IMG/VR virus record: IMGVR_UViG_3300033067_001661
Span: 64,001-128,000 of that record
Direction: 5' to 3' (one strand)
Length of the DNA: 64,000 nucleotides
Source of the DNA: a virus
Lineage: Duplodnaviria; Heunggongvirae; Uroviricota; Caudoviricetes
The position numbers were made by a program, and so were the translations under genes. The notes beneath the pieces were generated by a model that searched no databases, was not told the origin of the DNA, and saw only the letters and a list, made by a program, of their open reading frames with translations. This document shows positions 1 through 64,000 of this stretch, one piece after another (positions within the stretch are counted from its first letter, which is position 1; the number at the start of each line of letters is the position of its first letter).

Positions 1-9
1 TTTCATTGC

Positions 10-369
10 TTATTCCGTATCGTCTTCGTCGTCAAGGTCGTCGTCAAGTTCTTCGTCAATAATATCTTCTAAGCGGAAATCTTCACCGTTTTCTGGAATA
101 CCCTTTCCATTAGCAAAAGCTTGCATAGCAGACCTAATGAAATCATCAAGATTAAGAATGCTGCTTGTAAGCGTCCAAACTTTGTCAAGCGTTTCAGCAA
201 CGTCTCTTAGTTCAGCCGCATTCTTTGGTAACTGTCCGTCTTCTACATATCGCTTATGAGTAATCTCAATTATCTTCTCGCAAATTTCAAGAAGACGGTC
301 ATGGTCTATACCATAGTCATCAAGCGGTGGATTTTGATCGTTATTGTCTTTTGGATCTTTTTCCGACAT
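10..369 (-). CDS. hypothetical acidic protein
   Basis: 119 aa ORF with GGAGG SD, co-oriented with neighbours; no recognised motif. Confidence 0.6.
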   Translation of the reverse strand: MSEKDPKDNNDQNPPLDDYGIDHDRLLEICEKIIEITHKRYVEDGQLPKNAAELRDVAETLDKVWTLTSSILNLDDFIRSAMQAFANGKGIPENGEDFRLEDIIDEELDDDLDDEDDTE

Positions 370-377
370 AAAGCCTC

Positions 378-647
378 CTAATTAATTTTGTATCCAATAT
401 CAGTTTGAGAAGAAGTAATTTGCATTTCCTCGGAAGGCTCTGCAACGTTCTTAAGAAAATCCATAAGAGCGCCCTGAAACTCTTCATTTGCTGATTGGTA
501 AGTAGTAGCAAGCTCAGCGATTTCATCAATCGCTTCCTGCGAAGGAGAAACAACGAGCTTTTGACAAGCATCATGCAACCTTGTCATTGCAGAAAATGTC
601 TGCAAGCATTTTATCTGTACCTTACTCAAATGCAAACCCTCGTCCAT
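378..647 (-). CDS. hypothetical protein
   Basis: 89 aa ORF tightly packed between neighbours. Confidence 0.55.
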   Translation of the reverse strand: MDEGLHLSKVQIKCLQTFSAMTRLHDACQKLVVSPSQEAIDEIAELATTYQSANEEFQGALMDFLKNVAEPSEEMQITSSQTDIGYKIN

Positions 648-650
648 AAA

Positions 651-1805
651 TCATGCCCTTATCTTGTTAAGAGACTTTAGTATCTTTGATACTGACGCTG
701 AATCTAATACCGAACAAATTGTCATAAAAAGAACATCGGCGATCAAACTAGCCTCTCCATGAGAAGTACACGTTCTTGCTAGAACCAAACTATCTTCAAT
801 GCACTTAACTATAAGATAAAGGTCTTTTCGAGAATAAAGCTCTATCTGAGGCTTTCTTCCATAGTTACCAGAAACAGCCATAGAACATGCTCTTTGATTC
901 CAAACTGGAATAGGCTTATCTTTATCAGGGCCTGATTCTATTAAATTGGTTTTGGTAACAGCCTTCAAGCCCGAACTCTCAAAAGCAACTTTTCTGATTG
1001 AAGAAGTTCTTAAGACGGTTTCTTCGGTAGAAGCGCCATTAGCAAGCAAATCCTTCATACAGAGAAGCATGCGATACTTCCAAGCCATCATTGGTAGTAT
1101 TTCATTGATAGCCTTGATTGGATCGGCATTTGAAGCAACGCATTTATTGAAAGCATTCAAACACTTCTCATAGTTACGCTCGTCGCAAGCGTTCATCAAG
1201 CTCCATATAATGAAGTTATTGTAGAATGCAGCAGTTGAAATAACGTCTTCAAAAGAATAGACCTTCTTACCTGGAGCGTACAAGGTTAATCGCTGAAGCG
1301 TTGATTCTAAGGGATCAAGAGCGGTTTCTTTATCATTGACAAGTAAAGCGTTTTCAGCAATTGCAGCAACCGCTTCTTGGTCAAGTTCAAAGCCAAGCTC
1401 TCTCGCTCGCCTATTTATCCAATCTGTAGCGCTATTAGAAGCAACAGAGTCGTCAAACTCATAAAGCTTGCCAAACTTCTTGACTGTGTTGTATATAGCT
1501 CTTGCGTCAGACGGGTCTATCATAAAGAAAATGACCCATACATTGCCTTCAAGTTTTTCTATAGCAAGCTTGAACTTATCCTTTTCGCTTTCCGTCATCT
1601 TAGGAAGCGCATGAATAACGATTAGGCGATTGTCCGCAAAACATGAGTTCGACGAAAGCCATGTCATGAGCTTACTAAATAGAGTGTTCTCGTAGCAGTC
1701 AAAAAACTCTGCTCCCTCGAACTTCTCTCTAATTTTAGTAAGTAACGGCTTCGCTAGGTAGTAAGCGCCGCTTACCCACGCTGCATTGTTCTTATTTTCA
1801 GCCAT
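651..1805 (-). CDS. holA: DNA polymerase III delta subunit (clamp loader)
   Basis: FADNRLIVIH, WINRRARELGFELDQEAVAAIAE, LQRLTLY, IWSLMNA match the delta-subunit pattern; adjacent to dnaN/dnaX. Confidence 0.75.
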   Translation of the reverse strand: MAENKNNAAWVSGAYYLAKPLLTKIREKFEGAEFFDCYENTLFSKLMTWLSSNSCFADNRLIVIHALPKMTESEKDKFKLAIEKLEGNVWVIFFMIDPSDARAIYNTVKKFGKLYEFDDSVASNSATDWINRRARELGFELDQEAVAAIAENALLVNDKETALDPLESTLQRLTLYAPGKKVYSFEDVISTAAFYNNFIIWSLMNACDERNYEKCLNAFNKCVASNADPIKAINEILPMMAWKYRMLLCMKDLLANGASTEETVLRTSSIRKVAFESSGLKAVTKTNLIESGPDKDKPIPVWNQRACSMAVSGNYGRKPQIELYSRKDLYLIVKCIEDSLVLARTCTSHGEASLIADVLFMTICSVLDSASVSKILKSLNKIRA

Positions 1806-1807
1806 AA

Positions 1808-1840
1808 TAAAACTGTTGCAGCCATTTCTGACTGCAACAA
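1808..1840 (-). terminator. hairpin between dnaN and holA (weak terminator or translational control)
   Basis: minus strand TGTTGCAGTC-AGAAAT-GGCTGCAACA followed by GTTTTATT, immediately before the holA ATG. Confidence 0.4.
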
Positions 1841-1845
1841 TTCAC

Positions 1846-3102
1846 TCACTCCTTCAGTGTTGCAAAGAACACTGAGTATCTTTCCTGAAGACCGTCTTCG
1901 CTTGGCTTATTGAAAGCAAGATAGTTACCGACGCCTTTGGGGTCAGCATAGTGTCTTACGACAACAGGCTGATTAGCGTCTTCAATCTCAAACTGCAAAT
2001 GCTCTTCGTCATTAGAGCGACTAATAATCTCGCTCATATACTTAGAAACGCAGTTGATCTTGACTTCCTTTGCGTCCTCATTCGTGCCAATATCCTCAAT
2101 CGGAACCTTTCTAAAAGACTTCAACGTATGGTCGGTTTTTGTGTTGATAATCTTCTTGGAAAGGTCAATATTGAGAACGCAGTTGTGAACCTTGTTCTCT
2201 TCCTTGAGGTCTACGTTATTCGTAGCAAGAATACCCTTGATTGCATTCTTCCAGTTTATAGCCTTCGTCGTCAGCTTGTACTTACTATCTCTCTTGAGGA
2301 AGCGATTTTCGTCAGGCCATTCAACATTCGGATCGCAAGAGTAAATATTGACTCTAATTGCTCCGCAAGTAACGCAAATGTATCGCTCGCCAGACTCAAT
2401 AATGATCTTATCGCAAGCAAGCTCTTTGAGTATGCCAAGAAGAATAGTTGTCTGCTCATTCGGGAGCAGCATCTTGATATCTCCCTTAGCGTCAGTCATA
2501 TTAGCGCCGTCAACTTCTACAACAGCAAAGATTGTTCCAGTACCAGAAACAAATCGCAAAGAGTTTGTCCCAAACGAACGAAGAACCCAATAAGTAAACT
2601 GCTTATACTGTTCTTGGTCTCCGTAAGCAAACATAATCTTGCCGGCATAACTCTGGAAGATATCTCTACGAATAGAGAGCTTCGTTGGCTTTTGCCCATT
2701 AGCATTTATGTCATGGAACTGACATGGAGTTCCAATAACCGGCAGCGTCTGCGTTTCGTCGCTATCAGTTGTGCTGGATATTCTTACCTCTGAGCCATTG
2801 ACAAGCTCGCAAGATATCTTGCTAGAAGGCGCAAAGGAAGAAAGGGCATTTTCAAGGTCTACTGCATTGACAGTAACTGTACCGTCCATGTCGCAGACAT
2901 AATCAATGTTGTATGTATCATTTCCAATTTCATTCGTCGCGCTGACCTTGCCGCCATCAGCAATCGCCTGTATATATCCGTTGACAACATTCAACGTAAC
3001 CAGACCGCCAAACTGGTAGTCTTTCAAAGTTCCCTTTGTTGCAACAACCAAAACAGGCTTCAAACCTTTGAGCAAGCCGCCAACCTGAGCCGTAAACTTC
3101 AT
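1846..3102 (-). CDS. dnaN: DNA polymerase III beta sliding clamp (divergent)
   Basis: MKFTAQ..LLKGLKPV start, DGTVTVNA, EWPDENRF, three-domain length 418 aa; context with dnaX/holA. Confidence 0.8.
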   Translation of the reverse strand: MKFTAQVGGLLKGLKPVLVVATKGTLKDYQFGGLVTLNVVNGYIQAIADGGKVSATNEIGNDTYNIDYVCDMDGTVTVNAVDLENALSSFAPSSKISCELVNGSEVRISSTTDSDETQTLPVIGTPCQFHDINANGQKPTKLSIRRDIFQSYAGKIMFAYGDQEQYKQFTYWVLRSFGTNSLRFVSGTGTIFAVVEVDGANMTDAKGDIKMLLPNEQTTILLGILKELACDKIIIESGERYICVTCGAIRVNIYSCDPNVEWPDENRFLKRDSKYKLTTKAINWKNAIKGILATNNVDLKEENKVHNCVLNIDLSKKIINTKTDHTLKSFRKVPIEDIGTNEDAKEVKINCVSKYMSEIISRSNDEEHLQFEIEDANQPVVVRHYADPKGVGNYLAFNKPSEDGLQERYSVFFATLKE

Positions 3103-3116
3103 CTTAAATCTCCTTG

Positions 3117-3908
3117 TTACTTCTTTTCTTCGTACTTTGTCAGAATTTCTCTGGCCTTATGCTTTATTCGGCTAAGAGCGTTGTCTACACCCTTGATATT
3201 CACTCTAACTTTGGACCTTTTGTTGTTGATTTTTTCAGCTATCTCTTCGTAGGAGTATTTTTGTGCATACAAGAGATACACTTCCTTTTCGAAGCTAGAA
3301 AGCGAAGACAACAACAAATCTTGTAAGTTTTTGTAATACTCATTTTCTGCTGTAAGTTCACAAATATCAAGAGCGTCTGGATCTGAAATAATGTTAGACA
3401 ACGAAACATCTTCTTCATTGTCATTGTTTTTCGAGGACTCTTTGTATATAGAAATTGACTGGTTAAGTACCCTCTTCTTATTCTGATAAGAAGACTTAAA
3501 CTCAGTGGCTAAATGCCTTCTTATACACAAGAGAGCGAACTTATCGAACGGCGCAGGACCATCCCCTGTGCCTCTAGCCTTATCATAGTCTTTAATTGCT
3601 TTATAACGAAGAGCATAAAGAGCTTCCTGCAAGATATCTGAATACTCGTATCCAGGTATATTGAACTTAGAAACCACCTTTTGAATCTTAGGTAAAAGCA
3701 TTGATAACAATTCTTCAAATGCCTTGTTTACCTCTGTTTCGTCTTTTGTTTTCCTGATATTATTGATCAGTTTTATACATCTTAGATTGTTTTGGTAATC
3801 TTGTTCTAATTTCTCTTTATCCGCAAGTAGTTTTTGCTTTTCTGCGGATAATGTCTTGCTAACTCTTTTTGCCCCAGCCTTATTTGTATTTTTCTTTGGT
3901 CTGGGCAT
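3117..3908 (-). CDS. sigH: SigH/ComX-family RNA polymerase sigma factor
   Basis: DILQEALYAL..AIKDYD, FDKFALLCIRRHL, LSSFEKEVY..YSYEEIA, KGVDNALSRIKHK (SigH-like C-terminus). Confidence 0.85.
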   Translation of the reverse strand: MPRPKKNTNKAGAKRVSKTLSAEKQKLLADKEKLEQDYQNNLRCIKLINNIRKTKDETEVNKAFEELLSMLLPKIQKVVSKFNIPGYEYSDILQEALYALRYKAIKDYDKARGTGDGPAPFDKFALLCIRRHLATEFKSSYQNKKRVLNQSISIYKESSKNNDNEEDVSLSNIISDPDALDICELTAENEYYKNLQDLLLSSLSSFEKEVYLLYAQKYSYEEIAEKINNKRSKVRVNIKGVDNALSRIKHKAREILTKYEEKK

Positions 3909-3920
3909 CAGTTGATAACC

Positions 3921-5027
3921 TTATGCCGCTTTCGCCTCCGTCCTGTTGAAGATAATCGAGCAAACAACGAACTTTTCCAACATCGTTTGAGGATTTATGT
4001 TCAGAGAGATTCCTCTCATAACTTCCCCAAGCAAATCTATCATCTGTATTAGTAATGGAACAGATGTAGCTTGCGATTGTACAACGAATCTCTTTTTCTC
4101 TTCTTCAGTCAGAAACAAAAGCTTTGAAGTGTCTTTGGCGGTCCTTATGACCAGTAGCGTTCTAATATGTCCAACGAGTCCATCAAGAACCTCCCCAACT
4201 TCGCGTCCATCTCCCAAAGTCTGGTCAATGATACGCATAGCCTCACCGGCGTCGGGTTTAAGGATCATATCGACAATATCAAAGTATTTGTTCTCATCAA
4301 CTGCCGCTAATGCTTGTTGCGCGATCTCAGCAGAAAGCTTTGATCCATTCGCAAAGGTAAGCATAGTCTGTAAATTTTGTAAAGAGTTTCTAACAGAACC
4401 CTTGGAAAGTTTGGCCGCAATTCGAAGCGCAGCTTCGTCATAATCAAGGTTTTCAGCCTTTGCAACCCGAACAAGGTTCATATACAACTGATCCCAAGAA
4501 ACCTTGTTAAACCGCAATGGCATACAACGACTATGAATCGTGTCTTTCAAATCTTCAGCATTAGTTGTGCAAAGAATGAAAATGCAGTTCGGCGGCGGCT
4601 CTTCAATCATCTTAAGAGCGGCCTCAGCAGCAGCGCCTGTCAATCTATGAGCCTCGTCAATAATAACAAAGCGATGCTTGAGAGTTATGGGAGAATAGCG
4701 TATCGCTTCCTTTAGGTCTCTGATTTCTTCAATCTTACCTTTTGAGCCAGCGTCAAACTCCATAACGTCAACAGATTTACCCTCAAAGATTGCCTGAATA
4801 TCTGGGTCATTCAAGTCAGGCGTAAGAGTCATTCCGTTCTTGCCATTTACGGAAGCTGCAAAGATTCTTGCGCTCGAAGTCTTTCCGCAACCAAACTTGC
4901 CGCAAAAAATGTAAGCATGATGAAGCTTACCTGACATAATCGTGTTGGTCAAAATCCTCGTAACGGACTCTTGCCCAATGAGATCGGCTATCTTCTTTGG
5001 CCTATACTTATTAGCTAGAACACTCAT
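3921..5027 (-). CDS. dnaX: DNA polymerase III gamma/tau subunit (gamma-length)
   Basis: LANKYRP, HHAYIFCGKFGCGKTSSAR, IIDEAH, LKMIEEPP, TIHSRC. Confidence 0.95.
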   Translation of the reverse strand: MSVLANKYRPKKIADLIGQESVTRILTNTIMSGKLHHAYIFCGKFGCGKTSSARIFAASVNGKNGMTLTPDLNDPDIQAIFEGKSVDVMEFDAGSKGKIEEIRDLKEAIRYSPITLKHRFVIIDEAHRLTGAAAEAALKMIEEPPPNCIFILCTTNAEDLKDTIHSRCMPLRFNKVSWDQLYMNLVRVAKAENLDYDEAALRIAAKLSKGSVRNSLQNLQTMLTFANGSKLSAEIAQQALAAVDENKYFDIVDMILKPDAGEAMRIIDQTLGDGREVGEVLDGLVGHIRTLLVIRTAKDTSKLLFLTEEEKKRFVVQSQATSVPLLIQMIDLLGEVMRGISLNINPQTMLEKFVVCSIIFNRTEAKAA

Positions 5028-5781
5028 TTTGGTTTCCTAATTTCTTCTGCAACCATTCCCAAACTACGTCTTTTGTTTCGGCTATTCCCAAATCTGACGG
5101 AACGATAATCACCCTATCTCCCAAAAGAGACCAATCATAACCGTCAAGAGCGGTTTCGCTTGGGTGTTCGTCGCCTTGGCTAACGTCCCTGGTTAGCCTT
5201 ACAACAAGGCCTCCATGCTGCTGAACTCCATTCAACTCGGAAGGGAATCTCAAATCAGGTATAATCGCATAATCAACTTTTTCTTTTGCGATAAGCCTAA
5301 AAGTTGCATGAACCCAAATATACTGACTAAACATTCTTCTGCATATATCTGTTCCAAGAACCTGCATAAGCTCTCTACCAGACATATTGCCGGATTTCAG
5401 ATTAACAGGTACGGCTCCGCCAGAATTCTTAAGAGACCAATACAGTCTTTCTGGAGAAAAATCACCAAAGCCAATTGAACTCTCGAAAAGAGGAACTTGG
5501 CTTGTTAGTTGTCTACCTCCAAAATCAACCCATCTACCACCGTTTTCCCATCTCATGAAGTCAGGGAAATTCTCCCAAAGGTAGTTTGTTTTTGTATTCT
5601 TCTGCTCGTCCGTTCCCCAAACCTGTTCAGGACGCAAACCCATAACATCTACGAGAAAATTCTTAAGTCCGTCAGCAAAACTGTACTTCTTAACAGTACC
5701 ATTTAGATGAGGGGTTATATTGCTAAGCAAAGTATCTTTACCGCTTTGCTTTTTGCCAGAAAAACCAAGAACAATTGTCAT
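5011..5781 (-). CDS. deoxynucleoside monophosphate kinase (T4 gp1-like)
   Basis: GFSGKKQSGKDT P-loop, SFADGLK, RELMQVLGTD, DLRFPSE, HPSETALD; start moved to ATG at 5781. Confidence 0.85.
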   Translation of the reverse strand: MTIVLGFSGKKQSGKDTLLSNITPHLNGTVKKYSFADGLKNFLVDVMGLRPEQVWGTDEQKNTKTNYLWENFPDFMRWENGGRWVDFGGRQLTSQVPLFESSIGFGDFSPERLYWSLKNSGGAVPVNLKSGNMSGRELMQVLGTDICRRMFSQYIWVHATFRLIAKEKVDYAIIPDLRFPSELNGVQQHGGLVVRLTRDVSQGDEHPSETALDGYDWSLLGDRVIIVPSDLGIAETKDVVWEWLQKKLGNQNECSS

Positions 5782-5794
5782 ATTGAAACTCCGT

Positions 5795-6250
5795 TCAGGC
5801 CAAAGGCACAACAAAGTAGATAGACTTACCAGCTAGCGACTTATGATTCATGCTAGAGATAAGATTACCCTTATCGTCAGTCATGTAAATCTTCGCCTCT
5901 TCCCTAGCGGCCCCTTTGTTCGTAAACTTTGAGCCAACATAGATTCTAACGGAAGCCTTATCAGGAGCAAACTCAACAGGATCAGTAGAGCCAACCTTAT
6001 AGGTTACAAACTTGCCTCCTCGTCTGTTGCCTCCATAAACAACGTTGCTATCTATGGTGTTCTTCTTTCCAAGAACTTCAACAAAGTAACTCTCTATATT
6101 GCGCATCTGCTCAAGAGCAGACAGCGAATTACCAAAATTAGCGGAAGTTACCAGTTGCCTCGCCTGAGCAACCGCCTTTTCAGCGGAGTCAAACGTGCCA
6201 ACAATAGATCCTGTCCCATATTCGTCTTGATTCCAAAGTTGATACTTCAT
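5795..6250 (-). CDS. hypothetical protein
   Basis: 151 aa ORF with GGAG SD. Confidence 0.6.
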   Translation of the reverse strand: MKYQLWNQDEYGTGSIVGTFDSAEKAVAQARQLVTSANFGNSLSALEQMRNIESYFVEVLGKKNTIDSNVVYGGNRRGGKFVTYKVGSTDPVEFAPDKASVRIYVGSKFTNKGAAREEAKIYMTDDKGNLISSMNHKSLAGKSIYFVVPLA

Positions 6251-6260
6251 TCATCTCTCC

Positions 6261-6698
6261 TTATTGTTTCCAATCAACGTTTTCTTCGAGAATGTTAGCG
6301 ATAACAGGCTCGCTCATATAGTCAACGCCAAGCGTTCTAAGAATGATACTATGGTCTCTCTTGTCAAACGGAATGGTATCGCCATCGACAGTTGGAGAAA
6401 TTGAGAACAGAACGTCTGCAACAACAGCAGCCTTACGAGCCTCGTCAAATACGTCCCAATCGCTAGAATAGAGAACAACAAAATAGACCTTAGGACAGAA
6501 CAAGGTGACTGGGGCCTTTACAGGCTTGAGATCCCAAACCTGATTCTTCTTTTCAGGACGAGGCTTATTTACAATCTGTACAGCAGCAATTTGCTCGGGA
6601 TCAATATCAGGAAAGACGGCTGGATAGCGGTCTAGAACCTTCTGCATAATCTCGACAAACTCTGGTAGTTCCTTGTATTCTGGTTTAATCTTCGCCAT
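6261..6698 (-). CDS. phage putative metallopeptidase-like protein, HExxH motif degenerate
   Basis: YFVVLYSSDWDVFDEARKAAVVADVLFSI resembles the phage metallopeptidase family but lacks the zinc-binding His residues. Confidence 0.5.
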   Translation of the reverse strand: MAKIKPEYKELPEFVEIMQKVLDRYPAVFPDIDPEQIAAVQIVNKPRPEKKNQVWDLKPVKAPVTLFCPKVYFVVLYSSDWDVFDEARKAAVVADVLFSISPTVDGDTIPFDKRDHSIILRTLGVDYMSEPVIANILEENVDWKQ

Positions 6699-6912
6699 CT
6701 TGGATTCCTTTATCAGTTAGGGAGCTTGGAGTTACATTGCCCCATTCAAACTTTACTTCTTTGCCGTCAACGTTTGCGGCATAGAATATGTCGGCATCAA
6801 AGTCTGCTATTTCAATCGTTACACCATTATCTGTCTTCTTTAGGCGTAACAACAGCGTGCCGTCCTCGCTTAAATACTCACCAGCTTTCAGTCCTCGGAT
6901 TTCACCCTTCAT
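6685..6912 (-). CDS. hypothetical protein
   Basis: 75 aa ORF overlapping both neighbours. Confidence 0.5.
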   Translation of the reverse strand: MKGEIRGLKAGEYLSEDGTLLLRLKKTDNGVTIEIADFDADIFYAANVDGKEVKFEWGNVTPSSLTDKGIQDGED

Positions 6913-7633
6913 TGTTTTTTCTCCATTCAGCAGTTGGTTGCATAAAATCAGGCTCTTTCTCTATAACCTCCTGTTTGAACGGAGGTCTCCATCCAAGTTT
7001 TCCAAGTTGAGGATCAACTTTTGCTTCTAAGGCATAAGCCATAATAGCGATAAGTTGAATCGAACCTGATTCGTTACTAATTTCAAAGCCCCATTTATAT
7101 ACAGATATTCTACTAATATCTGGTATAACAAACGAATTCTTAACCTTATGAGTGATTGTTGAGCCTTGTAGACTTCGTTCTTCAACCATATCCCATCCTT
7201 CAAAAACCTTAGGATAACCGTCCCAGTCAGAATGGAATAAAATAGAATTTGAAGAATGCTTTGGAACAGACATTCTAAAAACAGGAAGACTTTTTAGATG
7301 CTGAAAACACATTTTTTCATTATCTTTGCCAATATAGAAAAAACAATGAAGATTAAAGGCCTTAGCATGAACATTTCCAAACTCATTATATATAAACGTC
7401 ATTATTGATCTAATACTTGCTATATCAGAATGATCAATTTTGACATTCATGCTAATATCGTCTTCCGAATTGAAAAGCATGGATTTATCGTCGGTATAAA
7501 CAACCACAGAACCGTCGATAGAACCACCAGTAAATGTCGGAAGACCAACAACAGGAACGCTAACAGAAAAAACAGTTCCATCAATGCTTTGAGCAGGGAT
7601 TGAAGTTACATTCCATTCAAGATTGTCGCTCAT
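6902..7633 (-). CDS. hypothetical protein
   Basis: 243 aa ORF, ATGA-coupled to topA. Confidence 0.6.
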   Translation of the reverse strand: MSDNLEWNVTSIPAQSIDGTVFSVSVPVVGLPTFTGGSIDGSVVVYTDDKSMLFNSEDDISMNVKIDHSDIASIRSIMTFIYNEFGNVHAKAFNLHCFFYIGKDNEKMCFQHLKSLPVFRMSVPKHSSNSILFHSDWDGYPKVFEGWDMVEERSLQGSTITHKVKNSFVIPDISRISVYKWGFEISNESGSIQLIAIMAYALEAKVDPQLGKLGWRPPFKQEVIEKEPDFMQPTAEWRKNNEG

Positions 7634-9618
7634 TTATTCTTCCTCTTGAAAAATCTCCGCTTACCACCTTCGCCAGGCGGTTTAGGTTTTATTTCTTCGC
7701 CATCAGAGCCTCTCATGCCCTTGCATTTAGGATACTTCTCGCATCCATAAAACTCTCCAAACTTACTCTTTCTAAGAATCATCTTAGAAGAACAAGCAGG
7801 ACAGTTATCTTTGCAATAAACCTTTTCAACAACAACCTTTTCTTTCGGCTTGCCGTCTTCGCCAACATTTGCTGTGAACTTGCATTCCTTTACAGGGCAG
7901 GCAAAAAAGTCGCCAAAACGACCATGCTTGAGTAGTAATTTCGTCTTGCACTTAGGACAATCAAAGTCAGTTATAGCAAGGTTATTCTTAGTTTGAGTGG
8001 CAACGTCAATATCTTTCTTTAGCCTATCCCAAAAATCAGTTAGAACATCAAGCTTCTTAAGCTCTTTGTCGCCGATCTTATCAAGCTTACCTTCCATATC
8101 AGAAGTAAAGTTCAAATCCATAAAACAGAACTTTGACTTAACAAGGAAGTCGCAAACCTTCATGCCAAGGTCAGTAACCTTGTATGAGTTGCCAGCAAGC
8201 TCAATATACTGTCTAGCCTTAAGCGTTTTGGTTATACTGGCATAAGTGCTAGGCCTTCCTATTCCAGTCTCCTCATACATCTTTGTAATAGAAGACTTGG
8301 TATAGCGAGAAGGCGGTTGAGTAAACTTCTGCTCAGAAGTAACGTCAATAACGTCGCAATCGTCGCCAACATTCAAGAGAGGCAAAGGCTTATCTTCGCC
8401 AGCAGACCAATGCCATACCTTTTTCCATCCGTCAAACAAAGAGACACTGCCTGTTGCTCCTAGCTCATACTTGCCAACTTTGAAACGAGCAGAAACAGAT
8501 AGATTTTTAGCCTTTTCCATTTGACTCGAAACAGTTCTGCGCCAAATTAAGTCATATAGCTTTCTTGAATCAGCGTCAGAGGAAACCTGAGTAACGGTTA
8601 CGTCAACAGGTCGTATAGCTTCGTGAGCGGCTTGAGCAGCAGCTTTGTTGGAATATACATTTGCCGTCTTTGGCAAGTAAGTTTTGTCAAAGTTAGCTTG
8701 AAGATATGTTCTGGTATCAGAAATAAACTGCGGAACAATTGTTACAGAGTCAGTTCTCATGTACGTTATATGACCATTTTCATACAACGACTGAGCAACC
8801 CTCATTGTCTTGTCCTGGTCCCATCCAAGAACAGAAGCTGCTGTTTGTTGAAGCGTTGAAGTTGTAAAAGGCGCTCTTGGTGAAACAAAGACTTCTTTAC
8901 TTTCGTACTTAGAAACCTTTGCAACTTTTCCCTTAATTGCAGCAACAATAACATCAGCCTGCTCTTTGTTCTTGACATCCATTTTGTCAGGATCAACAAG
9001 AGAAGCTACAATCTTCTCTTTCTTGGGAGTCAAAAGTTCAGCGTCAATTTCCCAAAACTCTTGAGGAACAAACGTCTGTATCTCTTTCTCTCTTTCTGCA
9101 AGAACTCTAAGAGCAGCGCTCTGAACTCTTCCTGCGGACTTACCGCCCGTAGCAGAGGTTGTAATAAAGCTGCATTTATAGCCTACCAATCTATCAAGGA
9201 TTCGTCTTGTTTCATAGCTATCTACAAGATCATAGTCTATACTATGAGCATTATTGATTGCGTCTTGAACCGCTTGCTTTGTAATACTGTTTGTCTTTGC
9301 GCGTTTGAACGGAATACCCTTAGGGAGTTGACGGCTTAGATGCCAGGCGATTGCCTCTCCCTCCCTATCAGGGTCGCTCATGAGATAGACTTCATCAACA
9401 TCTTCTGCGGCTTTGACAATAGCCTTAACAACGTCTTCCTTACCAGGCATAACGTCATATTTTGGCTCAAAATCTTTCTTGATGTTTACGTTAAGTCCCT
9501 TTGAAGGCAGGTCAATGACATGACCAACCGAAGCCATTACCTTGTAATCTTTACCAAGGTATCCGCCTATTTTCTTGGCCTTTTCAGGCGATTCAACTAT
9601 AACGAGGTACTTTGCCAT
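7630..9618 (-). CDS. topA: DNA topoisomerase I (type IA) with two C-terminal Zn ribbons
   Basis: LVIVESPEKAK, SDPDREGEAIAWH, SAGRVQS, ITYMRTDS, AHEAIRP, GIGRPSTY. Confidence 0.97.
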   Translation of the reverse strand: MAKYLVIVESPEKAKKIGGYLGKDYKVMASVGHVIDLPSKGLNVNIKKDFEPKYDVMPGKEDVVKAIVKAAEDVDEVYLMSDPDREGEAIAWHLSRQLPKGIPFKRAKTNSITKQAVQDAINNAHSIDYDLVDSYETRRILDRLVGYKCSFITTSATGGKSAGRVQSAALRVLAEREKEIQTFVPQEFWEIDAELLTPKKEKIVASLVDPDKMDVKNKEQADVIVAAIKGKVAKVSKYESKEVFVSPRAPFTTSTLQQTAASVLGWDQDKTMRVAQSLYENGHITYMRTDSVTIVPQFISDTRTYLQANFDKTYLPKTANVYSNKAAAQAAHEAIRPVDVTVTQVSSDADSRKLYDLIWRRTVSSQMEKAKNLSVSARFKVGKYELGATGSVSLFDGWKKVWHWSAGEDKPLPLLNVGDDCDVIDVTSEQKFTQPPSRYTKSSITKMYEETGIGRPSTYASITKTLKARQYIELAGNSYKVTDLGMKVCDFLVKSKFCFMDLNFTSDMEGKLDKIGDKELKKLDVLTDFWDRLKKDIDVATQTKNNLAITDFDCPKCKTKLLLKHGRFGDFFACPVKECKFTANVGEDGKPKEKVVVEKVYCKDNCPACSSKMILRKSKFGEFYGCEKYPKCKGMRGSDGEEIKPKPPGEGGKRRFFKRKNK

Positions 9619-9627
9619 AACATCATT

Positions 9628-9632
9628 TCGAC
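9628..9632 (-). promoter_or_regulatory. GTCGA putative -10 element of leaderless topA transcript
   Basis: TTTTTTGTCGAAATGATGTT-ATG with no SD; same motif and spacing at three other genes. Confidence 0.5.
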
Positions 9633-9668
9633 AAAAAAGGCGTAAGGAAACGAATCCTCACGCCTTTT
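9633..9668 (-). terminator. rho-independent terminator
   Basis: GGCGTGAGGA-TTCGTT-TCCTTACGCC followed by T6 on the minus strand. Confidence 0.8.
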
Positions 9669-9697
9669 GAACTAACCAGGCATAATCACTCAAATAC

Positions 9698-9916
9698 TCA
9701 GTTACTGACTGTTGGAAGATCGTACAAATTACGATCTGTTGTGCTTTGCAAGTACGTTCCTTGCGAGCTTCGAACTACCCTAACACCACCGATCATTGAC
9801 TGCCGCGCCATGCGAACGGCCTCGGCTCTGGAGACCCTCTTATTTCCCGTCAAAACAAAACCAACCGTATGCCTCTTAGAGTTGATAACTCTCTTACGAA
9901 TCGTTGATACACTCAT
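9698..9916 (-). CDS. DUF3892-like small protein
   Basis: VSRAEAVRMA..GVRVV..YLQS..NLYDLP; start at ATG 9916 after AGGA. Confidence 0.6.
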   Translation of the reverse strand: MSVSTIRKRVINSKRHTVGFVLTGNKRVSRAEAVRMARQSMIGGVRVVRSSQGTYLQSTTDRNLYDLPTVSN

Positions 9917-9942
9917 TCTTGATTTCCTTTCTAATTGCCTGA

Positions 9943-10551
9943 TTAGTTCCAAAAGTCTGTATTATCTTGACCTTCCTCGTCTTGTGGAAAGTCAAAACCA
10001 TTCTCGTCATCATCGTCCCTTTGCTTCCTCTTATTCTTCAAATCACGAAGAAGATTCTTCATTTCTTCAACGCCTTTGTTGCTCGAAATGTCAACCATAG
10101 TCTTAAGACGAAGCTTGTATTCCAAATCTAGTTCGCTTTTCTTGAGTAAACCAAATAGTTTTTGGTTCTGCAATAACTTCTGAAAAACAGGATTGGACAC
10201 CAACTCCATTAGGCTCTGTTGTTCTTCTCCGCTGAAAGAGTTCTTTATTTCAGATTCAAGATCAACAGTTAGTTTATCCACAACCTCAGTCAGAATATCG
10301 CCATAACTCTTGTCATAACTATCAATGAGTTTCATATTGATAGCTATAAGGCACTCTTTAGTATACTCAAGCTTTTCTTCATCTATATCCGGGTTGCGGC
10401 TTTTTGCATTCTCAGCAATGGCATCAATCTTGGCTCTTATATCAGCTTCAACTTGAGCCTTTTCGCCTTTGAATAAACTATAGCCATCAACATAAGATCT
10501 AAATGGCCTTATGAAGGCAATCGCAAGTTTTGAAGCCCAAGAAATAGACAT
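9943..10551 (-). CDS. hypothetical helical protein
   Basis: 202 aa ORF. Confidence 0.55.
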   Translation of the reverse strand: MSISWASKLAIAFIRPFRSYVDGYSLFKGEKAQVEADIRAKIDAIAENAKSRNPDIDEEKLEYTKECLIAINMKLIDSYDKSYGDILTEVVDKLTVDLESEIKNSFSGEEQQSLMELVSNPVFQKLLQNQKLFGLLKKSELDLEYKLRLKTMVDISSNKGVEEMKNLLRDLKNKRKQRDDDDENGFDFPQDEEGQDNTDFWN

Positions 10552-10552
10552 T

Positions 10553-10948
10553 TCATCTAGCTCCCCTTCTTGCTATAAGTTCCTGCCTAGAAGGGCCAAC
10601 GCCAATGAAGCCAGAAGCAAGTCCGGCAATATGGCACCACGCCTTAACGGAACGTTCCATCTCAGCGTCAGTCATATCGTCATTCATGATCAACTCAGGA
10701 TCCCTAAGAATAGGAGAGTTTGCTGAGAAAACTCCATTGATTTGAAGTCGCTTATAAGCAACCTCGATATGCTGAGGAAGACAACCGATAGTGTCGGCAA
10801 TATCCGTCAGCTTATTTGAAGGTCGGATAAGCTGTGCAAGACAGATAGCGACACCAAAGCCGCCGTCCCTCTCGTCAAGACTAACCTCATTTGTATTCCA
10901 GTTATCGCCGCAAACAGTTCGAACAACTTTTTCGTAATGCGCTTTCAT
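10553..10948 (-). CDS. hypothetical protein (possible wHTH)
   Basis: 131 aa; LTDIADTIGCLPQHIEVAYKRL is HTH-like. Confidence 0.5.
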   Translation of the reverse strand: MKAHYEKVVRTVCGDNWNTNEVSLDERDGGFGVAICLAQLIRPSNKLTDIADTIGCLPQHIEVAYKRLQINGVFSANSPILRDPELIMNDDMTDAEMERSVKAWCHIAGLASGFIGVGPSRQELIARRGAR

Positions 10949-10997
10949 TTACTTCTTCCAAAAGGAACAATCTTGAGAAGCTGCCACGCTAGCAACT

Positions 10998-11633
10998 TCA
11001 ATGAACTCTTGTTATCGCATGAGGAGTACTTTCGACCCAACCATGATGCGATATTTCTATAAACACAGCTTTTTCTTGCAAATCGTAAATAGAACCTACT
11101 CCAGAATAGGTCAAGCCTGAGCGAACTCCGCCAGTAAGTTCATTTAGAATCGAAGAAACCGGACCTTTCGCTCTCACCTCTATGGATTCGCCTTCAGCAG
11201 CAACTCCGATCTTGCCTATATCCTTCAAGAAATGTTTAGAAGATTGTCCTCTATACAATTTGAAAGATCCGTCTTTTGTTGTAAAGATTTCCCCAGGAGC
11301 TTCATCGCAACCAGCAAGAATACTACCAAGCATAACCGCATCCGCTCCGGCAGCAAGAGCTTTTACAATATCACCGCTATTCGTAATTCCGCCATCAGCA
11401 ATAATGCCAACTTCAGGAAAGCCTTCAATCTCAAGAGCTTGTCGAGCATTAATTATTGCAGAAAGTTGAGGCACTCCATGACCAGTAACTATTCTTGTAG
11501 TACAAACAGAATTATGAACAGCAATTCCTTCAATATTATAGGAATGATCGTCTTCTACCTCGATATCAAAGACTTCTCCGCTATATTCTAGAACCTTGAT
11601 TTCGGAAATTTCAATTAGTGTAAACTTTTTCAA
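10998..11633 (-). CDS. guaB: split-intein C-half fused to C-terminal part of IMP dehydrogenase/GMP reductase
   Basis: 41 aa IntC ending VFDIEVEDDHSYNIEGIAVHN, then SVCTTRIVTGHGVPQ, IIADGGI, GDIVKALAAGADAVMLG, YRG, GGVRSGLTYSG. Confidence 0.92.
   Translation of the reverse strand: MKKFTLIEISEIKVLEYSGEVFDIEVEDDHSYNIEGIAVHNSVCTTRIVTGHGVPQLSAIINARQALEIEGFPEVGIIADGGITNSGDIVKALAAGADAVMLGSILAGCDEAPGEIFTTKDGSFKLYRGQSSKHFLKDIGKIGVAAEGESIEVRAKGPVSSILNELTGGVRSGLTYSGVGSIYDLQEKAVFIEISHHGWVESTPHAITRVH
11511..11633 (-). mobile_element. split intein C-fragment (IntC, 41 aa)
   Basis: block F VFDIEV..HSY, block G VHN followed by Ser+1; TTG start overlaps the methylase TGA. Confidence 0.9.
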
Positions 11634-12652
11634 TTTTCAGTTCCTGCAAAAATATTAGATTCTTCAGTTTTAGAAGAATCATTTTTTTCAGCATATTGTT
11701 CCAAGTGCTTATCTAAGATATTTTTGATAGCAAAACGACCACGACCATACTTGTCTTGCAATATTTTTGCTATATCTTTTTTCTTGGCCTTAGTTGAACT
11801 CATTTGAATGTAATCAAGACATATAGATTTTGCGTCTGCATCAGTTATTTTTTTACCTTGATTAACGGGAAGAATATTTTCTACCTTTTTCATCATCTTA
11901 AGGTCTGAACCAAGTTTAATTTCCTTAAGTTTATCTATATGATAATCATATGATTTTTTATTCATTTCATAACCACAAACACTTCTTCCAAGCCTTGTTG
12001 CGATATATGCAGTTGTAAAATTACCCATAAAGAAATCACACACCATGTCTCCTTCATTAGAAGAATACATGATTATCTTGCGGATTAATTCTTCCGGAAG
12101 TTTATTTTGATTTTTCTTTTGATTTGGAGCATAATCTCTATTGATTGCGAAAACATCTTCAAGATCTTGATACAAAAGAGATCCGCCTTTAGAATCTTTT
12201 TCCTGAGAACCAAAACGACAATTAAGATTAAAGGTAGGAGTTGATTTACTAGACTTGCTGTAATACAAAACATGATAATGTGAAGTTACAAATTTCTTCT
12301 TTGTATTAACTCCAAAATTATATTTCCAAATAATATGATTTATTTCATGAAGGCCTAAATTATGAGCAGCGTTTAAGACGTGCCTCAATTTACTATGCCC
12401 CATAATAACATACATGGAACCGTTTTCTTTTAATACTCTTTTTGCCTCGGCTAACCACAAATGAGTCCATTGTTCATAATCATCAGGAGCCTCTTTATAT
12501 CCTTGAATAACGTTGCTTGAGTCTCTTTTGTAATGCTTGTTAAAACCAGTTTCTCCTATACCGAATGGTGGATCAAAAATACCAAGATCAACTGAACCAT
12601 CCTTAATTTTTTTTTCCTTGTCTATGCAATCTTCTGAATAAATTCTAATCAC
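11630..12652 (-). CDS. site-specific DNA methyltransferase (N6A/N4C, beta class)
   Basis: DPPF motif near the N-terminus, SNEGDMVCDFFMG SAM-binding motif downstream. Confidence 0.88.
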   Translation of the reverse strand: MIRIYSEDCIDKEKKIKDGSVDLGIFDPPFGIGETGFNKHYKRDSSNVIQGYKEAPDDYEQWTHLWLAEAKRVLKENGSMYVIMGHSKLRHVLNAAHNLGLHEINHIIWKYNFGVNTKKKFVTSHYHVLYYSKSSKSTPTFNLNCRFGSQEKDSKGGSLLYQDLEDVFAINRDYAPNQKKNQNKLPEELIRKIIMYSSNEGDMVCDFFMGNFTTAYIATRLGRSVCGYEMNKKSYDYHIDKLKEIKLGSDLKMMKKVENILPVNQGKKITDADAKSICLDYIQMSSTKAKKKDIAKILQDKYGRGRFAIKNILDKHLEQYAEKNDSSKTEESNIFAGTEN

Positions 12653-13344
12653 AATTCTTCTCCCATCAACATTCTATATTGCTGTTCTATACAACCCTCT
12701 TGACATTCAATGAATCTAGCGTTTTGTTCTTCAGCAGATACAGCATGATACTGAGGCTTCATCTTTTGGAGGTCTTGTTCACTTATTTCCAAATAAGCCA
12801 AACAATCTTCTTTATTAGGCATTTGTATCTGTATTTGTCCAATACCGTCATGCAATGGTATAAGATTTTGTACTTGTTTCATAGACAACAAATATATACC
12901 CGAACCAACAATGCTCTTCTCATTAATGCAAATGACCCATAAATAATCAAACGCATTATTGTTGAAATTTTTACTATTTTTGGTATTTACCAGTTGAATC
13001 TTCGTGGCCTTTGTTCTACCTTCGCCTCGCTTGCGTTTTCTGGAGAAGATTTCTGATTTTGTCGATTTTATACTAACTCTTTTGCCGTAAATTTCTGCGT
13101 CATGCGAAAGACCTTCATGTTCTGTTATCTTAAGCGTTTCTGGACTAAACTTCTTTCTAAGAGCAAAATTAAAATAATCAGGAGCATGCATTCTGTACTT
13201 CAAAGATGAACTTACTACAGAAGGCGTCATTTTCATTGACAGATAAAGAGCTTCTTTTATCTTGGATGCATTCCTGTTCATAAATTTAGCTATTTCATCC
13301 ATGTTTTTACCTTCAATTTCAGGCTGTATAACTAACTGATCCAT
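12649..13344 (-). CDS. putative PD-(D/E)xK restriction endonuclease
   Basis: HDAEIYGKRVSIKS candidate active site; GTGA-coupled to the methylase. Confidence 0.5.
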   Translation of the reverse strand: MDQLVIQPEIEGKNMDEIAKFMNRNASKIKEALYLSMKMTPSVVSSSLKYRMHAPDYFNFALRKKFSPETLKITEHEGLSHDAEIYGKRVSIKSTKSEIFSRKRKRGEGRTKATKIQLVNTKNSKNFNNNAFDYLWVICINEKSIVGSGIYLLSMKQVQNLIPLHDGIGQIQIQMPNKEDCLAYLEISEQDLQKMKPQYHAVSAEEQNARFIECQEGCIEQQYRMLMGEEL

Positions 13345-13347
13345 ACT

Positions 13348-14280
13348 CTATTTATCCTTTGATAATTCAACAACTATTTTATCTAAAATCACAAAATTGC
13401 TGTTCTTTATTTCACTTTCCCAAATATACCACATTTTGTACCCGTACTTCTCAGCGAATGCTTTCTTTTCTTCGTCTCGTTGTACCTTAAACTTTTGTCT
13501 TTCACTGAGTTTTCGCTTACCACTTTCATTACCATAAATAAGTGGGTTTCCATGCCAATAATCACCCATCACTTCCAGTAAAATATCGTCGCCAATGATA
13601 AAATCATACTGATACTTTCTATGTAGAATTTTACTGTATTTATACTTTATGTTTCTTCTGATCAATTCTTCTTCAACAATCTTTTCTATTGAAGTTTTTA
13701 GACCTTTAGACTGCTTCTCAATAGATTTTATTCCCTGCTGCTTAAGCCTTTCTAAGGCCTCAGGATGGTCCTGAAGATATTGCTTATTTTTGCGACTAAT
13801 AGTTTTTCTTGCTTCATCAGTATGGGTTTTGTTGTAAAAAGGGTTCTTAAATCCGGTAACAGAATCCGATATCTTTTGTTTGATTTCTTTGGACTCTTGC
13901 TCTGTATATGTTTCCCACATATTCTTTTGGAAGAAGTAATTCTTTTCGCCCGTATTCATTCCTGTTTTAGAGTCACGAATCTTGTCAATAGATTCTTCTG
14001 AATGCTTCTTCCCGTAAAATGGGTTTCTTTTGCCCAAAGATCTACAATAAAAGCATTCATATTTCTTATTTAAGGGAGAAGATTTTCCGCTATAAAGTGA
14101 TATTTGATTGTAATTCGTGCAGCCTATATTTGAACAGTAAACGTTACATCTTTGTCCGTATATTTTAGAACCATCTACTCTATCTCCATTTGATAACAGA
14201 TAAATACATCTACGACCGTTGAGTTTTTTCTTTTCAATAATCTGAGCATCGTTTTGACAAAGTACAATCTTGTTTATCAT
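13348..14280 (-). CDS. NUMOD3-repeat Vsr/DUF559-like (EDxHD-type) homing endonuclease
   Basis: repeats GKRNPFYGKKHSEES / GFKNPFYNKTHTDEA; YDFII..LEVMGDYWHG..RDEEK..YIWESE; start at ATG 14280 after GGAG. Confidence 0.85.
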   Translation of the reverse strand: MINKIVLCQNDAQIIEKKKLNGRRCIYLLSNGDRVDGSKIYGQRCNVYCSNIGCTNYNQISLYSGKSSPLNKKYECFYCRSLGKRNPFYGKKHSEESIDKIRDSKTGMNTGEKNYFFQKNMWETYTEQESKEIKQKISDSVTGFKNPFYNKTHTDEARKTISRKNKQYLQDHPEALERLKQQGIKSIEKQSKGLKTSIEKIVEEELIRRNIKYKYSKILHRKYQYDFIIGDDILLEVMGDYWHGNPLIYGNESGKRKLSERQKFKVQRDEEKKAFAEKYGYKMWYIWESEIKNSNFVILDKIVVELSKDK

Positions 14281-14341
14281 AACCACTCTCCAAACTAGCA
14301 CTTCCAACGCCTAGTTTTACTGAGATGGCTGATAAGCTCCT

Positions 14342-14650
14342 TCATTCTTTATTTATTTTTAGCAGGAAATATTCAGGAGACAAGTCTTTGGCTCTGATCC
14401 ACTCCGCATACTCATTTATGTTTTCATCATTTATAATGTCCTTATATTTCTTATGCAAAACATAATATTCATGATTATCAGTTGACTTTATACCGTTGAT
14501 GGAGATTAGTTTCTTGTTTTCCTGTCTTACCATTTTACCAACAACTTTTTTATATCTATTGCGATGAGTAAGAACTTCTTCTCCAACCTGTATTTGGTCT
14601 ATGTTTTTAGAACCATTTTTAGTTATTACTTTATTATCGCTGGTAAAACA
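14342..14650 (-). mobile_element. split intein N-fragment (IntN, 102 aa)
   Basis: Cys1 CFTSDNKVITKNG, block B STDNHEYYV, WIRAKDL, then a stop codon. Confidence 0.9.
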
Positions 14651-15226
14651 TCCAGAACCAATACCAACTTTTACACAATCAGCGCCAGCAGCAGCAAGAT
14701 CAACAGCACCTTCCGGTGTTGCAATATTTCCTGCTATAATTGTAGTATTAGGTATTTTTGACAAAGCCTGAACAGTTTCGATAGACTGTTCCATATGACC
14801 ATGAGCTACATCTAAACAAATTATTGCTTTTGTTGGGAACTTGGGACTAAATCCATTACAAATATTCTCCGCAAATTTTATCCACTTATCTCCGCAACCA
14901 ACACTAAATGCAGTATGCTTGCATGATTCATGTACTTTTTCTATCTCTTTTTTATAATCATCGATGGAGGAATAAAAACGATGCAAAATACCAAGACCCC
15001 CATGATCGCACATTGCTTTTGCCATCTTGGAGCCAGTTACAGTATCCATATTGGCGCTGATAAACGGGATATCTAAAGATACTCCTTCAGCAAGATGAGA
15101 GACAAGACTAATACGACTGTCCATTCTTGACTTGAATGGAGACCTTTGCGGCTTTAGAAGAACGTCATTGAACGTCAACCACGACGAAGGCCAATATTGC
15201 TCACCAGCAGCATTCTCAAACTTCAT
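14342..15226 (-). CDS. guaB: N-terminal part of IMP dehydrogenase/GMP reductase fused to split-intein N-half
   Basis: LTFNDVLLKP, PFISANMDTVT, GGLGILHR, DVAHGH, AGNIAT, VKVGIGSG, then CFTSDNKV... intein; no CBS domains. Confidence 0.92.
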   Translation of the reverse strand: MKFENAAGEQYWPSSWLTFNDVLLKPQRSPFKSRMDSRISLVSHLAEGVSLDIPFISANMDTVTGSKMAKAMCDHGGLGILHRFYSSIDDYKKEIEKVHESCKHTAFSVGCGDKWIKFAENICNGFSPKFPTKAIICLDVAHGHMEQSIETVQALSKIPNTTIIAGNIATPEGAVDLAAAGADCVKVGIGSGCFTSDNKVITKNGSKNIDQIQVGEEVLTHRNRYKKVVGKMVRQENKKLISINGIKSTDNHEYYVLHKKYKDIINDENINEYAEWIRAKDLSPEYFLLKINKE

Positions 15227-15238
15227 GTTGCTTATTCC

Positions 15239-15658
15239 TTACTCGGGAGTTACAAGCTTCAATCTATTGATTGCCTCGGATTGGGCAGCATTAGGAACAA
15301 TGATATCAGGCTTACTCTTGGCCTTATCTTCCTGCTTCTTGCGCAAATCGTCAACAACCTGCTTTGCAAGCTCTGGGAACTTCTCATAAGCCTCTTTGAG
15401 GGTTTCACTCTCGATTGGGAATCGAACTTCTTGAGGACGAACATCTATAAGCATTGGTCGTCCGTCAGGGCCAGGGGCATGAACACCAACAGGAATAAGA
15501 ATAACTCCAAGATGGACAACTCTAGGTTCTGGCTCTTTAAGCTCAGCAGTCATCTGCTCGTCCGTAGGTGTCATTCCGCTTTCTGCGTCAACAAGAGTCA
15601 ATCTTTCGATTCTTTCACCGTCTGGTCCAAAAAAGTTCTCTACAGTTCTAATCAGCAT
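15239..15658 (-). CDS. hypothetical protein
   Basis: 139 aa ORF with AGGAG SD. Confidence 0.6.
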   Translation of the reverse strand: MLIRTVENFFGPDGERIERLTLVDAESGMTPTDEQMTAELKEPEPRVVHLGVILIPVGVHAPGPDGRPMLIDVRPQEVRFPIESETLKEAYEKFPELAKQVVDDLRKKQEDKAKSKPDIIVPNAAQSEAINRLKLVTPE

Positions 15659-15670
15659 GTCTTTAGCTCC

Positions 15671-16642
15671 TTATGCAACATCAATCGTCTTTCCAAGCTG
15701 GCGAATATCGGAATCCACCATAATATGACAAAGCTCTTTCATGGATGTTTTCGGAACCCATCCAAGCTTTTCACGAGCCTTTGAAGGATCGCCAAGCAAA
15801 AAGTTCACTTCTGAGGGTCTAAAATACTTCGGGTCAATGACAACGCAATCTTCCCAATCAAGATTAACTCTCCAAAATGCTTCTTGCAAAAACTCTCTCA
15901 CGCTATAACTCTGACCTGTTGCAACAACAAAATCTTCAGGTTTATCTTGTTGAAGCATGAGCCACATTGCTTCAACATACTCTTTTGCATAACCCCAATC
16001 TCTCTTAGCGTCAAGATTACCAAGACGAAGCTCTTTCTGTAAGCCAGCCTTGATTCTCGCAACTGCCCTTGTTATCTTTCTTGTAACAAACGTTTCTCCT
16101 CGTCTAGGGCTTTCATGATTGAAAAGAATACCACTGCATGCATACATGCCATACGATTCTCTATAGTTTCTTGTCAAATAATGAGCGCAAACTTTTCCGC
16201 ATGCATAAGGACTTTGCGGCAGGAAAGTCGTTAGTTCATTTTGAGGAGGTAATGCTGCGCCAAACATTTCACTAGACGAAGCATTGTATATCTTAGAATT
16301 AAGGCCCAAAGACCTTACGGATTCAAGTATATTTAGCGTACCAAGAGCGGTTGAAGATACAGTATAATGAGGTATTTCAAAGCTAACCTTAACATGAGAC
16401 ATAGCCGCAAGATGATATATTTCGTCTGGTCGAGTTTCGTTGATAACTCCAGATATACTTGTTTGATCAAGCAAATCCGCATGATGCAAATGCAACTTAT
16501 CAAATATGTGGTCTATTCTCTCAGTATTGAATGAACTAGACCTTCTCAAAGTCCCATGAACCTCATATCCTTTAGAAAGCAAAAGCTCTGCAAGATAAGA
16601 GCCATCTTGTCCTGAAACGCCAGTTATTAATGCCTTTTTCAT
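15671..16642 (-). CDS. gmd: GDP-mannose 4,6-dehydratase
   Basis: [52 protein letters not shown]. Confidence 0.97.
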
Positions 16643-17556
16643 ACTCTCTCTTTCTCTGAAGTTTGCTGAAGATACCAGTCGTATGTCTTCTTAAGCCCTT
16701 CGTCTAAATCAGTAAATGGCTCAAGAGCAAAAGCGCTAGATATCTTTGAAATATCTACGTCTTTTCTATGAACGCCGTCAAGTTTTCCATTATAATAAAT
16801 ACTGCCCCAATAGTTCGTAACTTTCGCAACTGATTGAGCAATCTCTGCTATTGAGTAGTTTCTTGGATTTGCAAAGTTAAACTCGCCACTAATATCAGAA
16901 TTAAGAATACGGAAAAGCATCCTAGCAAGATCGTCAACATATGTTAGTTGTCGCAAAGACAAACCTGTTCCATAAAGCTCAACAGTATCTTTACCCTCTT
17001 TTACAGCATTATGGAACTTAAGCATTAGCGCCGGAATAACATGACTTTTTTGCAAGTCAAACGTGTCATGAGGACCATAAAGATTGCTAGGATAAACAGT
17101 TGTCCAGTTCAAACCATATTGCTGCTTGGCTGTCTCTATCTGTACCTGCATCATTCTTTTGGCAAAAGCATAACCATAGTTCGTTTTTTCTGGATAGCCT
17201 TTATGAAGAACCTCTTCCTTAATCGGATAAGACTCAACGATTGCCGGATACACGCAAGTGCTTGAAAGAGCAATGACCTTCGGAACTCGCAATTCCACAC
17301 AAGCATTGATAACATTTGTATTAATTCTAAGATTCTGAACAAAGTAATCATATAGAAAATCAGAGTTATCCTTGATACCTCCAACTTTTGCGGCAAGATG
17401 GATTACAGCGTCAGGTTTATGAGAGAAAAACAAACCACTAACCCCTTTTGGGTCTCTCAAATCGCAATCCATAGAGCTTAGATAGGTTGCATTAGGAAAA
17501 ATTCTTTGCAGGGCTTTTCCAACCATACCCGTTCCACCAGTAACTAGAACCTTCAT
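16639..17556 (-). CDS. fcl: GDP-L-fucose synthase
   Basis: [44 protein letters not shown]. Confidence 0.93.
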
Positions 17557-17566
17557 TATTCACCTT

Positions 17567-17950
17567 TCAAAAACACTGTTCATCGTCTTTAAGTTCATTT
17601 TCTAGTTCTTCGTCAAAGATAAAAGCCTCGTCCAGGACTTCAACTTCTGGAGGGGGCTGTATAAGATAATGAATACCGTCATTTTGAGAAGATTTGGTAA
17701 AAGCCATTTCTCCGTCTCGGAGAATATTCTCTATTACAGGAAAGTCTACCGGATCTATGACCAACTCCTGTTCGACCCTATTTATTTGGCAAAAGCTAAT
17801 TATGGCATAGATCTTATCCATCTCCATGCCAATTTCTTTTAGCTTGATTACCTTTGGTTTGCGCTTGCCCCTCTTGATTGGTTTAGCATCTTTTGTCTTT
17901 TTGATAACCTTGCTTGGCTTGGATTCTTTCTTCTCTATCTTTCTCCTCAT
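17567..17950 (-). CDS. hypothetical protein (basic N-terminus, acidic C-terminus)
   Basis: 127 aa ORF with GGAG SD. Confidence 0.55.
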   Translation of the reverse strand: MRRKIEKKESKPSKVIKKTKDAKPIKRGKRKPKVIKLKEIGMEMDKIYAIISFCQINRVEQELVIDPVDFPVIENILRDGEMAFTKSSQNDGIHYLIQPPPEVEVLDEAFIFDEELENELKDDEQCF

Positions 17951-18026
17951 ATACTCTCTCCATAATATGACTGAACATATACTTTTCGGAGTTAGTACAG
18001 GGAGCGCTTGCGCATTTCACCAAATA

Positions 18027-18710
18027 TCAAGGTAATCTGGGATTGAAATTAGATCTTTTTCTGCGCTCGTATGTTCTTCCGTCTTGCCGGTAAAACGATT
18101 CGTTTCGCATATGAAGCTGATCTTTGCCTGTATAGTCAACCCAGTCATGCCTGATTATGACCTTATCGAGGTAGACAGCCTTATTCATGGCATAAACAGA
18201 ATCATGAAACTCATTATCGCAATACAGACTAACGTAACTTGGATGATAGATATACCCAAAATGGTCGTATAACGGCTTCCCCATAATAGAAAGAGTAATC
18301 AATCTTTGCCCAACCCTACCGTCACTGTAATGTAAAGCTCCATCAAAACTAGGAAAATGCTTTGTCATATCATCAAAGATAATCTTATCATAACCCTTTT
18401 CTATAGGAGTCATATCATCACTTGCCAACAAAAGAATCTTCCAATCATTATGATGATGCATGTCTGCATTTATTGCTTGAACTTTACTTTTTGAGTTACC
18501 ATAATAATAGAAAATATGCTGTCTTCCACCATTTGCAGGGCTTAGCCACCATTTCATATCATCATTGTTCATCCAATGGTCGTCAATGTCCATAGAGACA
18601 ACAAACTTAACCTTTAGCTCACCAGACAGCATGCTATAATACTTATCAAATTGATTACGAAACTTATCCGGTCGCCCTCTTGTTGGAAACTTAATTAGTA
18701 GATCAAACAT
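18027..18710 (-). CDS. GT-A fold glycosyltransferase (GT2-like)
   Basis: KFPTRGRP, SKVQAIN, LASDDM, YCDNEF. Confidence 0.65.
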   Translation of the reverse strand: MFDLLIKFPTRGRPDKFRNQFDKYYSMLSGELKVKFVVSMDIDDHWMNNDDMKWWLSPANGGRQHIFYYYGNSKSKVQAINADMHHHNDWKILLLASDDMTPIEKGYDKIIFDDMTKHFPSFDGALHYSDGRVGQRLITLSIMGKPLYDHFGYIYHPSYVSLYCDNEFHDSVYAMNKAVYLDKVIIRHDWVDYTGKDQLHMRNESFYRQDGRTYERRKRSNFNPRLP

Positions 18711-18719
18711 AATAACTCC

Positions 18720-19283
18720 TTAAACTTCAACTAACCAGCATTGACCATTGGTTGAATAATTGCCTTGACCAAAAACTTCATTAATAGCTCTAGTTACGCC
18801 TTCCCAGCCATAATCATGACCAGCAATAATTCCGCCTTTACGAACCTTAGGCAGCCAATGCTTGATATCTTGTATAACAAACTCATACTTATGTTCCGCA
18901 TCTATAAAGACAAAATCTATAGAAGAATCAGAATAACGAGCAGAAGCAAGAACGGAGTCCATTTCCACAGGCCTCATAATATGAAGAACAGGAGCCATGT
19001 TATTCAGAAATTCTGGAAAAATAGTACCGTTACGAACAAGTGTTTCATCATAAGCGCCATTAGAAGGATCATACATTTGCTCAGACCCTTTCCATGTATC
19101 AACGACATCGAGCTTTATACGCTTACCTGAGTTTATTATTTCAACAGCAAGATAAGAGGTACTCTGACCGTACCAAGCTCCTATTTCAACGAAAAAATAG
19201 TCGTCTTTTGCCCAAGAAACAATCTTGGAATAAACATCCTCATAATCAAAATATCCAGGAATCGTCTTATAGAAATGATTCAT
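18720..19283 (-). CDS. class I SAM-dependent methyltransferase (Methyltransf_24-like)
   Basis: VEIGAWYGQS, DFVFIDAEH, GGIIAGHDY. Confidence 0.85.
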   Translation of the reverse strand: MNHFYKTIPGYFDYEDVYSKIVSWAKDDYFFVEIGAWYGQSTSYLAVEIINSGKRIKLDVVDTWKGSEQMYDPSNGAYDETLVRNGTIFPEFLNNMAPVLHIMRPVEMDSVLASARYSDSSIDFVFIDAEHKYEFVIQDIKHWLPKVRKGGIIAGHDYGWEGVTRAINEVFGQGNYSTNGQCWLVEV

Positions 19284-19951
19284 ACTTTACTCAACAATCC
19301 AATATAGAGACCATGCCACCACCATTCTTTTATCGGTTCTTCTCTTTCCAACTCAAGAGAATATTGAATCTTGATTTTTGAAGATAAAGATTCCAAAGAA
19401 TACTTGGTTGCTGATTTAACAACAGGAAATGAATAATCATCAACTATAAACAAAAATGTATCCGAAAGATTGTCTAATGCATATTCTAATGCTCTACTTT
19501 GAGGCTCAAAATCATGACAGCCATCATAGAAGAAAACATCAAACTTACCATGCTCAGAAAGATCTGTTTTGAAAAAGTCAGCATCAATAAAACGATGCTT
19601 ACCATCCGTAAAAATCATAAGGTTATTATCAAGATCATTTCTTATCGAAACACCATTATCCCATTCCCTATCTGTTTCTAGAAAGTCTTTACCAAACTCC
19701 GAGAAGTTATCGATCAACAAACTCTTAGAAATATTGTTCTTATACAAAGCAGCACAAGCTGTACTGCCTCGCCAACATCCAACCTCTAAATAAGAAAGAC
19801 CTTCAATAGACATTAGGTTATTCAAAAAATGCCTATTTCGCTCGCTAGACATTCCCATAATTGAAAGAACAAAAGAATCAAGTTTTGACTCTTTATTATT
19901 CGCTTTATGAAAACTTGTAAGTATATGTTCAGGTGTTAGCTTTGATGACAT
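19280..19951 (-). CDS. class I SAM-dependent methyltransferase
   Basis: YLEVGCWRGST, FDVFFYDGCH, IVDDY. Confidence 0.8.
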   Translation of the reverse strand: MSSKLTPEHILTSFHKANNKESKLDSFVLSIMGMSSERNRHFLNNLMSIEGLSYLEVGCWRGSTACAALYKNNISKSLLIDNFSEFGKDFLETDREWDNGVSIRNDLDNNLMIFTDGKHRFIDADFFKTDLSEHGKFDVFFYDGCHDFEPQSRALEYALDNLSDTFLFIVDDYSFPVVKSATKYSLESLSSKIKIQYSLELEREEPIKEWWWHGLYIGLLSKV

Positions 19952-20783
19952 TTTGAATCCTCTTCATGTAATTATCCATATGAATCTCTCCAACATTGAA
20001 ATTATTCCAAATCTTGTCATAAAGCTCTTTACTAAAGTTGATTTTCTTAAAATCAGACCAATCATCAAGAATGATTATTGGAAAATCCTTATGAGCTTCA
20101 GCAACAGGACTTCTTGTTACAATAGGTATTGATTTGACATACAAAGCTTCCCACGTTCTATGGCAGTCAATACCGTTGCCTTTTGGGGAAATACAGAAAT
20201 AAGACTTGCTAATATCTCTAAGATAGCCTTCAAAAGTATTTGGAAGCTTATACCCTCCAGCGAAACCGTTCCAACCACCATTAGTTTCAGAAGCTAATGG
20301 CACGCCGGTCTGTTGTAAACAATATTCTCTTTCTGCTCTATTGTTTTGAATGCTATAGTTAGCATAAAACATAACTTCTTTTATATTCTCTTCACTTCTT
20401 ACTCTATTGATGGCAGAGATATCCCCATGCGAATATCCTGCATCCGCAATGCCTATTGGAATAGGTTTAAGTTTTGGATGATTTATAGCAACATTTTGTG
20501 CAAACCAAACTAATACCCTAGGATCTTCCAAGTATCTAAGATGGGATTCATTGATAGGATAATCACTGTTATGAGTAAAAAGAACAAATGGATTAGGCAA
20601 TCTAATCGTTGAGAAAAAGTTTGCTAAGTAATCTGTTTTAACAAAGACCCAGTTTTCAGGTTTCGAATATGGATTTATCTTATATCCATCATAGTTCCAT
20701 ATGTGTTTACATTGTACAGCGAAACTATTCCCCGTTAAATAGGGAAAGCTATGATCCTCAAATGTCTTCCATTGCCAAAACAT
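19929..20783 (-). CDS. exostosin/GT47-like glycosyltransferase
   Basis: THNSD, PIPIGI, FCISPKGNGIDCHRTWEALY. Confidence 0.7.
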   Translation of the reverse strand: MFWQWKTFEDHSFPYLTGNSFAVQCKHIWNYDGYKINPYSKPENWVFVKTDYLANFFSTIRLPNPFVLFTHNSDYPINESHLRYLEDPRVLVWFAQNVAINHPKLKPIPIGIADAGYSHGDISAINRVRSEENIKEVMFYANYSIQNNRAEREYCLQQTGVPLASETNGGWNGFAGGYKLPNTFEGYLRDISKSYFCISPKGNGIDCHRTWEALYVKSIPIVTRSPVAEAHKDFPIIILDDWSDFKKINFSKELYDKIWNNFNVGEIHMDNYMKRIQNVIKANT

Positions 20784-20784
20784 A

Positions 20785-21627
20785 TTACGCCCTCTCTGCC
20801 TCTTTAATTTTCGCCATCATTTCTTTATTGCCATGTTCTTCATAAAAAGCAGACATTTCTTCAACCGTTCGCTCTCCATAGGTTGTATTTTTACAATTTG
20901 CAGCGCCTATATAGTTGGTAAAATTATCGCCTTCGTCAAGAACTTTTTGACTAACACCTTCAAGAGCAATTCCTGGTACACAATCTTTCATATGACATCT
21001 ATCATTTGGTCCTTGAATTCTATGTATCAAAGAATCATTACAAACCTTAGGCCATATTCGTTCCATCAAGAAAGACTGATCTTGTCCATGAGAGTCCCAA
21101 CCCTCTCTTGTTCGCCTCCAAGAAGAAATCATATCTGCAAAAGAAGAAAATCCTACTAACGAGACAAATCTTTTTGACTTAACACCGATCATTCCTCCCA
21201 TAAGAGGAATTGTATGAGCATTATTATCGTTAATACCATGAACAGCTTTATCTGAATCAATAAAGCTTTGAACAAACTTAGCTTGCCTTGGAGTCAATAT
21301 TGAATCTAAGTCTCTACAAAAAACATATTCATTATCTTCCCAAGCTGGAGCAAGTCTCCATAACATGCCAATGCCTTTTACAGGCTGTTCCCAAATAGAA
21401 CCTCCATTAGGGAAAATTCTTAATTGCAAAATACCTCTATCTGCAAGACTATTAACTTGCCTTCCGTAAAAACTTGTTGAATCAAAAGGCTTATCAGTTG
21501 TAAGTCGTATCTTCCATTTTGGATTAACGTATAAGGAGTAATGCATTCTAATAATGAGAGGAAAAAGAGACATATATGCCTCTCTTCTCTCTCCAAATGC
21601 TGAAAAACTATTTATGAAATCACTCAC
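20785..21627 (-). CDS. putative glycosyltransferase (paralog of 26352-27065)
   Basis: GMLWRL, CRDLDS, H..PLMGGM.G, DQSFL..IWP. Confidence 0.55.
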   Translation of the reverse strand: MSDFINSFSAFGERREAYMSLFPLIIRMHYSLYVNPKWKIRLTTDKPFDSTSFYGRQVNSLADRGILQLRIFPNGGSIWEQPVKGIGMLWRLAPAWEDNEYVFCRDLDSILTPRQAKFVQSFIDSDKAVHGINDNNAHTIPLMGGMIGVKSKRFVSLVGFSSFADMISSWRRTREGWDSHGQDQSFLMERIWPKVCNDSLIHRIQGPNDRCHMKDCVPGIALEGVSQKVLDEGDNFTNYIGAANCKNTTYGERTVEEMSAFYEEHGNKEMMAKIKEAERA

Positions 21628-22525
21628 CGATTAGTTCCTTAAACTTTCGATCAACCATGCTTTCTAGTATTTGAAACTTAGATCCGTCTTCAATTGGTTC
21701 GTCCCATTTATTATGCCAATGCCAAGTGAATGCGCCGTCATAAAGCTCTGAACTATCATTGCCAGAAGCATTTTTCTTAAATGGTTCAAGAGGGATGCCA
21801 AATCCCCACTCAGTGTTAAACCATGCACAAGGGAATACGGTCCAGTTTTTATTGTGCTGTCTTACTTTGTGATACAAGTCAGTTCCCCAACAAGTTGTAT
21901 TAGGGTTAGCAGGAGTCCTTGCTAATTCATTTAGTAAATCATGGCAAAGTTGACTATATGGTTTAAGCCTCATTATAGCCCCATTTTGGCGAATAACAGG
22001 CTCATTCTGAAAGGTTCCTGACGCTCCCCATTGATACATAAACTCATAAGGCAATATTGGACTAAAATCCCTCAATACAACAACGTCCATGTCTATGTAC
22101 ACGCCTCCATGCTTATGAAGACAAAGCAATCTGAACAAGTCTCCACCTAGATAACATAAAGGATCATCTATTAGACCTTTGAGCATATTTGCGTTCTCAA
22201 GTGGAGAACTTTTGGATTGCTCACTAATATCCCATATTCGAGTTTCGACAAAAGGGAGCAGGGGCTTAAGATATTCATTGTTTTTCAAATCAACGTTGGA
22301 CCAAAGAATAAACTTTGTATTAGCAATCTTTTGAGAAACTATAGCAGACTTTATTGGAAGAACTTGTTTGCGCGAAAACTCTTTAGGAACTCTCCAGTAA
22401 AAATGAAAAGTCACTGGCTCAGGAACAATTGGTTCTGGCAAAGACTTAGCAAAATCAAGAGATTTCCTTACTCTCTCAACAGTGTCAAATAGATACAACT
22501 CTCTGTTCGATTCTATGCTAATCAT
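21620..22525 (-). CDS. GT32-like DxD glycosyltransferase
   Basis: DLFRLLCLHKHGGVYIDMDV, WHWHN. Confidence 0.8.
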   Translation of the reverse strand: MISIESNRELYLFDTVERVRKSLDFAKSLPEPIVPEPVTFHFYWRVPKEFSRKQVLPIKSAIVSQKIANTKFILWSNVDLKNNEYLKPLLPFVETRIWDISEQSKSSPLENANMLKGLIDDPLCYLGGDLFRLLCLHKHGGVYIDMDVVVLRDFSPILPYEFMYQWGASGTFQNEPVIRQNGAIMRLKPYSQLCHDLLNELARTPANPNTTCWGTDLYHKVRQHNKNWTVFPCAWFNTEWGFGIPLEPFKKNASGNDSSELYDGAFTWHWHNKWDEPIEDGSKFQILESMVDRKFKELIGE

Positions 22526-22528
22526 AAC

Positions 22529-23101
22529 TTATTTCCTTTTGAAGAGCATAAGAGTATTTCTAACATGCCCACCGTTAGGTTTCCATGAGCCATCTTCATT
22601 AAATAACAACCTTCTAAGCATCAAAGACTTTTCTTCTAAATACTCAAAGCCATAATCAGAAAAGGTTGTTATCCAATAATCGGCATTTTGACAATTAACA
22701 TGATGGAATCCAGGCTGACCAGGAACTGCATGCGTCATAGCAACAAGATTACACTTAGCAAATGTCTGCATGAAATTAGCTTTGTATTTTTCTTCTACAT
22801 GCTCCACAAACTCACAACACCATGCTAAATCGAAATTAGAGGGCGGAACAAACGGGCCGCGAGTATAATCATGTAAAACGATATTGCCTCCAACAGGAGA
22901 TCGAGCGATGGCTTCTTTATAACCTTCAACTCCAATACCATCAACATTCTTATCCATGAAATACTTCAAAGAATAACCGCAACCGCAACCAACATCTATA
23001 ACAGTTTTTGGATTATAAAGCTCGATTAACTTATCCCAAACCTGAGGTGCAAAAGTTCCTATATCGCCCTCAAAGACGCATCCACCAAGATGGTTACTCA
23101 T
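22529..23101 (-). CDS. class I SAM-dependent methyltransferase
   Basis: VIDVGCGCG, FDLAWCCEFVEH, HHVNCQ. Confidence 0.8.
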   Translation of the reverse strand: MSNHLGGCVFEGDIGTFAPQVWDKLIELYNPKTVIDVGCGCGYSLKYFMDKNVDGIGVEGYKEAIARSPVGGNIVLHDYTRGPFVPPSNFDLAWCCEFVEHVEEKYKANFMQTFAKCNLVAMTHAVPGQPGFHHVNCQNADYWITTFSDYGFEYLEEKSLMLRRLLFNEDGSWKPNGGHVRNTLMLFKRK

Positions 23102-24063
23102 TTGCTATCTCCCATTTCCTTGACCCAAAAATCAATCATTTCATCAATCATTTGTTCAAAACTATATAAAGACTGCCAACCAAGAATCGTTCTTGCTTTC
23201 GTTGAATCTCCAAGAACTACTTTCTGATCTATTTTTCTTACAAACTCGGGATCTTGAACAACATATTTTACATAGTCCAAGCCTAATTTTGAAAAGACAT
23301 ATTCTATTAGATAACGAACAGAATTGCTTTTCATTGTACTAATAACAAAATCATCGGGAACACTATGTTCAAGCATAAGAATCATAGATTTTGTACAATC
23401 CTTACTATGACCCCAATCCCTGTAGACATCTAAATTGCCAACTTTCAATTCATTTGTTTTTCCCAGCTTTATGGCAACAGCAGTTTTTACAACTTTAGTT
23501 GTCAAGAACCGCTCTGGTCTACGAGGAGATTCATGATTAAATAGAATACCATTAGCAATAAACAAATTGTAATGCGACCTATAATACTGGCACATCTTAT
23601 GAGCGTAAAGTTTAGATATGCCATATGGCGTGATAGGATTCATTGGGGTTAGCTCCCTCTGCATTCCATCAGTATCCATTGAAACTCCAAACATTTCACT
23701 TGAACTTGCTTGATAAAATCGAGAAGAAGGGCAGCATCTACGGAATGCCTCAAGCATATTAAGAGCGCCAATCGAATTAACTGTTGTCGTTAGATGCGGC
23801 AAATCACAGCTTAGCCTGACCTCTGATTGTGCAGCCAGGTTATATATTCTTGACGGCTTTATCTCGCATAATAGCGATTCAAGAAAATAGAAATCACAAA
23901 TATCACCTTTATGCCAAACTACTTGACTTGGAACAAACTTGCATTCTTCTTTTGAACGGCTTCTTTCAAGGCCATGAACCTCATATCCATCTAATATCAA
24001 ATGCTCCGCTAAATATGAAGCATCTTGACCACCAGCACCAGATATAAATGCAATTTTAGGCAT
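23098..24063 (-). CDS. gmd: GDP-mannose 4,6-dehydratase, second copy
   Basis: GQDASYLAE, NLAAQS, YQASSSE, PYGISK, NHESPRR, RDWGH. Confidence 0.9.
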   Translation of the reverse strand: MPKIAFISGAGGQDASYLAEHLILDGYEVHGLERSRSKEECKFVPSQVVWHKGDICDFYFLESLLCEIKPSRIYNLAAQSEVRLSCDLPHLTTTVNSIGALNMLEAFRRCCPSSRFYQASSSEMFGVSMDTDGMQRELTPMNPITPYGISKLYAHKMCQYYRSHYNLFIANGILFNHESPRRPERFLTTKVVKTAVAIKLGKTNELKVGNLDVYRDWGHSKDCTKSMILMLEHSVPDDFVISTMKSNSVRYLIEYVFSKLGLDYVKYVVQDPEFVRKIDQKVVLGDSTKARTILGWQSLYSFEQMIDEMIDFWVKEMGDSK

Positions 24064-24673
24064 TGAATCGTTTGTTCCTTAGAACCATGTATCCGTTTCT
24101 ATCATTTGTTATGTCACCAAAAACTTCATATCTATCAGGATTAGCAAGAATCATTTCTCTAATAAGCTTGAACTTCCTGGTTCCTTGAAACGTATCATCA
24201 AGTACAACATAGTTTGATCTATCAATAAGCTTATGAAACTCTTCGTGAGAACTAAATTCTCCACCGTCTAATACAAGCAAATCAATCTTAGAAGGAATAC
24301 GGTCAATAATGTTTGGGCATTGCTTGTAATTTTCAATATCCTCAGCAAGCCATCTCTTTTCGTCCGCACTCAAAGTTGCAGGATCAAACCAGTTAAGATC
24401 TGAAAGCTCAACAATTCTGCCATGAACAATACTGAATCCAACAATAGCAGGTTGATTGTTTTGAATTGCAACATCATACATTGACTTCCAAGCTTCAATA
24501 GATAGAACATTACATGGCTTGCCTTTGTCTAAAACTGCGTCTCTAATACATTTTGTAGAGCCAGCGCCATTCCATGTTCCAATTTCAACAATTACATTTA
24601 CATCATCTTTCTTGGCTAAACTATAAATTGTTTCACCAAGATTACTACCTCTGTTTATCTGTCCTTGAGCCAT
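24056..24673 (-). CDS. SAM-dependent methyltransferase-like protein
   Basis: VEIGTWNGAGS, IDLLVLDGGEF, VLDD; start at ATG 24673 after GGGG. Confidence 0.7.
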   Translation of the reverse strand: MAQGQINRGSNLGETIYSLAKKDDVNVIVEIGTWNGAGSTKCIRDAVLDKGKPCNVLSIEAWKSMYDVAIQNNQPAIVGFSIVHGRIVELSDLNWFDPATLSADEKRWLAEDIENYKQCPNIIDRIPSKIDLLVLDGGEFSSHEEFHKLIDRSNYVVLDDTFQGTRKFKLIREMILANPDRYEVFGDITNDRNGYMVLRNKRFNA

Positions 24674-24683
24674 GATAGTCCCC

Positions 24684-25265
24684 TTAAAACTTTGCGTACA
24701 ATCGCATTTTTCTATCGTCACTTCTTTCTGTTCCGTCAATCATTTGATATTTGCCAATAAGCTCATAATCTATTGCCTTAGAAACGCCTTCTCCTCCGGT
24801 ATCATCAATCAATATCAAAGGAGGATTCATTCTTATGGCATTTCTAATATCAGAAAGAGCAACATCATAAGAATGACCACCATCAACAAAAAACAAATCA
24901 ACTTGTTGTCTTGGAGAAAATGAACTCAAAGTTTCACGACTATCTCCATGATGGAAAATTACTCTGTGTTTTGGAAAATGATCATTAACAATAGTAACAG
25001 CTTTCAAACTAAAGTCAGCCATATCAAAAGTATCTATAGTAACTGACTCTCCAAACTTATCAAGGAATGACAGGCACACAAATGAAAAGAAAGCCTTATT
25101 AGTTCCAGTTTCAATAATATACTTTGGGCGATACTTTTCAAGAGTTCTTTCGATAAGCTCAACTTGTAGTTTAACACAAGGAGCAGTATTGTTTAATAAA
25201 GAACCCTCGTTAGCGTCGCTAACCTTCATTAACATATTTGCAATTTTCTTGTCATATTCCATCAT
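24684..25265 (-). CDS. class I SAM-dependent methyltransferase (Methyltransf_24-like)
   Basis: IETGT, HGDS, DLFFVDGGHSY, LIDD. Confidence 0.8.
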   Translation of the reverse strand: MMEYDKKIANMLMKVSDANEGSLLNNTAPCVKLQVELIERTLEKYRPKYIIETGTNKAFFSFVCLSFLDKFGESVTIDTFDMADFSLKAVTIVNDHFPKHRVIFHHGDSRETLSSFSPRQQVDLFFVDGGHSYDVALSDIRNAIRMNPPLILIDDTGGEGVSKAIDYELIGKYQMIDGTERSDDRKMRLYAKF

Positions 25266-25266
25266 G

Positions 25267-26355
25267 TTATTTCACTCTTTTCAAGAAATTAGTCCAAATA
25301 TCAAGAACTTTTTGTCGTCTAATAACATTGAACTGAGACATCTTATTGCTTATAGCAAACAACTCGTCATCCTGTATTGACCCAAGCCTATCTCTAAGCG
25401 CATTCCAGTCATCAAAATACTGTATATGAGGCATCCATTCTGTATCATAAAAATCAGCAAGAGGAAGCCATTTCTTAAACTTATTCAAATCTGCAAAATC
25501 ATTTGGATCATTAGGTCCAGGTCTTATAACAGAACCACTTGGAATATTCCATGTTTGATTCCAAGAAGTCTCTGCAAGAACATAAGCAGTAAAATCCTGT
25601 TTCATTCTAATCATAAGATCTACGCTTGGAAAAAACAAAGGCATATTCTCATTATAGAACTCAAAAATACTCATTGTTGAAATATTGTAAGGGACTCCAA
25701 CAAGACCCCTATATTTAACTCTTTCAGACCATTGATAACCATTTCCTAAGGCTTTTGACTTTTCAACAAGATTCGGAATCCAGCTTCCACCAAGATAATG
25801 ACTATACTGCATACATCTTGAGTAATACAAAAACTGCCGTTTTTGAGGAGCATAATGAACCCTTGTATATTCGCAAAGATTAGGAATATGAGTCCATTCT
25901 CTGTCAGTAAAATACTTACCATATTCGGCATCATACTTACTATTCGCTGCCAAAAGGACTTGTCCGCTATCCGCTCCTCGTCTTAGAAAATCATTAAATC
26001 TTTCCCACTGTTCTGGTCTTGTTGAAAACGGAAGTTCATATCTAATAGGAGCAACAACAATTATTGGCTTATTCCATTTTTCAAACAACATTGAAAATGC
26101 CGGAGGATAGGTAACAACAAATGTGTCATAAACTGAAAGCTGATCTTTGTAAGTATTGTAGAAATTATCGCACATAGACTGATCTATTTGCGTCCAATTT
26201 TCAGGAGTAACAACTGAGGTCGAAGCTTTTCCTCTACCCAAAACCCAATTATGACCAGACATATTCCAGCTAGTAACTTCATGTCCTAACTCGCCAAGAA
26301 TACTCTTGATGTCTTCAATAACTGATATATGCAAATCAAGATTGAATATTTTCAT
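25267..26355 (-). CDS. putative glycosyltransferase
   Basis: 362 aa within the glycan cluster; PYNISTMSIFE..MPLFFP resembles a GT-B C-terminal motif. Confidence 0.5.
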   Translation of the reverse strand: MKIFNLDLHISVIEDIKSILGELGHEVTSWNMSGHNWVLGRGKASTSVVTPENWTQIDQSMCDNFYNTYKDQLSVYDTFVVTYPPAFSMLFEKWNKPIIVVAPIRYELPFSTRPEQWERFNDFLRRGADSGQVLLAANSKYDAEYGKYFTDREWTHIPNLCEYTRVHYAPQKRQFLYYSRCMQYSHYLGGSWIPNLVEKSKALGNGYQWSERVKYRGLVGVPYNISTMSIFEFYNENMPLFFPSVDLMIRMKQDFTAYVLAETSWNQTWNIPSGSVIRPGPNDPNDFADLNKFKKWLPLADFYDTEWMPHIQYFDDWNALRDRLGSIQDDELFAISNKMSQFNVIRRQKVLDIWTNFLKRVK

Positions 26356-27065
26356 ATTATCTCCCCGACATGAACGCCATAAGTCATTGGTGGATGATTT
26401 GGAAATGGCCTAATGTCATGTTTCCCAAAAAATCTTATCGGATCGTAAACATAATCAAACTCTGAGTCCAAGCGGTCAACGCCTAAAAAGCCTTGCTTAT
26501 GTTGTCCTTTTTCAACAATAAGACCGTCAAAATACTTATCATGAACAAGTATTGTATTTAGGTAATTAGGCCAAATCTCGGTTCTCAAAAAATCCTGATC
26601 GCTTCCTTTGTAGTCATTTGCAGACCATTCAGAAATAAGCTGTTCCATATTTGGAATAACTTTGTTCCTGCATCCCCACATCCCGCCAAGCATGGGAACA
26701 TTATGCTCAATATGATCTCTCATACAATGAATATCTTTATCACTTAACAACCATTCATCCACGGCAGCTTTTTCTCTTTCATTCAATCTTGAATCAATAT
26801 CTCTTGAAATGAAAATATCCGCCTCAGAAGCAGGAAGAAATCTCCAAAACAGACCTTCCCAATTGTCTTTTAGAGTGTTTTTGATAACAACTTGAGCGCC
26901 TGCCTTTTCGAGTTTACGAATGAAGTCTTTATTAACTTCTGAATCGCAATAAAATCTAACAATCCAACCTGGGTATATTTTCTCCGCAATTTCAATATTC
27001 TCAATACATCCATTGAGATACTTGAAAGAATTACCCCATACACTGAAAGATATTATCTTCAACAT
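26352..27065 (-). CDS. putative glycosyltransferase (phage/giant-virus type)
   Basis: KIISFSVWG, YPGW, FWRF, ISRDIDSR, GGMWG, DQDFL. Confidence 0.6.
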   Translation of the reverse strand: MLKIISFSVWGNSFKYLNGCIENIEIAEKIYPGWIVRFYCDSEVNKDFIRKLEKAGAQVVIKNTLKDNWEGLFWRFLPASEADIFISRDIDSRLNEREKAAVDEWLLSDKDIHCMRDHIEHNVPMLGGMWGCRNKVIPNMEQLISEWSANDYKGSDQDFLRTEIWPNYLNTILVHDKYFDGLIVEKGQHKQGFLGVDRLDSEFDYVYDPIRFFGKHDIRPFPNHPPMTYGVHVGEII

Positions 27066-27069
27066 TTAT

Positions 27070-27852
27070 TCATGCCCTTTTGTTCAAATCTTCTTTGAGA
27101 AACTTTAAGCGTTCTTCCATAGATAAAGAAACTATTTCGTTATAAAGATCTGCATTAACACTAAAAGGAGTAAGCCTCTTATGATTCAAATGCAAAAATA
27201 CACTATCTCGACTTTCGTAGAGATTGGTAAGTTTGTTTATTCTTTCCCAAAACTCACAATCTTCACTACCGTAACCATAAAACCTTTCGCACATTCCACC
27301 TACAGCAATAAAAGCTTTCTTAGTAAAAGCAATACTGCCTCCTGAAAAATAATCAACTCTCTTACTTCCTCTCCAAACAACAACATTACGCATCAATTCA
27401 ACATTGTAAATTTCTTTTCCAAGAAAAGAGCAATCATAAGAATTCAAAAACGTATCTATTCTTTGCAAATATCCTTTTGGAGGAACTATGTCGGCATCAT
27501 TCATGACAATTTTTGCATGTGTTGCAAACATAACACCGGCGTTTATTGCAATGCTTTTATTAAATGGCTTAGAAGGACTCTTGACGAAAATCTTCTTAAC
27601 TCTTGAATCGTTTCTAAATCTATCAACATTTATCTTTTCAGAAGAATCTTCTTCTGAAACAATAATTTCCATTGGCTCAACATTTTGTAATAAAAGCCTA
27701 GAAATACAATAGTTAAGATTTGGTTGTCTATCAATTCCTCGAACAGGAATAACAACCGTTATCCCTGAAACAGGCTGAACTGAAGACGAAGAGAATTCAA
27801 AATTCTTTCGTATATCAAGAGGAAGATTATTTATGCTTCTTGGCAATATCAT
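27070..27852 (-). CDS. GT2/GT7-like glycosyltransferase
   Basis: VVIPVR, FNKSIAINAG, NDADI, GGMCERFYGYGSEDCEF. Confidence 0.82.
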   Translation of the reverse strand: MILPRSINNLPLDIRKNFEFSSSSVQPVSGITVVIPVRGIDRQPNLNYCISRLLLQNVEPMEIIVSEEDSSEKINVDRFRNDSRVKKIFVKSPSKPFNKSIAINAGVMFATHAKIVMNDADIVPPKGYLQRIDTFLNSYDCSFLGKEIYNVELMRNVVVWRGSKRVDYFSGGSIAFTKKAFIAVGGMCERFYGYGSEDCEFWERINKLTNLYESRDSVFLHLNHKRLTPFSVNADLYNEIVSLSMEERLKFLKEDLNKRA

Positions 27853-28439
27853 CTAATTCCCCTATGAGTTTTTCTCTGGGGTCTATTACTGGGCGGTCCA
27901 CCTTTTTCATACAGATAATGATAAACAACACCGCTAATAAATCGCTCTTCTTTCAAAAGAGGAAAAAGCCGAGTGGAGTAATCCTTATCTTCTCCAAAAT
28001 TAGTTTCTGGAAACTTAACTTGTAAAGCAATTTCTCTTTTTACAGGATTCAAATGATTTGGACAACGATAATAAATATTGTTCTGCTCAAACCATTCTTT
28101 GTATTTCAAAGAATGTATAAACATTCTTGGTCCTTGACCCTGAAAGGTAATAATTCCTTGTATGCCACAACAATCAGGATTAGACTCTAAAGCTTCTAGA
28201 ATCTTTTTAACATAATCTTCGGAAACCAAATCATCGTCATCAACAAACGCTATATAAGCTCCTGAAGCTTCTTCCAAAAGAAGATTTCTTTTCTTACCAA
28301 TAGGCATCTCTCCGTTATCGGTTTTAACTAAAAGTTCTACAGAATCATTAATTTGAGGTTGTAGAACATTCATAAGCCTCTGTAGCTTATCCGCTCTAGA
28401 AGCCAACGAACATATAAGTATTGAAAGTTTCTTATTCAT
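27849..28439 (-). CDS. GT2 glycosyltransferase
   Basis: LSILI, IGKKRN, YIAFVDDDD, GEDKDY. Confidence 0.85.
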   Translation of the reverse strand: MNKKLSILICSLASRADKLQRLMNVLQPQINDSVELLVKTDNGEMPIGKKRNLLLEEASGAYIAFVDDDDLVSEDYVKKILEALESNPDCCGIQGIITFQGQGPRMFIHSLKYKEWFEQNNIYYRCPNHLNPVKREIALQVKFPETNFGEDKDYSTRLFPLLKEERFISGVVYHYLYEKGGPPSNRPQRKTHRGIR

Positions 28440-28441
28440 GC

Positions 28442-29260
28442 TTACTTCCTATTCCTAAGTTTATGCACTCTTTGTTTTTCATAAGACTTAACCCATCTAT
28501 TCAACGCTATAGCCTTTCTGTCATTAGGATTGGGCGAAAGCATTTCTTTTGGTATTTGAGCATTTTGATCTGCCAATCGCTGAAAACCTTTGCCTTCTTC
28601 AATAGTATGCCATTGCGTAAAGTTACGTTCGCCTCTATTGAAACCTTTTTCTTTCATCCAATTTCTTCCAAGGTCTTTCAGTATGACAGCCCTATGGTCG
28701 AATGGAAAATAAAGAAACCCTTCCGGCTTATATCCACCGCAAAGAGTCCTTATTTGAACTTCAGGATTATCGACTATGTTCATTTTTTCAGCTATCTCCC
28801 TACAAAATGTACCTCTTAAAAAGCAAGGAGAGAGCCAGAAGTTACTCTTAACATTTTTCCAAGCCCTGAAAGCAAGTTGCTGAACATGAGGAGGAACAAA
28901 AAACTGATTGAATATCGAAACCTTAAACGGGGTTAGCAATTCCCAGTCGTCCTCTAAATGAAAACAATAGTACGTTTCAACTTTCGAAAAACACCACTTT
29001 ACAGCAGCCGCAAAATTAGGGCTTTCAGGCATATTAACAATGACATTACCAAAGTATTTTCTCGCAACGTCTGCAACTTCTTGTCTCTTATGATCGTCTC
29101 TTTTATCAGGAAAGCTATCTATATTTAGGATTAGAGTTGCTTGCTTGAAATCAAATTCCAAAAAATGCCTTGCAAATGAAGCATAGGTTTGCTCTATGAT
29201 TTCTGGTCGAGGCATTGCAGTAGTTGTAAAAGTCAATGTCTTTTCAGTTATTGGGTACAT
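28442..29260 (-). CDS. GT-A glycosyltransferase-like protein (tandem paralog B)
   Basis: TTTAMPRPE, NID, HLEDDWELL, LKDLGR; start taken at ATG 29260. Confidence 0.6.
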   Translation of the reverse strand: MYPITEKTLTFTTTAMPRPEIIEQTYASFARHFLEFDFKQATLILNIDSFPDKRDDHKRQEVADVARKYFGNVIVNMPESPNFAAAVKWCFSKVETYYCFHLEDDWELLTPFKVSIFNQFFVPPHVQQLAFRAWKNVKSNFWLSPCFLRGTFCREIAEKMNIVDNPEVQIRTLCGGYKPEGFLYFPFDHRAVILKDLGRNWMKEKGFNRGERNFTQWHTIEEGKGFQRLADQNAQIPKEMLSPNPNDRKAIALNRWVKSYEKQRVHKLRNRK

Positions 29261-30017
29261 CTTTACCTCTAAAATTACCATCAAGCTTTGATGTATCTAT
29301 CTCAATATTTTGATCTTGTATCAACTGCTCCCTTGCTCTTATAAGAACATTAGGAACAAATTCCCAAGAAGTCCAAGTATCCAGACCTCTTGCAAAAGGA
29401 GTATCCTTCATCCACGTTCTACCCAAGTCTCTAAGGATAATTTTGTCATCCTCATAAGGCCAATATATAAATGACTCACTAACCTTATAAGGATTGAGAC
29501 CTCTAATCTGCCATTCAGGGTTACGCTTTGTATGCATCTCGGCAGCAACCTTATGACAGAAAGAAGTTTTCAAAATTGACGGACTAAGAACAAAGCGGGG
29601 ATCGGATTTCTTCCAAGCTCGAAAACCAACCTGGACGATCTTTGGGTCATCAAAAAAAGAAGCGACATATTCAGGTATGTCGCAAAGTAGCTCCCAATCA
29701 TCTTCTAAATTGAAAACGAACTCTCTGTTTGCATTCGAAAAAATCCACTTAACAGCGGCAGGGAAATTTCCCCTCTCTTGAATGTTCGCCGTTACTTCGC
29801 CAAAATGTTCTTTGGCAATATCAATAACAGACTGAACTCGCTGAGCGTGATCTTCATAATAATGGGGGAAATAATCAACATTGATAAACAACGGACACTT
29901 CTTCAAATCAAGCCAAGGAAGATGCTGCTTAAAAGAAGCATATGTTTTAGCAAGAAGCTCGGGACGAGGCATCGCTGTTGTTGTGAAACACATATTCTCA
30001 GAATTTGGTCTTGTCAT
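29244..30017 (-). CDS. GT-A glycosyltransferase-like protein (tandem paralog A)
   Basis: TTTAMPRPE, NVD, NLEDDWELL, LRDLGR. Confidence 0.6.
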   Translation of the reverse strand: MTRPNSENMCFTTTAMPRPELLAKTYASFKQHLPWLDLKKCPLFINVDYFPHYYEDHAQRVQSVIDIAKEHFGEVTANIQERGNFPAAVKWIFSNANREFVFNLEDDWELLCDIPEYVASFFDDPKIVQVGFRAWKKSDPRFVLSPSILKTSFCHKVAAEMHTKRNPEWQIRGLNPYKVSESFIYWPYEDDKIILRDLGRTWMKDTPFARGLDTWTSWEFVPNVLIRAREQLIQDQNIEIDTSKLDGNFRGKDVPNN

Positions 30018-30020
30018 ACC

Positions 30021-30350
30021 TTAGTGCTTTATCATTTTAGACGGAGTAATCATGAGCCAAATCTCATTGTCCGCCTTTGTATTTTCGTCTGTTTTCTCCG
30101 GATCTTTTAGCTCGGTATGAAACAAATTCTCTGCGCAGACGCCTTCGCAAATAGAAAGGCTATCCTTATGAATGCAAACATGCAGCTTCTTGGTTGAGTT
30201 ATCAATGTAGAAAAATCTAAGAAGCTCTTTCATCGCGCTGATAACATTGGCGACATCATAGCCTTGCCTAAACTCGGCGCTATACTCTTCAAGATAGATG
30301 AAGTTTTTATGCATGATTTGCCCTTTGTCAATAGTTCTAACTTTGGGCAA
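30021..30350 (-). CDS. hypothetical protein
   Basis: 109 aa, TTG start after GAGG. Confidence 0.5.
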   Translation of the reverse strand: MPKVRTIDKGQIMHKNFIYLEEYSAEFRQGYDVANVISAMKELLRFFYIDNSTKKLHVCIHKDSLSICEGVCAENLFHTELKDPEKTDENTKADNEIWLMITPSKMIKH

Positions 30351-30365
30351 ATCAATCCTCTAGAG

Positions 30366-30854
30366 CTATTCTAAAGTCCAGGGAATCCTGCGAAGTCTGT
30401 AAAAATACCTGATAACATCATAGACCGCGCCCTTACCTCCAGGAGAATGGGAAGAGTAAACAGAATGCTCAACAATCTCAGGCACGGCGTCAGAAGGACA
30501 TCCAGAAAAAGCCGCTTCGACAATACATTTATGATCGTTTTCCGCATCGCCAATATAAGCAACCTCGTCCCAACTCAGTCCGTTCTCAATTATGTACTCG
30601 CTTAGCTTCGCAAACTTGTTATCGCAACCCGATAAAATCGGATACTTTTTGCCTACTTTGGCATAAATTACCCTATCTCTTGAGCCAGTTATAAACACTA
30701 TCTGAAAACCATTCTTGGCAGCCTGATCTATTGCATACATATCTCTTGTAAAGAAATTCTTGTATACGTCACCCGCTTCGTTGATATAACAGTTTCCGTC
30801 AGTAAGCGTTCCGTCTACGTCTATGGCTATCATTTTTACAGCTTCAATGCTCAT
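30366..30854 (-). CDS. kdsC: KdsC/YrbI-family HAD phosphatase (KDO8P/nonulosonate-9-P phosphatase)
   Basis: DVDGTLTDG, ITG, YIGDAEND, GGKGAV. Confidence 0.85.
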   Translation of the reverse strand: MSIEAVKMIAIDVDGTLTDGNCYINEAGDVYKNFFTRDMYAIDQAAKNGFQIVFITGSRDRVIYAKVGKKYPILSGCDNKFAKLSEYIIENGLSWDEVAYIGDAENDHKCIVEAAFSGCPSDAVPEIVEHSVYSSHSPGGKGAVYDVIRYFYRLRRIPWTLE

Positions 30855-31705
30855 TCTTCAATCCTTAGTTTGGCTCTTTCGATCATTTCTTCTGCGGTTG
30901 GCTCTGGACCTGAAAACTCCATAGCCTTTGCAACATTTTTCAAATCTCGACACAGCTTCCGCAAACCCTCAGGCTCAAGGCTTGCAGCAGCGTCGGTATG
31001 GCGAAGAGTTCTATCGTCAACAAAATGTCTCTCTATAAACGTAGCACCAAGAACATACGCAGCTATATCAGCCGCTATACCGTAACCATGATTAGAAAAT
31101 CCGACCTCAAAATTGTACTCATTAGCAAGCTTCAGCAAACCTCTAATGTTCATTAAATATAGCTTTTCAAACGGACAAGGATAAAGACTCGTACAATGAT
31201 AGACAACAAAACGGCTCGGATAAGGCTTTATGTAATCAAAAATGCGAACCTTCTCATGATCGAAAGTCATACCTGTTGAGATATGAATGTCGCCTTTATA
31301 GTTGCTCAAAAGGTATTCAAGCATTTTGAAGTTTTGATTACATGCGCTTGGTATTTTGATAAACTCAGGATTTAACGAAACAATCTCTTTAGCAGAAGTC
31401 ATATCCCAAACAGAGGAAGAATACTTAATGCCAATCCCTTGACAATAAGACATAAGCTCTAAATGCTGGTCTATTGAAAACTCAAGAGCTTTACGATGCT
31501 CAAGATATGTAGGACCATAAGCAAATATCTGATTAGGATGAGGTTTGTGCTTAAGAGATTCTGGCACGCTTTCCTCGGGATTCCTCTTTTGAAACTTTAC
31601 ATAATCAGCGCCGCAAAGTTTGGCAAGACTTACCAAATCCTTAGCTCTTTGCATAGAACCAAGATGAACACATCCAACTTCTGCAACAACTTTAGCTTCA
31701 GTCAT
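30851..31705 (-). CDS. neuB: N-acetylneuraminate/nonulosonate synthase (no C-terminal SAF domain)
   Basis: VAEVGCVH, GADYVKFQKR, ISTGM, HCTSLYP, GFSNH, IERHF..D. Confidence 0.9.
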   Translation of the reverse strand: MTEAKVVAEVGCVHLGSMQRAKDLVSLAKLCGADYVKFQKRNPEESVPESLKHKPHPNQIFAYGPTYLEHRKALEFSIDQHLELMSYCQGIGIKYSSSVWDMTSAKEIVSLNPEFIKIPSACNQNFKMLEYLLSNYKGDIHISTGMTFDHEKVRIFDYIKPYPSRFVVYHCTSLYPCPFEKLYLMNIRGLLKLANEYNFEVGFSNHGYGIAADIAAYVLGATFIERHFVDDRTLRHTDAAASLEPEGLRKLCRDLKNVAKAMEFSGPEPTAEEMIERAKLRIEE

Positions 31706-32280
31706 AAATGCTTATCCTTCAAAAACTCATAAGCTTGAAAAATCCAAGTAACAAATTCTTCTTTACTCATAATATCTTTAGCTCTATTACATATCTTACA
31801 TGCTGTTACGCAGTTTTCAAATTTATATCCTAAACAATTATCTACTCTATCAATTCCATTATACAGAAAAGACCCATTACGACCCTCAACAATACATTCA
31901 TTAGATTTAATTGCGCCACAATAAAAACATGGCTTATTACACAAACCAATAAAATCTTCAAATGTCAAATCAAAATCCAAACCTTTTCTTTTTGCTCTTA
32001 ATTTATATTGCCAATAAATACACCGACTTGCAGCCAATCCCGGTTCAAGAGAATTCGCTTCTGAAACTCTTTTCCTTGCATAACATCCACAACTACGAGT
32101 CCCGGCCAAAAGAGAAGAATGCTGTATCCATCGTTCTTGTCCACAATCACAAAAACATTTCCACTTAGTCACATAACTTTTGCCAGAAGGGAATCTTGCA
32201 CTTTCATTAGAAACCAATAACTTTCCAAACCTACGACCAGAAAGGTCTTTACGTTTATTCTTTTTCATAATACTTTCCAT
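31702..32280 (-). CDS. HNH-type homing endonuclease
   Basis: DLSGRRFGKLLV, WKCFCDCG, SCGC, CFYCG, NGIDRVDN..GY..NCVTACKICNRAK. Confidence 0.85.
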   Translation of the reverse strand: MESIMKKNKRKDLSGRRFGKLLVSNESARFPSGKSYVTKWKCFCDCGQERWIQHSSLLAGTRSCGCYARKRVSEANSLEPGLAASRCIYWQYKLRAKRKGLDFDLTFEDFIGLCNKPCFYCGAIKSNECIVEGRNGSFLYNGIDRVDNCLGYKFENCVTACKICNRAKDIMSKEEFVTWIFQAYEFLKDKHL

Positions 32281-33029
32281 TACTTGAAAACGGTATTATG
32301 TACATATCGAATATCTGTTTCAAATTCCTCCATTATTTTCTTTATCAAAAAGAAATCAATTTCGTCATCAACTTGTATAGAGGAAAGCTTATCGTTAAAA
32401 TATAGAATTGGATCTTTATCAAACCTGCATTTTTCTCTTAAAAACATTGGAACTCTAAAACAATACAAACAACCGTCATCGTGATACGCCATTTCATTTA
32501 TAGTTAATTCTTGTCTCATCTTTCTATTTTTAGCATCAAATAAGACATCTGTATAACCATTTTGTTGTCGGAAAAAAAATGGAGTATGAGAACTTACTGT
32601 AAGTAAAGAATTCTTATCTGAATCATCTAAAATTTGAATACAATCATCTATTAGTGATATTTTTCTTATTGGAGATGTTGCCTGCAACATAACTAAATAA
32701 TTGAAATCAGCATAATATGGATAATTGTCAAATAGATGACTAATAGCTTGCTCAGTCTTGCTTGTCGCAGAGCAAAGTTCTGCCGGTCTTTCAATCGCCC
32801 TAAATACCTTCTCTGTATGTTCAGAAGCAAACTTGTTGAATGCTTCAAAAACCAATGGATCAATAGCTGAAACAACTATTTCATCTATGTACTTACTTTG
32901 TGTTGCAGCAAGTAATGTCCACTCTAAAAGAGAGTGTTGACCAATCTTTTTGAACATCTTTCCGGGAAGACCAATAGAAGCCGTCTTGCCAGGAATGAAC
33001 GCTATTACTTTTGATTTGTCGGGGAGCAT
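32280..33029 (-). CDS. neuA: acylneuraminate cytidylyltransferase (CMP-nonulosonate synthetase)
   Basis: IAFIPGKTASIGLPGK, ERPAEL, LQATSPIR, DGCLY, QVDDEIDF. Confidence 0.85.
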   Translation of the reverse strand: MLPDKSKVIAFIPGKTASIGLPGKMFKKIGQHSLLEWTLLAATQSKYIDEIVVSAIDPLVFEAFNKFASEHTEKVFRAIERPAELCSATSKTEQAISHLFDNYPYYADFNYLVMLQATSPIRKISLIDDCIQILDDSDKNSLLTVSSHTPFFFRQQNGYTDVLFDAKNRKMRQELTINEMAYHDDGCLYCFRVPMFLREKCRFDKDPILYFNDKLSSIQVDDEIDFFLIKKIMEEFETDIRYVHNTVFK

Positions 33030-33463
33030 ACTTCAATCAACATATTGGGAACAAATTCAGGTAAAGGGCTAAAGCAATCTTCCAAATACTCATATGCCTT
33101 ATTTAGTCTAATCGAAGGAGGCTCTTGTGATGTAATAATTTCCAACAACTTATGAATACAAGCTTCGGCTCTATTCTCACAAACTGAACTCTTAGGCTTT
33201 TCTTTTTCCTTTTCCTTTTTAGGACAAGCTTCGGTTAGACGCCTTCTTTGCTCTTCCCAAGCCTCCTTATTCAAGGCCTCAAACTCTTTCTTCTTATCAT
33301 GTAACCTTCTCGAAAACTCTTCTGCGTCTTCGAACATTTTAGCAAACTTATCAAACTGAAGTTTGATAATCTGATCTCTCAATTTCTTTTTTGATAACTT
33401 CTTAGAATTCTTTTTTCGACTAGAAGTTTTCCTTACTGACTTTTTGTTTTGCGTCTTCTTCAT
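33005..33463 (-). CDS. hypothetical basic protein
   Basis: 152 aa lysine-rich ORF overlapping neighbours. Confidence 0.5.
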   Translation of the reverse strand: MKKTQNKKSVRKTSSRKKNSKKLSKKKLRDQIIKLQFDKFAKMFEDAEEFSRRLHDKKKEFEALNKEAWEEQRRRLTEACPKKEKEKEKPKSSVCENRAEACIHKLLEIITSQEPPSIRLNKAYEYLEDCFSPLPEFVPNMLIEVCSPTNQK

Positions 33464-34215
33464 TTCTTTCTATCTCCATATGTTTTAAGAACTTCGGACA
33501 AGCTAATTCTTGGAAAAACCTCAACAATTCCACCCGAGGCATTGAGAATTCTTCCTTGCATCAGTCTTGGGTTCATTTCAGCAAAATGACTCCAATACAA
33601 GTCGTATGCAACACAGTGATTATCGACAGGTTTATCTCTGAGCAACCCTCGATTCGGTGTTGAAAATATGCGATTATTATACTCTATAGCCTTGGGCTGA
33701 TTAGGAAACTGCCAGTAATACCTATTTCTTCCTTCAAAACAACCGTCCATGCCAAGAAGAATAATAGGATCGCATCCCATAATATAAGCAATATGCATCG
33801 CCGAAGCAGCCGACGTTCTCGCCCCCATAATGGGCTTTTCTGGATCGTCCGTCATAATGACATTCTCTTTATGATAAATCAATCCATTTGGACCCGAAGA
33901 AGCCCATCCTACATGATCATAAAATAGAACTTCTTCTGGCCTAAAAATAGACTCATGACCTTGAAGCTTTTCTCTATAAAGAAGCTTCAAACACTTACTT
34001 TGCTTAGCCGTTACTTGCCAATAGTTCCAACTACAAACGCCATTATCATCGGTTACAAAATAATCGCAGTTAGGGAACTTCAACAAACCAGAGTTAGACG
34101 TAAAAACAACATAGTCCTTTAGACTATCCGTTTCAACATGCCGCAAAGAAGGGCCTGCGCCAACGATAAAACCAAGCTTACCTTTATGTTTGTCCTTAAA
34201 GTCCCTTAGATGCAT
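33460..34215 (-). CDS. Maf/DUF115 (MptE-like) putative nonulosonate transferase
   Basis: FKDKHKG..FIVGAGPSL, AYIMGCDPIILLGMD, ILNAS. Confidence 0.75.
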   Translation of the reverse strand: MHLRDFKDKHKGKLGFIVGAGPSLRHVETDSLKDYVVFTSNSGLLKFPNCDYFVTDDNGVCSWNYWQVTAKQSKCLKLLYREKLQGHESIFRPEEVLFYDHVGWASSGPNGLIYHKENVIMTDDPEKPIMGARTSAASAMHIAYIMGCDPIILLGMDGCFEGRNRYYWQFPNQPKAIEYNNRIFSTPNRGLLRDKPVDNHCVAYDLYWSHFAEMNPRLMQGRILNASGGIVEVFPRISLSEVLKTYGDRKK

Positions 34216-35196
34216 TCAAAACTCCTATTACTTCTTCTTCTCTTATAAGGCGGTTCTTCGCCATATTCAAATACTCTTGTTTGCCATCTATTCCAATGAA
34301 CTTCCGCCCATTTTGCAAGGCTATAACACCTGTCGTACCTGAACCACAGAAAATATCAAGAACCACGCTTTTGTCAACTTCATTTGTTTCGCAACTACAA
34401 GTTTTCAACCATCCGACAGTCTTTGTATCAGTTAGATGCCTTCCCGAATCCCTATTTGCAAAACCCTTCTTATCAACCTTATTGTGTATGCCAGGACGAG
34501 TTGAATAGCGAGTTTTCTGAACTTGCCTTTCATAAGGAGAGCCACACGCCCTGCAACAACCATGACCGCTAGTTGAAGCTAAAACACAAGGTTCAACCAA
34601 ACCTTGAGGAAAGACAGCAAAGTGAGCGCCCTTAAAAGACGCAACAGGAACGGTCCAAACGTCCCTTTTGATACGTCTCTTAAAAGAACCGTCCGCATTG
34701 CGTTCAACAGCATTCTCTTTTATAGACTCTTGATCATAATAATAGTTTTCAGACTTACCAAGAAGAAATAGATATTCATGCGAAGAAACTGGCCTATCCG
34801 TTACGCCTCCAGGAAGGGGATTTGGTTTGGCCCAAATTATGTCGCTTCTCAAAAACCAACCGTCTTTTCTTAAAGCAAAAGCGAGCATCCAAGGGATTCC
34901 CAAAAGGTCTCCCTTTTTATATCCTTCGCCGGAAGCTCTTGCGTAAGTATCGCCTATATTAAGCCATACAGTTCCGTCATTTCTAAGAACACGTTTAGCG
35001 GCAGAAAACACGCTAACAAGCTTAGCTATATACTCGTCAGGAGTCTTTTCAAGACCAATCTGATCTTGAAAATCATAATCTCGCAACTGATAATAAGCTA
35101 ATAGGGCGGAGAAGTCACAATAGCATGAACGCTATTGGGACTCATTCCGCCCAACACTCCTTCCGTATCACCGCATAATAATTCATAGTTTGCCAT
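34196..35196 (-). pseudogene. N4C/N6A DNA methyltransferase interrupted by a stop and frameshift at SPPY (pseudogene or recoded gene)
   Basis: ATG 35196 reads MANYELLCGD..VHAIVTSPPY then TAG at 35098-35100; another frame continues YYQLRDY..GTVWLNIGDTY..AHFAVFP..VLDIFCGSGTTG. Confidence 0.8.
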
Positions 35197-35206
35197 AAAG
35201 GAGTTA

Positions 35207-35211
35207 TCGAC
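35207..35211 (-). promoter_or_regulatory. GTCGA putative -10 element (leaderless)
   Basis: GGTCGATAACTCCTTT-ATG with no SD. Confidence 0.45.
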
Positions 35212-35254
35212 CATATGAAAGAAATAGTAAAATATACCGTTATACGGAGGATGT

Positions 35255-35992
35255 ATGAAGAACGAAACCTTAGCCTATCTGGCAGGAGCAATGGACTCTG
35301 ATGGTTGGTTTTCAATAAAAAAATCAGATTACAAAACAAGAGTCATCAAAGACTGTTATTATCCTACTTATCAAGCAAAAGTTGGACTAAAACAAGTAAC
35401 TCCTCAAATTCCAAATCTATTACATTCCATTTTTAGAGGTAGCCTGAGAAAAGAAAAAGGACAATCAGAAAACAGCAAAGAACTCTTTGTTTTTGAATGT
35501 AACAATCAGCAAGCTATTGCTTTCTGTAAAACCTTGTTTCCTTTTCTTGTTGTAAAGAAACAACAAGCCAAAATTATTTTAGAATTGGAAGAGACCAGAA
35601 ATCGCAAGTATCTAATGCACAGTTACTGGTTCAGTCAAAAATATCCAAACTGGAAAAATGACGAACTTCTTAGTAGCCAAGAAGTTTGTCATATTTTGGG
35701 GTACAAAAATCTAAGCTCAGTATCTCAAGCAGTAAAAAACGGCCTTTTACTTTCTGTGAAAGGAGCTTATCACTTAGCCAGTAAACCTCGTATACCTAAA
35801 AAACTTGTTGAAATAGTCTTAGAAGAGCAAAGAAAAGGGAAAGACGGGAGGGTTAGAACTTCTCCACAAGAAGTTGTAGAATGGAGGGAGAGATTATACA
35901 AACAAGTAAGAGAACTAAATAAAATAGGCATTCATGGTACGGAAGTTTATTTCCGTACAGGGTATCATACCAGAAAAGATGGGGCTATTTAA
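35255..35992 (+). CDS. single-motif LAGLIDADG homing endonuclease with HTH-like insertion
   Basis: LAYLAGAMDSDGWFSI, PFLVVKKQQA; LSSQEVCHILGY is HTH-like; GGAGG SD; antisense to the operon. Confidence 0.85.
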   Translation: MKNETLAYLAGAMDSDGWFSIKKSDYKTRVIKDCYYPTYQAKVGLKQVTPQIPNLLHSIFRGSLRKEKGQSENSKELFVFECNNQQAIAFCKTLFPFLVVKKQQAKIILELEETRNRKYLMHSYWFSQKYPNWKNDELLSSQEVCHILGYKNLSSVSQAVKNGLLLSVKGAYHLASKPRIPKKLVEIVLEEQRKGKDGRVRTSPQEVVEWRERLYKQVRELNKIGIHGTEVYFRTGYHTRKDGAI

Positions 35993-36013
35993 TTTCTTTG
36001 TCTTTGTTAATAT

Positions 36014-37978
36014 TTATCTTGCGCGGATCGTTCTTATTGTATTAGCAAGCCCTGATTCTTGAAGAAAACGGCTCTTCTTGGTTGGCTCAAAAGATATACC
36101 GCCATTCTTGAACCGTTGCATTCTTGTGTCAGCAAAAGAAACGATCAATCTCTGCTGCGCCCTTGTCATGCCAACATAACAAAGTCTTCGCTCTTCGTCA
36201 AGACCATCTCTCTCCATCAAGGCTCGCTTATGAGGAAGCTGCCCTTCCTCAAGTCCAGGCATGAATACGACAGGGAACTCAAGTCCCTTTGAAGCATGAA
36301 GAGACATTAGAGAAACAGTATTCTCTTCCGTGTCCTTATCAGAAGAACTTTGCAAAGCTATATTGTTCAAATACCCAGCAATATCATTGCCTCTCTTTTC
36401 CGTATACAGAGCACAAGCATTGATAAGTTCTTGAACGTTATCCTTCCTGTCGTCAAGTTCTTTTGTTTCATACTTAGACTCAAGATAGCGATAATAACCA
36501 AGTCGAACAACAATGTTGTCAAGAACGTCGCCTATTGACATGCCAGTTCTGTCAAACGAAAACGCTGCATGAATTTCTTCGCATCCCTGTATGACCCTTG
36601 CTTTATCATTACCAGAGGCAAACTCTCTAACCCGCTTCATGGCCTCCATAAGATTGATGCCTTGATCATTAGCAAAATTCTCAATCTTACCCAAAGATAC
36701 TTCTCCGATTCGGCGAGAAGGCTTATTGATGAAACGAGATAAAGCAGTTCCGTCAAGAGGATTGACGATAAACCGCAACATTGCAAGGCAGTCTCGGATC
36801 TCAGAACGGTCAAAGAAACTAAAGCCTCCAATAACTTGATAAGTTACGCCAACAGCCATAAGACCCTGCTCGATAGCTCTCGACATCGCATTGATTCTAT
36901 ACAGAACCGCAAAATCATGCGGCTTATAGCCTTCATTGTCAATCATATGCTTAATACGATGAGCAATCCATGCACCTTCCTGCTCTGGCGTTGGTAAGCA
37001 AATGCATTCAACAGGCTGGCCACTTTCGTTACCCGTCTTGAACTCAAGAGTTTGTTGACGATTCTTGTTGTGCTTTATAAGCGTTGAAGCAACCTTGACG
37101 ATCTCAGGCGTTGACCTGTAATTGTGAGGTAAGTTAACAACTTTAGCCTTGTTGATATTGATGAAGTCTTCTATGTTCTTGTAGCGAGCGCCACGCCAAG
37201 AGTAAATACCCTGGTCCGGGTCTCCAACTATAAGAACATTGTTGTGAGCGCCAATCAACTGAACGATTCTAAACTGCGCAAAGTTTGTATCTTGAGCTTC
37301 GTCAACCTGAACAAAATCAAAACGAGTTTGTAACTTACAGAGAACAGAACCGTCCTTCTCAAGGAGTCTAATCGTTTCAGACAACAAACCACTGAAATCT
37401 ATCTGGTTGTTCTTTCTCATACGAAGAACATACTCTCTGCAAACCTCGCCTTCGGCTTCGTGCTTGAAATGAGAAGGAAAATCGTCCTCAGAAATAAGGT
37501 TTTCTCGAAGTTCATTAGCCTTCCAAATAAGGCTCTTTATTTGCTGCGCATTCCATTCATGGCCCGCTTGTCTAGCGCACTGAGCCATTAAGCCTTCTTG
37601 ATCTTCGTCGTCAAGAATAGTGGTATTGAGTCCGTAACCAATATAAGACCCATACTTCCTGATAATTGTTGCGCAAAGAGCATGGAAAGTGCTTATGTAA
37701 ACCTCTTGGCCTTGCGTTTCGCCAAGCTGCTTACAAACTCTTTCTTTCATCTCATTCGCAGCTTTATTGGTGAATGTTATGCAAAGGATAGAGCGGGGGC
37801 TATAGCCCTTTTCTATAAGACGGATAACTCTTTCAACAATAACGCGAGTTTTACCAGAGCCAGGGCAGGCGCATACAAAACACGGTCCCATGACATGCTC
37901 AACAGCTTCTAGCTGTTCAGGGTTTAGGCTGATTTTTCTTCGAACACCCTCCGCAGGGACGCTTTGATTGCTGCTCAT
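36014..37978 (-). CDS. pcrA: UvrD/PcrA SF1 DNA helicase
   Basis: LNPEQ, ACPGSGKT, TFTNKAA, DEAQD, VGDPDQGIY, NYRST, HASKGLEF, EERRLCYVGMTRA. Confidence 0.95.
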   Translation of the reverse strand: MSSNQSVPAEGVRRKISLNPEQLEAVEHVMGPCFVCACPGSGKTRVIVERVIRLIEKGYSPRSILCITFTNKAANEMKERVCKQLGETQGQEVYISTFHALCATIIRKYGSYIGYGLNTTILDDEDQEGLMAQCARQAGHEWNAQQIKSLIWKANELRENLISEDDFPSHFKHEAEGEVCREYVLRMRKNNQIDFSGLLSETIRLLEKDGSVLCKLQTRFDFVQVDEAQDTNFAQFRIVQLIGAHNNVLIVGDPDQGIYSWRGARYKNIEDFININKAKVVNLPHNYRSTPEIVKVASTLIKHNKNRQQTLEFKTGNESGQPVECICLPTPEQEGAWIAHRIKHMIDNEGYKPHDFAVLYRINAMSRAIEQGLMAVGVTYQVIGGFSFFDRSEIRDCLAMLRFIVNPLDGTALSRFINKPSRRIGEVSLGKIENFANDQGINLMEAMKRVREFASGNDKARVIQGCEEIHAAFSFDRTGMSIGDVLDNIVVRLGYYRYLESKYETKELDDRKDNVQELINACALYTEKRGNDIAGYLNNIALQSSSDKDTEENTVSLMSLHASKGLEFPVVFMPGLEEGQLPHKRALMERDGLDEERRLCYVGMTRAQQRLIVSFADTRMQRFKNGGISFEPTKKSRFLQESGLANTIRTIRAR

Positions 37979-38321
37979 GAACGGACCTCATTACTTCTTG
38001 ATGACCTACAACCTTATTCGCAACGCTTGCGTTCATTTTGAAGAACTCTTCCAACTGTTTTGTATGCTCTCTAGCCTTCTCTATAAAAGCAATTGGACTA
38101 GTGTAACCTATATAAGTATGAAAAACCTTTCCGCTTTCAGAATATCTTGCCTGTATATGCGGAAGTTCGTCTACATTATAGGTATCGCATAATGCTTCAT
38201 TTTCAGCAGCATCAGCGTCAACATACTCATACGCAATATCATGGTACTGGAAAGCCTTGACTAGAGCTTGGCATCGCTCGCATTCTGGCGAACCAAAGAT
38301 TCGTATAGTAAATGAACTCAT
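37917..38321 (-). CDS. glutaredoxin/thioredoxin-like protein
   Basis: IFGSPECERC (CxxC), YNVDELP; C-terminal CGGC; start at ATG 38321. Confidence 0.7.
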   Translation of the reverse strand: MSSFTIRIFGSPECERCQALVKAFQYHDIAYEYVDADAAENEALCDTYNVDELPHIQARYSESGKVFHTYIGYTSPIAFIEKAREHTKQLEEFFKMNASVANKVVGHQEVMRSVHEQQSKRPCGGCSKKNQPKP

Positions 38322-38322
38322 G

Positions 38323-38673
38323 TTACCCTCTTTCGACGTTTTTCTTTGAAACCCCAAAGTATTCACGAAGGCCGTCGCTAAGGCCTTGATACTCTGCAAT
38401 AGCCGCAGGCTTTGGCAGGCTAGGTTCTTCGTCTATAACAAAATTGATATCTTTACCTGTCATATCTGAACAAAACTTGTGAAGTATTTCTGTGGTTGCC
38501 TTGCCTTTGATATTAAGACAAGAAAGAAGATCTATACTAGGCCAAACGTAAGTCTGCTCTACTCCTGAATCAGCAAACTTCAAAGTCCAGCTAATAAGAT
38601 CGGCATGCTCAAGATACTTGCCTTCAATAACTTTAGCCTTCCTTGGAGGAAGCATCTTCTTTGGCTTGCTCAC
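38323..38673 (-). CDS. hypothetical protein
   Basis: 116 aa ORF. Confidence 0.55.
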   Translation of the reverse strand: MSKPKKMLPPRKAKVIEGKYLEHADLISWTLKFADSGVEQTYVWPSIDLLSCLNIKGKATTEILHKFCSDMTGKDINFVIDEEPSLPKPAAIAEYQGLSDGLREYFGVSKKNVERG

Positions 38674-39394
38674 GTTTCTGCTCCTTGAACTTCTTCAACA
38701 TGCCCATCATTCTTTGAATGACTCGCTCCTTATCAATCTTAGAGCCGCCAACTCGTATTTCCGAAAGCTTATACAAATTCTCTTCGCCTAAAAGATGAAT
38801 AAGGATATGATCGTGATAGGTTCTATAAGAACCTCCGTCGTCGTCAGAAACCAAATCAGGCTTCACGCCCATTTTCATTTCTATCGACTTAAGTTCTAGC
38901 CACCAATTGTCCGTGTCTTTCTTTGTAACTTTTCTACCGTCAACAGTAGAAACAAGATTGCATTGCTCTCGAACGTCAGGATAAATGACTTTCAACCGCT
39001 CATATCTTGGCTTGAACTCTTCTTCTGGAATGATACCATAAACCCTACAGTTAAAAGGCCTTGTTTCATGTTGAGCGCACATATTCGTTTCTTTGTTCAA
39101 GAAAACGCAACCCTTATCTTCGTTTGGGTAAAGATACTTTCTCAAACATCTTTCTATCAATGATTCAAAATCGCCGTCAGAAAAAGAAGATGTTACATTC
39201 TTCCATGTATTCAGAAACTCTGAATACAAAACCTGCGGAGTCTGCATTCGGCAACACCAAGCGCCGCAACCGCCCTCTGATTCAGGCTTTCCTATATGTT
39301 CCATACAGCCTTTTGTATCTGGAATTTTACTGTATAGAACATTCAAGGAAACTCTAGCTTCCTTTTCTTTTTTAGGTGTAACCGAATACAGCAT
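38633..39394 (-). CDS. YkgJ/UPF0153-family cysteine cluster (Fe-S/Zn) protein
   Basis: CGAWCC, CVFL....CAQHETRPFNCRVY. Confidence 0.8.
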   Translation of the reverse strand: MLYSVTPKKEKEARVSLNVLYSKIPDTKGCMEHIGKPESEGGCGAWCCRMQTPQVLYSEFLNTWKNVTSSFSDGDFESLIERCLRKYLYPNEDKGCVFLNKETNMCAQHETRPFNCRVYGIIPEEEFKPRYERLKVIYPDVREQCNLVSTVDGRKVTKKDTDNWWLELKSIEMKMGVKPDLVSDDDGGSYRTYHDHILIHLLGEENLYKLSEIRVGGSKIDKERVIQRMMGMLKKFKEQKREQAKEDASSKEG

Positions 39395-40002
39395 TACTGA
39401 AGCTCCCTTTTGTGATTTAGGTTGGGATCAACAAAATCAATTGCAGCCTGAACATTAATACCTTGAGTGTCAATCCCTTCGCAACAAAAATCAATGATCT
39501 TAGGTATCATATCGCCAGGATTATCCGTTAGTTCATTGAAATTCACATCAAAATTGGGCAATCCATATTCTTCTATGAGATTCTTTCTATGAAGCCTTAT
39601 AAGAGAATGTATATGCTCTATGAATTCCCTAGTTCTAAAATGACCATATTTTATGAGAGAACTCTTAATTGCGCCTTCTTCTGGCCTATCTATAGACAAA
39701 ATTCTACAGCTAGTGTACGGAAGAACATACTTATAGCAAAAAGCTATCTGATACGACTTAAGACCCCAAAGAGGACTCTTATTGCGTTCCTCAAAGTATG
39801 CTCTAAACTCATGTTCTCTCTCAATCGCATCCTCTTTACTTGCTAAAAGTTCAAAAGGAAGGTCTTCAAAATGACCTTTTGGATTAAGACGACTTGGCCC
39901 TCTGAGATTAGACCCCATGTTTATGCCAGCGGCATGAAGCGCTCCGGCTAAACAAGAGGAACCAGATCCCTGAGGGCCAATTATGAATATTGCGCGAGAC
40001 AT
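39394..40002 (-). CDS. sulfotransferase-family P-loop protein
   Basis: IFIIGPQGSGSSCLAGAL, NPKGHFED, WGLK, FVDPNLNH. Confidence 0.7.
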   Translation of the reverse strand: MSRAIFIIGPQGSGSSCLAGALHAAGINMGSNLRGPSRLNPKGHFEDLPFELLASKEDAIEREHEFRAYFEERNKSPLWGLKSYQIAFCYKYVLPYTSCRILSIDRPEEGAIKSSLIKYGHFRTREFIEHIHSLIRLHRKNLIEEYGLPNFDVNFNELTDNPGDMIPKIIDFCCEGIDTQGINVQAAIDFVDPNLNHKRELQ

Positions 40003-40586
40003 TAGATTGTTATATTTTGAGGCGATCTAACAGCAGGAGCCGCAGGAACAACGGGAGCAACGGTTGCTTCTTCCTTGGGGAAAGAAACGCTGAGAGAAGT
40101 CTTATCTTGCTCTTTCTGAACGAAAGGAGAAGTATTATTATTCTCTAGCAACTGATCGAGAAGCTTATTCAAATCCTTCTTCTTGAACTTCCAAGAAGTT
40201 TCGGAAACCTCGTCAAACTTACCAAGGGCCTGCAAGTGGTCTCGAAGTCCTTCGTCGTCAACAATCGTCCATGTTCCCTTTGAAGAACGAACCTGAACCT
40301 TACCAACTCCAGGGAAATCTAAGGTCTTATCCTTATTGCGCTGCATACAAGTCTTGATTGCCTCTTCAAGCTTTTCAGCGTCAGACTCTTCTTTCTGAAT
40401 TTGCTCGTCAATAGCAGCGACTCTGCGTTTCTTGAGTTCTTTGAGAAACTCAATCTTCTTTGTCATATTCTGCAAAACAAGTAGAACGTTTTCTATTTCA
40501 TACTTGTCCTGAAGCTGTTCAGTACCATTGATGATACCTTCAACTTTCAAGTACGACATTCCTGGTGCTTCATCTTCATAACTCAT
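40002..40586 (-). CDS. Gam/Gp157-like coiled-coil phage protein
   Basis: coiled coil, then KTLDFPGVGKVQVR and KKDLNK. Confidence 0.6.
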   Translation of the reverse strand: MSYEDEAPGMSYLKVEGIINGTEQLQDKYEIENVLLVLQNMTKKIEFLKELKKRRVAAIDEQIQKEESDAEKLEEAIKTCMQRNKDKTLDFPGVGKVQVRSSKGTWTIVDDEGLRDHLQALGKFDEVSETSWKFKKKDLNKLLDQLLENNNTSPFVQKEQDKTSLSVSFPKEEATVAPVVPAAPAVRSPQNITI

Positions 40587-40595
40587 AAAGGCTCC

Positions 40596-40907
40596 TTATC
40601 GTGGTACAACTTTCAAAACTATAGCAGTCTTATCCCCTCCATCGAACGAAGCGCTGTCAAAAGATGGTTCAACCACAAGGTCTAGTCCCTTTTTTGCCGC
40701 TTCACCGCGAGCGATAATGATTGCCTTCCAAGCATTATTGCCAGAAGACGCTCCAACTGTCTTGAGTTTGGCATGTCCATGTTTTGATACAACAGTTAAC
40801 ACAGCGGAAGCAAGACTCTTAACATACCCTTTTCTAAGTTCATCCGAAGTAAAAGAACCTTCTCCCTTTACTTTTAGCAGGGTTATATCCGGCTCAGTAT
40901 TAGACAT
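40596..40907 (-). CDS. spoVS: stage V sporulation protein S (Alba-like)
   Basis: LLKV..VKSLASAV..VGASSGNNAWKAIIIARG..PSF..KTAIVLKV. Confidence 0.85.
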   Translation of the reverse strand: MSNTEPDITLLKVKGEGSFTSDELRKGYVKSLASAVLTVVSKHGHAKLKTVGASSGNNAWKAIIIARGEAAKKGLDLVVEPSFDSASFDGGDKTAIVLKVVPR

Positions 40908-40917
40908 AACTAACTCC

Positions 40918-41937
40918 TCATTCTATAATACCGTAAAACTTCAGTCGCTTTTGCATTAAGTCTGGATCGCTCCAAGCTTTACTACTATGACATATCGACT
41001 GAAATTCACAATACCTACAGTCATAACTGTCCTTAGACAGCGGACGAGGAGGCGGAAGTAACTTATCCTTGGACATCTCGTTTAGCTTATAAGCCTGTTC
41101 TTTAATCTTTAGCCACATCTCTGGATTTCTCTCAACCTTGTAGATCTTGGTTGAAGAGTCATCTTTGTTCTCGTAAATCAATATTCCATAATCAAGGTCA
41201 AGAATGTTACTATAAATCACTAACTGCGTTTTATAGACCAATGAAGGGCCATTTTCAAGCTTTGATTTGAAACTGTAAGAGTTAATACTCTTCATATCCA
41301 AGACAATAGGCTTCTTGGGTAAGTCTTCTACTCTAAAAAGAACATCAACAGCATTGCCTTGCGAGAACATTGCAGGATCAAACTTAGAAAAATCAAGAAT
41401 CTGGTCGCAATGACCATAGAAATTGAGTTCCTTATCTTGAACGGTAATTTCATGATAATGGAATTTGTCATTTCCGCAAACGCACTCTTTTGGCTTAAAG
41501 CAGCCAAGCTTATTATCTAATCCATACATTCGCGGTTTGAAGTTTGCTACAACCTCAGGAACCTTAAGCCCATCTCTTTGAAGAATATCAGGATGATAAT
41601 TGCCGTCATTATCCCAAAGATGGCAGCATTCATTTGCGCATTGCCAAATGCCTCGCAAAACTCCTATTTCCGCGAAATAATGAGACCAACGAGCATGCAT
41701 GCTATGACCTGTATCAAAGATTCTTACGGTCTTTGGCTCTACGTCCCCCTTATCAGGCGTTATAAGGCCCTGGTCTGAGTATCTTTGATACTGAACCTTT
41801 CGTAAGCATCCTCCAAATGAAGAAGGATGGTACGAGGAGTATCCGCGAGGAGGACCATTGAGATTCTTCCATTTCAGGAAGGTGTTCAATACATTCATTA
41901 CATTTGTTACTTCAGGTGGTTGTGCAACAGGAGGCAT
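40918..41937 (-). CDS. Cas4-like PD-(D/E)xK exonuclease
   Basis: PSSFGGCLRK, GHSMH, GHCD, LDMKS, QL.IY, CRYCEFQSIC Fe-S ligands. Confidence 0.8.
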   Translation of the reverse strand: MPPVAQPPEVTNVMNVLNTFLKWKNLNGPPRGYSSYHPSSFGGCLRKVQYQRYSDQGLITPDKGDVEPKTVRIFDTGHSMHARWSHYFAEIGVLRGIWQCANECCHLWDNDGNYHPDILQRDGLKVPEVVANFKPRMYGLDNKLGCFKPKECVCGNDKFHYHEITVQDKELNFYGHCDQILDFSKFDPAMFSQGNAVDVLFRVEDLPKKPIVLDMKSINSYSFKSKLENGPSLVYKTQLVIYSNILDLDYGILIYENKDDSSTKIYKVERNPEMWLKIKEQAYKLNEMSKDKLLPPPRPLSKDSYDCRYCEFQSICHSSKAWSDPDLMQKRLKFYGIIE

Positions 41938-41945
41938 ACGTCTTC

Positions 41946-42722
41946 CTAATCTATCTCTAACTGAGAATGTCTATTACTAAGACCTAAACAATACTTCTTC
42001 AATCCAAGTTCTTCAACTTTTGCTTTTGCTTCTCTAAGCAACTCTAGATAATCGCTGCTCGACTCTTTCTTTAGAAACTCGTCAGGATCTTTATGTTTTG
42101 GTAGAACAACAGGAATAAATCGGATTCCCGTTGATTCAAGGCCGTACTCTCTATACATTCTTACTGAGCGACTAAGGTTCTTGAAACCTGAATCGTCAGA
42201 ATCAAAGCTAAGAAAGATATCTCTGCAATACCTAGAAATAATGCATAAATGGTAAGGGCTAAAGGCGCTTCCAAGCAATCCAACAGTAACTCCAAAACCA
42301 TATCTATGAGCGCATGCCGTATCAAACTGGCCTTCAACAACAATCGCCTTTTGATGCTTGATAATGTTAGCTTTTGCAACATTCATACCAAACAAAAAGA
42401 ACTTCTTATCAAACTGCTCATGCAAATGAGGCATCTTAGTCTTATCCTTACATCTAAAATCTCTTGATGTAAGAATGATCAACTCGTCATGCTGGTCATA
42501 TAATGGCATGATGAGCCTTCCGGCCCAATCATGCCCTTGCTTCTTCAATCTTTGAGGATAATACCCAAAGCGAAACTTCTTTATTACGTCGTCCGTAAGA
42601 CCTCGTTCAACCCTTAGATAATTAAGGGTCTCTCGAACATCCTCGGTATCCTCCGTCCATAGAACTTCTTGCGAAAGATTGACTATCGCCTTCCGCTCTA
42701 CTTCTGGAAAATAAACCTTCAT
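41946..42722 (-). CDS. dnaG: DNA primase catalytic core (Toprim), lacking the Zn-binding domain
   Basis: YL..RGL..IKKFRFGY, GRLIMPL, VVEGQFD, FDSDDSG, KDPDE; no CHC2 finger. Confidence 0.88.
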   Translation of the reverse strand: MKVYFPEVERKAIVNLSQEVLWTEDTEDVRETLNYLRVERGLTDDVIKKFRFGYYPQRLKKQGHDWAGRLIMPLYDQHDELIILTSRDFRCKDKTKMPHLHEQFDKKFFLFGMNVAKANIIKHQKAIVVEGQFDTACAHRYGFGVTVGLLGSAFSPYHLCIISRYCRDIFLSFDSDDSGFKNLSRSVRMYREYGLESTGIRFIPVVLPKHKDPDEFLKKESSSDYLELLREAKAKVEELGLKKYCLGLSNRHSQLEID

Positions 42723-43957
42723 ACATCAGGATTTTCGACAACTTCTACTTCAGTTTCGCTCGATACACCGTCTTCTTCCTCAAGGATTTCACTTAGCTCG
42801 TCTTTCTTCGACTTTTGCTTCTCCGCTTTCTTCTTCGCATTTTCCAGCTTTTCTTTGTTCTGCTCAATGAATGCAATATGCTTGTCGTAGTTCAAAATTG
42901 CAGCAGGAAGAACAACATCAGCTTGCTTAGCAGCGCCCTTGATTGCGTTGATAAGTTCGCCAACCTTATTTTGAGCAACCAATTCGGCTGCAAACGCCTT
43001 CTTACCTTCGACCTTCAAGCCGCCCCAAGAAAATACTCCATTACGAACAGTGATAAGCTTGGTTTGACGACCATACTCAAAAGCACTCTCTTCAACTTGA
43101 GGAAAGTAGTTTTCATAGTATATAGGAATACGAATGCCTCCAAAATGAGGAGGAGCAAAGCGATTCTTCTGAACAAATACATTAGCAGATCCAGCGATCA
43201 TCTTTTGATTACCGTCATCGTCCTCAATGTATCTGTAACCATCCTTGGCATTAACTTTGTTCAATTTCAAAATAACAGAACAAGCATGGGCTATGGCCTT
43301 TCCACCCGGATAACCTTCCGGATCCTTAAAGGCTCCAGCGCCAGGATTGATACGAAGCTGATTGATAAAGATTACAAGAGTGTTATTAGCAGCAGCAAGA
43401 CTGCATATCTTATTAACGGTTCTGCCAAGCAATCGAGCCAAAGCAGCCATCGTTTCTTTATCAGCATCATGTTCAAGAACATATCTAGGAACAAGAGCGC
43501 CAACTGAGTCAAGAACAACAACGCCTGCGCCTTTCCTACAAGCATCCATTACGCTATCAAGAGCCGCCTCCCCGTCAAAAACCTTATCAGTGTCGTTCTT
43601 ATCGAACATTGATCTACGACCAATCTTTGCAAGATCAACACCATTGATTTTAGCTAAAGACTCGCTAAAAGAGTTCTCAACGTCAATCCAAATAGGAATC
43701 TTACCCATGCGCTGAGCGTTTCCGCAAATTGCATAAGCAAGAGACGACTTACCACCAGCTTCACCGCCGTAGATCATCATCAACTTGCCTGTTGGAATGC
43801 CTCCTGTTTTAACTGAATCTTCAGTATTAGTCAAAAGGCCACTTGCAATAACGTAATCAAGCTCAGCATGTCCTGTAGGAATAAACTCAGTTGGATTACC
43901 CTCAGAACCAAACTCAAAACCTTCAAAATTTGCTAATGCCGTACTTTTCTTTGCCAT
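42719..43957 (-). CDS. recA: RecA/UvsX recombinase
   Basis: IPTG, GGIPTG, YGGEAGGKSS, IDVE, VLDSVGAL, IFINQLR, PGGKAI, KNRFAPP. Confidence 0.93.
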   Translation of the reverse strand: MAKKSTALANFEGFEFGSEGNPTEFIPTGHAELDYVIASGLLTNTEDSVKTGGIPTGKLMMIYGGEAGGKSSLAYAICGNAQRMGKIPIWIDVENSFSESLAKINGVDLAKIGRRSMFDKNDTDKVFDGEAALDSVMDACRKGAGVVVLDSVGALVPRYVLEHDADKETMAALARLLGRTVNKICSLAAANNTLVIFINQLRINPGAGAFKDPEGYPGGKAIAHACSVILKLNKVNAKDGYRYIEDDDGNQKMIAGSANVFVQKNRFAPPHFGGIRIPIYYENYFPQVEESAFEYGRQTKLITVRNGVFSWGGLKVEGKKAFAAELVAQNKVGELINAIKGAAKQADVVLPAAILNYDKHIAFIEQNKEKLENAKKKAEKQKSKKDELSEILEEEDGVSSETEVEVVENPDV

Positions 43958-44003
43958 TTTTCATCTCCGTTTCTCTGTTTGCGTACTGATAGCTTATCGT
44001 AAC

Positions 44004-44036
44004 AAAAAGGCCGTGGCCCAAGAGCAACCACGGCCT
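44004..44036 (-). terminator. rho-independent terminator after ssb
   Basis: AGGCCGTGG..CCACGGCCT followed by TTTTGTT on the minus strand. Confidence 0.8.
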
Positions 44037-44059
44037 GTTCATTACAGACTTATTTACAT

Positions 44060-44737
44060 TTAGAATCCAAGATCAAGCTTGCCCGAAGCAGCCTTTGCAG
44101 GAGCAGCGGTCGGGGCCGAAGCAGCTTGCGCTGGGGCCTTTGACTTGCTCGGATAAAGCTTCTCTTCGATTTCGCTCTGAGGAGTTGGAGCAAACTCCTT
44201 ACCAAGATCCCAAAGATCCTGTTCCTTCAACATCGCCTTCTCTTCATCAGTGAAAGGCGTTTGAACAACTGGAGTTGTGTTGTACTCAGTACGCTTCTTG
44301 TCGCCGCTTGCCGGAATCTTAACGGTGATTTCGAAATCTGCGCCGTTTCTATTACCGGGGTGCTGACCTGAAGCCTTTGCCCAGCGCTTGATTGCCTCAA
44401 ATACGCTAGCAGGAGCCTCCATAATCTTCAACTTGCCATCGGCACGATCAATGACATTTACCGCATAGCGAGGCTTGGCCTCAACATTGTACTTCTGACG
44501 AATAATGCAGTTCTGAGGGTCTTCTGTGATGGCCCTGTTGAACCTCTTAGGATCGTCTGGATTTGCAATGTAATAGGCGTAAAAGCCGCATGGGTCGCCA
44601 ACAGGACGGACTCTGTAAGTTGTACCCTGGATGCTTCCAGTCAACTTAAGATACTTGCTATCATTGCCTCCGCCCTTGCCACCCTTCTTACCCGTCGAAG
44701 TCGTATCAATATCATCCCAACCAATTATCTTACTCAT
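44060..44737 (-). CDS. phage single-stranded DNA-binding protein (gp32-like)
   Basis: YRVRP, PRYAVNVIDRADGKLKIME, GADFEIT, TEY, Ala/Pro linker and DLGF tail. Confidence 0.75.
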   Translation of the reverse strand: MSKIIGWDDIDTTSTGKKGGKGGGNDSKYLKLTGSIQGTTYRVRPVGDPCGFYAYYIANPDDPKRFNRAITEDPQNCIIRQKYNVEAKPRYAVNVIDRADGKLKIMEAPASVFEAIKRWAKASGQHPGNRNGADFEITVKIPASGDKKRTEYNTTPVVQTPFTDEEKAMLKEQDLWDLGKEFAPTPQSEIEEKLYPSKSKAPAQAASAPTAAPAKAASGKLDLGF

Positions 44738-44950
44738 TTCAAAACTCCTTGTCTCTGATACTCTATTTGTTTGAGTTCAGCTTTTTATTCTACGTCTTCT
44801 CGAAACCCTGAAACGCTCAGAATCTCTTTTCTCTAGGTCTCTGTTTACTCTGTCTATAATAACAATAAAACATAACCTAAAACTAGCATTAACTTCTAAC
44901 AATTTCAATATGATTTACTTGCATTTGTCGGTTACATCTCCTTTCTCTAA

Positions 44951-44990
44951 TCTCTAGAACTCTAAAACTCTAAAACTCGGATACTCTTAA
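44951..44990. repeat. five imperfect 8-bp tandem repeats in the ssb leader
   Basis: TCTCTAGA ACTCTAAA ACTCTAAA ACTCGGAT ACTCTTAA. Confidence 0.6.
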
Positions 44991-45016
44991 TTCGACTAAA
45001 TTCAACAAATTCCTTT
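44990..45016 (-). promoter_or_regulatory. sigma-H consensus promoter upstream of ssb
   Basis: AAAGGAATT-N11-GTCGAAT matches the B. subtilis sigma-H consensus RNAGGAWWW-N11/12-RNNGAAT. Confidence 0.7.
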
Positions 45017-46193
45017 AGTCATCCAACCAACTTATTTTCCCTGTCTTTCCTGGACCACTCATCGACGTTTTTGCTGCCGAAGATTGAGCTTTCACAGCCT
45101 CTTGAACCTCTAATCTGTCAAAGCCTTCTGCTGCAATTTCTGGCGAAACAGCGGAACGAGTAGAAACGTTCTCAACAACCTTCTTAGCCTTATCAGACAA
45201 GTTTACATAGTTCTTTTCATGACTATCCGTAATGTTTTGCTGCTTAAGCAACTCAAGCGTTATACTAATCTTGCGACTAAGAATTTCTTTTGACTCAAGC
45301 AAATTGTGGTAAACGTCTTTAGCTGCTTGCTCAAGAGCCTCAACATCGCAAGCGTACATTTCAATGTCTTTCATATGATCATGAATAACACCATCTTGAC
45401 GAGCCGCTGGCTTTTCGTAAGTAACTTTTGCAAGAACACCCCTCAATAGCTCAACACCTCTTTTAGAAGCAGAACACTGTCCTGTTGCTTGAATCTTAAT
45501 CTGAACAACTCTATCAAGAAAGGATTGTATCTTGTTAAACTTATCAGCCATGCCCTCTAAATCCATTAGCTCTGTACTTGCGCTAACATGACATGACCTA
45601 AGCTCGTTCATAAGCTTATCAACAGGAATTGGCTTTCCACCCCTTGTGAGCGATTTGATAAAGTTCTGCTTTTCCGAATAGAAATGAGCAAACATTGGCG
45701 ACGGAGGAACAAGAGTCCAGCCATCTTCGTCTGCCTTACTCGCAACCGAAGGAGTCGTTACGGACTCCTCCTTTGTCTCCTCAGCTTCTTCTCCAGCGTC
45801 TGTATCTTCATTATGAGTGGTTTGTTTTTGCGCCACGGGTTTAGTCTCCTCGCTGACAGGCTTTCCAGGGAGAACTGACTGCTTGAGTATCTTCTCAAAC
45901 GAGTTCTTGCTGGGTTCTGCGATTGTGATTGGTTGCTGAACGACTGGTTCTTGTTTGGTCTTCGCTTCATTGCCTTGCTCCTTTGCAACGTAAGTAACCT
46001 CAATCGGCGGAGCATCTTTTGCTAAGACTTCGTTCAGCTTTTTTGACTTCTGCTCAAAACCCTCAGCGCCACTGGCCTTTATGACCTCAGCGTAAGAAGT
46101 TTCTTGGCTTTCGTCGTCTTCTTCTCTGATATTCGATCCATCTTTGGGAATACCAAAAATGTCATCTAAAAGCTGTTCATTTATCGACGGCAT
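45015..46193 (-). CDS. hypothetical protein (disordered N-terminus, coiled-coil C-terminus)
   Basis: 392 aa ORF. Confidence 0.6.
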   Translation of the reverse strand: MPSINEQLLDDIFGIPKDGSNIREEDDESQETSYAEVIKASGAEGFEQKSKKLNEVLAKDAPPIEVTYVAKEQGNEAKTKQEPVVQQPITIAEPSKNSFEKILKQSVLPGKPVSEETKPVAQKQTTHNEDTDAGEEAEETKEESVTTPSVASKADEDGWTLVPPSPMFAHFYSEKQNFIKSLTRGGKPIPVDKLMNELRSCHVSASTELMDLEGMADKFNKIQSFLDRVVQIKIQATGQCSASKRGVELLRGVLAKVTYEKPAARQDGVIHDHMKDIEMYACDVEALEQAAKDVYHNLLESKEILSRKISITLELLKQQNITDSHEKNYVNLSDKAKKVVENVSTRSAVSPEIAAEGFDRLEVQEAVKAQSSAAKTSMSGPGKTGKISWLDD

Positions 46194-46212
46194 TTATTGT
46201 CTTCCTTTAACT

Positions 46213-46524
46213 TCAATCAAGAGCGTCAAAATCTTTCTTTTCTTCTTCAGTTAGACCACGTTTATTATTGGTTGTAGAAGATACAATTGCGGAGAATCCA
46301 TTGAGATTCAATTCCTCAAAAACCCTCTTCTGGGTATTCTCGAAATCCTCTCTCACAAGAGTTGTGATACCGTCGCTTTTGGCTCGCAACATATCAATGT
46401 TTTCCCATTCAACCTCAATCTGATGCTCCACAATAACATCCATTGTCTCAAACTTTGCAGTATTATACTTTCTGATAATAGCTTTGCGTACAATGGACTT
46501 TCTCATATTTTGATCTTGTGACAT
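46213..46524 (-). CDS. hypothetical protein
   Basis: ATG at 46524 after GGAG. Confidence 0.55.
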   Translation of the reverse strand: MSQDQNMRKSIVRKAIIRKYNTAKFETMDVIVEHQIEVEWENIDMLRAKSDGITTLVREDFENTQKRVFEELNLNGFSAIVSSTTNNKRGLTEEEKKDFDALD

Positions 46525-46575
46525 ATTTTTCTCCAAATAGTAATTCGTCTACTCTATATCGCTATTGCGCTTATT

Positions 46576-48552
46576 TCACCCAAAAATATTACCAACAATG
46601 ACGCCCTTCTTCTTCGCCCTCTTTAGGTCTTCTCTAATAACCTCAAAAGTCTTAAGAACTTCCTCTCTATTTGCGCTTCGACCGCCGCCCTTAGCAGGCT
46701 TGAAGAATCCAGCGTTCAACAAAGACTCAAACGATTTCGCATCGACCATCTTCGTGTCAGTCTTTTCCGCAAACTCTTGAAGGCTAGCATAAGGTTGATG
46801 CTCTACGATATTGTTCGCAGCATTATGACTCAAGCCTTTGCACTTTATAGAAGGCATGATTTGCGACCTTGGAACGCCATTAGCAGGGTCCGCCTTCTTG
46901 ACAATGAAATACTCAAGCTTACACTGATTGATTTGCCTTGGCAAAATCTCCACGTTCATTTCTTTAGCCATCTTCTCAAGAGCGTCAACTTTATCATAGT
47001 TTGAACGGTTGATTTCAACATTAAGATAAGCTGTAAGGAACTCTTCTGGGAAGTTTGCCTTCAAATAAGCAGTAACATAAGAGTTATAAGCATAGCAGCA
47101 AGCGTGCGCCTTATTGAAACCGTAATCAGCAAACGGCATGATTACCTTGTCCCAATAGTCTTGAGCAATCTTCTCTTCTACGTTATTCTCTTTTGCGCCA
47201 GAAATAAACCTAGCCCTATACTTCGCCAAAAGCTCTGGTTTCTTTTTACCGATTGCCTTAATAACAACATAACCCTCAGGGATAGAAAAGCCTGCAATCG
47301 AGTTACAGATCTGCATGACTTGCTCTTGATATACAAGCAATCCATAGGTCTTCTTGAGATAAGGTTCAACGTACTTCTTTAGAGAAGGATGGAAATAGTT
47401 GATAGATTCCGAACCATGCTTGCGGGCGCAATAAGTCGGAATCGAGTCCATCGGACCAGGACGATACAAGGCGATACCTGCCATGATGTCGTCAAGGGAG
47501 TCAACTCCCATGTTAATCATGGTCTTCTGCATTCCAGTCTCTTCGCACTGGAATACGCCCGTTAGCTTACCGCTCTTGTACAAATCAAAAGTCTTCTTGT
47601 CTTCAAGAGGTAAGTCATAAATGTTGATCTTCAAGCCATAGTTTTGCTCAACAAGCTTACAGCATCGGCCAATAACCGAAAGTGTGCTAAGAGCAAGAAT
47701 ATCGAACTTGATTAGTCCAAGAAACTCTAAATCATTGTACTCAAACTGAGTTGCAAAAGCATATTTAACTTCGCCGTCTTCGGCTGTGTCTGTAATCTTG
47801 CTTTGCTTAAGCGGAGCTATGCGTCCAAGAGGCTCATTCGATATAACAATACCGGCAGCATGCACTCCGAATATAGATAAAAGTCCCTCAATACTCCTAG
47901 AGTGTTCAAGTATAGCAGGGTATTTCTCCATATAATATGCAAACTTAGAACACCATTTATTAGCATCTTGGACGGTCTTGATTGGATGTTCATTTCCTTG
48001 ATCATCTGTTACTTTCAAAAAAGCGCCATACTGAGGCGGAAGAGCATTCAATATCTCATCGCCAAGTTCGTTGGTCTTTGTTTTCCACTCGTCATAACCC
48101 TTGAAAAAGGTATTCTCTGGATCTATAGCCTTGACCGCTCGGCGAACAAACGATTTCATCTTAAGACCAGAATACGTTCCGATGTTACCGACATGCTCTC
48201 TTCCGTAGGTATCAATGATGTATTTATACATCTCGTCTCTACGTTCGTAGTCAAAGTCGGAGTCAATATCGGGAAAACCTTTACGAGCAAATGCGCGACG
48301 CTTTGGCAAAAACTCCGAACCTTCGTCAGGCTTCTTATCAGTCATTCCAAGCGCATATGCCGTCCAAGAATTGATATCATTACGATGACCAACCTTACCA
48401 TGAGAATGCTTCCAAATGGAATGAAACTTTTGTAGAACAGGCTTTTCGTCCAAGCCCTCTATCTGCTCCATTAGAGCTATCTCTTTTTCAATCAAAGGCA
48501 AAAGGGACTTGTCCTTAACTGCCTCCAAGATTTCTTGCTTCATATCCGCCAT
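46576..48552 (-). CDS. dnaE: DNA polymerase III alpha subunit, C-terminal part (palm/fingers/HhH)
   Basis: PDIDSDF, GVHAAGIVIS, KFDILAL, GVFQ, ALYRPGPM, TYGLLVYQEQVM, YGFNKAHA, YLKANFPEEF. Confidence 0.93.
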   Translation of the reverse strand: MADMKQEILEAVKDKSLLPLIEKEIALMEQIEGLDEKPVLQKFHSIWKHSHGKVGHRNDINSWTAYALGMTDKKPDEGSEFLPKRRAFARKGFPDIDSDFDYERRDEMYKYIIDTYGREHVGNIGTYSGLKMKSFVRRAVKAIDPENTFFKGYDEWKTKTNELGDEILNALPPQYGAFLKVTDDQGNEHPIKTVQDANKWCSKFAYYMEKYPAILEHSRSIEGLLSIFGVHAAGIVISNEPLGRIAPLKQSKITDTAEDGEVKYAFATQFEYNDLEFLGLIKFDILALSTLSVIGRCCKLVEQNYGLKINIYDLPLEDKKTFDLYKSGKLTGVFQCEETGMQKTMINMGVDSLDDIMAGIALYRPGPMDSIPTYCARKHGSESINYFHPSLKKYVEPYLKKTYGLLVYQEQVMQICNSIAGFSIPEGYVVIKAIGKKKPELLAKYRARFISGAKENNVEEKIAQDYWDKVIMPFADYGFNKAHACCYAYNSYVTAYLKANFPEEFLTAYLNVEINRSNYDKVDALEKMAKEMNVEILPRQINQCKLEYFIVKKADPANGVPRSQIMPSIKCKGLSHNAANNIVEHQPYASLQEFAEKTDTKMVDAKSFESLLNAGFFKPAKGGGRSANREEVLKTFEVIREDLKRAKKKGVIVGNIFG

Positions 48553-48575
48553 TTATCGTCTCCAATTGCAAAAAC

Positions 48576-49424
48576 TCACGGAAAACACATTGGCAATTTT
48601 TCTTTATCTTGAGCATAAGAGCTTTTCTTGACAACCAAAACTTCTACAGCCGTATCTTTTTTATCAGAAGTTTGCATATGCTTTACGACACTCTTCTCAT
48701 AAAAAGAGTAACCTTTACTTTCTGGATAAAGCTGCCTTATAAAGGGACTATCGTAATAGGATATTGCAACAGAACCCTTTATGCTGTCAATGTATTTAGC
48801 CATGTCTTTATGGTTGAAACCATCAGTCATGTTGACATGATAGAACATCTTCTCAACATTTTCATAAGGAGGGTCCAGGTAAAATAAAGCCTCTGGACAG
48901 TCCCACTTCTTAATACATTCCTTGTAATCAAGATTTTCTATGTAAACGTCTTTGAAGAACTTAGCGCATTTAGCAACAAAAGGCGGCAAGGTCGCCCAAG
49001 AAAGACAAATATTCTCTCCTGTTCTTGAAACGCACCATGTTCCGTCTTCCTTTCCAAACATAGACTGTCTATTGTAGATAAGATAGTTTCTTGCCCACTC
49101 AACAGGATCTTCTTTTACAAAGTCCCTCTTCGATTCGATATACTCAACCGCTTTCTCAAACTCTTCTCTAGAATATGGAGTTAATTCAAGCTTCTCAAGA
49201 AAAACATCTTTGTAATCTCTAAGAACTCTAAATAAGTTCCATACATGACTATCTAAATCATTGTAAACCAAACGATACTCGCCGTCTGGCTTTGGCAATA
49301 CAAAACCAACGGCAAAGCTACCGCCAAAAGGTTCGCAATACAGCGTATGCTTTGGAAATAGCTTTTTGATCCAATCTCTAAGCTTGACTTTGCCGCCAAC
49401 TCTTTTTATGATTGTATCTGCCAT
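48576..49424 (-). CDS. Dam-like DNA adenine methyltransferase
   Basis: GGK, YCEPFGGS, VYNDLD, IENLDY, FYLDPPY. Confidence 0.9.
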   Translation of the reverse strand: MADTIIKRVGGKVKLRDWIKKLFPKHTLYCEPFGGSFAVGFVLPKPDGEYRLVYNDLDSHVWNLFRVLRDYKDVFLEKLELTPYSREEFEKAVEYIESKRDFVKEDPVEWARNYLIYNRQSMFGKEDGTWCVSRTGENICLSWATLPPFVAKCAKFFKDVYIENLDYKECIKKWDCPEALFYLDPPYENVEKMFYHVNMTDGFNHKDMAKYIDSIKGSVAISYYDSPFIRQLYPESKGYSFYEKSVVKHMQTSDKKDTAVEVLVVKKSSYAQDKEKLPMCFP

Positions 49425-49918
49425 TTGCCATTTCTCTTAATAAGAAGCACGCCCTGCTCTTTTAGTATATTTCTGAACTTACCAGTACCATATTTAGTAG
49501 GCTTTTCAATAATCGGAGCATTCTCGAAAACTTCCTTGCTAACCACAAACGCACCTTGTAGATCAATAGACACAATAACTAAATAGTTTGTTCTAGATTG
49601 CCGAGGATTATGAGTTATACTCTTTCTGTTAGGAAATGAAAAGCCTTCCGATTCAACCCTCTTGGGTAAGCTCTCAGCGCTCTTCCAGAATTCTTTCACT
49701 TCAACGTCAAAATAAACCGCATCCTTCTTACTATTAACTCCCCTAACATCCCAAAAAGTTAGATCACCGTCTTTCATTTCATTTTCGCGAAGAAAAATAT
49801 CCGTATAAAAGCCTGAAGCCTCTAGTATTTCCTTTAGAGTCTTCTTCCCAACAAGGTCATACTTGTCATTAAGTTCCTTATCAAAGGGTTTTTGATCATC
49901 AAGAAAATGCATAATCAA
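49406..49918 (-). CDS. putative PD-(D/E)xK endonuclease
   Basis: WDVRG..YFDVEVK candidate active site; overlaps the methylase start. Confidence 0.5.
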   Translation of the reverse strand: MIMHFLDDQKPFDKELNDKYDLVGKKTLKEILEASGFYTDIFLRENEMKDGDLTFWDVRGVNSKKDAVYFDVEVKEFWKSAESLPKRVESEGFSFPNRKSITHNPRQSRTNYLVIVSIDLQGAFVVSKEVFENAPIIEKPTKYGTGKFRNILKEQGVLLIKRNGKWQIQS

Positions 49919-51309
49919 TACCTATCTACGCCACCGGCGTCTTCTGTTACATCCCTATCTTCAAACAACTCTTCGCTGACAGGCTTCTCTTCGACCTTTG
50001 TAACAACCTCTCCGAAGAAGTCCTGGTCTTGAACAAAATACTTGTCGTCGAAGCCAAGGAATCGCTCCCAAATCAAATCATACTTCAATGGGTCTGGACC
50101 GTAAGCAATACCAAGCACTCTAAGAAGAACGCTTGCATAACCAGAACCTCGACCGCAACCAGTAAGGATAGACTTGTTAGTAGCCTCTTGAATGTAATCT
50201 CGAACAATAAGGAAGTAAGTTGCAAAATCGTATTTGTTATTCTCCCATGCAACTCTAACATCTTCAAGCTCTCTCTTGAGCCTTTCCTTATGAGGCTCGC
50301 TACGATCCCATCCAAGTTTCTTCATACCTTCCCATGCAATATGAGAAAGATAATCAAACGGAGAGGCAAAGCCTTCTGGAATCTTGTACCTAGGCAACCT
50401 CATGCCAGAAGTCATGTTCTCAAAAATATCCTTAGCATCTATCTTATCAGCAACCATGACTGTATTGAGAAGAAACTCTGGATGAGATCCAAACATTACA
50501 GACATCTCAAGAGCAGACTTGAGATAGAATTCATGGTACGGAAAATGCAATCTCTTTGGATCGTTAAGACAACGACTCGTACTCATGCACATGAGTATTT
50601 CTTGTGAAGAACCATGCTCTTTCTTACAATAGTGACAGTCATTTGTGGCAATGATTGGAACATTCATTTCATTGCCAAGCTTTATGATATCAGGAATAAT
50701 TGCCGCTTCCGCTTCAATTCCATGATACATAACCTCTAGATGGAAGTCTTCCTTGAAAATATCCTTGAAAAGAGCAACAGACTTCTTAGCCTGGTCATAA
50801 CGGTCATGAAGCAAGTTAGCGTTGATAACGCTGCTAAGACAAGCTGAATTACAAATCAAACCTTCGCTATGTTCAGCCAAAAGGTTGATATCAATTCTTG
50901 GGTCAATATAAACCCCTTCGGTCCATGACTTTTGAGATAAAGAGCAAAGGTTCTGCCAACCTTTCCAGTTCTTTGCAATAAGAACCAAGTGGCGATTACC
51001 TTTTCTTCCGTCAGGTTGACCCTTCACAATCTTATTGCCGTCTTTCTTTTCACCTCTCAAGTGACGGTCTTTAGACAAGTAGAATTCGCAACCAATAATA
51101 GGCTTTATACCCTCTTTATTGCATTCTTGAGTAAACTTGACCGCTCCGCCCATATTGCCGTGGTCAGTCAACGCTAAGGCCTTAAACCCCATTTCCTTAG
51201 CAGCCTTAGGAAATTGAGATATCTTATTCAAGCCGTCAAAAGACGAATACTCGGAATGATTGTGCAAATGCACAAAATCGCTATTGCTTATGATTTTTGC
51301 CATAGTCAT
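49915..51309 (-). CDS. dnaE: DNA polymerase III alpha subunit, N-terminal part (PHP domain and start of palm)
   Basis: FVHLHNHSEYS, ALTDHG, GCE, HLVLIAKN, TNDCHY, YFLIV, GRGSG, DPLKYDLIWERFL; likely start at ATG 51303. Confidence 0.93.
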   Translation of the reverse strand: MTMAKIISNSDFVHLHNHSEYSSFDGLNKISQFPKAAKEMGFKALALTDHGNMGGAVKFTQECNKEGIKPIIGCEFYLSKDRHLRGEKKDGNKIVKGQPDGRKGNRHLVLIAKNWKGWQNLCSLSQKSWTEGVYIDPRIDINLLAEHSEGLICNSACLSSVINANLLHDRYDQAKKSVALFKDIFKEDFHLEVMYHGIEAEAAIIPDIIKLGNEMNVPIIATNDCHYCKKEHGSSQEILMCMSTSRCLNDPKRLHFPYHEFYLKSALEMSVMFGSHPEFLLNTVMVADKIDAKDIFENMTSGMRLPRYKIPEGFASPFDYLSHIAWEGMKKLGWDRSEPHKERLKRELEDVRVAWENNKYDFATYFLIVRDYIQEATNKSILTGCGRGSGYASVLLRVLGIAYGPDPLKYDLIWERFLGFDDKYFVQDQDFFGEVVTKVEEKPVSEELFEDRDVTEDAGGVDRY

Positions 51310-51312
51310 GTA

Positions 51313-51317
51313 TCGAC
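51313..51317 (-). promoter_or_regulatory. GTCGA putative -10 element (leaderless dnaE-N)
   Basis: GTCGATACATGACT-ATG(51303) with no SD. Confidence 0.45.
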
Positions 51318-51346
51318 GCTACAGGACTCGGATTTAGAGTAAAACA

Positions 51347-51652
51347 CTAACCATGTTTCTTGGGGTCAAATCGCTCTCGAATGCCCTTTTCTTTATCATG
51401 AATCCACTTAGGTCGTGTTTTCCTAATATGATCACGAACATCCGAGCATCTGTCCCAAGCTGGTTTGCCGTCTCTAATGGCTGGCGCGCAAATAGCCCTA
51501 CGGATTGGCTTGCCGCTTTCAGGATCAACAGTAAGAGCGTCGTCTTTCATGCTTTGAAAGATCTCAATAGTCTCACCTGTTGGCTCGCCCTCTTTACTCA
51601 GTATCTGGTATATGTAGGTTGGAATTTTTGATCTCCTTGAAGGAATTTTCAT
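51347..51652 (-). CDS. FmdB-like regulatory protein lacking the CxxC pairs; probable ATT start at 51625
   Basis: PTYIY..EIFQSMKDDALTVDPESGKPIRR; AAGGAGA 6 nt before ATT. Confidence 0.7.
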   Translation of the reverse strand: MKIPSRRSKIPTYIYQILSKEGEPTGETIEIFQSMKDDALTVDPESGKPIRRAICAPAIRDGKPAWDRCSDVRDHIRKTRPKWIHDKEKGIRERFDPKKHG

Positions 51653-51674
51653 GCCGCATAACTAATATAAATGT

Positions 51675-52445
51675 ATGAAAAAGATAATCATATCAAAGCG
51701 TGAATTAGAAAAAACGATAAATAGTAGTAACTCTAGAAAAGAAATTTTAGACAAACTTCAAATATCTCAATCTACATTTTACAGCATATGCTCTTCATAT
51801 AAAATATCGGCAATAAAACCTAAATTTAACGAAAACTATTTCGAGAATATAGATTCAGAAAGAAAAGCTTATTGGCTTGGTTTTATTTTTGCAGATGGAT
51901 GTGTTTCGGAAATAAAGGGTTGTTCAAAATTCTTGTCCATTTGCCTATCAAGAAAAGACAGAGAACATCTTGAACTATTTAGTAAAGATATAAAATCTTC
52001 TATCAAAATACATGATTATCATAATAAGCACGATTTTTCTTATATTCGTTTGTATTCAGATAAGATAAGTAATGATTTAATCAAACTTGGATGCACTCCG
52101 AGAAAATCACTAACACTCCAATACCCAATCCTAAATAAGAATATGGATAGACACTTTATAAGAGGATATTTCGACGGAGATGGATGCGTTTCACATCATA
52201 ATAATGGAGCAAGGGGAGGGCCAAGATTATCTATTATAGGAAGTGAAATATTTTTAGATGAAATGCAAAACAAATTACATGAACATTTAGGAATAAAAAA
52301 GAGACCAAAACTATTTAGATCAGGAAGTGCCTACAAATATGATAGTACCGCATACAGTTCTGTAAAAACAATAATGGATTGGCTATACAAAGATTCCAAT
52401 GTCTTCCTGAGCAGAAAAAGAAATTCTTATTTATCTGCTATTTAA
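51675..52445 (+). CDS. two-motif LAGLIDADG homing endonuclease
   Basis: AYWLGFIFADGCV and HFIRGYFDGDG; reads ATG 51675 to TAA 52445 on the PLUS strand (the ORF track's minus label is wrong). Confidence 0.88.
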   Translation: MKKIIISKRELEKTINSSNSRKEILDKLQISQSTFYSICSSYKISAIKPKFNENYFENIDSERKAYWLGFIFADGCVSEIKGCSKFLSICLSRKDREHLELFSKDIKSSIKIHDYHNKHDFSYIRLYSDKISNDLIKLGCTPRKSLTLQYPILNKNMDRHFIRGYFDGDGCVSHHNNGARGGPRLSIIGSEIFLDEMQNKLHEHLGIKKRPKLFRSGSAYKYDSTAYSSVKTIMDWLYKDSNVFLSRKRNSYLSAI

Positions 52446-52678
52446 TTTACGTTGGCATTGTCTTTACTATGTCCTGCGCATTGAACAACAATGGATGTTA
52501 CAAAGTTCTTTTTGTATACCTTCCATTCAACCTGTCTTCCAAAGACAGTTATCTTTACAGGCTCAATGGGATTAGAACAATCCACTGTTTCGCAATCATT
52601 GCATAAAGGGGAAACAACTCCAAGAGGCCCAACAGGAAGCCTTTCAAGAGGAACAAGTTTGCACTTATACTGGCTCAC
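52442..52678 (-). CDS. small Cys-rich hypothetical protein
   Basis: CNDC..C...C; ATGA-type overlap with the upstream gene. Confidence 0.5.
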   Translation of the reverse strand: MSQYKCKLVPLERLPVGPLGVVSPLCNDCETVDCSNPIEPVKITVFGRQVEWKVYKKNFVTSIVVQCAGHSKDNANVN

Positions 52679-53283
52679 TCGTCGTCATCTCTCTTCTTAA
52701 TCTTCTTCGCTGAGGTTTGCGCTCTCTTAAGAGCAGCTTGTCTTTCTTGCAAGATATTTTTTGCTTCTTCTTCAGGAAGATCGGTTTGCTCAGCCGCTGC
52801 TGACAAAGATACTGTTGGAGTAGCACCATCAATTGCATTTTGAATCTCATGCAACCTTGCTTGTTCTTGACGAATCTGTTCTCTGACTGCCTCAGGATAC
52901 TCAGATAAATCGTCTCCACCGTCTTGCTCTAAGTCAACAATAGTTGGTCCGCTAGACGAAGTTTTAGGCTTAGATATTGGTCTTGAAGAAACCAATCTTG
53001 GCTTAGGTAATGAAGAAGGTTTTTGGGAGACAGTCTTCTGTACCGGCAAAGAAGCCGAAACAGTTCGCCTACCCTCAAGAACCCCTTGAGCAATCAAGAA
53101 CTCAGTTATCTCGGCAAACATTCCGACAGGGAAGCTAATAGCAATTTCCCCATTTTCGTCCAGAACGCCAATAGACATACCGCAATCAGCGGACTCATAA
53201 AGTCTTAGCCAAATGGAGAAAACAGCATCTCCATTAACGTATTCGTATTCGAAATCTATCTTCTTATTTGACTTGATTGCCAT
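52675..53283 (-). CDS. hypothetical protein
   Basis: 202 aa ORF, AGGAG SD. Confidence 0.6.
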   Translation of the reverse strand: MAIKSNKKIDFEYEYVNGDAVFSIWLRLYESADCGMSIGVLDENGEIAISFPVGMFAEITEFLIAQGVLEGRRTVSASLPVQKTVSQKPSSLPKPRLVSSRPISKPKTSSSGPTIVDLEQDGGDDLSEYPEAVREQIRQEQARLHEIQNAIDGATPTVSLSAAAEQTDLPEEEAKNILQERQAALKRAQTSAKKIKKRDDDE

Positions 53284-53479
53284 TGCTATCTCCTAAAATC
53301 TTCTTCCTTAAAAACTGCCTTATCTGCTGTTGTTGCTGCGTCAATCGCTTCTTCATTTCCTTGTATATAGGGGCTGGAACTTCATTTTGTATAAACGTTC
53401 CGCATTTAGAGCATACCGTTCCATATACATTCGATCTTGCCCCCAAACTTGAAAAACAATGAGGACAAACAAAACTCAT
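53264..53479 (-). CDS. small Zn-ribbon protein
   Basis: CPHC..CSKC. Confidence 0.55.
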   Translation of the reverse strand: MSFVCPHCFSSLGARSNVYGTVCSKCGTFIQNEVPAPIYKEMKKRLTQQQQQIRQFLRKKILGDSNGNQVK

Positions 53480-53958
53480 TGCTCATCCTCGTCTAAAACA
53501 ATATCGTCATTTTCGTCTTCGTCATCGTCTTTGCTAAATAGTATCTCTTTCCTATAGCCATACTTTTTGTCAAGATATTCTGAATCAACAATGTAAGTTT
53601 CCCATTCTGACTTCCAGAAAGCCGGCCATGAATCAACAACATGAGGCAATGGCTCAGGAGTTTTCCAGCCAAACTCATTACACCAATAAGTCAAACTCTT
53701 TATATCCGCATTATGAGCGTCTTTACTTGACGGAAGATATTCAGCTACATAAACCTTGCCTGTATTGTAAAAATGACAAATGAGAATCGCAAAACCAAAA
53801 GGACTCATAACAGTAACCTTTGAGCGGACCATCCACTCACCCTTATGGCTTGCAACACCAGACTCCTCAGCATCAGCAGCCATGATTTTACAAACCTTAT
53901 CATAGTTGCCATTTGCCTCAAGCAATGTTACATCTGAAAATTGAATCTCAAATTCCAT
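53476..53958 (-). CDS. hypothetical protein
   Basis: 160 aa ORF. Confidence 0.55.
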   Translation of the reverse strand: MEFEIQFSDVTLLEANGNYDKVCKIMAADAEESGVASHKGEWMVRSKVTVMSPFGFAILICHFYNTGKVYVAEYLPSSKDAHNADIKSLTYWCNEFGWKTPEPLPHVVDSWPAFWKSEWETYIVDSEYLDKKYGYRKEILFSKDDDEDENDDIVLDEDEQ

Positions 53959-54807
53959 TTAACTAATCCTGTTTTCCTCAACAGTATTTACTGTCTTTTT
54001 ATTTTCCTCAATTCTCTTGGATCTTGGAATATAATCGTCAAATATATTAGAAACGGCAGATATCCTTTGTCTTGCGTAATTAACATCGGATTCAGAATTA
54101 TCTATACCAATGTAATTTCTGCCAAGAACTTTAGCCATCAAACCTGTAGTGCCAGTTCCCATAAACGGATCAACAACTGTATTCCCTCTGTAAGAAAATA
54201 GCTTAATGACCCTTCTTGCTAACTCTTCAGGGAATGGCGCTGGATGACCATTTAGATTCTGAGTTTCTGGTTGAATAAACCATGTTGAAAAAGTCCAGTT
54301 TTGGAACTCTTCATTTGTCATATCAGAAAGCTCAGGGTCTCCTTCGAGTTTCCAACTACCCTTAGACCAAACCATAATATACTCATGATTTCGTCTAATA
54401 GCAGGATTAGAGCAAGACATATAAGAACCAAAAGCAGTTGCCCTGCCTGACCAGTTCTGCTTATACCAGCAAATTTCGGTTCTATATTTAAGACCTACCT
54501 CTCTACCTACATTGATAAGGTCACCCGCGATAGGTCTCATATATTCGTCGTCGTCTTGCCTATTTCTAACAGAATCAATATTGATTACAAGTCGGCCTCC
54601 GTCAACAAGTATTCTCTTGCATTCAATAAATATCTTCTTTAGCCAATCAACATATACCTTATATGGATCGTCGTCATTACGATTACGATACCCTTCAAGC
54701 TGAATATTATAAGGCGGAGAAGATAAAACAAGATGAACACTCTCGTCAGGTATCTTTTTGAGACCGTCCAAAACATCGTCCAAAATAATTGTGTTCAACA
54801 AGCTCAT
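53959..54807 (-). CDS. site-specific DNA methyltransferase (N4C-like, beta class)
   Basis: SSPPY, HPAPFPEEL, VVDPFMGTGTT. Confidence 0.92.
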   Translation of the reverse strand: MSLLNTIILDDVLDGLKKIPDESVHLVLSSPPYNIQLEGYRNRNDDDPYKVYVDWLKKIFIECKRILVDGGRLVINIDSVRNRQDDDEYMRPIAGDLINVGREVGLKYRTEICWYKQNWSGRATAFGSYMSCSNPAIRRNHEYIMVWSKGSWKLEGDPELSDMTNEEFQNWTFSTWFIQPETQNLNGHPAPFPEELARRVIKLFSYRGNTVVDPFMGTGTTGLMAKVLGRNYIGIDNSESDVNYARQRISAVSNIFDDYIPRSKRIEENKKTVNTVEENRIS

Positions 54808-54809
54808 GA

Positions 54810-55568
54810 TTACTCCGAGAATATATCTTTTACTACATCTAGTCTTTGCTTTGCTAAAGCAATCGCTTTAGGGTTCTTATCGCTTCCAACAGGGAATCTT
54901 TTAGCCGCTAACGCTGCTTCTAAAAAACTACCGCTACCGCAAAATGGGTCCAAAACTCTATCCCCAGGATTGCTCCATATAGTAACTACTCTCTCCATGA
55001 GTTTAAGAGGCTTTTGAGTGGCATACCCGTTCTTTTCCGGTTCGTTCCTGCATATTGCAGGAATATCAACCCACCAATCCTCAAGAAGCTTACCTCTCTG
55101 TTCATAATGTTCCCAAGGAATTTTTTCTTTCGACCAAGCAGCAGCCCCTCCGACATTCATCTTGGTTTTATATGGAACCCTGGGTTGGTTAAATACATAC
55201 TCTCCGAGTCCATACCATAGGATCGTATGATGCTTCCTAGGGAGCCATCTCTTAGCGCTTGCAGGATTACTAAAGCCCCATATAATTTCGTTCCTGAAGC
55301 TATCCCTTCCAAAAATCTTATCCATTGAAACTTTGACATAATGTATCGCCTTGTAATCCATATGAACTACAATATTCGAATCTTTCTTCATGAGCTTTTT
55401 GATGGCGCTTAGCCTATCAGCCATATAAGAAACAAACTCGTCAAAAGACGAACCAACTCCATAGTATTCATCTTCAGATTCACAACTATAAGGCGGATCT
55501 AGATACACTAAATCAACAGGCTCCGTTACCAGCCCAAGACAGTCAGTATTATGAAGTTCATATTTCAT
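54810..55568 (-). CDS. site-specific DNA methyltransferase (N6A, beta class)
   Basis: YLDPPY, FRNEIIW, YATQKP, VLDPFCGSG. Confidence 0.92.
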   Translation of the reverse strand: MKYELHNTDCLGLVTEPVDLVYLDPPYSCESEDEYYGVGSSFDEFVSYMADRLSAIKKLMKKDSNIVVHMDYKAIHYVKVSMDKIFGRDSFRNEIIWGFSNPASAKRWLPRKHHTILWYGLGEYVFNQPRVPYKTKMNVGGAAAWSKEKIPWEHYEQRGKLLEDWWVDIPAICRNEPEKNGYATQKPLKLMERVVTIWSNPGDRVLDPFCGSGSFLEAALAAKRFPVGSDKNPKAIALAKQRLDVVKDIFSE

Positions 55569-56193
55569 TCTTCTTGGGGCCTCTAAGTCTGTCTATCTCT
55601 TCTTGTTTCTTTTCAGCCATGTAAATCTCATACCTTGATTTTGTTCTCGCAGGAAGAGCCTTTACAAGCTTCTCTAGATCGTCTACTCTTTCAACAAGAA
55701 TATAGGAATCCACAACCTTGTAGACCTTTTCCGCTATTTCTAGGTCTTGGGCATTGAAACCAACCTTTGACAGGAAGTTGTACATATGATTACTGACAAA
55801 TAGATCGGCAGCAATAATTGATTCTGTTTTATCAGTTTTACCTCCGCTTTCTGAGTATATAACAAGTTCTCTAACAATAGAGTCAACAATATCGTCTAGA
55901 CTTATATTTAATCCTGACGATAACTTTTCTATGCTTTCTCTAAGAGTTATCTGCTCATAAGCAGAAACCAACTGTATGATATTACCAGCGCTTTTACATC
56001 CAAAGCAGTAATAGTCCTGTCCATTTGGCTTGTCAAATACGAAGAACGAGGGCGTGTTATCATTGGCATGCGTAGGCAGAGGGCAGCGATACTTATACCT
56101 CTCAGCGTCATGACTTTGCCATTGTATACCCTTAAGAGCAAGATAATCAGTTATCTTGACTGATTTTGAAATTGTATCAAGTATCGCATTCAT
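55558..56193 (-). CDS. CHC2 primase-type zinc-finger protein (stand-alone DnaG Zn-binding domain)
   Basis: CPLPTHANDNTPSF..YYCFGCKSAGNIIQLV..TLRESIEKL; no Toprim domain. Confidence 0.85.
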   Translation of the reverse strand: MNAILDTISKSVKITDYLALKGIQWQSHDAERYKYRCPLPTHANDNTPSFFVFDKPNGQDYYCFGCKSAGNIIQLVSAYEQITLRESIEKLSSGLNISLDDIVDSIVRELVIYSESGGKTDKTESIIAADLFVSNHMYNFLSKVGFNAQDLEIAEKVYKVVDSYILVERVDDLEKLVKALPARTKSRYEIYMAEKKQEEIDRLRGPKKNEI

Positions 56194-56194
56194 A

Positions 56195-57787
56195 TTAACT
56201 AAAATCCAAATTTGCTACACTATTCAAAACACCCTTTGTTGCGCTCTTTGCGGGATTCTTTACTTCGCCCCTACTGAGCATGGGTTGAGGCGCTTCTGGC
56301 TCAAAGGAAAGGTCAAGGTCAGGATTCTTGATTACAGCATCTTCCGCTTTCTTAATCAAACCTGAAGCCTCTGGATCTCCAAAGTCAAACGTAGCCTCAA
56401 CAGTTGAATAGATCTTGCCAATATGGGGATTAACTTCAAGATCCGCCTTTGATTTGTCTTTGTATTGGCCGAACATCGTTGAACCGTAACGAGACTTTAC
56501 GCATACAAGATAAAGCTTCTCTTTTGGCCTATCAGGATGAGGAAACTGAACAAAAATATTATCAGCGTCTGCTGAGAAATCATGGGAGCCTCTAAGAGCG
56601 TCTGAGCCAACAGTTTGCTTACCGTCCTTTTGATTGCGAAGAGACTTGATAGCCTCTCGATTCAACTGTACAGCAGACAAAACAGAGAAACCCATCTTCC
56701 TACCAAGCTGCCTGAGGTCTTTGCACATCTGACCATACCAGCTATGCTCGGCAAGTCTCTGATACCAAGGCTCAGGGCTAAGAATGGAAATGTAGTCAAT
56801 TACAACAAGTCTTGGCCTAAAGAAATGCTTGCGCTTCTCAAGTTCCGCTCTAATCTTCGATACGGTCATTCTCTCTTGAGCGTCAAGAATAGCAAACTTA
56901 GAACTTATCTTCTTGAACTCTTCATTAGCCTTCTTGAGCCTTTCCTTTTCTGGCGGCGAAAGAAGACTAGGCTTGCCAATTTTCTCAGAATGAACATTGG
57001 CCTCTCTAGCCATAATTCTCTGCATCAATCTGGCTTTAGGCATTTCAAGCGAAACATAAAGAACATCTTCCTGAGAATCTCTACAGACATTTAACGCAAT
57101 ATTGATCATTGTTGCGGACTTAAATCCGCCAACGTCAGCAACAATAAGAGTAAGCGCGCCGATATCCAAGCCCATCGGCATTGTCTCGTCAAAAGGCTTT
57201 ATTCCAGTTTGCAGAACCTTCTTTGGATTCGTTATCTCGTTCTCTAATTCCGCATACCAATCGTCTCCGTATTCAGCAACGGTATCCCAAGAGGCAGTCT
57301 TGCCATCAATTGAGTTCGAGGTTAGTATGGTAAGCTCTTCTGTAAGAGAAGAAAGCGAACCCATCCAATCTTGACCTTTGTTGTCGCTAAACTTCTCTAT
57401 AAGCTTGACAGACTTTTGACGAATGAAGCTTTCTCTAACTCTCCTGCACATAAGAGGAAAGTCAGCCGAATCAGTCTTCTCAAAATTCTTTATGCCAGTA
57501 TATATGTCCTTTTCATTACCAACTGCAATTTTTTGACTCGAAACCTCGCTGCCAGTCCACTTATTGTAATCACCGTTTGCAACAGATTTCGATATAAAAT
57601 CGCTGTAATACTCTTCAGTAAACGCTTGAGAGTCTTGATAAGATTGTTCTATGCCTCTAACAAAGGGTCTGTATTTCGTGTCAAAGTATTCAGTACCAAT
57701 TTGTTCAGATAGAAAATCAGGTATAAACTCTTGTTTATTAACCACTATGTTGAGTAATTTTTGCTGAGCTTCTGCGTCTATAATCAT
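56195..57787 (-). CDS. dnaB: DnaB-family replicative helicase
   Basis: TGIKPFD, ADVGGFKS, YVSLEM, VVIDYI, AVQLNR, LRGS..ADAD, KSRYG; start ATG 57787 overlaps the upstream stop. Confidence 0.9.
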   Translation of the reverse strand: MIIDAEAQQKLLNIVVNKQEFIPDFLSEQIGTEYFDTKYRPFVRGIEQSYQDSQAFTEEYYSDFISKSVANGDYNKWTGSEVSSQKIAVGNEKDIYTGIKNFEKTDSADFPLMCRRVRESFIRQKSVKLIEKFSDNKGQDWMGSLSSLTEELTILTSNSIDGKTASWDTVAEYGDDWYAELENEITNPKKVLQTGIKPFDETMPMGLDIGALTLIVADVGGFKSATMINIALNVCRDSQEDVLYVSLEMPKARLMQRIMAREANVHSEKIGKPSLLSPPEKERLKKANEEFKKISSKFAILDAQERMTVSKIRAELEKRKHFFRPRLVVIDYISILSPEPWYQRLAEHSWYGQMCKDLRQLGRKMGFSVLSAVQLNREAIKSLRNQKDGKQTVGSDALRGSHDFSADADNIFVQFPHPDRPKEKLYLVCVKSRYGSTMFGQYKDKSKADLEVNPHIGKIYSTVEATFDFGDPEASGLIKKAEDAVIKNPDLDLSFEPEAPQPMLSRGEVKNPAKSATKGVLNSVANLDFS

Positions 57788-58644
57788 CCTTGTCCCCCAA
57801 CCTTTATCAGCCATGTATTATTCGCAGAAATGATTTTCTGAAATGCATAACCCATGAACTTGCTATAGTCCTGGGACTCAACATCAAAATCGCAAATCAG
57901 AATGGTTGGTAACTTATTCTCAAGTCTTGTTATCAAGAAACTTTCGAATAAAGCAACAAAGGACTGATAGTTGAAATCAAGCTCATTCGCAGGCAAAGTT
58001 ATATCGTCGATAACAAGCCAATCGCATTCTTTCAAATCATTGGCTTTATCTGTCTTTTGCTTTAGATCTTGCTTGAGGGTATGAAACGATACCATCGAAT
58101 ATGTATCTGCTCGATTAGAAGCGTAAAGCCTTCTCCATATAGCTTCTTTTATGATAAGGCTTGCAATGAGCGTCTTACCAGCAGGTAAGGAACGAGAAGA
58201 AGCCCCAAGCTTCAAACGAATAGCGTCTCCGTGAATAACGACATTATCGCCGTCATTAAAACGGGTATCCATCTTAGAAGCTTTATTCATAGCCTCTCTG
58301 GTTGAGAGCCTAGCTATTTCTTCACCGTCAAACAGATACTTACGAAGATCGTTTTGTATCCTAACTCGGTCCTCGTTACTCCAAACGGATTGAAGGTTCT
58401 TGTTTTTATCAACAACCATTCCGGTTAGATTTTGGATGCTTAATTCTCTGTATTGCTCGGGTATCGTATACTCAATATTGCCTTTGATTTCTGCGAGTTT
58501 TCTACAAAGACAACCGTTAGGTCTACTACACTGGTCCGCTCCGATATAGTTCTTGCAAAAAGAAGGATTACCATTTGAATCTTCCCCTGCGGTTTGATAC
58601 AAATAGAACCTGTACTTGCGTATGATTGCAGTTAAATCAGACAT
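57784..58644 (-). CDS. DnaC/IstB-like ATPase (putative helicase loader)
   Basis: N-terminal Cys cluster (C..C..CLC), IPEQY, AGKTLIA, WLVIDDI, RLENKLPTI; directly upstream of dnaB. Confidence 0.65.
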   Translation of the reverse strand: MSDLTAIIRKYRFYLYQTAGEDSNGNPSFCKNYIGADQCSRPNGCLCRKLAEIKGNIEYTIPEQYRELSIQNLTGMVVDKNKNLQSVWSNEDRVRIQNDLRKYLFDGEEIARLSTREAMNKASKMDTRFNDGDNVVIHGDAIRLKLGASSRSLPAGKTLIASLIIKEAIWRRLYASNRADTYSMVSFHTLKQDLKQKTDKANDLKECDWLVIDDITLPANELDFNYQSFVALFESFLITRLENKLPTILICDFDVESQDYSKFMGYAFQKIISANNTWLIKVGGQG

Positions 58645-58653
58645 ATGTTATTC

Positions 58654-58658
58654 TCGAC
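58654..58658 (-). promoter_or_regulatory. GTCGA putative -10 element (leaderless)
   Basis: TTTTGTCGAGAATAACAT-ATG with no SD. Confidence 0.45.
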
Positions 58659-58690
58659 AAAAGCAACCTAGCGATTGCAGGAAATCACAA

Positions 58691-60019
58691 TCAGCAGGCG
58701 CAGAGAATGTTGTTCAAAAATATACCGCAACTATCGTCGCACGTTATTGTAAACGTTTTTTCTATTGAAGTATCTTCTACGCCACAAACTTTGATTCCAA
58801 CAACAGAAGATTCAACAAGTTTTGATAGAGAAGAGCGCTTGCTCTTTTTCTTGATATACTTGTTCAAATCCGCAGCCATATCATGATTCATAACAACATT
58901 ATCTTGTTCAAAGAGGGCAAGCTTTTCATACTTCTCAGCAGCCATGCCAACGTCTGTCTTGATACTTGAAAGGGACTTGCCAAACTTATAACCTAGCAAA
59001 TCAACGGCAGGAATAGGCTTATCTACAAGCTCTGTCATGTAATCATCAACCTTAATGACAAGAGACTTAATCAAGTAAGGTATAGAGCTAAAGAATGTTT
59101 CAATATGACCGCTATCAATAATTATGTAAGAAGAACGAGACATGAAAGGTACTATGCCAAATATAAGCAAGCACTTGCAAAGCCTGTCAGAAGATATTTC
59201 GCCGCCTCGATGAAGAGAAACGCATGGCTTAAGTTTTGCCTTATCAACAAAGCCAAAGGCATTACTTGCATGAAAGTATCCCGCAAGATAGTTTAGTACA
59301 ATTTCTTCATTCTGAGAAGCGACTTCTTTCAAGAAAGAGTCAATCAATGTAGCAACAACTTTGTTTTGAACCCTAACCAAATCTCCATTAATCTCTGGTT
59401 CAACAAGAAAGCATGAAGATATAGCATGAGCAAATATACTATTCACAACCTTGTCGTTAGCGCTGAAAAGAATGTCGCCAGTTTCAAGATTATAAGTTCC
59501 TTTGCAATCAATAAGGCCAGCAGCAAAAGCCAATCCCATCAAGAAACTAATAGACATAGAAGCGTCTGCTTGATGGATCTTGCCTCCAACTCTTTGCTTT
59601 ATAAGCGAACCCTTCTTATTGGGAAAGACATTTTCGATCTGAAAGTTGTTCTCTCGAAAAGAAAGAGACTTTGGCATCAAAAGCAAATCACCACCAACAA
59701 GCTCGCCAACAGAAGCCTTATTCAATTCTCCATTTTCATTAATGTAGACCATGCAATCATGCTGCAATTCTAGAAAAGAACCGCAACTCTGTATTCTCGC
59801 CAGCTTAGAAGGCGATGCTTCGACGCATGACTGAATTCGAACAACCTTTGATTGCCAGGTATCCTGGTCAAAACCCATTACCTGCAAACTTCCTTTTTTA
59901 AGGACATTTGGCAACTCGGAAACTCGATAGCTGTTTCCATAAAGATCATGCAGGAAAGAATTCCCGCCAACACCTTTGATACTAGAACTTATCTTGACTT
60001 GACCTTTCGACATGAACAT
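58691..60019 (-). CDS. free-standing degenerate intein-like protein (Hint and LAGLIDADG folds)
   Basis: Hint-N pattern (VGGNSFL..RVSEL..VMGFD..VGELVGGDLLLMP), LAGLIDADG-like FLMGLAFAAG and YLAGYFHA, Hint-C pattern KVCGVE..EKTFTITC..IFLNNILCAC-stop. Confidence 0.7.
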   Translation of the reverse strand: MFMSKGQVKISSSIKGVGGNSFLHDLYGNSYRVSELPNVLKKGSLQVMGFDQDTWQSKVVRIQSCVEASPSKLARIQSCGSFLELQHDCMVYINENGELNKASVGELVGGDLLLMPKSLSFRENNFQIENVFPNKKGSLIKQRVGGKIHQADASMSISFLMGLAFAAGLIDCKGTYNLETGDILFSANDKVVNSIFAHAISSCFLVEPEINGDLVRVQNKVVATLIDSFLKEVASQNEEIVLNYLAGYFHASNAFGFVDKAKLKPCVSLHRGGEISSDRLCKCLLIFGIVPFMSRSSYIIIDSGHIETFFSSIPYLIKSLVIKVDDYMTELVDKPIPAVDLLGYKFGKSLSSIKTDVGMAAEKYEKLALFEQDNVVMNHDMAADLNKYIKKKSKRSSLSKLVESSVVGIKVCGVEDTSIEKTFTITCDDSCGIFLNNILCAC

Positions 60020-60518
60020 GCTCTCTTAGTGGTTTGAGTATTACGAAAACGATGTTGTCTGTAACCCTTAATTCGTCCCATTTTGCAACATCTCCGAGGT
60101 CGGACACCGCCTTGTTGAGAAGTTCTTTCGCATTCGAAACGAACGCTCTTTCTCTTCCCTTTAGTTCGATTCCAAACTTAACAAGGCACTTCTTTTCAAG
60201 CATGCCTCTAATCTTCGTCTTTTTCACCTGAATGTCGTGTTCTCCTGTCTTCAAGTGAAACATCATTTCTTTTGTTTCGGTAGGTTTGCTACTGTTTTTC
60301 TTTTTTGAAGCTTCAAACTTAAGCTTGCCAGCGTCTGCAAACTTACAAATAGGAACACCCTTGTCATTCTTCGAAACCTGAACAAGGTCAAAACCTCGTT
60401 CCCTCGCTTGGGAGATTGCAAGTTTCCTGTTAGTCTCTCCCTTGCTGACCCCATTCTCGTCAATTACGATTACGGAGTAACCATAAATCTCTTCATTCGC
60501 CAAAATCCTGCCAGTCAC
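59982..60518 (-). CDS. infC: translation initiation factor IF-3
   Basis: NEEI..V.VIDENG, GFDLVQVS, PICK..DAGK, KEMMF..GEHDIQVK, KGRE; GTG start after AAGGAG. Confidence 0.88.
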   Translation of the reverse strand: MTGRILANEEIYGYSVIVIDENGVSKGETNRKLAISQARERGFDLVQVSKNDKGVPICKFADAGKLKFEASKKKNSSKPTETKEMMFHLKTGEHDIQVKKTKIRGMLEKKCLVKFGIELKGRERAFVSNAKELLNKAVSDLGDVAKWDELRVTDNIVFVILKPLREHVHVERSSQDKF

Positions 60519-60528
60519 AATAAGCTCC

Positions 60529-61422
60529 TTAATTCCTCGAAACAAAAGATATCTCGTTTATCGCTAAACTCTTGAGTAACGCATCTAATTGCGGGTCATA
60601 ATGTTTCTCTGTATACGGAGACATCTTCTTTGTTATTTCTTTGATTCTCTCAATAAACGCCGGTCCTGATTTCGTTGCGTCCTGATAAAAGCTCTGTATC
60701 ACTTCTCTGCTCTCTTTAGGAGACAAGCCCCTATTCGAAAGCAACCATGAAAAACAAACAACAATCCCATAGTTCATAAGAAATGCGACACCGCCAGAGT
60801 TGTAATACTCTTCAATCTTCGATAGATCAATTCTGTTTCCAAGCGCAACGCCTTGAACTTCCTTATGCTTATTGAGACTTACAAACTTCTGAGAAGCCCT
60901 ACGGGAACAGAAGTCATACAAATCAAAAGCCTCAACATTTAGCTCCTCTTCAATAAACCATTCTATGTAGGTCTTTACTATTGAATTTGATGGCGGAGCG
61001 GATAGCCTTCTTTCAAGTTCCTCTTTGATTCGCTTTGTAAAACGAGCATGAATCGCAGGACCAATTGTAACGGCAATTTTATCTCCGAGGCGCTTGTCTT
61101 TCTTTATACAGAGATAGCGAAGATAATTGAACATCGCTTTATCAGTCCAAAGATCTGGATGAATAGTATTAAAGCCCTTTGAGGTCTTTATATCTTTCCA
61201 TTTACAAACGCCAGTCTTCTGGCCGCTAGCCTTCTTAGTAGTTGGTCCGTCTACAATTTCAAGCTCGTCTTCTCCAATGATATCGAGAAGGCTATTCTTC
61301 TTCTTAGCTTTAGGACTAATCCCCTTACTGGTGTCCTTTTGACTTTGCGCAAGAATATCACCCATAAAGTCTTTTGTTTCTGTCTGCATTTTCTTACCTC
61401 TTTTGGGCATCGCTTTGACCAA
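60529..61422 (-). CDS. hypothetical protein
   Basis: long ORF overlapping neighbours; start uncertain. Confidence 0.55.
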   Translation of the reverse strand: MVKAMPKRGKKMQTETKDFMGDILAQSQKDTSKGISPKAKKKNSLLDIIGEDELEIVDGPTTKKASGQKTGVCKWKDIKTSKGFNTIHPDLWTDKAMFNYLRYLCIKKDKRLGDKIAVTIGPAIHARFTKRIKEELERRLSAPPSNSIVKTYIEWFIEEELNVEAFDLYDFCSRRASQKFVSLNKHKEVQGVALGNRIDLSKIEEYYNSGGVAFLMNYGIVVCFSWLLSNRGLSPKESREVIQSFYQDATKSGPAFIERIKEITKKMSPYTEKHYDPQLDALLKSLAINEISFVSRN

Positions 61423-62518
61423 TAATCAAATATTCTACACCTGACGAGTTTTCGGCTGAACGATACTTGTAATCGTACTGCATTGTCTTAACTATTACGT
61501 TCTTCCTAAACTCGCTTACCAACTCTTTAATCGTCTCAATTTTGGCCCAGCTACTATCATTGTAACTAATTGCCAAAGTTGCATTTGAATCCAAACTATC
61601 TAGTAACTTTCGGAAATGATCCTCATAAGTTTTAGCTTTCGAAAAAGACTTCGAAGCTGTCTTTAGATATTCAATATCTTGGAAAGATTTCCTAGCCAAG
61701 TATTCTTCTAAAAACTGATACATAAAAGCGTAATCGCTTTGCTGTCCACCATATGGAGGATCAATGTAAATTAGATCAAAGCTACGACCACTACCAACCG
61801 AATTACAAAAATCAAAGACATCATTATTGAAGAACATCGACGGAGGCCCTTCGCAAGGAAAATAGAAAGGCTTCATTGTCTTGAAATTCATTTCACTGTT
61901 ATCGTTTCTCTGATGCTGTAAACGATGTTCAAGAGATGCAATAATCTGTCCGCTATTAAGCCTACCGCCTACAAAGCAATGAGACATAATGAACTGCATC
62001 ATTGTCGAATGAGCAATACAGGCTCTAACATGATCATTTACAAATCGCTCTTCTACGTTTGCGAAGTAATTGTCAATAAAAACAGCTTCCGCACTAGTTA
62101 AACGAGAACCTGCGTGAGTCTTTTCCATAAAGGAATCAGACTTCGAATTCTTATTAGATAAGAGGAATTCCCAATCTTCGTCGGAAATCTTACTATTCCA
62201 ACCCTGCGTCAAAGAAACGCCATTCATATAAGAAGAACGAAGCAACTCATTCGAATAAACTTCTTTGCCGAACTTCTTAAAGAAAGCTCCAACAACAGCA
62301 GAGCCAGCAAACAAATCAAGTACCGAGCTAAAAGAATCAAAAGAAACTTCGCTATTTAGCTCAATAGCAATATCTGCCAAAATTTTGCGTTTGTTACCGA
62401 CATATGGATTACTCAAACTATTGAAATCAGCTTGAGTATTCAAAGCCTTTTCAATAAAAAGCTCTTCTTTGGTTTCGGCAAACAAGTTACCAAACTGTTC
62501 TCGATTTTTACGAGCCAT
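61394..62518 (-). CDS. DNA adenine methyltransferase (D12/FokI-like)
   Basis: YVGNKRK, LDLFAGS, LIYIDPPY, ISYN. Confidence 0.88.
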   Translation of the reverse strand: MARKNREQFGNLFAETKEELFIEKALNTQADFNSLSNPYVGNKRKILADIAIELNSEVSFDSFSSVLDLFAGSAVVGAFFKKFGKEVYSNELLRSSYMNGVSLTQGWNSKISDEDWEFLLSNKNSKSDSFMEKTHAGSRLTSAEAVFIDNYFANVEERFVNDHVRACIAHSTMMQFIMSHCFVGGRLNSGQIIASLEHRLQHQRNDNSEMNFKTMKPFYFPCEGPPSMFFNNDVFDFCNSVGSGRSFDLIYIDPPYGGQQSDYAFMYQFLEEYLARKSFQDIEYLKTASKSFSKAKTYEDHFRKLLDSLDSNATLAISYNDSSWAKIETIKELVSEFRKNVIVKTMQYDYKYRSAENSSGVEYLIIGQSDAQKR

Positions 62519-63985
62519 TTAGGTTGTACCCTTGAAATCTTTGATTACGAATTCTGGTTCAGTTTCGTAGATTCTTCGACGCGCTCTACTATGAGCAAGC
62601 ATGTACTTCATATTATCGTGAAAATCGACAATGTAAGCATCCTTTTTCACGAAGCCAGAAGTAGGATCTTCAAAAGTTCTGATTACACGCCCAATTCTTT
62701 GCAAAGCTCTGGTTTGAGATTTTCCAGAACCCGCAAGAATAAGACCATCAAGAGGTTTAACATCAACGCCTTCGTCAAAGATTGATGTTGCGATAGTAAC
62801 AGGAACCTTCTTCAATCTCATATCATCAATATGAGTTTGACGAACCTTATGACCCTTGCTACCATGAACAAAGAAACTATCAGGAATCATTGACTCCAAA
62901 AGCTCGCCATGCTCAATATGACGAACGAGAATCAAAACGTGTCTACCTTCTTTAACCATATTCTGCGCAATGTTCCCGATTAACAGGTTGCGCTCTTCAT
63001 TCTGAACAATACCTTCTTTATAGGCTGTTGCATAGTTGATATCTTCGTCCATAGACTTTCGAGTATGAACAAAGTAAATAGTTGGCTTAACTAAGATTCC
63101 CTTACGAATAAGAAACGACGCATTGATCTCATGAATAAGCTTGCCAAAGCAAGAATCAATGAGCAAGTCATCGCCCATGTCTCGCCAAGGTGTCGCCGAG
63201 AGTCCAAAACGGAATCTAGCATTAACAGAATGGTCAGCTAAGATCTGGCAAGTTTCAGCAGCCCAGTGCTGAACTTCGTCGCAAATGATTCCCTTCGCAT
63301 TATGAATGAGAGACGCTATTGCTTCTCTCTTCTGCTGAAGCTCTTCCGAAATATCTTCTACCTCGTCTTCCTCGTCAAACTTATGGTACTTTTCCCCAAC
63401 CGCTCTAATAGCCGTTTGAACAGTAAGAACATTTACGTCCTTGATATCAAACTTACCACCGCCAATACTACCAACCTTGAGGGGACTTCCATTTTGGAGC
63501 AAGAACTTTTCTAGTTCGTCTTTTGCCTGCCTAAGCAAATCATTGGAAGTTACATAGAAGATAAAAGGAGCAGCGCTTAGCTTCTGGATAATACCAGCAC
63601 CAATAGCTGTCTTTCCGCCTCCAGTAGCAACTTTAATAATGCCTCGTTGTTGATTGACGGCTTTATCAATAACCTCCTGCTGATAATCTCTAACTTGAAA
63701 AGAAGGGCTAGGGGTTAAAACGATATTGTTTGTCTTCGCTTCTGTTCGCTCGTCAACAGTTGTAACATCAACGCCATAAGCCCTAAAAAACTCAAGCGCT
63801 CTACTATACAAGCCTGTTGGAAAATGAACGCCGTCTTTCTTGAGAGAACACTTACAGTATGTCTTATTGAAGCATACGGTTGTAACATATCCGTCCCAGT
63901 TTTTAGCGTTCTTGCCTCGCCAAATTGCATTTGGATCTTTATAGCCAAGAGTTTTCTTGAACTCCTGATAAAGCTCTTTGGTCAT
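62519..63985 (-). CDS. SF2 DEAD/DEAH-box helicase (UvsW/ResIII-like)
   Basis: RDYQQE, ATGGGKT, DEVQH, GLSATP, FDEGVD, QRIGR. Confidence 0.9.
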   Translation of the reverse strand: MTKELYQEFKKTLGYKDPNAIWRGKNAKNWDGYVTTVCFNKTYCKCSLKKDGVHFPTGLYSRALEFFRAYGVDVTTVDERTEAKTNNIVLTPSPSFQVRDYQQEVIDKAVNQQRGIIKVATGGGKTAIGAGIIQKLSAAPFIFYVTSNDLLRQAKDELEKFLLQNGSPLKVGSIGGGKFDIKDVNVLTVQTAIRAVGEKYHKFDEEDEVEDISEELQQKREAIASLIHNAKGIICDEVQHWAAETCQILADHSVNARFRFGLSATPWRDMGDDLLIDSCFGKLIHEINASFLIRKGILVKPTIYFVHTRKSMDEDINYATAYKEGIVQNEERNLLIGNIAQNMVKEGRHVLILVRHIEHGELLESMIPDSFFVHGSKGHKVRQTHIDDMRLKKVPVTIATSIFDEGVDVKPLDGLILAGSGKSQTRALQRIGRVIRTFEDPTSGFVKKDAYIVDFHDNMKYMLAHSRARRRIYETEPEFVIKDFKGTT

Positions 63986-64000
63986 TTTGCCAACGACAAA

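Follow-up and report, generated by a model that had tools for sequence, protein, structure and literature searches.

The window, by which is meant the whole analysed stretch of 64,000 nucleotides, contains a gene of the IMPDH/GMP-reductase family that is fractured into two halves, with three other genes located between them. The five genes are all encoded on the minus strand, with coordinates that agree with the initial annotation, and the features of the locus are the following.

14342-15226, minus strand: N gene, 294 aa, consisting of the N-extein and IntN
14651-15226, minus strand: N-extein, first 192 aa of an IMPDH/GMP-reductase family enzyme without CBS subdomain, ending VKVGIGSG
14345-14650, minus strand: IntN, 102 aa, with Cys1 (CFTSDN...) and block B STDNHEYYV; stop codon at 14342-14344
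11634-14341: gap between the halves, 2708 nt, three genes
13348-14280, minus strand: 310 aa, putative free-standing homing endonuclease with a pair of NUMOD3 motifs and a C-terminal Vsr-like (EDxHD) domain
12649-13344, minus strand: ORF231, 231 aa, member of a small undescribed family and predicted to be a type II restriction endonuclease with PD-(D/E)xK
11630-12652, minus strand: beta-class N6-adenine methyltransferase, 340 aa, with DPPF and motif I DFFMGNFTT (PF01555)
10998-11633, minus strand: C gene, 211 aa, consisting of IntC and the C-extein
11511-11633, minus strand: IntC, 41 aa, TTG start, ending ...IAVHN and followed by SVCTTR
10998-11510, minus strand: C-extein, 170 aa and stop codon, starting SVCTTR (Ser+1 and the catalytic-loop Cys)
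11511-14650, minus strand: whole mobile insert, 3140 bp, with IntN, homing endonuclease, restriction endonuclease, methyltransferase and IntC
11040-11470, minus strand: divergent, co-conversion-like recombination patch in the C-extein; a similar patch on the N side at about 14651-15000

A syntenic relative with about 90% nucleotide identity, L001, carries a single uninterrupted gene of 362 aa at this place. Compared with L001 the window has an exact 3140-bp insert at GSG/SVC that is absent from the relative as one block, and since blastn gives a single clean block flanked on either side by about 6.4 kb of collinear alignment, the insert is not due to chance. The exteins of 192 and 170 aa add up to 362 aa, no more and no less than the uninterrupted homologue, which aligns gap-free across the N/C junction. 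The initial annotation had read the locus as a fractured gene with three genes in a gap of 2.7 kb and a rebuilt product of about 362 aa, and the coordinates, the Pfam matches and the empty site in L001 all bear this out. The gap was also said to be more AT-rich than its surroundings, and the GC content is indeed 0.328 in the insert and 0.38–0.41 in the flanks. Promoter-like matches at the locus show no excess over chance.

Residues 17–196 of the N gene (E 6e-39) and residues 42–205 of the C gene (E 2e-49) match Pfam IMPDH, the former covering profile positions 2–181 and the latter positions 178–345. The N-extein is 79.7% identical in amino acids to residues 1–192 of the L001 protein and the C-extein 83.5% identical to residues 193–362. 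The NCBIfam model IMP_dehydrog gives 259.9 bits against a cut-off of 481.5, in two stretches and with no CBS, while the GMP reductase model PRK05096 gives 232.5 bits end to end against a cut-off of 397, and homologues in jumbo phages are annotated as GMP reductase. By sequence the host enzyme belongs to the IMPDH/GMP-reductase family, within which IMPDH over GMP reductase cannot be assigned.

Comparison of the sequences supports that the ends of the insert form a split intein, an allele of the published IMPDH-1. IntN, from residue 193 of the N gene, gives weak Hint_2/Hint matches, and residues 5–41 of IntC match the C-terminal end of Pfam Intein_splicing. A natural contiguous mini-intein of 140 aa (P0044, residues 188–327) aligns with IntN over residues 188–284 and with IntC over residues 294–327, so that the halves map to complementary, adjacent Hint parts; contiguous forms of the intein are also present in L068, L077 and L078. 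Cys1, Phe, TxxH, HN/S and other block residues are kept in at least 90% of 49 relatives, and the net charge is +4 for IntN and -7 for IntC. The lengths, the Cys1 and TxxH of IntN and the VHN end of IntC before SVCTTR can be read directly as originally described, and the same applies to the TTG start of IntC, the last two bases of which are shared with the TGA stop of the methylase (TTGA). Because of this overlap, translation of the C-half is probably coupled to that of the cassette of ORF231 and the methylase. The same intein occurs in at least 49 sequence clusters, and as an intein the allele is not rare.

The IMPDH-1 locus is likewise a fractured gene with a split intein and a free-standing endonuclease (Dassa et al. 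2009, PMC2677866), and splicing data are available for it (Pinto et al. 2020, PMC7090010; PMC11168065). Both loci share the host enzyme family, an insertion point of the form G-x-G/S-[IV]-C in the loop of the catalytic Cys (GSG/SVC here, GGG/SIC in IMPDH-1), Cys1, TxxH, HN and Ser+1, and a Vsr-like nuclease gene between the halves, and the intein pieces are 101 and 40 aa long in IMPDH-1 compared to 102 and 41 aa here. The resemblance claimed in site, length and motifs is therefore found, but the intein sequence itself has diverged, with 51% identity in IntC (20 of 39 residues, E 1e-14) and about 37% in IntN by a hand count against the printed sequence. The gap of IMPDH-1 is about 1 kb with one gene, whereas it is 2.7 kb with three genes here, and with regard to an R-M-like cassette 'methyl' occurs 0 times in the text of Dassa et al. 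2009 (PMC2677866).

That the fractured gene is dead, with the halves left unspliced in a decaying insertion, is highly improbable. A distant relative (L085) does have a stop in frame within IntN, five codons in, and its C-half is absent within 6 kb, but in the window both halves are intact with all catalytic intein residues present, and dN/dS is 0.014–0.06 for the intein halves (0.014–0.057 for IntN) and 0.09–0.13 for the exteins in the comparison with L001. Moreover, the identical locus is found on many contigs from different samples, and no second IMPDH-family gene is present in the 334-kb record.

The first gene of the gap had been taken for a NUMOD3/Vsr-like homing endonuclease, and profile matches and structural modelling support this assignment to the EDxHD family. 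Translation from the ATG at 14280 gives a product of 310 aa (319 aa for the mechanical ORF with a TTG start) that has two NUMOD3 stretches (E 1.3e-17), and the NCBIfam Vsr model matches with E 0.003 over residues 192–299 of the 319-aa form. The modelled C-terminal domain, with a pLDDT of about 80–88, matches the fold of Vsr (1cw0) with Z 10.9 over 112 aa and an rmsd of 4.2, and that of the EDxHD prototype I-Bth0305I (3r3p; Taylor et al. 2011, PMC3239194) with Z 10.6 over 94 of 98 aa and an rmsd of 3.4. In an alignment of three homologues, residues D226, E236, D240, H243 and D269 do not vary, and a GDYWHGN stretch is similar to the F-W-H stretch of Vsr. The dN/dS of the gene is 0.087. I-Bth0305I has the same order of N-terminal NUMOD repeats and a C-terminal Vsr-fold domain, but it is intron-encoded with NUMOD2, whereas the present gene is free-standing between split-intein halves with NUMOD3, and the identity of the catalytic domains is only 26%.

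The second gene, ORF231, is a near-orphan with just 22 representatives in 1.84 billion proteins, without a match in Pfam, PHROG, NCBIfam or PADLOC and without a sequence-level relative in PDB. Its AF2 model (pLDDT 90.6) matches ThaI (3ndh, Z 10.1 over 175 aa, rmsd 4.0) and NaeI (Z 9.3 over 144 aa, rmsd 3.7; Foldseek E 6.9e-4), and further NhoI, DpnI, SwaI, PvuII and EcoRV; type II restriction endonucleases make up all of the first eight structural matches, and restriction or homing endonucleases nine of the first ten. The methyl-dependent NhoI, DpnI and Eco15I are also among the fold matches. Modelled as a homodimer the protein reaches an ipSAE of 0.79 (best of three controls 0.00), a mark reached by 20 of 30 solved one-chain pairs and 1 of 23 solved single chains, although a custom alignment was supplied and some of the score may come from similarity to restriction-enzyme dimers of known structure. 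At least 94% of the contacts are shared between the runs, with a partner pLDDT of at least 80. From these models ORF231 is confidently predicted to be a homodimer with the fold of type II restriction endonucleases. Conserved in the family are E75/E77, D82, S91-x-K93, N120, D133 and Q170, and the dN/dS is 0.10–0.21.

The GTG start of the methylase overlaps the stop codon of ORF231 (GTGA). Its product matches PF01555 (E 2e-36) and, over the full length, the PADLOC Type II MTase PDLC03296 (273.6 bits), and the closest solved structure is CcrM (6pbd, E 5e-20). Motif I (D-x-F-x-G-N-F-T-T) reads GNFTT, unlike the usual G-x-G, but since it is conserved in 119 of 120 relatives (DPPF in all 120) it is probably functional; the dN/dS is 0.09–0.11. 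In seven of seven independent contexts (L028, L037/L038 with the P0053 contig, L039, L041, L042 and L043 among them) a relative of ORF231, 28–75% identical, directly adjoins a DNA methylase, in one of them in the order M then R and in one beside a C5 methylase, which belongs to another family. Between cassettes the identity is 28–40% for the nuclease and 67–80% for the methylase. The models together with this adjacency support the prediction that ORF231 and the methylase are an R-M pair, and the putative restriction endonuclease and DNA methylase of the initial annotation are upheld to that extent.

It could be argued that the methylase is the functional cargo, with an anti-restriction or epigenetic role that protects the phage from host restriction, and that ORF231 is a non-cleaving DNA-binding or regulatory partner built on a nuclease scaffold. 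Phages very often carry orphan methylases from this family; 1520 relatives were found, many on large phage-like contigs and most without an ORF231-like partner (for example L040), and PF01555 is matched at least five more times in this genome. In addition, a Ser occupies the position of the acid in the canonical (D/E)xK in at least 90% of the ORF231 family. However, the Cfr10I/NgoMIV group of restriction enzymes includes active S-x-K variants, and D82, K93 and further polar residues show little or no variation at a family identity of 24–40%, one relative with 76% being excluded. The occurrence with an unrelated C5 methylase and the variable gene order also fit a toxic nuclease in need of any cognate protection rather than a subunit or regulator of one particular methylase, and this reading of the pair as a whole is quite unlikely. 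The predicted R-M pair resembles orthodox type II systems of the EcoRV/PvuII/NaeI/ThaI lineage in its small PD-(D/E)xK predicted homodimer, in the overlap of the nuclease gene with a beta-class N6-adenine methylase, and in having a fast-evolving nuclease and a conserved methylase. It differs by the S-x-K in place of (D/E)-x-K, by the absence of a controller protein, and by being phage-borne and placed inside a homing element.

The insert appears to have moved between phages. In L023 it is 88–95% identical in nucleotides to that of the window while the flanks are 54–73% identical, and the edges are sharp at about 14672 and 11524, i.e. at the ends of the intein. In the patch in the C-extein the identity to L001 drops from about 92% to 58–83%, whereas L029 and L036 have an identical insert with an L001-like C-extein. 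All genes of the insert are under purifying selection. A comparison of the gap content in related genomes, as had been suggested, revealed five natural states: an empty site, nuclease only, nuclease with R-M, R-M only, and decayed remnants. The remnants are found in L024–26, where all that is left of the nuclease gene is a 131-nt 3' part and all that is left of the methylase gene its final 36 codons. The composite layout is present on at least 13 contigs from many samples. R-M cargo is absent from all 33 other IMG/VR loci that have this intein, which agrees with the earlier view of this cargo as unusual.

Between the window and L023 the dS is 0.16–0.21 for ORF231 and the methylase and 0.63–1.1 for IntN, the homing endonuclease and IntC; the lower values suggest independent transfer of the cassette between lineages of the element. 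They would also fit a role of ORF231 as a second or replacement mobility nuclease that cuts element-free, unmethylated phage genomes, with the methylase giving self-immunity, so that homing would be gated by methylation. L028 has ORF227, a relative of ORF231, and a methylase between the intein halves without a homing nuclease, both under purifying selection (dN/dS about 0.10–0.11), and the fold matches of ORF231 include the PD-(D/E)xK homing endonuclease I-Ssp6803I (Z 6.4). On the other hand, L028 is a single contig of 3.5 kb, and ORF231 is small, a predicted symmetric dimer, and without the extended DNA-binding modules that phage homing nucleases typically have. The same two-gene cassette is also found at unrelated sites, not within a fractured gene (L039, L041, L043 and the P0053 contig), and this role for ORF231 is unlikely.

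We consider it rather likely that the locus is a three-layer selfish element, located in a giant phage within the active-site-loop codons of a gene of the IMPDH/GMP-reductase family. In the first layer IntN and IntC would associate after translation, helped by their charges of opposite sign, and protein trans-splicing would ligate GIGSG to SVCTTR to give the 362-aa enzyme; splicing is expected because the intein is homologous to IMPDH-1, for which fast splicing has been found experimentally. In the second layer the NUMOD3/Vsr-fold homing endonuclease should cut intein-less alleles during co-infection, and recombinational repair would copy the insert and a variable part of the neighbouring extein into the recipient phage. 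The third layer is the putative R-M cassette, in the order R then M and translationally coupled, between the nuclease gene and IntC, which would be carried along with homing. The methylase might mark the phage's own DNA and the dimeric PD-(D/E)xK enzyme might cut unmethylated DNA of the host or of a rival co-infecting phage; a benefit to genomes with the element from such cutting is purely inferred. The element also decays: some relatives have lost the homing nuclease, others the R-M cassette as well, and a bare split intein is retained.

The fractured gene is thus a known kind of element, which the R-M cargo makes into a new composite. Mobilisation of neighbouring cargo between phages by homing endonuclease genes has been described for HEG-islands (Barth et al. 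2023, PMC10448857), where, as here, a block of nuclease and cargo is about 90% identical between otherwise more diverged phages and the exchange tracts reach into adjacent genes. In contrast to those islands, the present element is carried by a split intein, has discrete boundaries at the intein ends, and its cargo is a self-contained putative R-M pair instead of essential phage genes.

The source record is 333,623 bp long with an estimated completeness of 66% (IMG/VR), and therefore represents a giant phage. It contains a single IMPDH-family gene, and this gene is fractured. The minus strand carries five genes in head-to-tail order, from 10998 to 15226:

14342–15226, minus strand: N gene; 192 residues that correspond to the N-terminal half of the IMPDH/GMP-reductase barrel in Pfam (E 6e-39), followed by the IntN portion, a further 102 residues from a Cys with weak Hint-domain matches, and a stop
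gap between the halves, minus strand: NUMOD3 protein, 231-aa protein (ORF231) and PF01555 DNA methylase
10998–11633, minus strand: C gene; TTG start, 41 residues ending in His-Asn (IntC), then Ser-Val-Cys-Thr-Thr-Arg and the second barrel half (E 2e-49)

The nuclease stop is separated by 3 nt from the start of ORF231, the ORF231 stop overlaps the methylase start (GTGA), and the methylase stop overlaps the TTG start of IntC, an overlap recorded in the initial annotation and read in the sequence as TTGA. The gap had also been described as looking more AT-rich than its flanks, and the GC content is 0.328 for the insert (IntN to IntC) against 0.38–0.41 for the flanks. L001, a contig from IMG/VR, shows synteny with the window (nucleotide identity about 90%) and has a single intact 362-aa gene (...VGVGSG-SVCTTR...). 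Two collinear blastn alignments, window 21000–14652 to L001 2227–8575 and window 11511–5002 to L001 8576–15086, show that the window therefore has one additional block of exactly 3140 bp, which opens with the codon for Cys1 and closes with that for the terminal Asn. The empty site of the L001 type reads GGTTCCGGT directly joined to TCTGTTTGTAC. The layout and the exact insertion bear out the earlier proposal of a fractured IMPDH with three genes between the halves, and the predicted spliced product of 192 + 170 = 362 aa, for which about 362 aa had been expected, has the length of the L001 protein. The spliced enzyme may be a GMP reductase instead of an IMPDH; all NCBIfam scores are below the cut-off, and the sole end-to-end match is to GMP reductase.

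Promoter-like matches in the locus show no excess over chance, no Rfam families are present in 10800–15400, and a hairpin that precedes the nuclease gene does not reach significance (z -1.7). Another, stronger hairpin at 11658–11680 on the minus strand, with an 8-bp perfect stem and then a U-rich tract, falls within the 3' end of the methylase gene and precedes the start of IntC by 25 nt (z -3.7, with 1 of 200 shuffles folding as well). It is identical in L023, a relative with the same five genes, and absent in the related loci L028 and L024, and was for that reason set aside as a part of the mechanism. T4-like capsid and portal Pfam models gave no match in the record, nor in control genomes.

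A search with the intein region returned 49 protein clusters, nearly all IMPDH N-halves of 273–301 aa, and three of them proteins of 494–504 aa. One of the latter, P0044, is a contiguous mini-intein form to which the window IntN aligns at residues 188–284 and IntC at residues 294–327; the halves match adjoining segments and are therefore complementary parts of one 140-aa Hint domain, as had been anticipated. Of the 49 relatives, 90% or more keep Cys1, Phe2 and the TH and T..HE.YV blocks. The net charge is +4 for IntN and -7 for IntC, the dN/dS values of 0.014–0.057 and 0.02 respectively indicate very strong purifying selection on both. The window halves are predicted to undergo protein trans-splicing. 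The published split intein IMPDH-1, which the pair had been said to resemble, has pieces of 101 and 40 aa and the native junction GGG/SIC; its IntC is 51% identical to that of the window and its IntN about 37% (hand count). The new allele announced in the initial annotation belongs to a known, populous allele family, and as a diverged allele of the widely used IMPDH-1 intein it could be orthogonal to the latter.

The first gene in the gap starts, in the gene calls of related contigs, with an ATG at 14280, giving a protein of 310 aa with two NUMOD3 motifs and a weak Vsr match. The AlphaFold model is confident for residues 194–310 only, and in fold comparison this domain is most similar to Vsr of E. 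coli (Z 10.9, 112 aa) and to the I-Bth0305I catalytic domain (Z 10.6, 94 of 98 aa, 26% identity), both well above the remaining list, in line with the predicted NUMOD3/Vsr-like homing endonuclease. I-Bth0305I is the prototype of the EDxHD family (PMC3239194), which was first predicted from fractured genes (PMC3239194; PMC2677866). Sequence searches of the PDB with this C-terminal domain, with IntN and with the ORF231 family profile gave nothing meaningful, and for the nuclease domain and the ORF231 family it was fold comparison that produced matches. No paralogue of the homing nuclease was found within its own genome.

ORF231 is a near-orphan. Nothing in Pfam, PHROGs, NCBIfam or PADLOC matches it, and when 5.8 billion proteins were searched by a word-based method, only itself and one relative with 75% identity came up. 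HMMER, run exhaustively against 1.84 billion representatives, yielded a family of 22. In the phage GenBank collection neither an ORF231 relative nor this fractured gene was found, and at the nucleotide level the locus has no match there. With the 22-member family as alignment the model reached a pLDDT of 90.6, and its best fold matches are PD-(D/E)xK type II restriction endonucleases, ThaI (Z 10.1 over 175 residues) and NaeI (Z 9.3), followed in order by NhoI, DpnI, SwaI, PvuII, I-Ssp6803I, SfiI and EcoRV, so that the putative restriction endonuclease of the initial annotation is supported at the level of the predicted fold. Residues D82, S91-x-K93, N120, D133 and Q170 are conserved across the family, and the catalytic motif is non-canonical. 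A homodimer was predicted with a score of 0.79 (0.00 in controls). In the tool calibration 20 of 30 known homodimers attained this mark, as did 1 of 23 monomers, and the score may partly reflect likeness to solved dimers; the predicted interface is symmetric, via helices 35–64 and 199–231. ORF231 represents a candidate type II restriction enzyme family without a described relative, of interest for biotechnology.

The third gene, the DNA methylase, is covered over its full length by a PADLOC model for Type II methylases (273.6 bits); it carries the adenine-type motif DPPF, and its nearest solved structure is CcrM. An odd motif I, GNFTT, raised the suspicion of a dead enzyme, but 119 of 120 relatives share it, which makes it a trait of the family and not decay. 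As the predicted cognate adenine methylase of ORF231 it adds to what the intein and the nuclease offer to biotechnology. At least five further PF01555 matches occur in the genome, as two genes in tandem, another gene broken into two pieces and a remnant full of stop codons (window 54073–55517, 34256–35080 and 61310–61777; positions 118073–119517, 98256–99080 and 125310–125777 of the whole record). They amount to a heavy investment by this phage in DNA methylation.

Relatives of ORF231, 28–75% identical, are directly adjoined by a DNA methylase in every context examined:

L028: fractured IMPDH, without homing nuclease
L039: neighbours unrelated, with a T4-type portal gene on the same contig
P0053 contig (ENA), L037 and L038: adjoining a resolvase and an IS605-type gene
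L041: flanked by recA and a replicative helicase
L043: reversed order, methylase then nuclease
L042: paired with a C5-cytosine methylase from an unrelated family

This genomic linkage is the strongest argument for reading the two genes as a putative restriction-modification (R-M) system, as it fits a nuclease that needs some cognate protection and does not fit a subunit or regulator of one particular methylase. Between cassettes the methylases are 67–80% identical and the nucleases 28–40%, an asymmetry usual in R-M systems. Both genes are under purifying selection (dN/dS 0.09–0.21). The cassette may confer a selective benefit. In the P0053 contig and at L037:1942–3123 the cassette adjoins a serine resolvase, an IS605 OrfB/TnpB-like gene and a NUMOD3/TnsA-like nuclease, which suggests that other vehicles exist for it. 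The 843-aa portal gene near the L039 cassette (L039:6051–8582) has an Intein_splicing Pfam match, pointing to an intein in the portal protein.

The L023 insert is 88–95% identical to that of the window, the flanking genes are just 54–73% identical, and the identity jumps at both intein ends. Between the window and L001 the identity drops from about 92% to 58–83% in approximately 350 bp of the N-extein and 450 bp of the C-extein by the site, and in L029 and L036 the insert is identical to the window with an L001-like C-extein; these patterns therefore indicate variable recombination end-points, as predicted for homing with co-conversion. The strains of the window and of L029 are otherwise 100% identical and differ solely in a C-extein patch of about 450 bp (window 11040–11470 against L029:7875–8305, 58–87% identity), a clean, naturally occurring patch of recombination by the intein site. 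Because synonymous divergence between the window and L023 is lower for the R-M genes (0.16–0.21) than for IntN, nuclease and IntC (0.63–1.1), the cassette may have been exchanged more recently than the remainder of the element. No boundary repeats or target duplications were found at the cassette edges. L028 has the R-M pair and no nuclease gene. In L024–26, from three samples, the nuclease gene is reduced to 131 nt of its 3' end and the methylase gene to its last 36 codons, which still overlap the TTG start of IntC. It is conceivable, but in our judgement improbable, that the R-M pair is an integral, self-maintaining layer of the intein-based homing element, spreading with it, able to replace the homing endonuclease in eliminating or converting co-infecting genomes that lack the element (the L028 state), and locked in by the translation start of the essential C-half inside the methylase stop; if true, this would be a natural case of a viral restriction enzyme working as a gene-drive nuclease.

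When IMG/VR was scanned with the IntN alignment, 36 loci were picked up; 33 of them were classifiable, with gaps of at most 1.1 kb throughout.

Gap content of the 33 classified IMG/VR loci
EDxHD nuclease, gap 850–1095 nt: 16 of 33
different 341-aa gene, weak HNH-type PHROG match: 7 of 33
split without nuclease, one with a nuclease remnant: 7 of 33
contiguous mini-intein: 3 of 33

A methylase or an ORF231 relative was found in none of these gaps, in keeping with the earlier remark that the R-M-like cargo is unusual. Within its own lineage the composite layout is stable, being present on at least 13 contigs from many samples. No description of R-M genes between split-intein halves was found in the literature, and the general idea that homing nucleases mobilise cargo is already published (PMC10448857); with its R-M cargo, the element adds a new form to the known fractured genes. 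The greatest value of the finding lies in the set of natural intermediates. Together, the window locus and its relatives form an almost complete natural series at one intein site: empty site, mini-intein in contiguous form, split intein accompanied by a homing nuclease, by nuclease and R-M, or by R-M only, and decayed remnants. The series makes testable the origin and persistence of split inteins, cargo uptake by homing elements, and a possible selfish behaviour of R-M systems in phage-against-phage competition.

Independent nuclease decay is seen at L056:6322–6500, where the last 57 or so codons of an EDxHD nuclease (HGDFWHGNP...) are left between the intein halves. In the closest IMG/VR relative of IntN, 65% identical (L085:5458–6663; IMGVR_UViG_3300025844_000379), an in-frame stop occurs five codons into the intein (GIGPGCFIA*), and a C-half was not found within 6 kb downstream. 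This locus could be a dead copy or a genuinely dispersed arrangement, or the stop could be a sequencing error. The 341-aa gap gene (L070:6385–7410, also in L071–73, L075, L083 and L084, some on contigs of 308–501 kb) has no significant Pfam match and a weak match to an HNH-endonuclease PHROG (E 7e-4), and may encode a second, undescribed type of homing nuclease for the same site.

Follow-up and report, generated by a model that had tools for sequence, protein, structure and literature searches.

Within the window, that is, the whole 64,000-nt stretch of phage DNA analyzed, four genes on the minus strand succeed one another in the order dnaE N-half, orf170, D12 methylase, and dnaE C-half. The N-half (49915–51309) encodes 464 residues with a PHP domain (aa 14–196) and the N-terminal, nucleotide-binding part of the palm, orf170 (49406–49918) encodes 170 residues of a probable PD-(D/E)XK-type nuclease, the third gene (48576–49424) encodes a D12-class N6-adenine (Dam-type) DNA methyltransferase of 282 residues, and the C-half (46576–48552) encodes 658 residues comprising a duplicated head, the catalytic part of the palm, thumb, fingers, and HhH. 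The two dnaE open reading frames are separated by a gap of 1362 nt that holds the two other genes, so DnaE is not encoded here as a single polypeptide; both halves are intact with their own start and stop codons, and a ribosome-binding site, GGAG (48560–48563), lies 7 nt ahead of the C-half ATG. This bacterial-type DnaE, in two genes cut within the catalytic core, is the only recognizable DNA polymerase in the phage record. The source is a giant uncultured phage occurring in wastewater and rivers. The first-pass annotation, made from the sequence of this stretch, was silent on the two genes between the halves.

Bacteria replicate their DNA with C-family polymerases, which are drug targets. Pfam assigns to the N-half the PHP domain (PF02811, E 1.6e-46, aa 14–196) and palm positions 2–97 of the 260 in PF07733, and to the C-half positions 69–260 of the same palm family together with PF17657 (2.8e-51) and PF14579 (HHH_6); along the 1190 positions of PHROG 405, 38–435 are covered by the N-half and 439–938 by the C-half. 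In BLASTP, N-half residues 7–418 align with residues 1–390 of canonical DnaE at 42% identity, and C-half residues 14–649 align with residues 316–909 of 1177, the region of D284 falling on the canonical KMDFLGL. The fingers and HhH domains and the overall DnaE fold are recovered by the PF17657, PF14579, 2hnh, and 3e0d matches. No OB domain was found in either half (no PF01336; the PHROG 405 match stops at 938/1190 and the BLASTP match at 909/1177), so the C-terminal OB fold and tau-binding region of DnaE1 is lacking, as had been noticed at first reading. The palm possesses its GS motif and its three catalytic carboxylates, but on separate chains, in line with the original claim: GRGSG (aa 386–390; 50140–50154) belongs to the N-half, where G386, R387, G388, S389, and G390 are invariant columns of alignment A1, and the C-half carries D95 and D97 in the catalytic strand PDIDSDF (aa 94–100; 48253–48273; P94, D95, D97, and D99 invariant in alignment A4) and D284 in KFDIL (47701–47703; K282 and D284 invariant in A4). 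Across 21 N-half homologues, GRGSG and the PHP metal-ligand positions vary little or not at all.

The GRGS-to-PDxD distance in bacteria is 39, and the spacing from ERFL to PDFD in a canonical bacterial DnaE (L010) is 7 residues, the value given in the first-pass annotation. Here, GRGSG is followed by ERFL at aa 415–418 and a tail of 46 residues, and the C-half has 93 residues ahead of PDIDSDF, the INSWTAYALGMT stretch included, both much as first described. ERFL and the beginning of the tail, GFDDKYFVQDQDF (aa 419–431; together 50017–50067), are conserved in all split and fused-insert forms (dN 0.03–0.26, dS saturated), followed by a variable acidic linker (aa 432–450; 49960–50016), which is the least constrained part of the tail (dN 0.39–1.24), and by a conserved C-terminal end motif, DRDVTEDAGGVDRY (aa 451–464; 49918–49959). 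This end, R[DE]VxxDxGGVDRY, is nearly invariant in 17 of the 21 N-halves (dN 0–0.31), unique within the 333.6-kb record, and absent from the fused forms; since GGVDRY is missing in some relatives, it cannot be the general glue of the chains. The initial description of an acidic tail of about 45 residues is correct for the length and the linker but incomplete, as the tail also begins with a conserved segment that forms a strand and, in most relatives, closes with the nearly invariant GGVDRY.

The cut indeed falls between ERFL and PDID, through the palm as first stated, but it does not separate canonical neighbors: an insert of about 105 residues, specific to this lineage and including the head copy, stands between the two motifs, and the cut lies in its flexible linker. 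Single-chain relatives exist both with the whole insert (1071–1117 aa; P0152, of 1100 aa, and others) and without it (991–998 aa; L029, of 998 aa, P0154, and others). What is a contiguous gene in L029 and P0152 is therefore present here as two separately translated reading frames, a 'gene in pieces'. The same breakpoint, which the first-pass annotation proposed to seek in other phages, was found in 20 of the 24 related giant-phage loci fetched, and the split state extends to at least 70 clusters at 50% identity and to dozens of contigs of up to 548 kb. The N-half and C-half genes are linked in every locus, and the interval between them ranges from an 8-nt overlap or 6–14 nt up to 2.9 kb; one relative has a spacer of 14 nt, and in others 0.1–2.9 kb of cargo intervenes, with unrelated contents such as ClpP, dCMP deaminase, a SAM methylase, or small ORFs.

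The methylase (PF02086, 1.6e-24; PHROG 56, 4.6e-59; PADLOC type II MTase, 3.5e-29) intervenes between the two genes in each of the seven relatives whose C-half identity is 72% or more, with methylase identities of 64–85%, and is missing from more distant relatives, Dam being confined to the subclade of the window. The product of orf170 gave no Pfam, PHROG, or PADLOC match; the ORFs at its position in five relatives are 17–23% identical and have the common motifs D...(S/D)xE(V/I)K and NRKS, protein-atlas leads point to PDDEXK_14 and PDDEXK_16 (0.92–0.93), and its body is swapped for other sequence in co-occurring strains, all of which indicates that the gene in this hypervariable slot probably specifies a nuclease of the PD-(D/E)XK type. 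The split itself is ancient and broadly distributed and does not depend on the Dam/nuclease cassette, which was inserted later as cargo. As for a link between a mobile endonuclease and the split, orf170 provides a PD-(D/E)XK lead only, the gap is empty in L018 and L030, and other relatives carry non-nuclease cargo.

On canonical DnaE, the N-half and C-half overlap by about 75 residues (BLASTP), and the C-half head (aa 1–92; 48277–48552) consists of a diverged second copy of the palm N-segment and an INSWTAY helix. The duplicated segment, C-half residues 14–78, repeats the stretch of palm with which the N-half closes: when 26 C-heads were made into a profile that left out the PDID strand, hhalign aligned it to the profile of the canonical palm N-segment at a probability of 91.7% (E 7.9e-7, 63 colinear columns). 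The comparison with the phage's own N-copy is not significant (hhalign E 0.3); significant similarity is confined to the canonical segment, which allows more than one source for the duplicate. The GS motif is replaced in every head, R-N standing here where its G-S should be and K-N in most relatives. The head is conserved in 19 relatives and carried by 70 clusters at 50% identity, with dN of 0.28–0.64 for aa 1–54 and 0.08–0.32 for aa 55–92. The duplication reported at the junction is real and longer than first seen, but its designation as a degenerate relic does not stand: the segment is present also within single-chain relatives and, as judged from low dN and saturated dS, is a conserved module under purifying selection and not a decaying relic.

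The AlphaFold model of the fused P0152 enzyme (pLDDT 93.1, pTM 0.88; match to Taq Pol III alpha, 3e0d, at TM 0.75) has a single weak block, residues 431–440 (pLDDT 64), which is the cut position in the split forms and corresponds to the variable acidic linker of the N-tail; strands 417–420 (N-tail; FDEK) and 532–535 (RRAFAR) are both confident. The C-half modeled alone reaches a mean pLDDT of 88.8, with the RRAFAR segment below 50, and superposes on E. coli alpha (2hnh; VIA-align Z 27.5) through model residues 88–644 on chain residues 392–910. Its head, with predicted helices at 2–11, 15–30, 39–49, and 63–67 (pLDDT 80–95), lies outside the canonical palm position, the superposition beginning only at residue 88. 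The strand pairing and interface considered below are read from AlphaFold secondary structure and confidence only.

These models bear on two alternative explanations. The proteins might be functionally separate, the C-chain being a self-sufficient polymerase with a decayed palm N-segment copy and the N-chain a stand-alone PHP exonuclease or phosphoesterase, at most loosely associated; the head does keep the canonical N-palm order of secondary structures and folds confidently, and the C-chain palm is nominally complete by sequence. This explanation is improbable in view of the R-N or K-N replacement in all heads, the noncanonical position of the head in the model, the disorder of the RRAFAR strand without the N part, and the linkage of the two genes in all loci, together with the invariance of GRGSG and ERFL in all N-halves, unexpected if PHP alone mattered. 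Alternatively, the head could be a regulatory pseudo-subunit, a decoy nucleotide-binding copy that would block the C-chain until displaced or complemented by the N-chain, activity then depending on coexpression. A conserved, folded, GS-less copy of the very segment supplied by the N-chain would suit this role, and in the subclade of the window the genes are separated by others, so their expression could differ; it is nevertheless distinctly unlikely, as the same head occurs in single-chain relatives, where no assembly step exists, is not modeled at the canonical site, and belongs, in some relatives, to halves with a spacing of only 6–14 nt, suggestive of coupled expression.

Purifying selection acts on both halves, the head, and the tail ends (dN 0.03–0.64, dS above 2 or saturated), only the linker being free. 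No PolA, PolB (PF00136), or second DnaE palm was found in the 333.6-kb record, whose estimated completeness is 66%, leaving room for another polymerase in the missing part; an intact dnaE elsewhere, accompanied by decay of the halves, was considered in the first-pass annotation, and neither its palm nor such decay was encountered. A beta clamp was not found in the record either. That incompleteness and the missing clamp and OB/tau-binding region speak for the split gene being a broken relic, with replication performed by the host polymerase or by one encoded in the absent third of the genome. Such a scenario is very unlikely, since it conflicts with strong selection on both halves at saturated synonymous sites, with the invariance of all catalytic residues, and with the retention of the split state across so many clusters and long contigs.

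Cyanobacterial dnaE is also encoded by two genes, split next to the YGFNKAH region and healed by protein trans-splicing through a split intein. In contrast, YGFNKAH is intact in the present C-half (residues 477–483; 47104–47124; Y477, F479, and N480 invariant) and Pfam detected no Hint or intein domain in either half (E <= 0.01), both as first reported; the N-half ends with GGVDRY and the C-half starts with the helical palm copy, which is not the arrangement of a split intein. The genome and its relatives are rich in inteins and homing endonucleases, and in other giant phages fragmented genes are spliced via group I introns (PMC12880540), which might favor a rejoining of the halves at the RNA or protein level, whether through an intron, trans-splicing, a split intein, or ribosomal bypass. 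This possibility is largely refuted: besides the missing Hint domain, no Rfam match (E <= 1) was obtained in 46000–52000, where the gap is filled by ORFs; gaps from 6 nt to 2.9 kb contain unrelated protein-coding genes; the N-half has a conserved C-terminal motif and the C-half its own ribosome-binding site and ATG; and a joined product would still hold the insert of about 105 residues. The spliced mRNA envisaged in the first-pass annotation as a counterargument did not appear, no joined halves being present among the contigs of four wastewater RNA libraries, which are colinear with the genome over both junctions; these contigs may include carried-over phage DNA and are weak evidence on transcripts.

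The most likely reading is an obligate, noncovalent two-chain replicase formed without splicing. With a probability of about 0.7, we infer that the replicative DnaE is produced as two separately translated polypeptides that would assemble noncovalently into one active polymerase, a heterodimer with the duplicated segment as its presumed interface. This reading is favored because the halves are intact, with their own starts and stops and a ribosome-binding site for the C-half; because GRGSG is invariant in the N-halves and D95/D97/D284 in the C-halves, whose heads have R-N or K-N; because both halves, the head, and the tail ends are under purifying selection; because the same split recurs in 20/24 loci with unrelated gap content, and natural single-chain relatives with or without the insert exist; because the weak block of P0152 coincides with the cut between confident strands 417–420 and 532–535, and in the C-half alone RRAFAR falls below pLDDT 50 and the head off the canonical site; because the record has no PolA, PolB, or second DnaE palm, nor a Hint domain, Rfam intron, or joined contig; and because active split phage enzymes are known (Aeh1 NrdA-a/NrdA-b and gp43A/gp43B of Aeromonas phage 25).

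In the proposed two-chain enzyme, the N-chain would give the PHP domain, probably a proofreading exonuclease, and the nucleotide-binding half of the palm (GRGSG, the following helices, and ERFL), and the C-chain the three catalytic aspartates, thumb, fingers, and HhH. The break falls in the flexible linker of the insert, most of which appears to be a diverged duplicate of the preceding palm segment with the GS motif lost; after fission, the first part of the insert would have become the N-tail (a short strand, a short helix, the acidic linker, and the GGVDRY end) and the helical duplicate the C-chain head. Contact between the chains is probably maintained by the two palm halves packing as they normally do and by the N-tail strand pairing with RRAFAR, the strand immediately ahead of PDID, and in the subclade of the window docking of the acidic tail with its terminal GGVDRY probably adds to the contact. 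The inter-gene space would since have turned into a landing place for cargo, here the hypervariable nuclease-like gene and the Dam methylase. A bolder version, in which the GS-less head and acidic GGVDRY tail are a purpose-built device for assembly and control, so that the replicase is active only when the chains meet, the N-chain (proofreader and dNTP-binding half) is exchangeable or regulated, and the inter-gene space is a slot for co-regulated cargo (e.g. Dam/nuclease), is improbable.

Genes in pieces are known from other phages, gp39/gp60 of T4 being one case, and no paper describing a two-gene DnaE of this kind was found in the literature. The group 2.2 (T4-like) jumbo phages encode a minimal split Pol III alpha as an N-terminal NTP-binding and a C-terminal Mg-/DNA-binding protein (Iyer et al. 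2021, Viruses 13:63, PMC7824862), topologically cut as here, with the GS motif on one side and the DxD strand on the other, and likewise in giant phages; that enzyme is a minimal core without PHP and other domains, encoded by distant genes alongside a family B replicase, whereas the present one is a full-size DnaE (PHP, palm, thumb, fingers, HhH) from neighboring genes 1.4 kb apart, with no PolB/PolA found in the record and the cut in a duplicated-palm insert. In Aeromonas phage Aeh1, NrdA-a/NrdA-b are an active 'gene in pieces' with essential junction tails (Crona et al. 2011, NAR 39:1381, PMC3045599); there, too, an essential phage enzyme is split in its catalytic region, and the polypeptides reassemble without splicing. 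In Aeh1 it was the mobE homing endonuclease that produced the split, and the tails derive from the mobile element, in contrast to the junction sequences described here, which appear to come from a duplication within the enzyme, are already present in fused relatives, and may enclose an empty gap. A phage replicative polymerase encoded by two genes is also found in Aeromonas phages 25 and 44RR, where family B polymerase is specified by adjacent genes gp43A/gp43B with an untranslated spacer or an endonuclease gene between them, and the halves co-purify and are active (Petrov et al. 2010, as reviewed in PMC2988022); these belong to another polymerase family and fold, and that text reports no junction-segment duplication.

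Close relatives of the present enzyme form a natural series, being compact, carrying an internal half-palm duplicate, or cut so that the nucleotide-binding motif and the metal-binding aspartates fall on opposite sides. Should the two chains together restore activity, a Pol-beta-like active site can be built from separate proteins, and the phage would offer a natural system for communication between polymerase and PHP proofreading as well as a clean example of gene fission via duplication, with the gap then used as a cargo slot in giant phages. The series is also relevant to annotation, as such halves are routinely labeled partial 'DNA polymerase III alpha' or 'unknown function' (PHROG 7513).

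DnaE is encoded here as two separate genes within a group of four tightly packed minus-strand genes delimited by translation: the N-half of DnaE (464 aa, 51309–49915), orf170 (170 aa, 49918–49406), a D12-class N6-adenine methyltransferase (282 aa, 49424–48576) and the C-half of DnaE (658 aa, 48552–46576). The next ATG lies at most 2 nt after the N-half stop codon, and the ATG of the C-half is preceded by GGAG at 7 nt. Pfam assigns to the N-half a PHP domain and positions 2–97 of the 260-position palm profile, and to the C-half palm positions 69–260, the fingers and HHH_6. The sequence details reported by the first-pass annotation are all correct, the intact YGFNKAH included; its views that Hint motifs are missing and that the C-terminal OB region appears absent agree with Pfam, which reports neither an intein/Hint nor an OB domain in either half, and, for the OB region, with the match to PHROG 405, which is covered at 38–435 by the N-half and at 439–938 by the C-half and stops at position 938 of 1190. 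The dnaE split is real and conserved: a C-family replicative polymerase has undergone fission, with no intein, inside an insert that contains a duplicated part of the palm, and its product is probably (about 0.7) an obligate two-chain enzyme.

BLASTP against L010, a canonical bacterial DnaE, aligns the N-half with residues 1–390 and the C-half with residues 316–909; the alignments overlap, and therefore about 75 canonical residues are present twice. The second copy is the head of the C-half (aa 1–92), a stretch of which the first-pass annotation had likened to the canonical GSLVAYALGITxxDP helix present in the N-gene. With the PDID strand excluded, a profile of 26 C-half heads matches the palm N-segment profile of 58 bacterial DnaEs in hhalign with a probability of 91.7% (E 7.9e-7) over 63 colinear columns, with a single 2-residue gap at the GS loop, and the catalytic G-S position is R-N in this head and K-N in most relatives. 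This likeness holds for the canonical segment, whereas the comparison with the phage's own N-copy is not significant (E 0.3, 13 columns only), and the head alone gives no DnaE match in Pfam, so that the homology rests on the profile-profile match and on the BLASTP and Pfam extension; because of these two weak results, the homology is, as judged from sequence, real but old. A reading of the [DE]xDF motif in the tail of the N-half (N-tail) as a repeat of the catalytic DxD strand is not supported, as the motif forms a short helix (425–428) and no strand in the model of P0152, a natural fused relative.

The same P0152 model, predicted by AlphaFold from an 89-sequence alignment, reaches a mean pLDDT of 93.1 and a pTM of 0.88, and matches the Pol III alpha of Taq and M. 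tuberculosis with E ~1e-61 and TM 0.75. In order along the chain, this model has the GS loop and helices belonging to the N-copy, a strand (417–420, the N-tail start), the short helix, the sole weak block (431–440, pLDDT 64), four helices corresponding to the head, a strand at 532–535 (RRAFAR) and the catalytic strand; the cut of the split forms falls exactly in the weak block. The C-half from the window, modelled alone (mean pLDDT 88.8), has a confident helical head and a RAFARK segment (aa 86–91) with pLDDT below 50. When superposed on E. coli alpha (Z 27.5), this model aligns from residue 88 onwards, which corresponds to chain residue 392, and the head therefore lies outside the canonical N-palm position; in the model, that position is left free for the N-chain, and from these predictions we infer an interface between the N- and C-chains.

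The description of the duplicated segment as a degenerate relic is not borne out. In comparisons with six relatives, dS shows saturation (values above 2 or not computable), and dN is 0.28–0.64 in head residues 1–54 and 0.08–0.32 in residues 55–92, next to 0.16–0.38 in the remaining C-half and 0.13–0.26 in the N core; within the N-tail, it is 0.03–0.26 at the start (aa 419–433), 0.39–1.24 in the acidic linker (aa 434–450) and 0–0.31 in the last 14 residues. A nearly invariant R[DE]VxxDxGGVDRY forms the N-tail end in 17 of 21 homologues, and the other four have a short N-tail ending directly after the conserved DF; GGVDRY was not found elsewhere in the genome record as a general docking motif. 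In the related locus L026, an ORF of 110 aa located between the halves (12554–12886) ends in ELEDDLGGVDRY, the same C-terminal motif; either an insertion left behind a duplicated gene end, or the ORF encodes a second protein with the same docking motif.

An intact dnaE elsewhere accompanied by decay of the two genes, the alternative raised in the first-pass annotation, is at odds with the low dN of the two halves at saturated dS. In the 333.6-kb IMG/VR giant-phage record (estimated completeness 66%), of which the window covers bases 64001–128000, neither PolA, PolB, a second DnaE palm nor a beta-clamp domain was detected. Joining of the halves at the RNA level is the other alternative. No Rfam family was found at E ≤ 1 in 46000–52000. 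Metagenomes from wastewater and rivers contain the locus, as do four metatranscriptome libraries from wastewater. Contigs from these RNA libraries, which are assembled and may include DNA, are colinear with the genome; they cover the N-half end, orf170 and the methylase start (49397–50025, identical in three runs) or the methylase and the start of the C-half (48536–49422 and 48140–49426), and none in the four libraries joins 49915 to 48552. Because of the nature of these contigs, they lend weak support to the halves not being joined by splicing.

The same breakpoint, sought in other phages as the first-pass annotation had proposed, is widespread. Among the best 120 N-half homologues within a 255–812 aa size range, all are 405–503 aa long except one intein-bearing form, on contigs of up to 502 kb. 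The N-half alignment retrieved 24 related viral loci, and in 20 of them both halves are present as separate genes. They are 14 nt apart in L018 and 6 nt apart in L030, overlap by 8 nt in L021 and are separated by 0.1–2.9 kb in the other loci; the content of the gap, where identifiable, is unrelated cargo (ClpP, dCMP deaminase, SAM methyltransferase, Zn-finger proteins and many small ORFs). Unsplit enzymes are either compact (991–998 aa), with 48–56 aa from GRGS to PDID compared with 39 in bacteria, or fused (1071–1117 aa), with 152–160 aa, the latter uniting the start of the N-tail, a short linker and the complete head in a single chain. A word-based search with the head region was limited by its method to 18 proteins; the full search with an HMM of the head, run against 1.84 billion representatives, retrieved 70 clusters (50% identity) and matched no bacterial DnaE. 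In the listed clusters, the head lies at or near the N-terminus, as in the split state, except for three in which it is internal, as in the fused state. In a quick maximum-likelihood tree of the N-region, the fused forms are basal, and split and compact forms are interspersed, with at least four changes each. A compact form that has a split form as its sister retains the split-type GFD and FARAGF junction residues, which suggests that it may have arisen by secondary deletion.

In some relatives, the genes are further modified. Inteins (LAGLIDADG plus Hint) occur in the PHP part of the N-half at aa 74 (L004/L009/L016/L017 and L030) or about aa 221 (L007/L031), giving N-halves of 830–920 aa; the window N-half has none. 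Many C-halves (P0277, P0279, P0282, P0283, P0288 and others) reach 1045–1083 aa, about 400 aa longer than that of the window, with the head N-terminal. In L007 (6024–9293, same contig as L031), the C-half is broken into pieces of 328 and 474 aa, which flank a free-standing C2H2-zinc-finger ORF of 290 aa. The end of the first piece gives a weak Intein_splicing match (E 0.0057, below cut-off), and the second opens with about 47 residues that finish in HN and are followed by C; this layout may represent a split intein or a 'fractured gene'.

Against 50,697 phage records, the locus had no blastn match and at most ~32–42% identity in tblastn, the best 'Bacteriophage sp.' matches being bacterial dnaE contigs. 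Two such records from human faecal samples, MT837338.1 (L010) and MT835885.1 (L011), carry a full-length bacterial-type dnaE, OB domain included, the latter also with apparent housekeeping neighbours (one phosphofructokinase-like by eye), and look like bacterial contigs and not phage.

Proofreading is intrinsic to the PHP domain in M. tuberculosis DnaE1, and the invariant or nearly invariant PHP metal-ligand positions suggest, by analogy, that the same may apply here. Among described cases, the nearest is the minimal split Pol III alpha known from group 2.2 jumbo phages; the topological cut is the same, but that enzyme is reduced to a core, its genes lie far apart and it accompanies a PolB (PMC7824862), whereas the DnaE described here is full-size. 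No description of a full-size two-gene DnaE was found in the literature, including work on PaBG, gut phages and Jug phages. Functionally, the closest systems are NrdA-a/NrdA-b of Aeh1, whose junction tails are essential (PMC3045599), and gp43A/gp43B (PMC2988022), and the split DnaE is a further case of phage 'genes in pieces'.

The methylase lies between the halves only in a subclade with at least 72% C-half identity, where it is 64–85% identical; the split therefore predates the cassette of orf170 and methylase and is independent of it. ORFs at the orf170 position in five relatives are 17–23% identical and share a D...(S/D)xE(V/I)K pattern and NRKS; protein-atlas leads point to PD-(D/E)XK families, and Pfam, PHROG and PADLOC gave no match. 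A joint at 49426/49889 is seen in the RNA-library contigs from wastewater, together with loose ends that carry other sequence at both places, so the orf170 body (49427–49888) is replaced by different sequence in co-occurring strains, with the methylase start and the N-half end retained as flanks. The cassette would combine a fast-evolving putative nuclease with a conserved Dam-type methylase, possibly as a restriction-modification-like or host-DNA-degrading module, and may ride in the slot between the halves, co-expressed with the replication genes. Many small gap ORFs of related loci (L023 11422–14307; L024 11404–12517; L026 12867–13328; L028 11749–11988; L033 11310–11555) share a C-terminal (N)RFEILD[IL] (variants RFEIMDM and KWTILDI) and form a small-protein family. 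A 225-aa ORF (44060–44737, minus strand), which shares a block of replication genes with the C-half and lies two genes further downstream, ends in LDLGF, which resembles an SSB-type C-terminal tail.

What the first reader, a model, noticed from the sequence alone, without database searches (positions are those of the whole stretch)
58691..60019. Stand-alone intein-shaped protein with no exteins and apparently no catalytic residues: possible domesticated intein
Seen: an uninterrupted 442 aa ORF with Hint-N, two LAGLIDADG-like helices and Hint-C. Cys1 is replaced (G-VGGNS), block B TxxH reads QHDC, block F VYD reads TFT, and the terminal HN reads AC followed by a stop with no C-extein. The endonuclease acidic residues are also lost (LMGLAFAAG, LAGYFHASN). 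It overlaps infC and precedes the loader-dnaB genes. Known: yeast HO and bacterial WhiA are domesticated intein/LAGLIDADG derivatives. Inference: losing both activities while keeping the full frame suggests a new function, such as a DNA-binding regulator, an origin-binding factor or a decoy against homing elements.
Basis: partly seen in the sequence, partly recalled or inferred. Interest (0 to 1): 0.75.

Follow-up and report, generated by a model that had tools for sequence, protein, structure and literature searches.

The report
Dead intein kept without host protein
A giant phage keeps, as a gene of its own, an intein (a self-splicing protein insert) whose surrounding ATPase gene has been deleted; it can no longer splice and very probably cannot cut DNA, yet selection keeps it intact, so it probably has a new job.

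Summary
A 440/442-aa ORF on the minus strand (58691-60013/60019) folds as a complete nuclease-containing intein (pLDDT 91; Z 29 to the TliVMA intein). Every splicing residue is replaced, as are both LAGLIDADG catalytic acids.

Its origin is now clear. In sister giant phages the same slot (IF3 - X - loader-like ATPase - DnaB - primase) holds a roughly 1000-aa AAA ATPase (PHROG 8638). That gene carries a canonical intein 37% identical to this ORF, just before Walker B. Here both exteins are gone. The ATPase start codon context and about nine relic N-extein residues remain, and the stop sits at the +1 Cys codon.

Stand-alone forms arose at least twice (AU test p 3e-64; neighbour-gene trees agree). 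They are under purifying selection (dN/dS 0.09-0.14 in all four domains). The extra constraint on the Hint domain seen in one embedded pair is absent from stand-alone pairs.

The function is not known. My best guess is a non-catalytic nucleic-acid-binding factor that uses the basic HTH-like accessory domain, as WhiA does.

The scan reached the same reading on another genome (e1-5466526). I found no paper describing it.

The parts
58691..60013 (-). Stand-alone intein-derived gene. It is 440 aa from Met3, or 442 aa from the upstream ATG at 60019. The stop TGA is at 58691-58693.
   Evidence: ORF list. Orthologues of 47-87% identity all begin MSKGQ/MSQSQ. The AF2 model has pLDDT 91.4.
59975..60013 (-). 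Residues 3-15. These are the start codon and first codons of the former AAA ATPase gene (MSKG against MPKE), joined to a relic of the last N-extein residues (QVKISSSIK against HAIKLSETIAP).
   Evidence: Protein alignment. DNA comparison of the start regions of the window and L010: ATG TCG AAA GG against ATG CCG AAA GA, both overlapping the end of the IF3 gene.
59564..59974 (-). Hint N-terminal part, residues 16-152. Gly16 stands at position 1, and block B reads Q86-H87-D88-C89 in place of TxxH.
   Evidence: Family profile against the Ssp DnaB intein 1mi8, E 8.6e-15. VIA Z about 18 to mini-inteins.
59015..59563 (-). Degenerate LAGLIDADG double domain, residues 153-335. Helix 1 is A166-G174 (59498-59524), with Lys173 at the catalytic position. 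Helix 2 is L245-N253 (59261-59287), with Ser252 at the catalytic position.
   Evidence: Alignment. VIA Z 15-17 to I-DmoI and WhiA over residues 156-337. Net charge -5, pI 5.3.
58808..59014 (-). Helical accessory domain between the nuclease domain and Hint-C, residues 336-404. It is HTH-like and basic (pI 9.2), with the invariant motif GYKFGKS.
   Evidence: Four helices in the model. Sub-threshold HTH_3 hits, E 0.06, in two relatives. The profile's best PDB hit is the XRE-type C.BclI, E 0.06. The accessory domain of the best structural match, TliVMA, is described as HTH-like (PMC8966425). dN/dS is 0.046 against L001.
58694..58807 (-). Hint C-terminal part, residues 405-442. Block F reads TFT...SCGIF, and the terminal residues are A441-C442 in place of His-Asn.
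   Evidence: Alignment to P0009 and others. Profile hits of positions 401-439 to C-terminal intein halves.
59982..60545 (-). Upstream neighbour: phage IF3 homologue. Its last 32 nt overlap the start of the intein-derived gene.
   Evidence: Pfam IF3_N E 4e-15 and IF3_C E 7.6e-14. The gene is absent from the orthologous loci L002 and L014.
57784..58644 (-). Downstream neighbour: DnaC-like loader ATPase of 286 aa, with an invariant four-Cys cluster and Walker A and B motifs.
   Evidence: PHROG 50, E 8e-6. Invariant C30, C39, C45, C47, G156-K157-T158 and D213-D214 in 12 orthologues.
56195..57814 (-). DnaB-like replicative helicase.
   Evidence: Pfam DnaB_C E 1.5e-27 and PHROG 19 E 3.9e-48.

Best explanation
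SHOWN
1. The gene is what remains of a class-1, LAGLIDADG-containing intein. That intein sat just before the Walker B motif of a phage AAA ATPase (PHROG 8638) encoded between IF3 and the helicase loader.
2. In this lineage an in-frame internal deletion removed nearly the whole N-extein but kept the ATPase gene's own start.
3. The C-extein was lost behind a stop at the +1 Cys codon.
4. The same outcome arose at least twice in two deep phage lineages.
5. The product cannot splice, because it has no exteins, no Cys1, no TxxH and no terminal His-Asn. It lacks both LAGLIDADG catalytic acids.
6. It is nevertheless a full-length protein, confidently predicted to fold and under purifying selection in all four domains.

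INFERRED
1. The intein had a use of its own, and that use outlived the ATPase. Supporting this, the nuclease and accessory domains are kept without a full catalytic pair in every embedded relative seen.
2. The most likely mechanism, at about 40%, is non-catalytic nucleic-acid binding through the basic HTH-like accessory domain, with the dead Hint-LAGLIDADG body as scaffold. That would make it a WhiA-like regulator or replication accessory factor of the phage.

The 0.5 given below is for the whole statement. Separately, I put origin by extein loss at about 0.95, a functional protein at about 0.85, and the nucleic-acid-binding mechanism at about 0.4.
For: Homology: an exhaustive search finds canonical inteins inside AAA ATPases at E 1.8e-86 (P0009, 37% identity over residues 6-440) and others. 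Pfam finds Intein_splicing plus AAA plus AAA_lid_3 in them. Their exteins match PHROG 8638 at profile positions up to 365 and from 366 on.

Synteny: three embedded forms were found by look-up (L010, L014, and the P0019 place, for which only gene calls were held). A fourth, L016, was found later. All four sit in exactly the slot of the stand-alone gene.

Relics: N-extein-like residues and a homologous start codon context.

No PHROG 8638 orthologue occurs in the 333-kb record; only two weak AAA paralogues do.

Independent losses: the ML tree needs 3 changes, and starred branches force at least 2. The AU test rejects a single stand-alone clade (delta lnL 154, p 3e-64). Loader and DnaB trees show the same two lineages, each with both states.

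Selection: dN/dS is 0.096, 0.138 and 0.086, with CIs within 0.06-0.19. All domains fall at 0.05-0.17 in close pairs.

Shift of constraint: dN(Hint)/dN(LAGLIDADG+ACD) is 0.37 (CI 0.22-0.55) in the embedded pair L010/L016. It is 0.85-1.38 in nine stand-alone pairs.

Fold.

Accessory domain: it is full length in all stand-alone forms and basic in all but P0008, but shortened in four embedded ones.
Against: No function was measured.

The LAGLIDADG domain is net acidic (charge -5, pI 5.3). The one relative that keeps a catalytic Asp in helix 2 (P0024) has charge +22. DNA binding by the saddle is therefore doubtful.

The HTH assignment rests on sub-threshold hits (E about 0.06) and on a resemblance reported for another intein.

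The record is only about 66% complete by CheckV, so an ATPase copy elsewhere in the genome is not excluded.

The constraint-shift comparison has a single embedded pair with saturated dS (1.7-2.0).

I ran the AU test after I had seen the tree.

GC skew shows no origin near the gene.
Confidence: 0.5

Rival explanations
1. The relic works through protein-protein contacts, for example as an adaptor or regulator in the replication or another phage machine, and does not bind nucleic acid. The rigid Hint-LAGLIDADG body is simply a stable scaffold.
For: All four domains, including the now useless Hint domain, are about equally constrained. The LAGLIDADG domain is acidic. The gene has a constant position in the replication operon.
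Against: Its position is inherited from the ATPase gene, so it says little about partners. The most basic domain, the accessory domain, resembles a DNA-binding module and was the most conserved domain in the WIN-L001 and WIN-L013 pairs only.
Confidence: 0.2
2. It is still a nuclease or nickase with a non-canonical active site. It would act as a free-standing homing or competition endonuclease against related phages that carry the uninterrupted ATPase gene.
For: The complete nuclease and accessory-domain fold is kept. Phage free-standing homing endonucleases used in competition are well known (general knowledge). HO and WHO are extein-less intein derivatives that do cut DNA (PMC7282813).
Against: Both metal-binding acids are replaced by Lys173 and Ser252, and the same positions lack a full acidic pair in all 24 relatives. 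The PhoVMA intein, which lacks these aspartates, was shown to be inactive (PMC8966425). The gene always sits at the same locus, so there is no sign of mobility.
Confidence: 0.08
3. It is a decoy or immunity factor. The dead nuclease would still bind the old homing site, or a related site, and block cutting or re-invasion by active inteins of co-infecting phages.
For: The group is rich in inteins: in the ResIII helicase of L004, L005 and L010, and a second intein in the Walker A of the AAA gene in P0010.
Against: This genome has no ATPase gene left to protect. No relative with a complete active site was found.
Confidence: 0.07
4. It is a neutral leftover that simply has not decayed yet, or that is kept open only to allow translation to reach the downstream loader and DnaB genes.
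For: It evolves faster than its neighbours (85% against 96-99% amino-acid identity to L001). No Pfam, PHROG or NCBIfam model recognises it.
Against: dN/dS is about 0.1 with dS 0.8-1.2. Length is conserved without frameshifts down to 40% identity within its clade, and the form is retained after at least two independent extein losses. Translational coupling would not constrain amino acids.
Confidence: 0.07
5. It is an artefact of assembly or gene calling, or half of a split arrangement whose exteins lie elsewhere and are joined in trans.
For: The record is about 66% complete.
Against: The same extein-less architecture appears in independent assemblies from NCBI, JGI, ENA, Logan and IMG/VR. The Hint domain is whole, not split. 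All splice residues are gone. Only 46 nt separate it from the next gene.
Confidence: 0.02

Closest known systems
Embedded intein of the giant-phage AAA ATPase (PHROG 8638), e.g. P0009 in L010 and the copy in L016
   Same: It is homologous over the whole length (37% identity, E 1.8e-86). It has the same four-domain build (Hint-N, LAGLIDADG, accessory domain, Hint-C), the same genomic slot, and the same lack of a full LAGLIDADG catalytic pair.
   Different: The embedded form has exteins, Cys1, TxxH, YDL, NHNF, His-Asn and a +1 Cys, so it should splice. The window protein has none of these. In the single embedded pair tested the Hint domain evolves about three times slower than the central domains; in stand-alone pairs it does not.
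Yeast HO endonuclease and WHO elements (extein-less intein derivatives; PMC7282813)
   Same: Both are intein-derived proteins encoded as genes of their own, without exteins and without protein splicing.
   Different: HO and WHO are active LAGLIDADG nucleases fused to a zinc finger, they lack motif G, and they arose by duplication and mis-homing. Here the nuclease residues are lost, there is no zinc finger, the motif G segment is kept with changed residues, and the origin is deletion of the host gene in place.
WhiA (bacterial transcription factor: degenerate LAGLIDADG domain plus HTH; PDB 3hyi, 8dy9)
   Same: A LAGLIDADG double domain without catalytic acids is followed by a helical, probably HTH, module. 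Structural match is Z 16.8-17.1 over residues 156-337.
   Different: WhiA has no Hint domain and is not intein-derived as far as is known. The ORF has no sequence match to the Pfam WhiA models. Any resemblance in function is an inference.
Inteins with degenerate nuclease domains, e.g. the PhoVMA intein (PDB 7qst; PMC8966425)
   Same: The active-site aspartates are lost while the nuclease fold stays intact. Structural match is Z 26.
   Different: PhoVMA is still embedded and still splices. It fits the usual homing cycle of decay, whereas here the host gene decayed and the intein stayed.

Membership tests
Intein (class 1, nuclease-containing) | Hint fold formed by N- and C-terminal segments | tested here: met
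   VIA Z about 18, rmsd 1.5-1.9 A over about 137 residues to mini-inteins. Family profile against 1mi8, E 8.6e-15.
Intein (class 1, nuclease-containing) | Sequence homology to bona fide splicing inteins | tested here: met
   E 1.8e-86 to the intein of P0009, which itself matches Pfam Intein_splicing at E 6.4e-24.
Intein (class 1, nuclease-containing) | Inserted in frame within a host protein (N- and C-exteins) | tested here: not met
   Only 13-15 residues precede position 1, and the stop falls at the +1 position. IF3 lies upstream and the loader begins 46 nt downstream.
Intein (class 1, nuclease-containing) | Nucleophile (Cys/Ser) at position 1 and block B TxxH | tested here: not met
   Gly16, and Q86-H87-D88-C89.
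Intein (class 1, nuclease-containing) | Terminal Asn (with penultimate His) and a +1 Cys/Ser/Thr | tested here: not met
   A441-C442, then stop.
LAGLIDADG homing endonuclease | Two LAGLIDADG helices packed in a pseudo-dimeric alpha-beta fold | tested here: met
   VIA Z 15-16 to I-DmoI over residues 156-326. Motifs AAGLIDCKG and LAGYFHASN.
LAGLIDADG homing endonuclease | Acidic residue (Asp/Glu) at the C-terminal end of each LAGLIDADG helix for metal binding | tested here: not met
   Lys173 and Ser252. Lys173 is invariant among the six closest orthologues of alignment A1; position 252 is Ser in five of them and Asn in P0007.
LAGLIDADG homing endonuclease | Site-specific DNA cleavage | not testable with these tools
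   Needs a biochemical assay.
HO / WHO family | Extein-less intein-like region fused to a C-terminal zinc-finger domain, with active nuclease residues | tested here: not met
   The protein ends at the last intein residue and the catalytic acids are absent. The HO/WHO features are taken from PMC7282813.
WhiA | Match to the WhiA family models and a degenerate LAGLIDADG plus C-terminal HTH build without a Hint domain | tested here: not met
   No Pfam hit even at E 10, and a Hint domain is present. Only the LAGLIDADG fold matches.
XRE-type helix-turn-helix domain (for residues 336-404) | Significant match to HTH models or structures | tested here: inconclusive
   HTH_3 at E 0.06-0.07 in two relatives, none in the window protein. 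C.BclI at E 0.06 with the family profile.

The most novel reading that the evidence does not exclude
The intein had already become a useful phage protein while still embedded: its nuclease was dead, but its nuclease and HTH-like domains were kept through deep divergence. In several lineages this job outlived the ATPase that hosted it. That would make this a repeated conversion of a selfish protein insert into a WhiA-like regulator or replication factor, caught with ancestral and derived states side by side in sister phages.
Probability: 0.3. Interest if true: 0.8.

Novelty: new variant of a known kind. Interest (0 to 1): 0.7.

Why it matters
Inteins are usually seen as pure parasites. The standard homing cycle predicts loss of the nuclease, shrinkage to a mini-intein, then loss of the intein, with the host gene always surviving.

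Here the order is reversed. The host gene is deleted and the intein survives under selection, and this happened at least twice. That is strong circumstantial evidence that an intein can carry a function of its own.

The sister phages provide a natural before-and-after series: embedded and able to splice, then stand-alone with some splice residues left (P0018), then stand-alone with none. This makes the question of what inteins do for their hosts testable.

It also adds a prokaryotic-virus counterpart to the yeast HO story. A stable, splicing-dead Hint-LAGLIDADG scaffold may also interest protein engineers.

Tried and rejected
- Pfam (also at E 10), PHROGs and NCBIfam give no hit for the ORF itself.
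- phmmer against PDB gives only E 0.25 to PI-PkoII.
- tblastn against cultured phages finds nothing.
- The first AF2 run, with 7 close sequences, was poor (pLDDT 52) and was not used.
- A predicted complex of the ORF with the loader-like neighbour gave no verdict. It is neither evidence for nor against binding.
Absence of the ATPase could therefore be checked only in the window's own, incomplete, record.
- The search for related loci failed with the deep alignment and found only one more stand-alone locus with A1.
- Origin-binding idea: cumulative GC skew falls steadily across all 333 kb, with no switch near the gene.
- Idea of a new Cys4 metal site in the old splicing pocket (C89, C431, C440, C442): rejected, because only C431 is invariant among close orthologues.
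- Phrase searches for 'extein-less', 'orphan intein', 'stand-alone intein' and similar returned no paper. Broader searches returned HO/WHO and general intein literature only.
Full report
**1. What is there**

The finding's coordinates hold an uninterrupted ORF on the minus strand, 58691-60019. It is 442 aa from the first ATG. All orthologues begin at the third residue (Met, 60013), so the likely product is 440 aa. I keep the 442-residue numbering throughout.

The gene starts 32 nt inside the 3' end of a phage IF3 homologue (59982-60545; Pfam IF3_N and IF3_C). After a 46-nt spacer come these genes:
- a DnaC-like loader ATPase (57784-58644; PHROG 50 at E 8e-6, with Walker A and B and a four-Cys cluster invariant in 12 orthologues);
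- a DnaB-like helicase (56195-57814);
- a primase zinc-finger protein (55558-56193).

The window is bases 64001-128000 of a 333,623-bp IMG/VR virus record. CheckV estimates it to be about 66% complete. Relatives lie on contigs of up to 498 kb, so this is a very large phage.

**2. Fold and residues**

No Pfam, PHROG or NCBIfam model recognises the protein. An AF2 run with seven close orthologues was poor.

An exhaustive HMMER search of 1.84 billion representatives found 19 relatives. A 24-sequence alignment of them (A2) gave a confident model, with pLDDT 91.4 and pTM 0.90.

The model matches whole nuclease-containing inteins:

| Target | Z | rmsd / aligned residues | Model region |
|---|---|---|---|
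| TliVMA intein 7qss | 29.0 | 3.4 A / 375 | 15-442 |
| PI-PkoII | 28.5 | 3.8 A / 367 | 16-442 |
| PI-PfuI | 22.9 | 5.2 A / 372 | 16-442 |
| PI-SceI | about 18 | 4.7-5.3 A / 294-309 | about 14-442 |
| Mini-inteins | about 18 | 1.5-1.9 A / about 137 | outer segments |
| I-DmoI, WhiA | 15-17 | 2.3-2.9 A / 152-174 | 156-337 |

The best ESM Atlas match is a cluster of roughly 1000-aa 'AAA ATPase/intein' proteins, mostly viral (TM 0.83 by the query).

- Gly16 stands for Cys1.
- Q86-H87-D88-C89 stands for TxxH.
- T422-F423-T424 stands for (A)YD.
- SCGIF stands for NHNF.
- A441-C442 stands for His-Asn, with the stop codon at the +1 position.

The first helix is really A166-AGLIDCK-G174, with Lys173 at the catalytic position.

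**3. Where it came from**

The relatives fall into two kinds.

The embedded kind comprises eight full-length proteins of 851-1015 aa (P0009, P0015, P0017, P0019, P0022-P0025), plus P0010, an 805-aa call that begins inside a second intein. Each carries the homologous segment inside an AAA ATPase (Pfam AAA plus AAA_lid_3). The exteins match PHROG 8638, a phage ATPase of unknown function, on either side of profile position 365/366. Eight of the nine have every splicing hallmark; P0024 has Lys for the penultimate His. The junctions read ...ETIAP|CVSG... and ...LCHN|CILWADEIEKG, so the insert sits just before Walker B.

The stand-alone kind comprises proteins of 435-478 aa (the window, P0002-P0008, P0011, P0013, P0016, P0018). 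They lack exteins and have degraded hallmarks.

Both kinds occupy the same genomic slot: ResIII helicase, Dam-like methylase, a roughly 290-aa unknown, IF3 (sometimes absent), X, loader-like ATPase, DnaB, primase zinc finger.

The window ORF still uses what looks like the ATPase gene's own start. It reads ATG TCG AAA GG, against ATG CCG AAA GA in L010, and both starts overlap the IF3 stop by about 30 nt. Residues 7-15 (QVKISSSIK) resemble the last N-extein residues (HAIKLSETIAP).

The simplest history has two steps. An in-frame deletion removed about 350 N-extein codons. The C-extein was then lost behind a stop at the +1 Cys codon; TGY to TGA is a single base change.

The 333-kb record holds no PHROG 8638 orthologue. 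It holds only two weak AAA paralogues, at about 286.5 and 314.5 kb. Because the record is incomplete, absence from the whole genome is not proven.

**4. It happened more than once**

An ML tree of the intein segment puts the stand-alone forms in three places, and well-supported branches force at least two.
- The window's clade of nine groups with the embedded P0009/P0010 in a 100/100 clade.
- P0013 and P0018, and P0016 on a long branch, lie in the other half of the tree with the embedded P0015.

An AU test rejects a single stand-alone clade (delta lnL 154, p 3e-64). I ran that test after seeing the tree.

Trees of the neighbouring loader and DnaB genes show the same two deep lineages, each containing both states. 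The intein has therefore been inherited with the phage backbone. Regaining exteins together with all canonical residues is implausible, so these events are independent extein losses.

P0018 looks like an intermediate. It keeps Cys1, TxxH and a Cys at +1, but reads Arg-Asp for His-Asn.

**5. It is kept by selection**

Against the orthologues in L001 and L013, dN/dS is 0.096, 0.138 and 0.086. Bootstrap CIs lie within 0.06-0.19 and dS is 0.8-1.2, with the IF3 overlap left out. The neighbouring genes give 0.01-0.09.

There are no frameshifts or internal stops in any orthologue, and length stays at 435-458 aa down to 35-40% identity within the clade.

All four domains are constrained (0.05-0.17 in close pairs).

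One embedded pair could be compared (L010 against L016, 74% identity in the intein). Its intein also has dN/dS of about 0.09. There the Hint parts change about three times more slowly than the nuclease and accessory domains: dN ratio 0.37, CI 0.22-0.55. In nine stand-alone pairs the ratio is 0.85-1.38. This is what one expects if the splicing constraint has gone while another constraint holds the whole protein. It rests on a single embedded pair with saturated dS.

**6. How it may work**

Splicing is impossible. DNA cleavage is very unlikely, because both metal-binding acids are missing. The PhoVMA intein, which lacks the same aspartates, was inactive until they were grafted back (PMC8966425).

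None of the 24 relatives, embedded or not, has both acids; P0017 keeps one in helix 1 and P0024 one in helix 2. Yet the nuclease fold is retained in all of them. The nuclease domain therefore seems to have been kept for something other than homing even before the exteins were lost.

Between the nuclease domain and Hint-C lies a four-helix accessory domain (residues 336-404).
- It is full length in every stand-alone form, but shortened in four embedded ones.
- It is basic (pI about 9; P0008 is the exception at 6.4).
- It had the lowest dN/dS in the WIN-L001 and WIN-L013 pairs (0.046 and 0.110).
- It gives sub-threshold matches to XRE-type HTH proteins (HTH_3 at E 0.06 in two relatives; C.BclI at E 0.06).
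- The accessory domains of TliVMA and PI-TkoII are described as HTH-like.

By contrast, the LAGLIDADG domain is net acidic (charge -5), which argues against saddle-type DNA binding.

I therefore favour, at about 40%, a non-catalytic nucleic-acid-binding role. The HTH-like domain would be the reading head and the dead Hint-LAGLIDADG body the scaffold. This is the same solution as WhiA, reached from an intein.

A purely protein-binding role is the main rival, at about 20%. A residual nuclease, a decoy, a neutral leftover and an artefact are each below 10%.

There is no sign of a replication origin nearby. A predicted complex with the loader-like neighbour gave no verdict.

**7. Comparison and novelty**

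It is homologous to inteins and has their fold. It fails the defining tests of an intein: no exteins, no nucleophile, no TxxH, no terminal Asn. It also fails the defining test of a LAGLIDADG nuclease: no catalytic acids.

The nearest known cases of intein domestication are yeast HO and the WHO elements. They also lack exteins, but they are active nucleases fused to zinc fingers and arose by mis-homing (PMC7282813). WhiA is the nearest functional analogy.

I found no paper describing an intein that lost its host gene and both activities yet is conserved. The searched library does not cover all journals.

The scan had reached the same reading on another genome (e1-5466526; also e1-5635916). I saw those notes only after the homology, synteny, tree and dN/dS results.

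I rate it a new variant of a known kind (a domesticated homing-element protein), with interest 0.7.

Noticed in passing
window 59982-60545 (-): The phage encodes an IF3 homologue whose 3' end overlaps the next gene. The gene is present in most sister loci but absent from L002 and L014, so it is a variable insert in the replication operon.
   Followed up: partly
L004:2598-5516, L005:4584-6539, L010:504-3461; window 62519-63985 (-): The ResIII/SNF2-type helicase two to three genes upstream carries true inteins in sister phages (972, 651 and 985 aa, with Pfam Intein_splicing). The window's copy is intein-free (488 aa).
   Followed up: no
P0010 residues 1-127: The embedded ATPase of one relative has a second intein, ending ...SHN|CGKS inside the Walker A loop. 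This ATPase gene can therefore carry two inteins.
   Followed up: no
window 57784-58644 (-): The loader-like protein combines an N-terminal invariant four-Cys cluster (C30, C39, C45, C47), probably a zinc site, with DnaC-like Walker A and B motifs. No Pfam or NCBIfam model matches it.
   Followed up: partly
genome G000:C1 286517-287968 (-) and 314462-316087 (-), outside the window: There are two other AAA-type ORFs (484 and 542 aa). They match only the ATPase core of PHROG 8638 (38-44 bits) and are not orthologues of the lost gene.
   Followed up: partly
window 58663-58678 (-): A small GC-rich hairpin followed by TTTT lies in the 46-nt spacer between the intein-derived gene and the loader gene. 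The spacer sequence is nearly the same in L001 and L013.
   Followed up: no
whole record G000:C1 1-333623: GC skew is negative almost throughout, and the cumulative skew falls steadily with no turning point in 333 kb. GC content is 40.6%.
   Followed up: no
P0024 (embedded relative): One embedded intein is strongly basic (net +38 overall, +22 in the nuclease domain) and keeps one catalytic Asp. It may be the member closest to an active, DNA-binding state.
   Followed up: no
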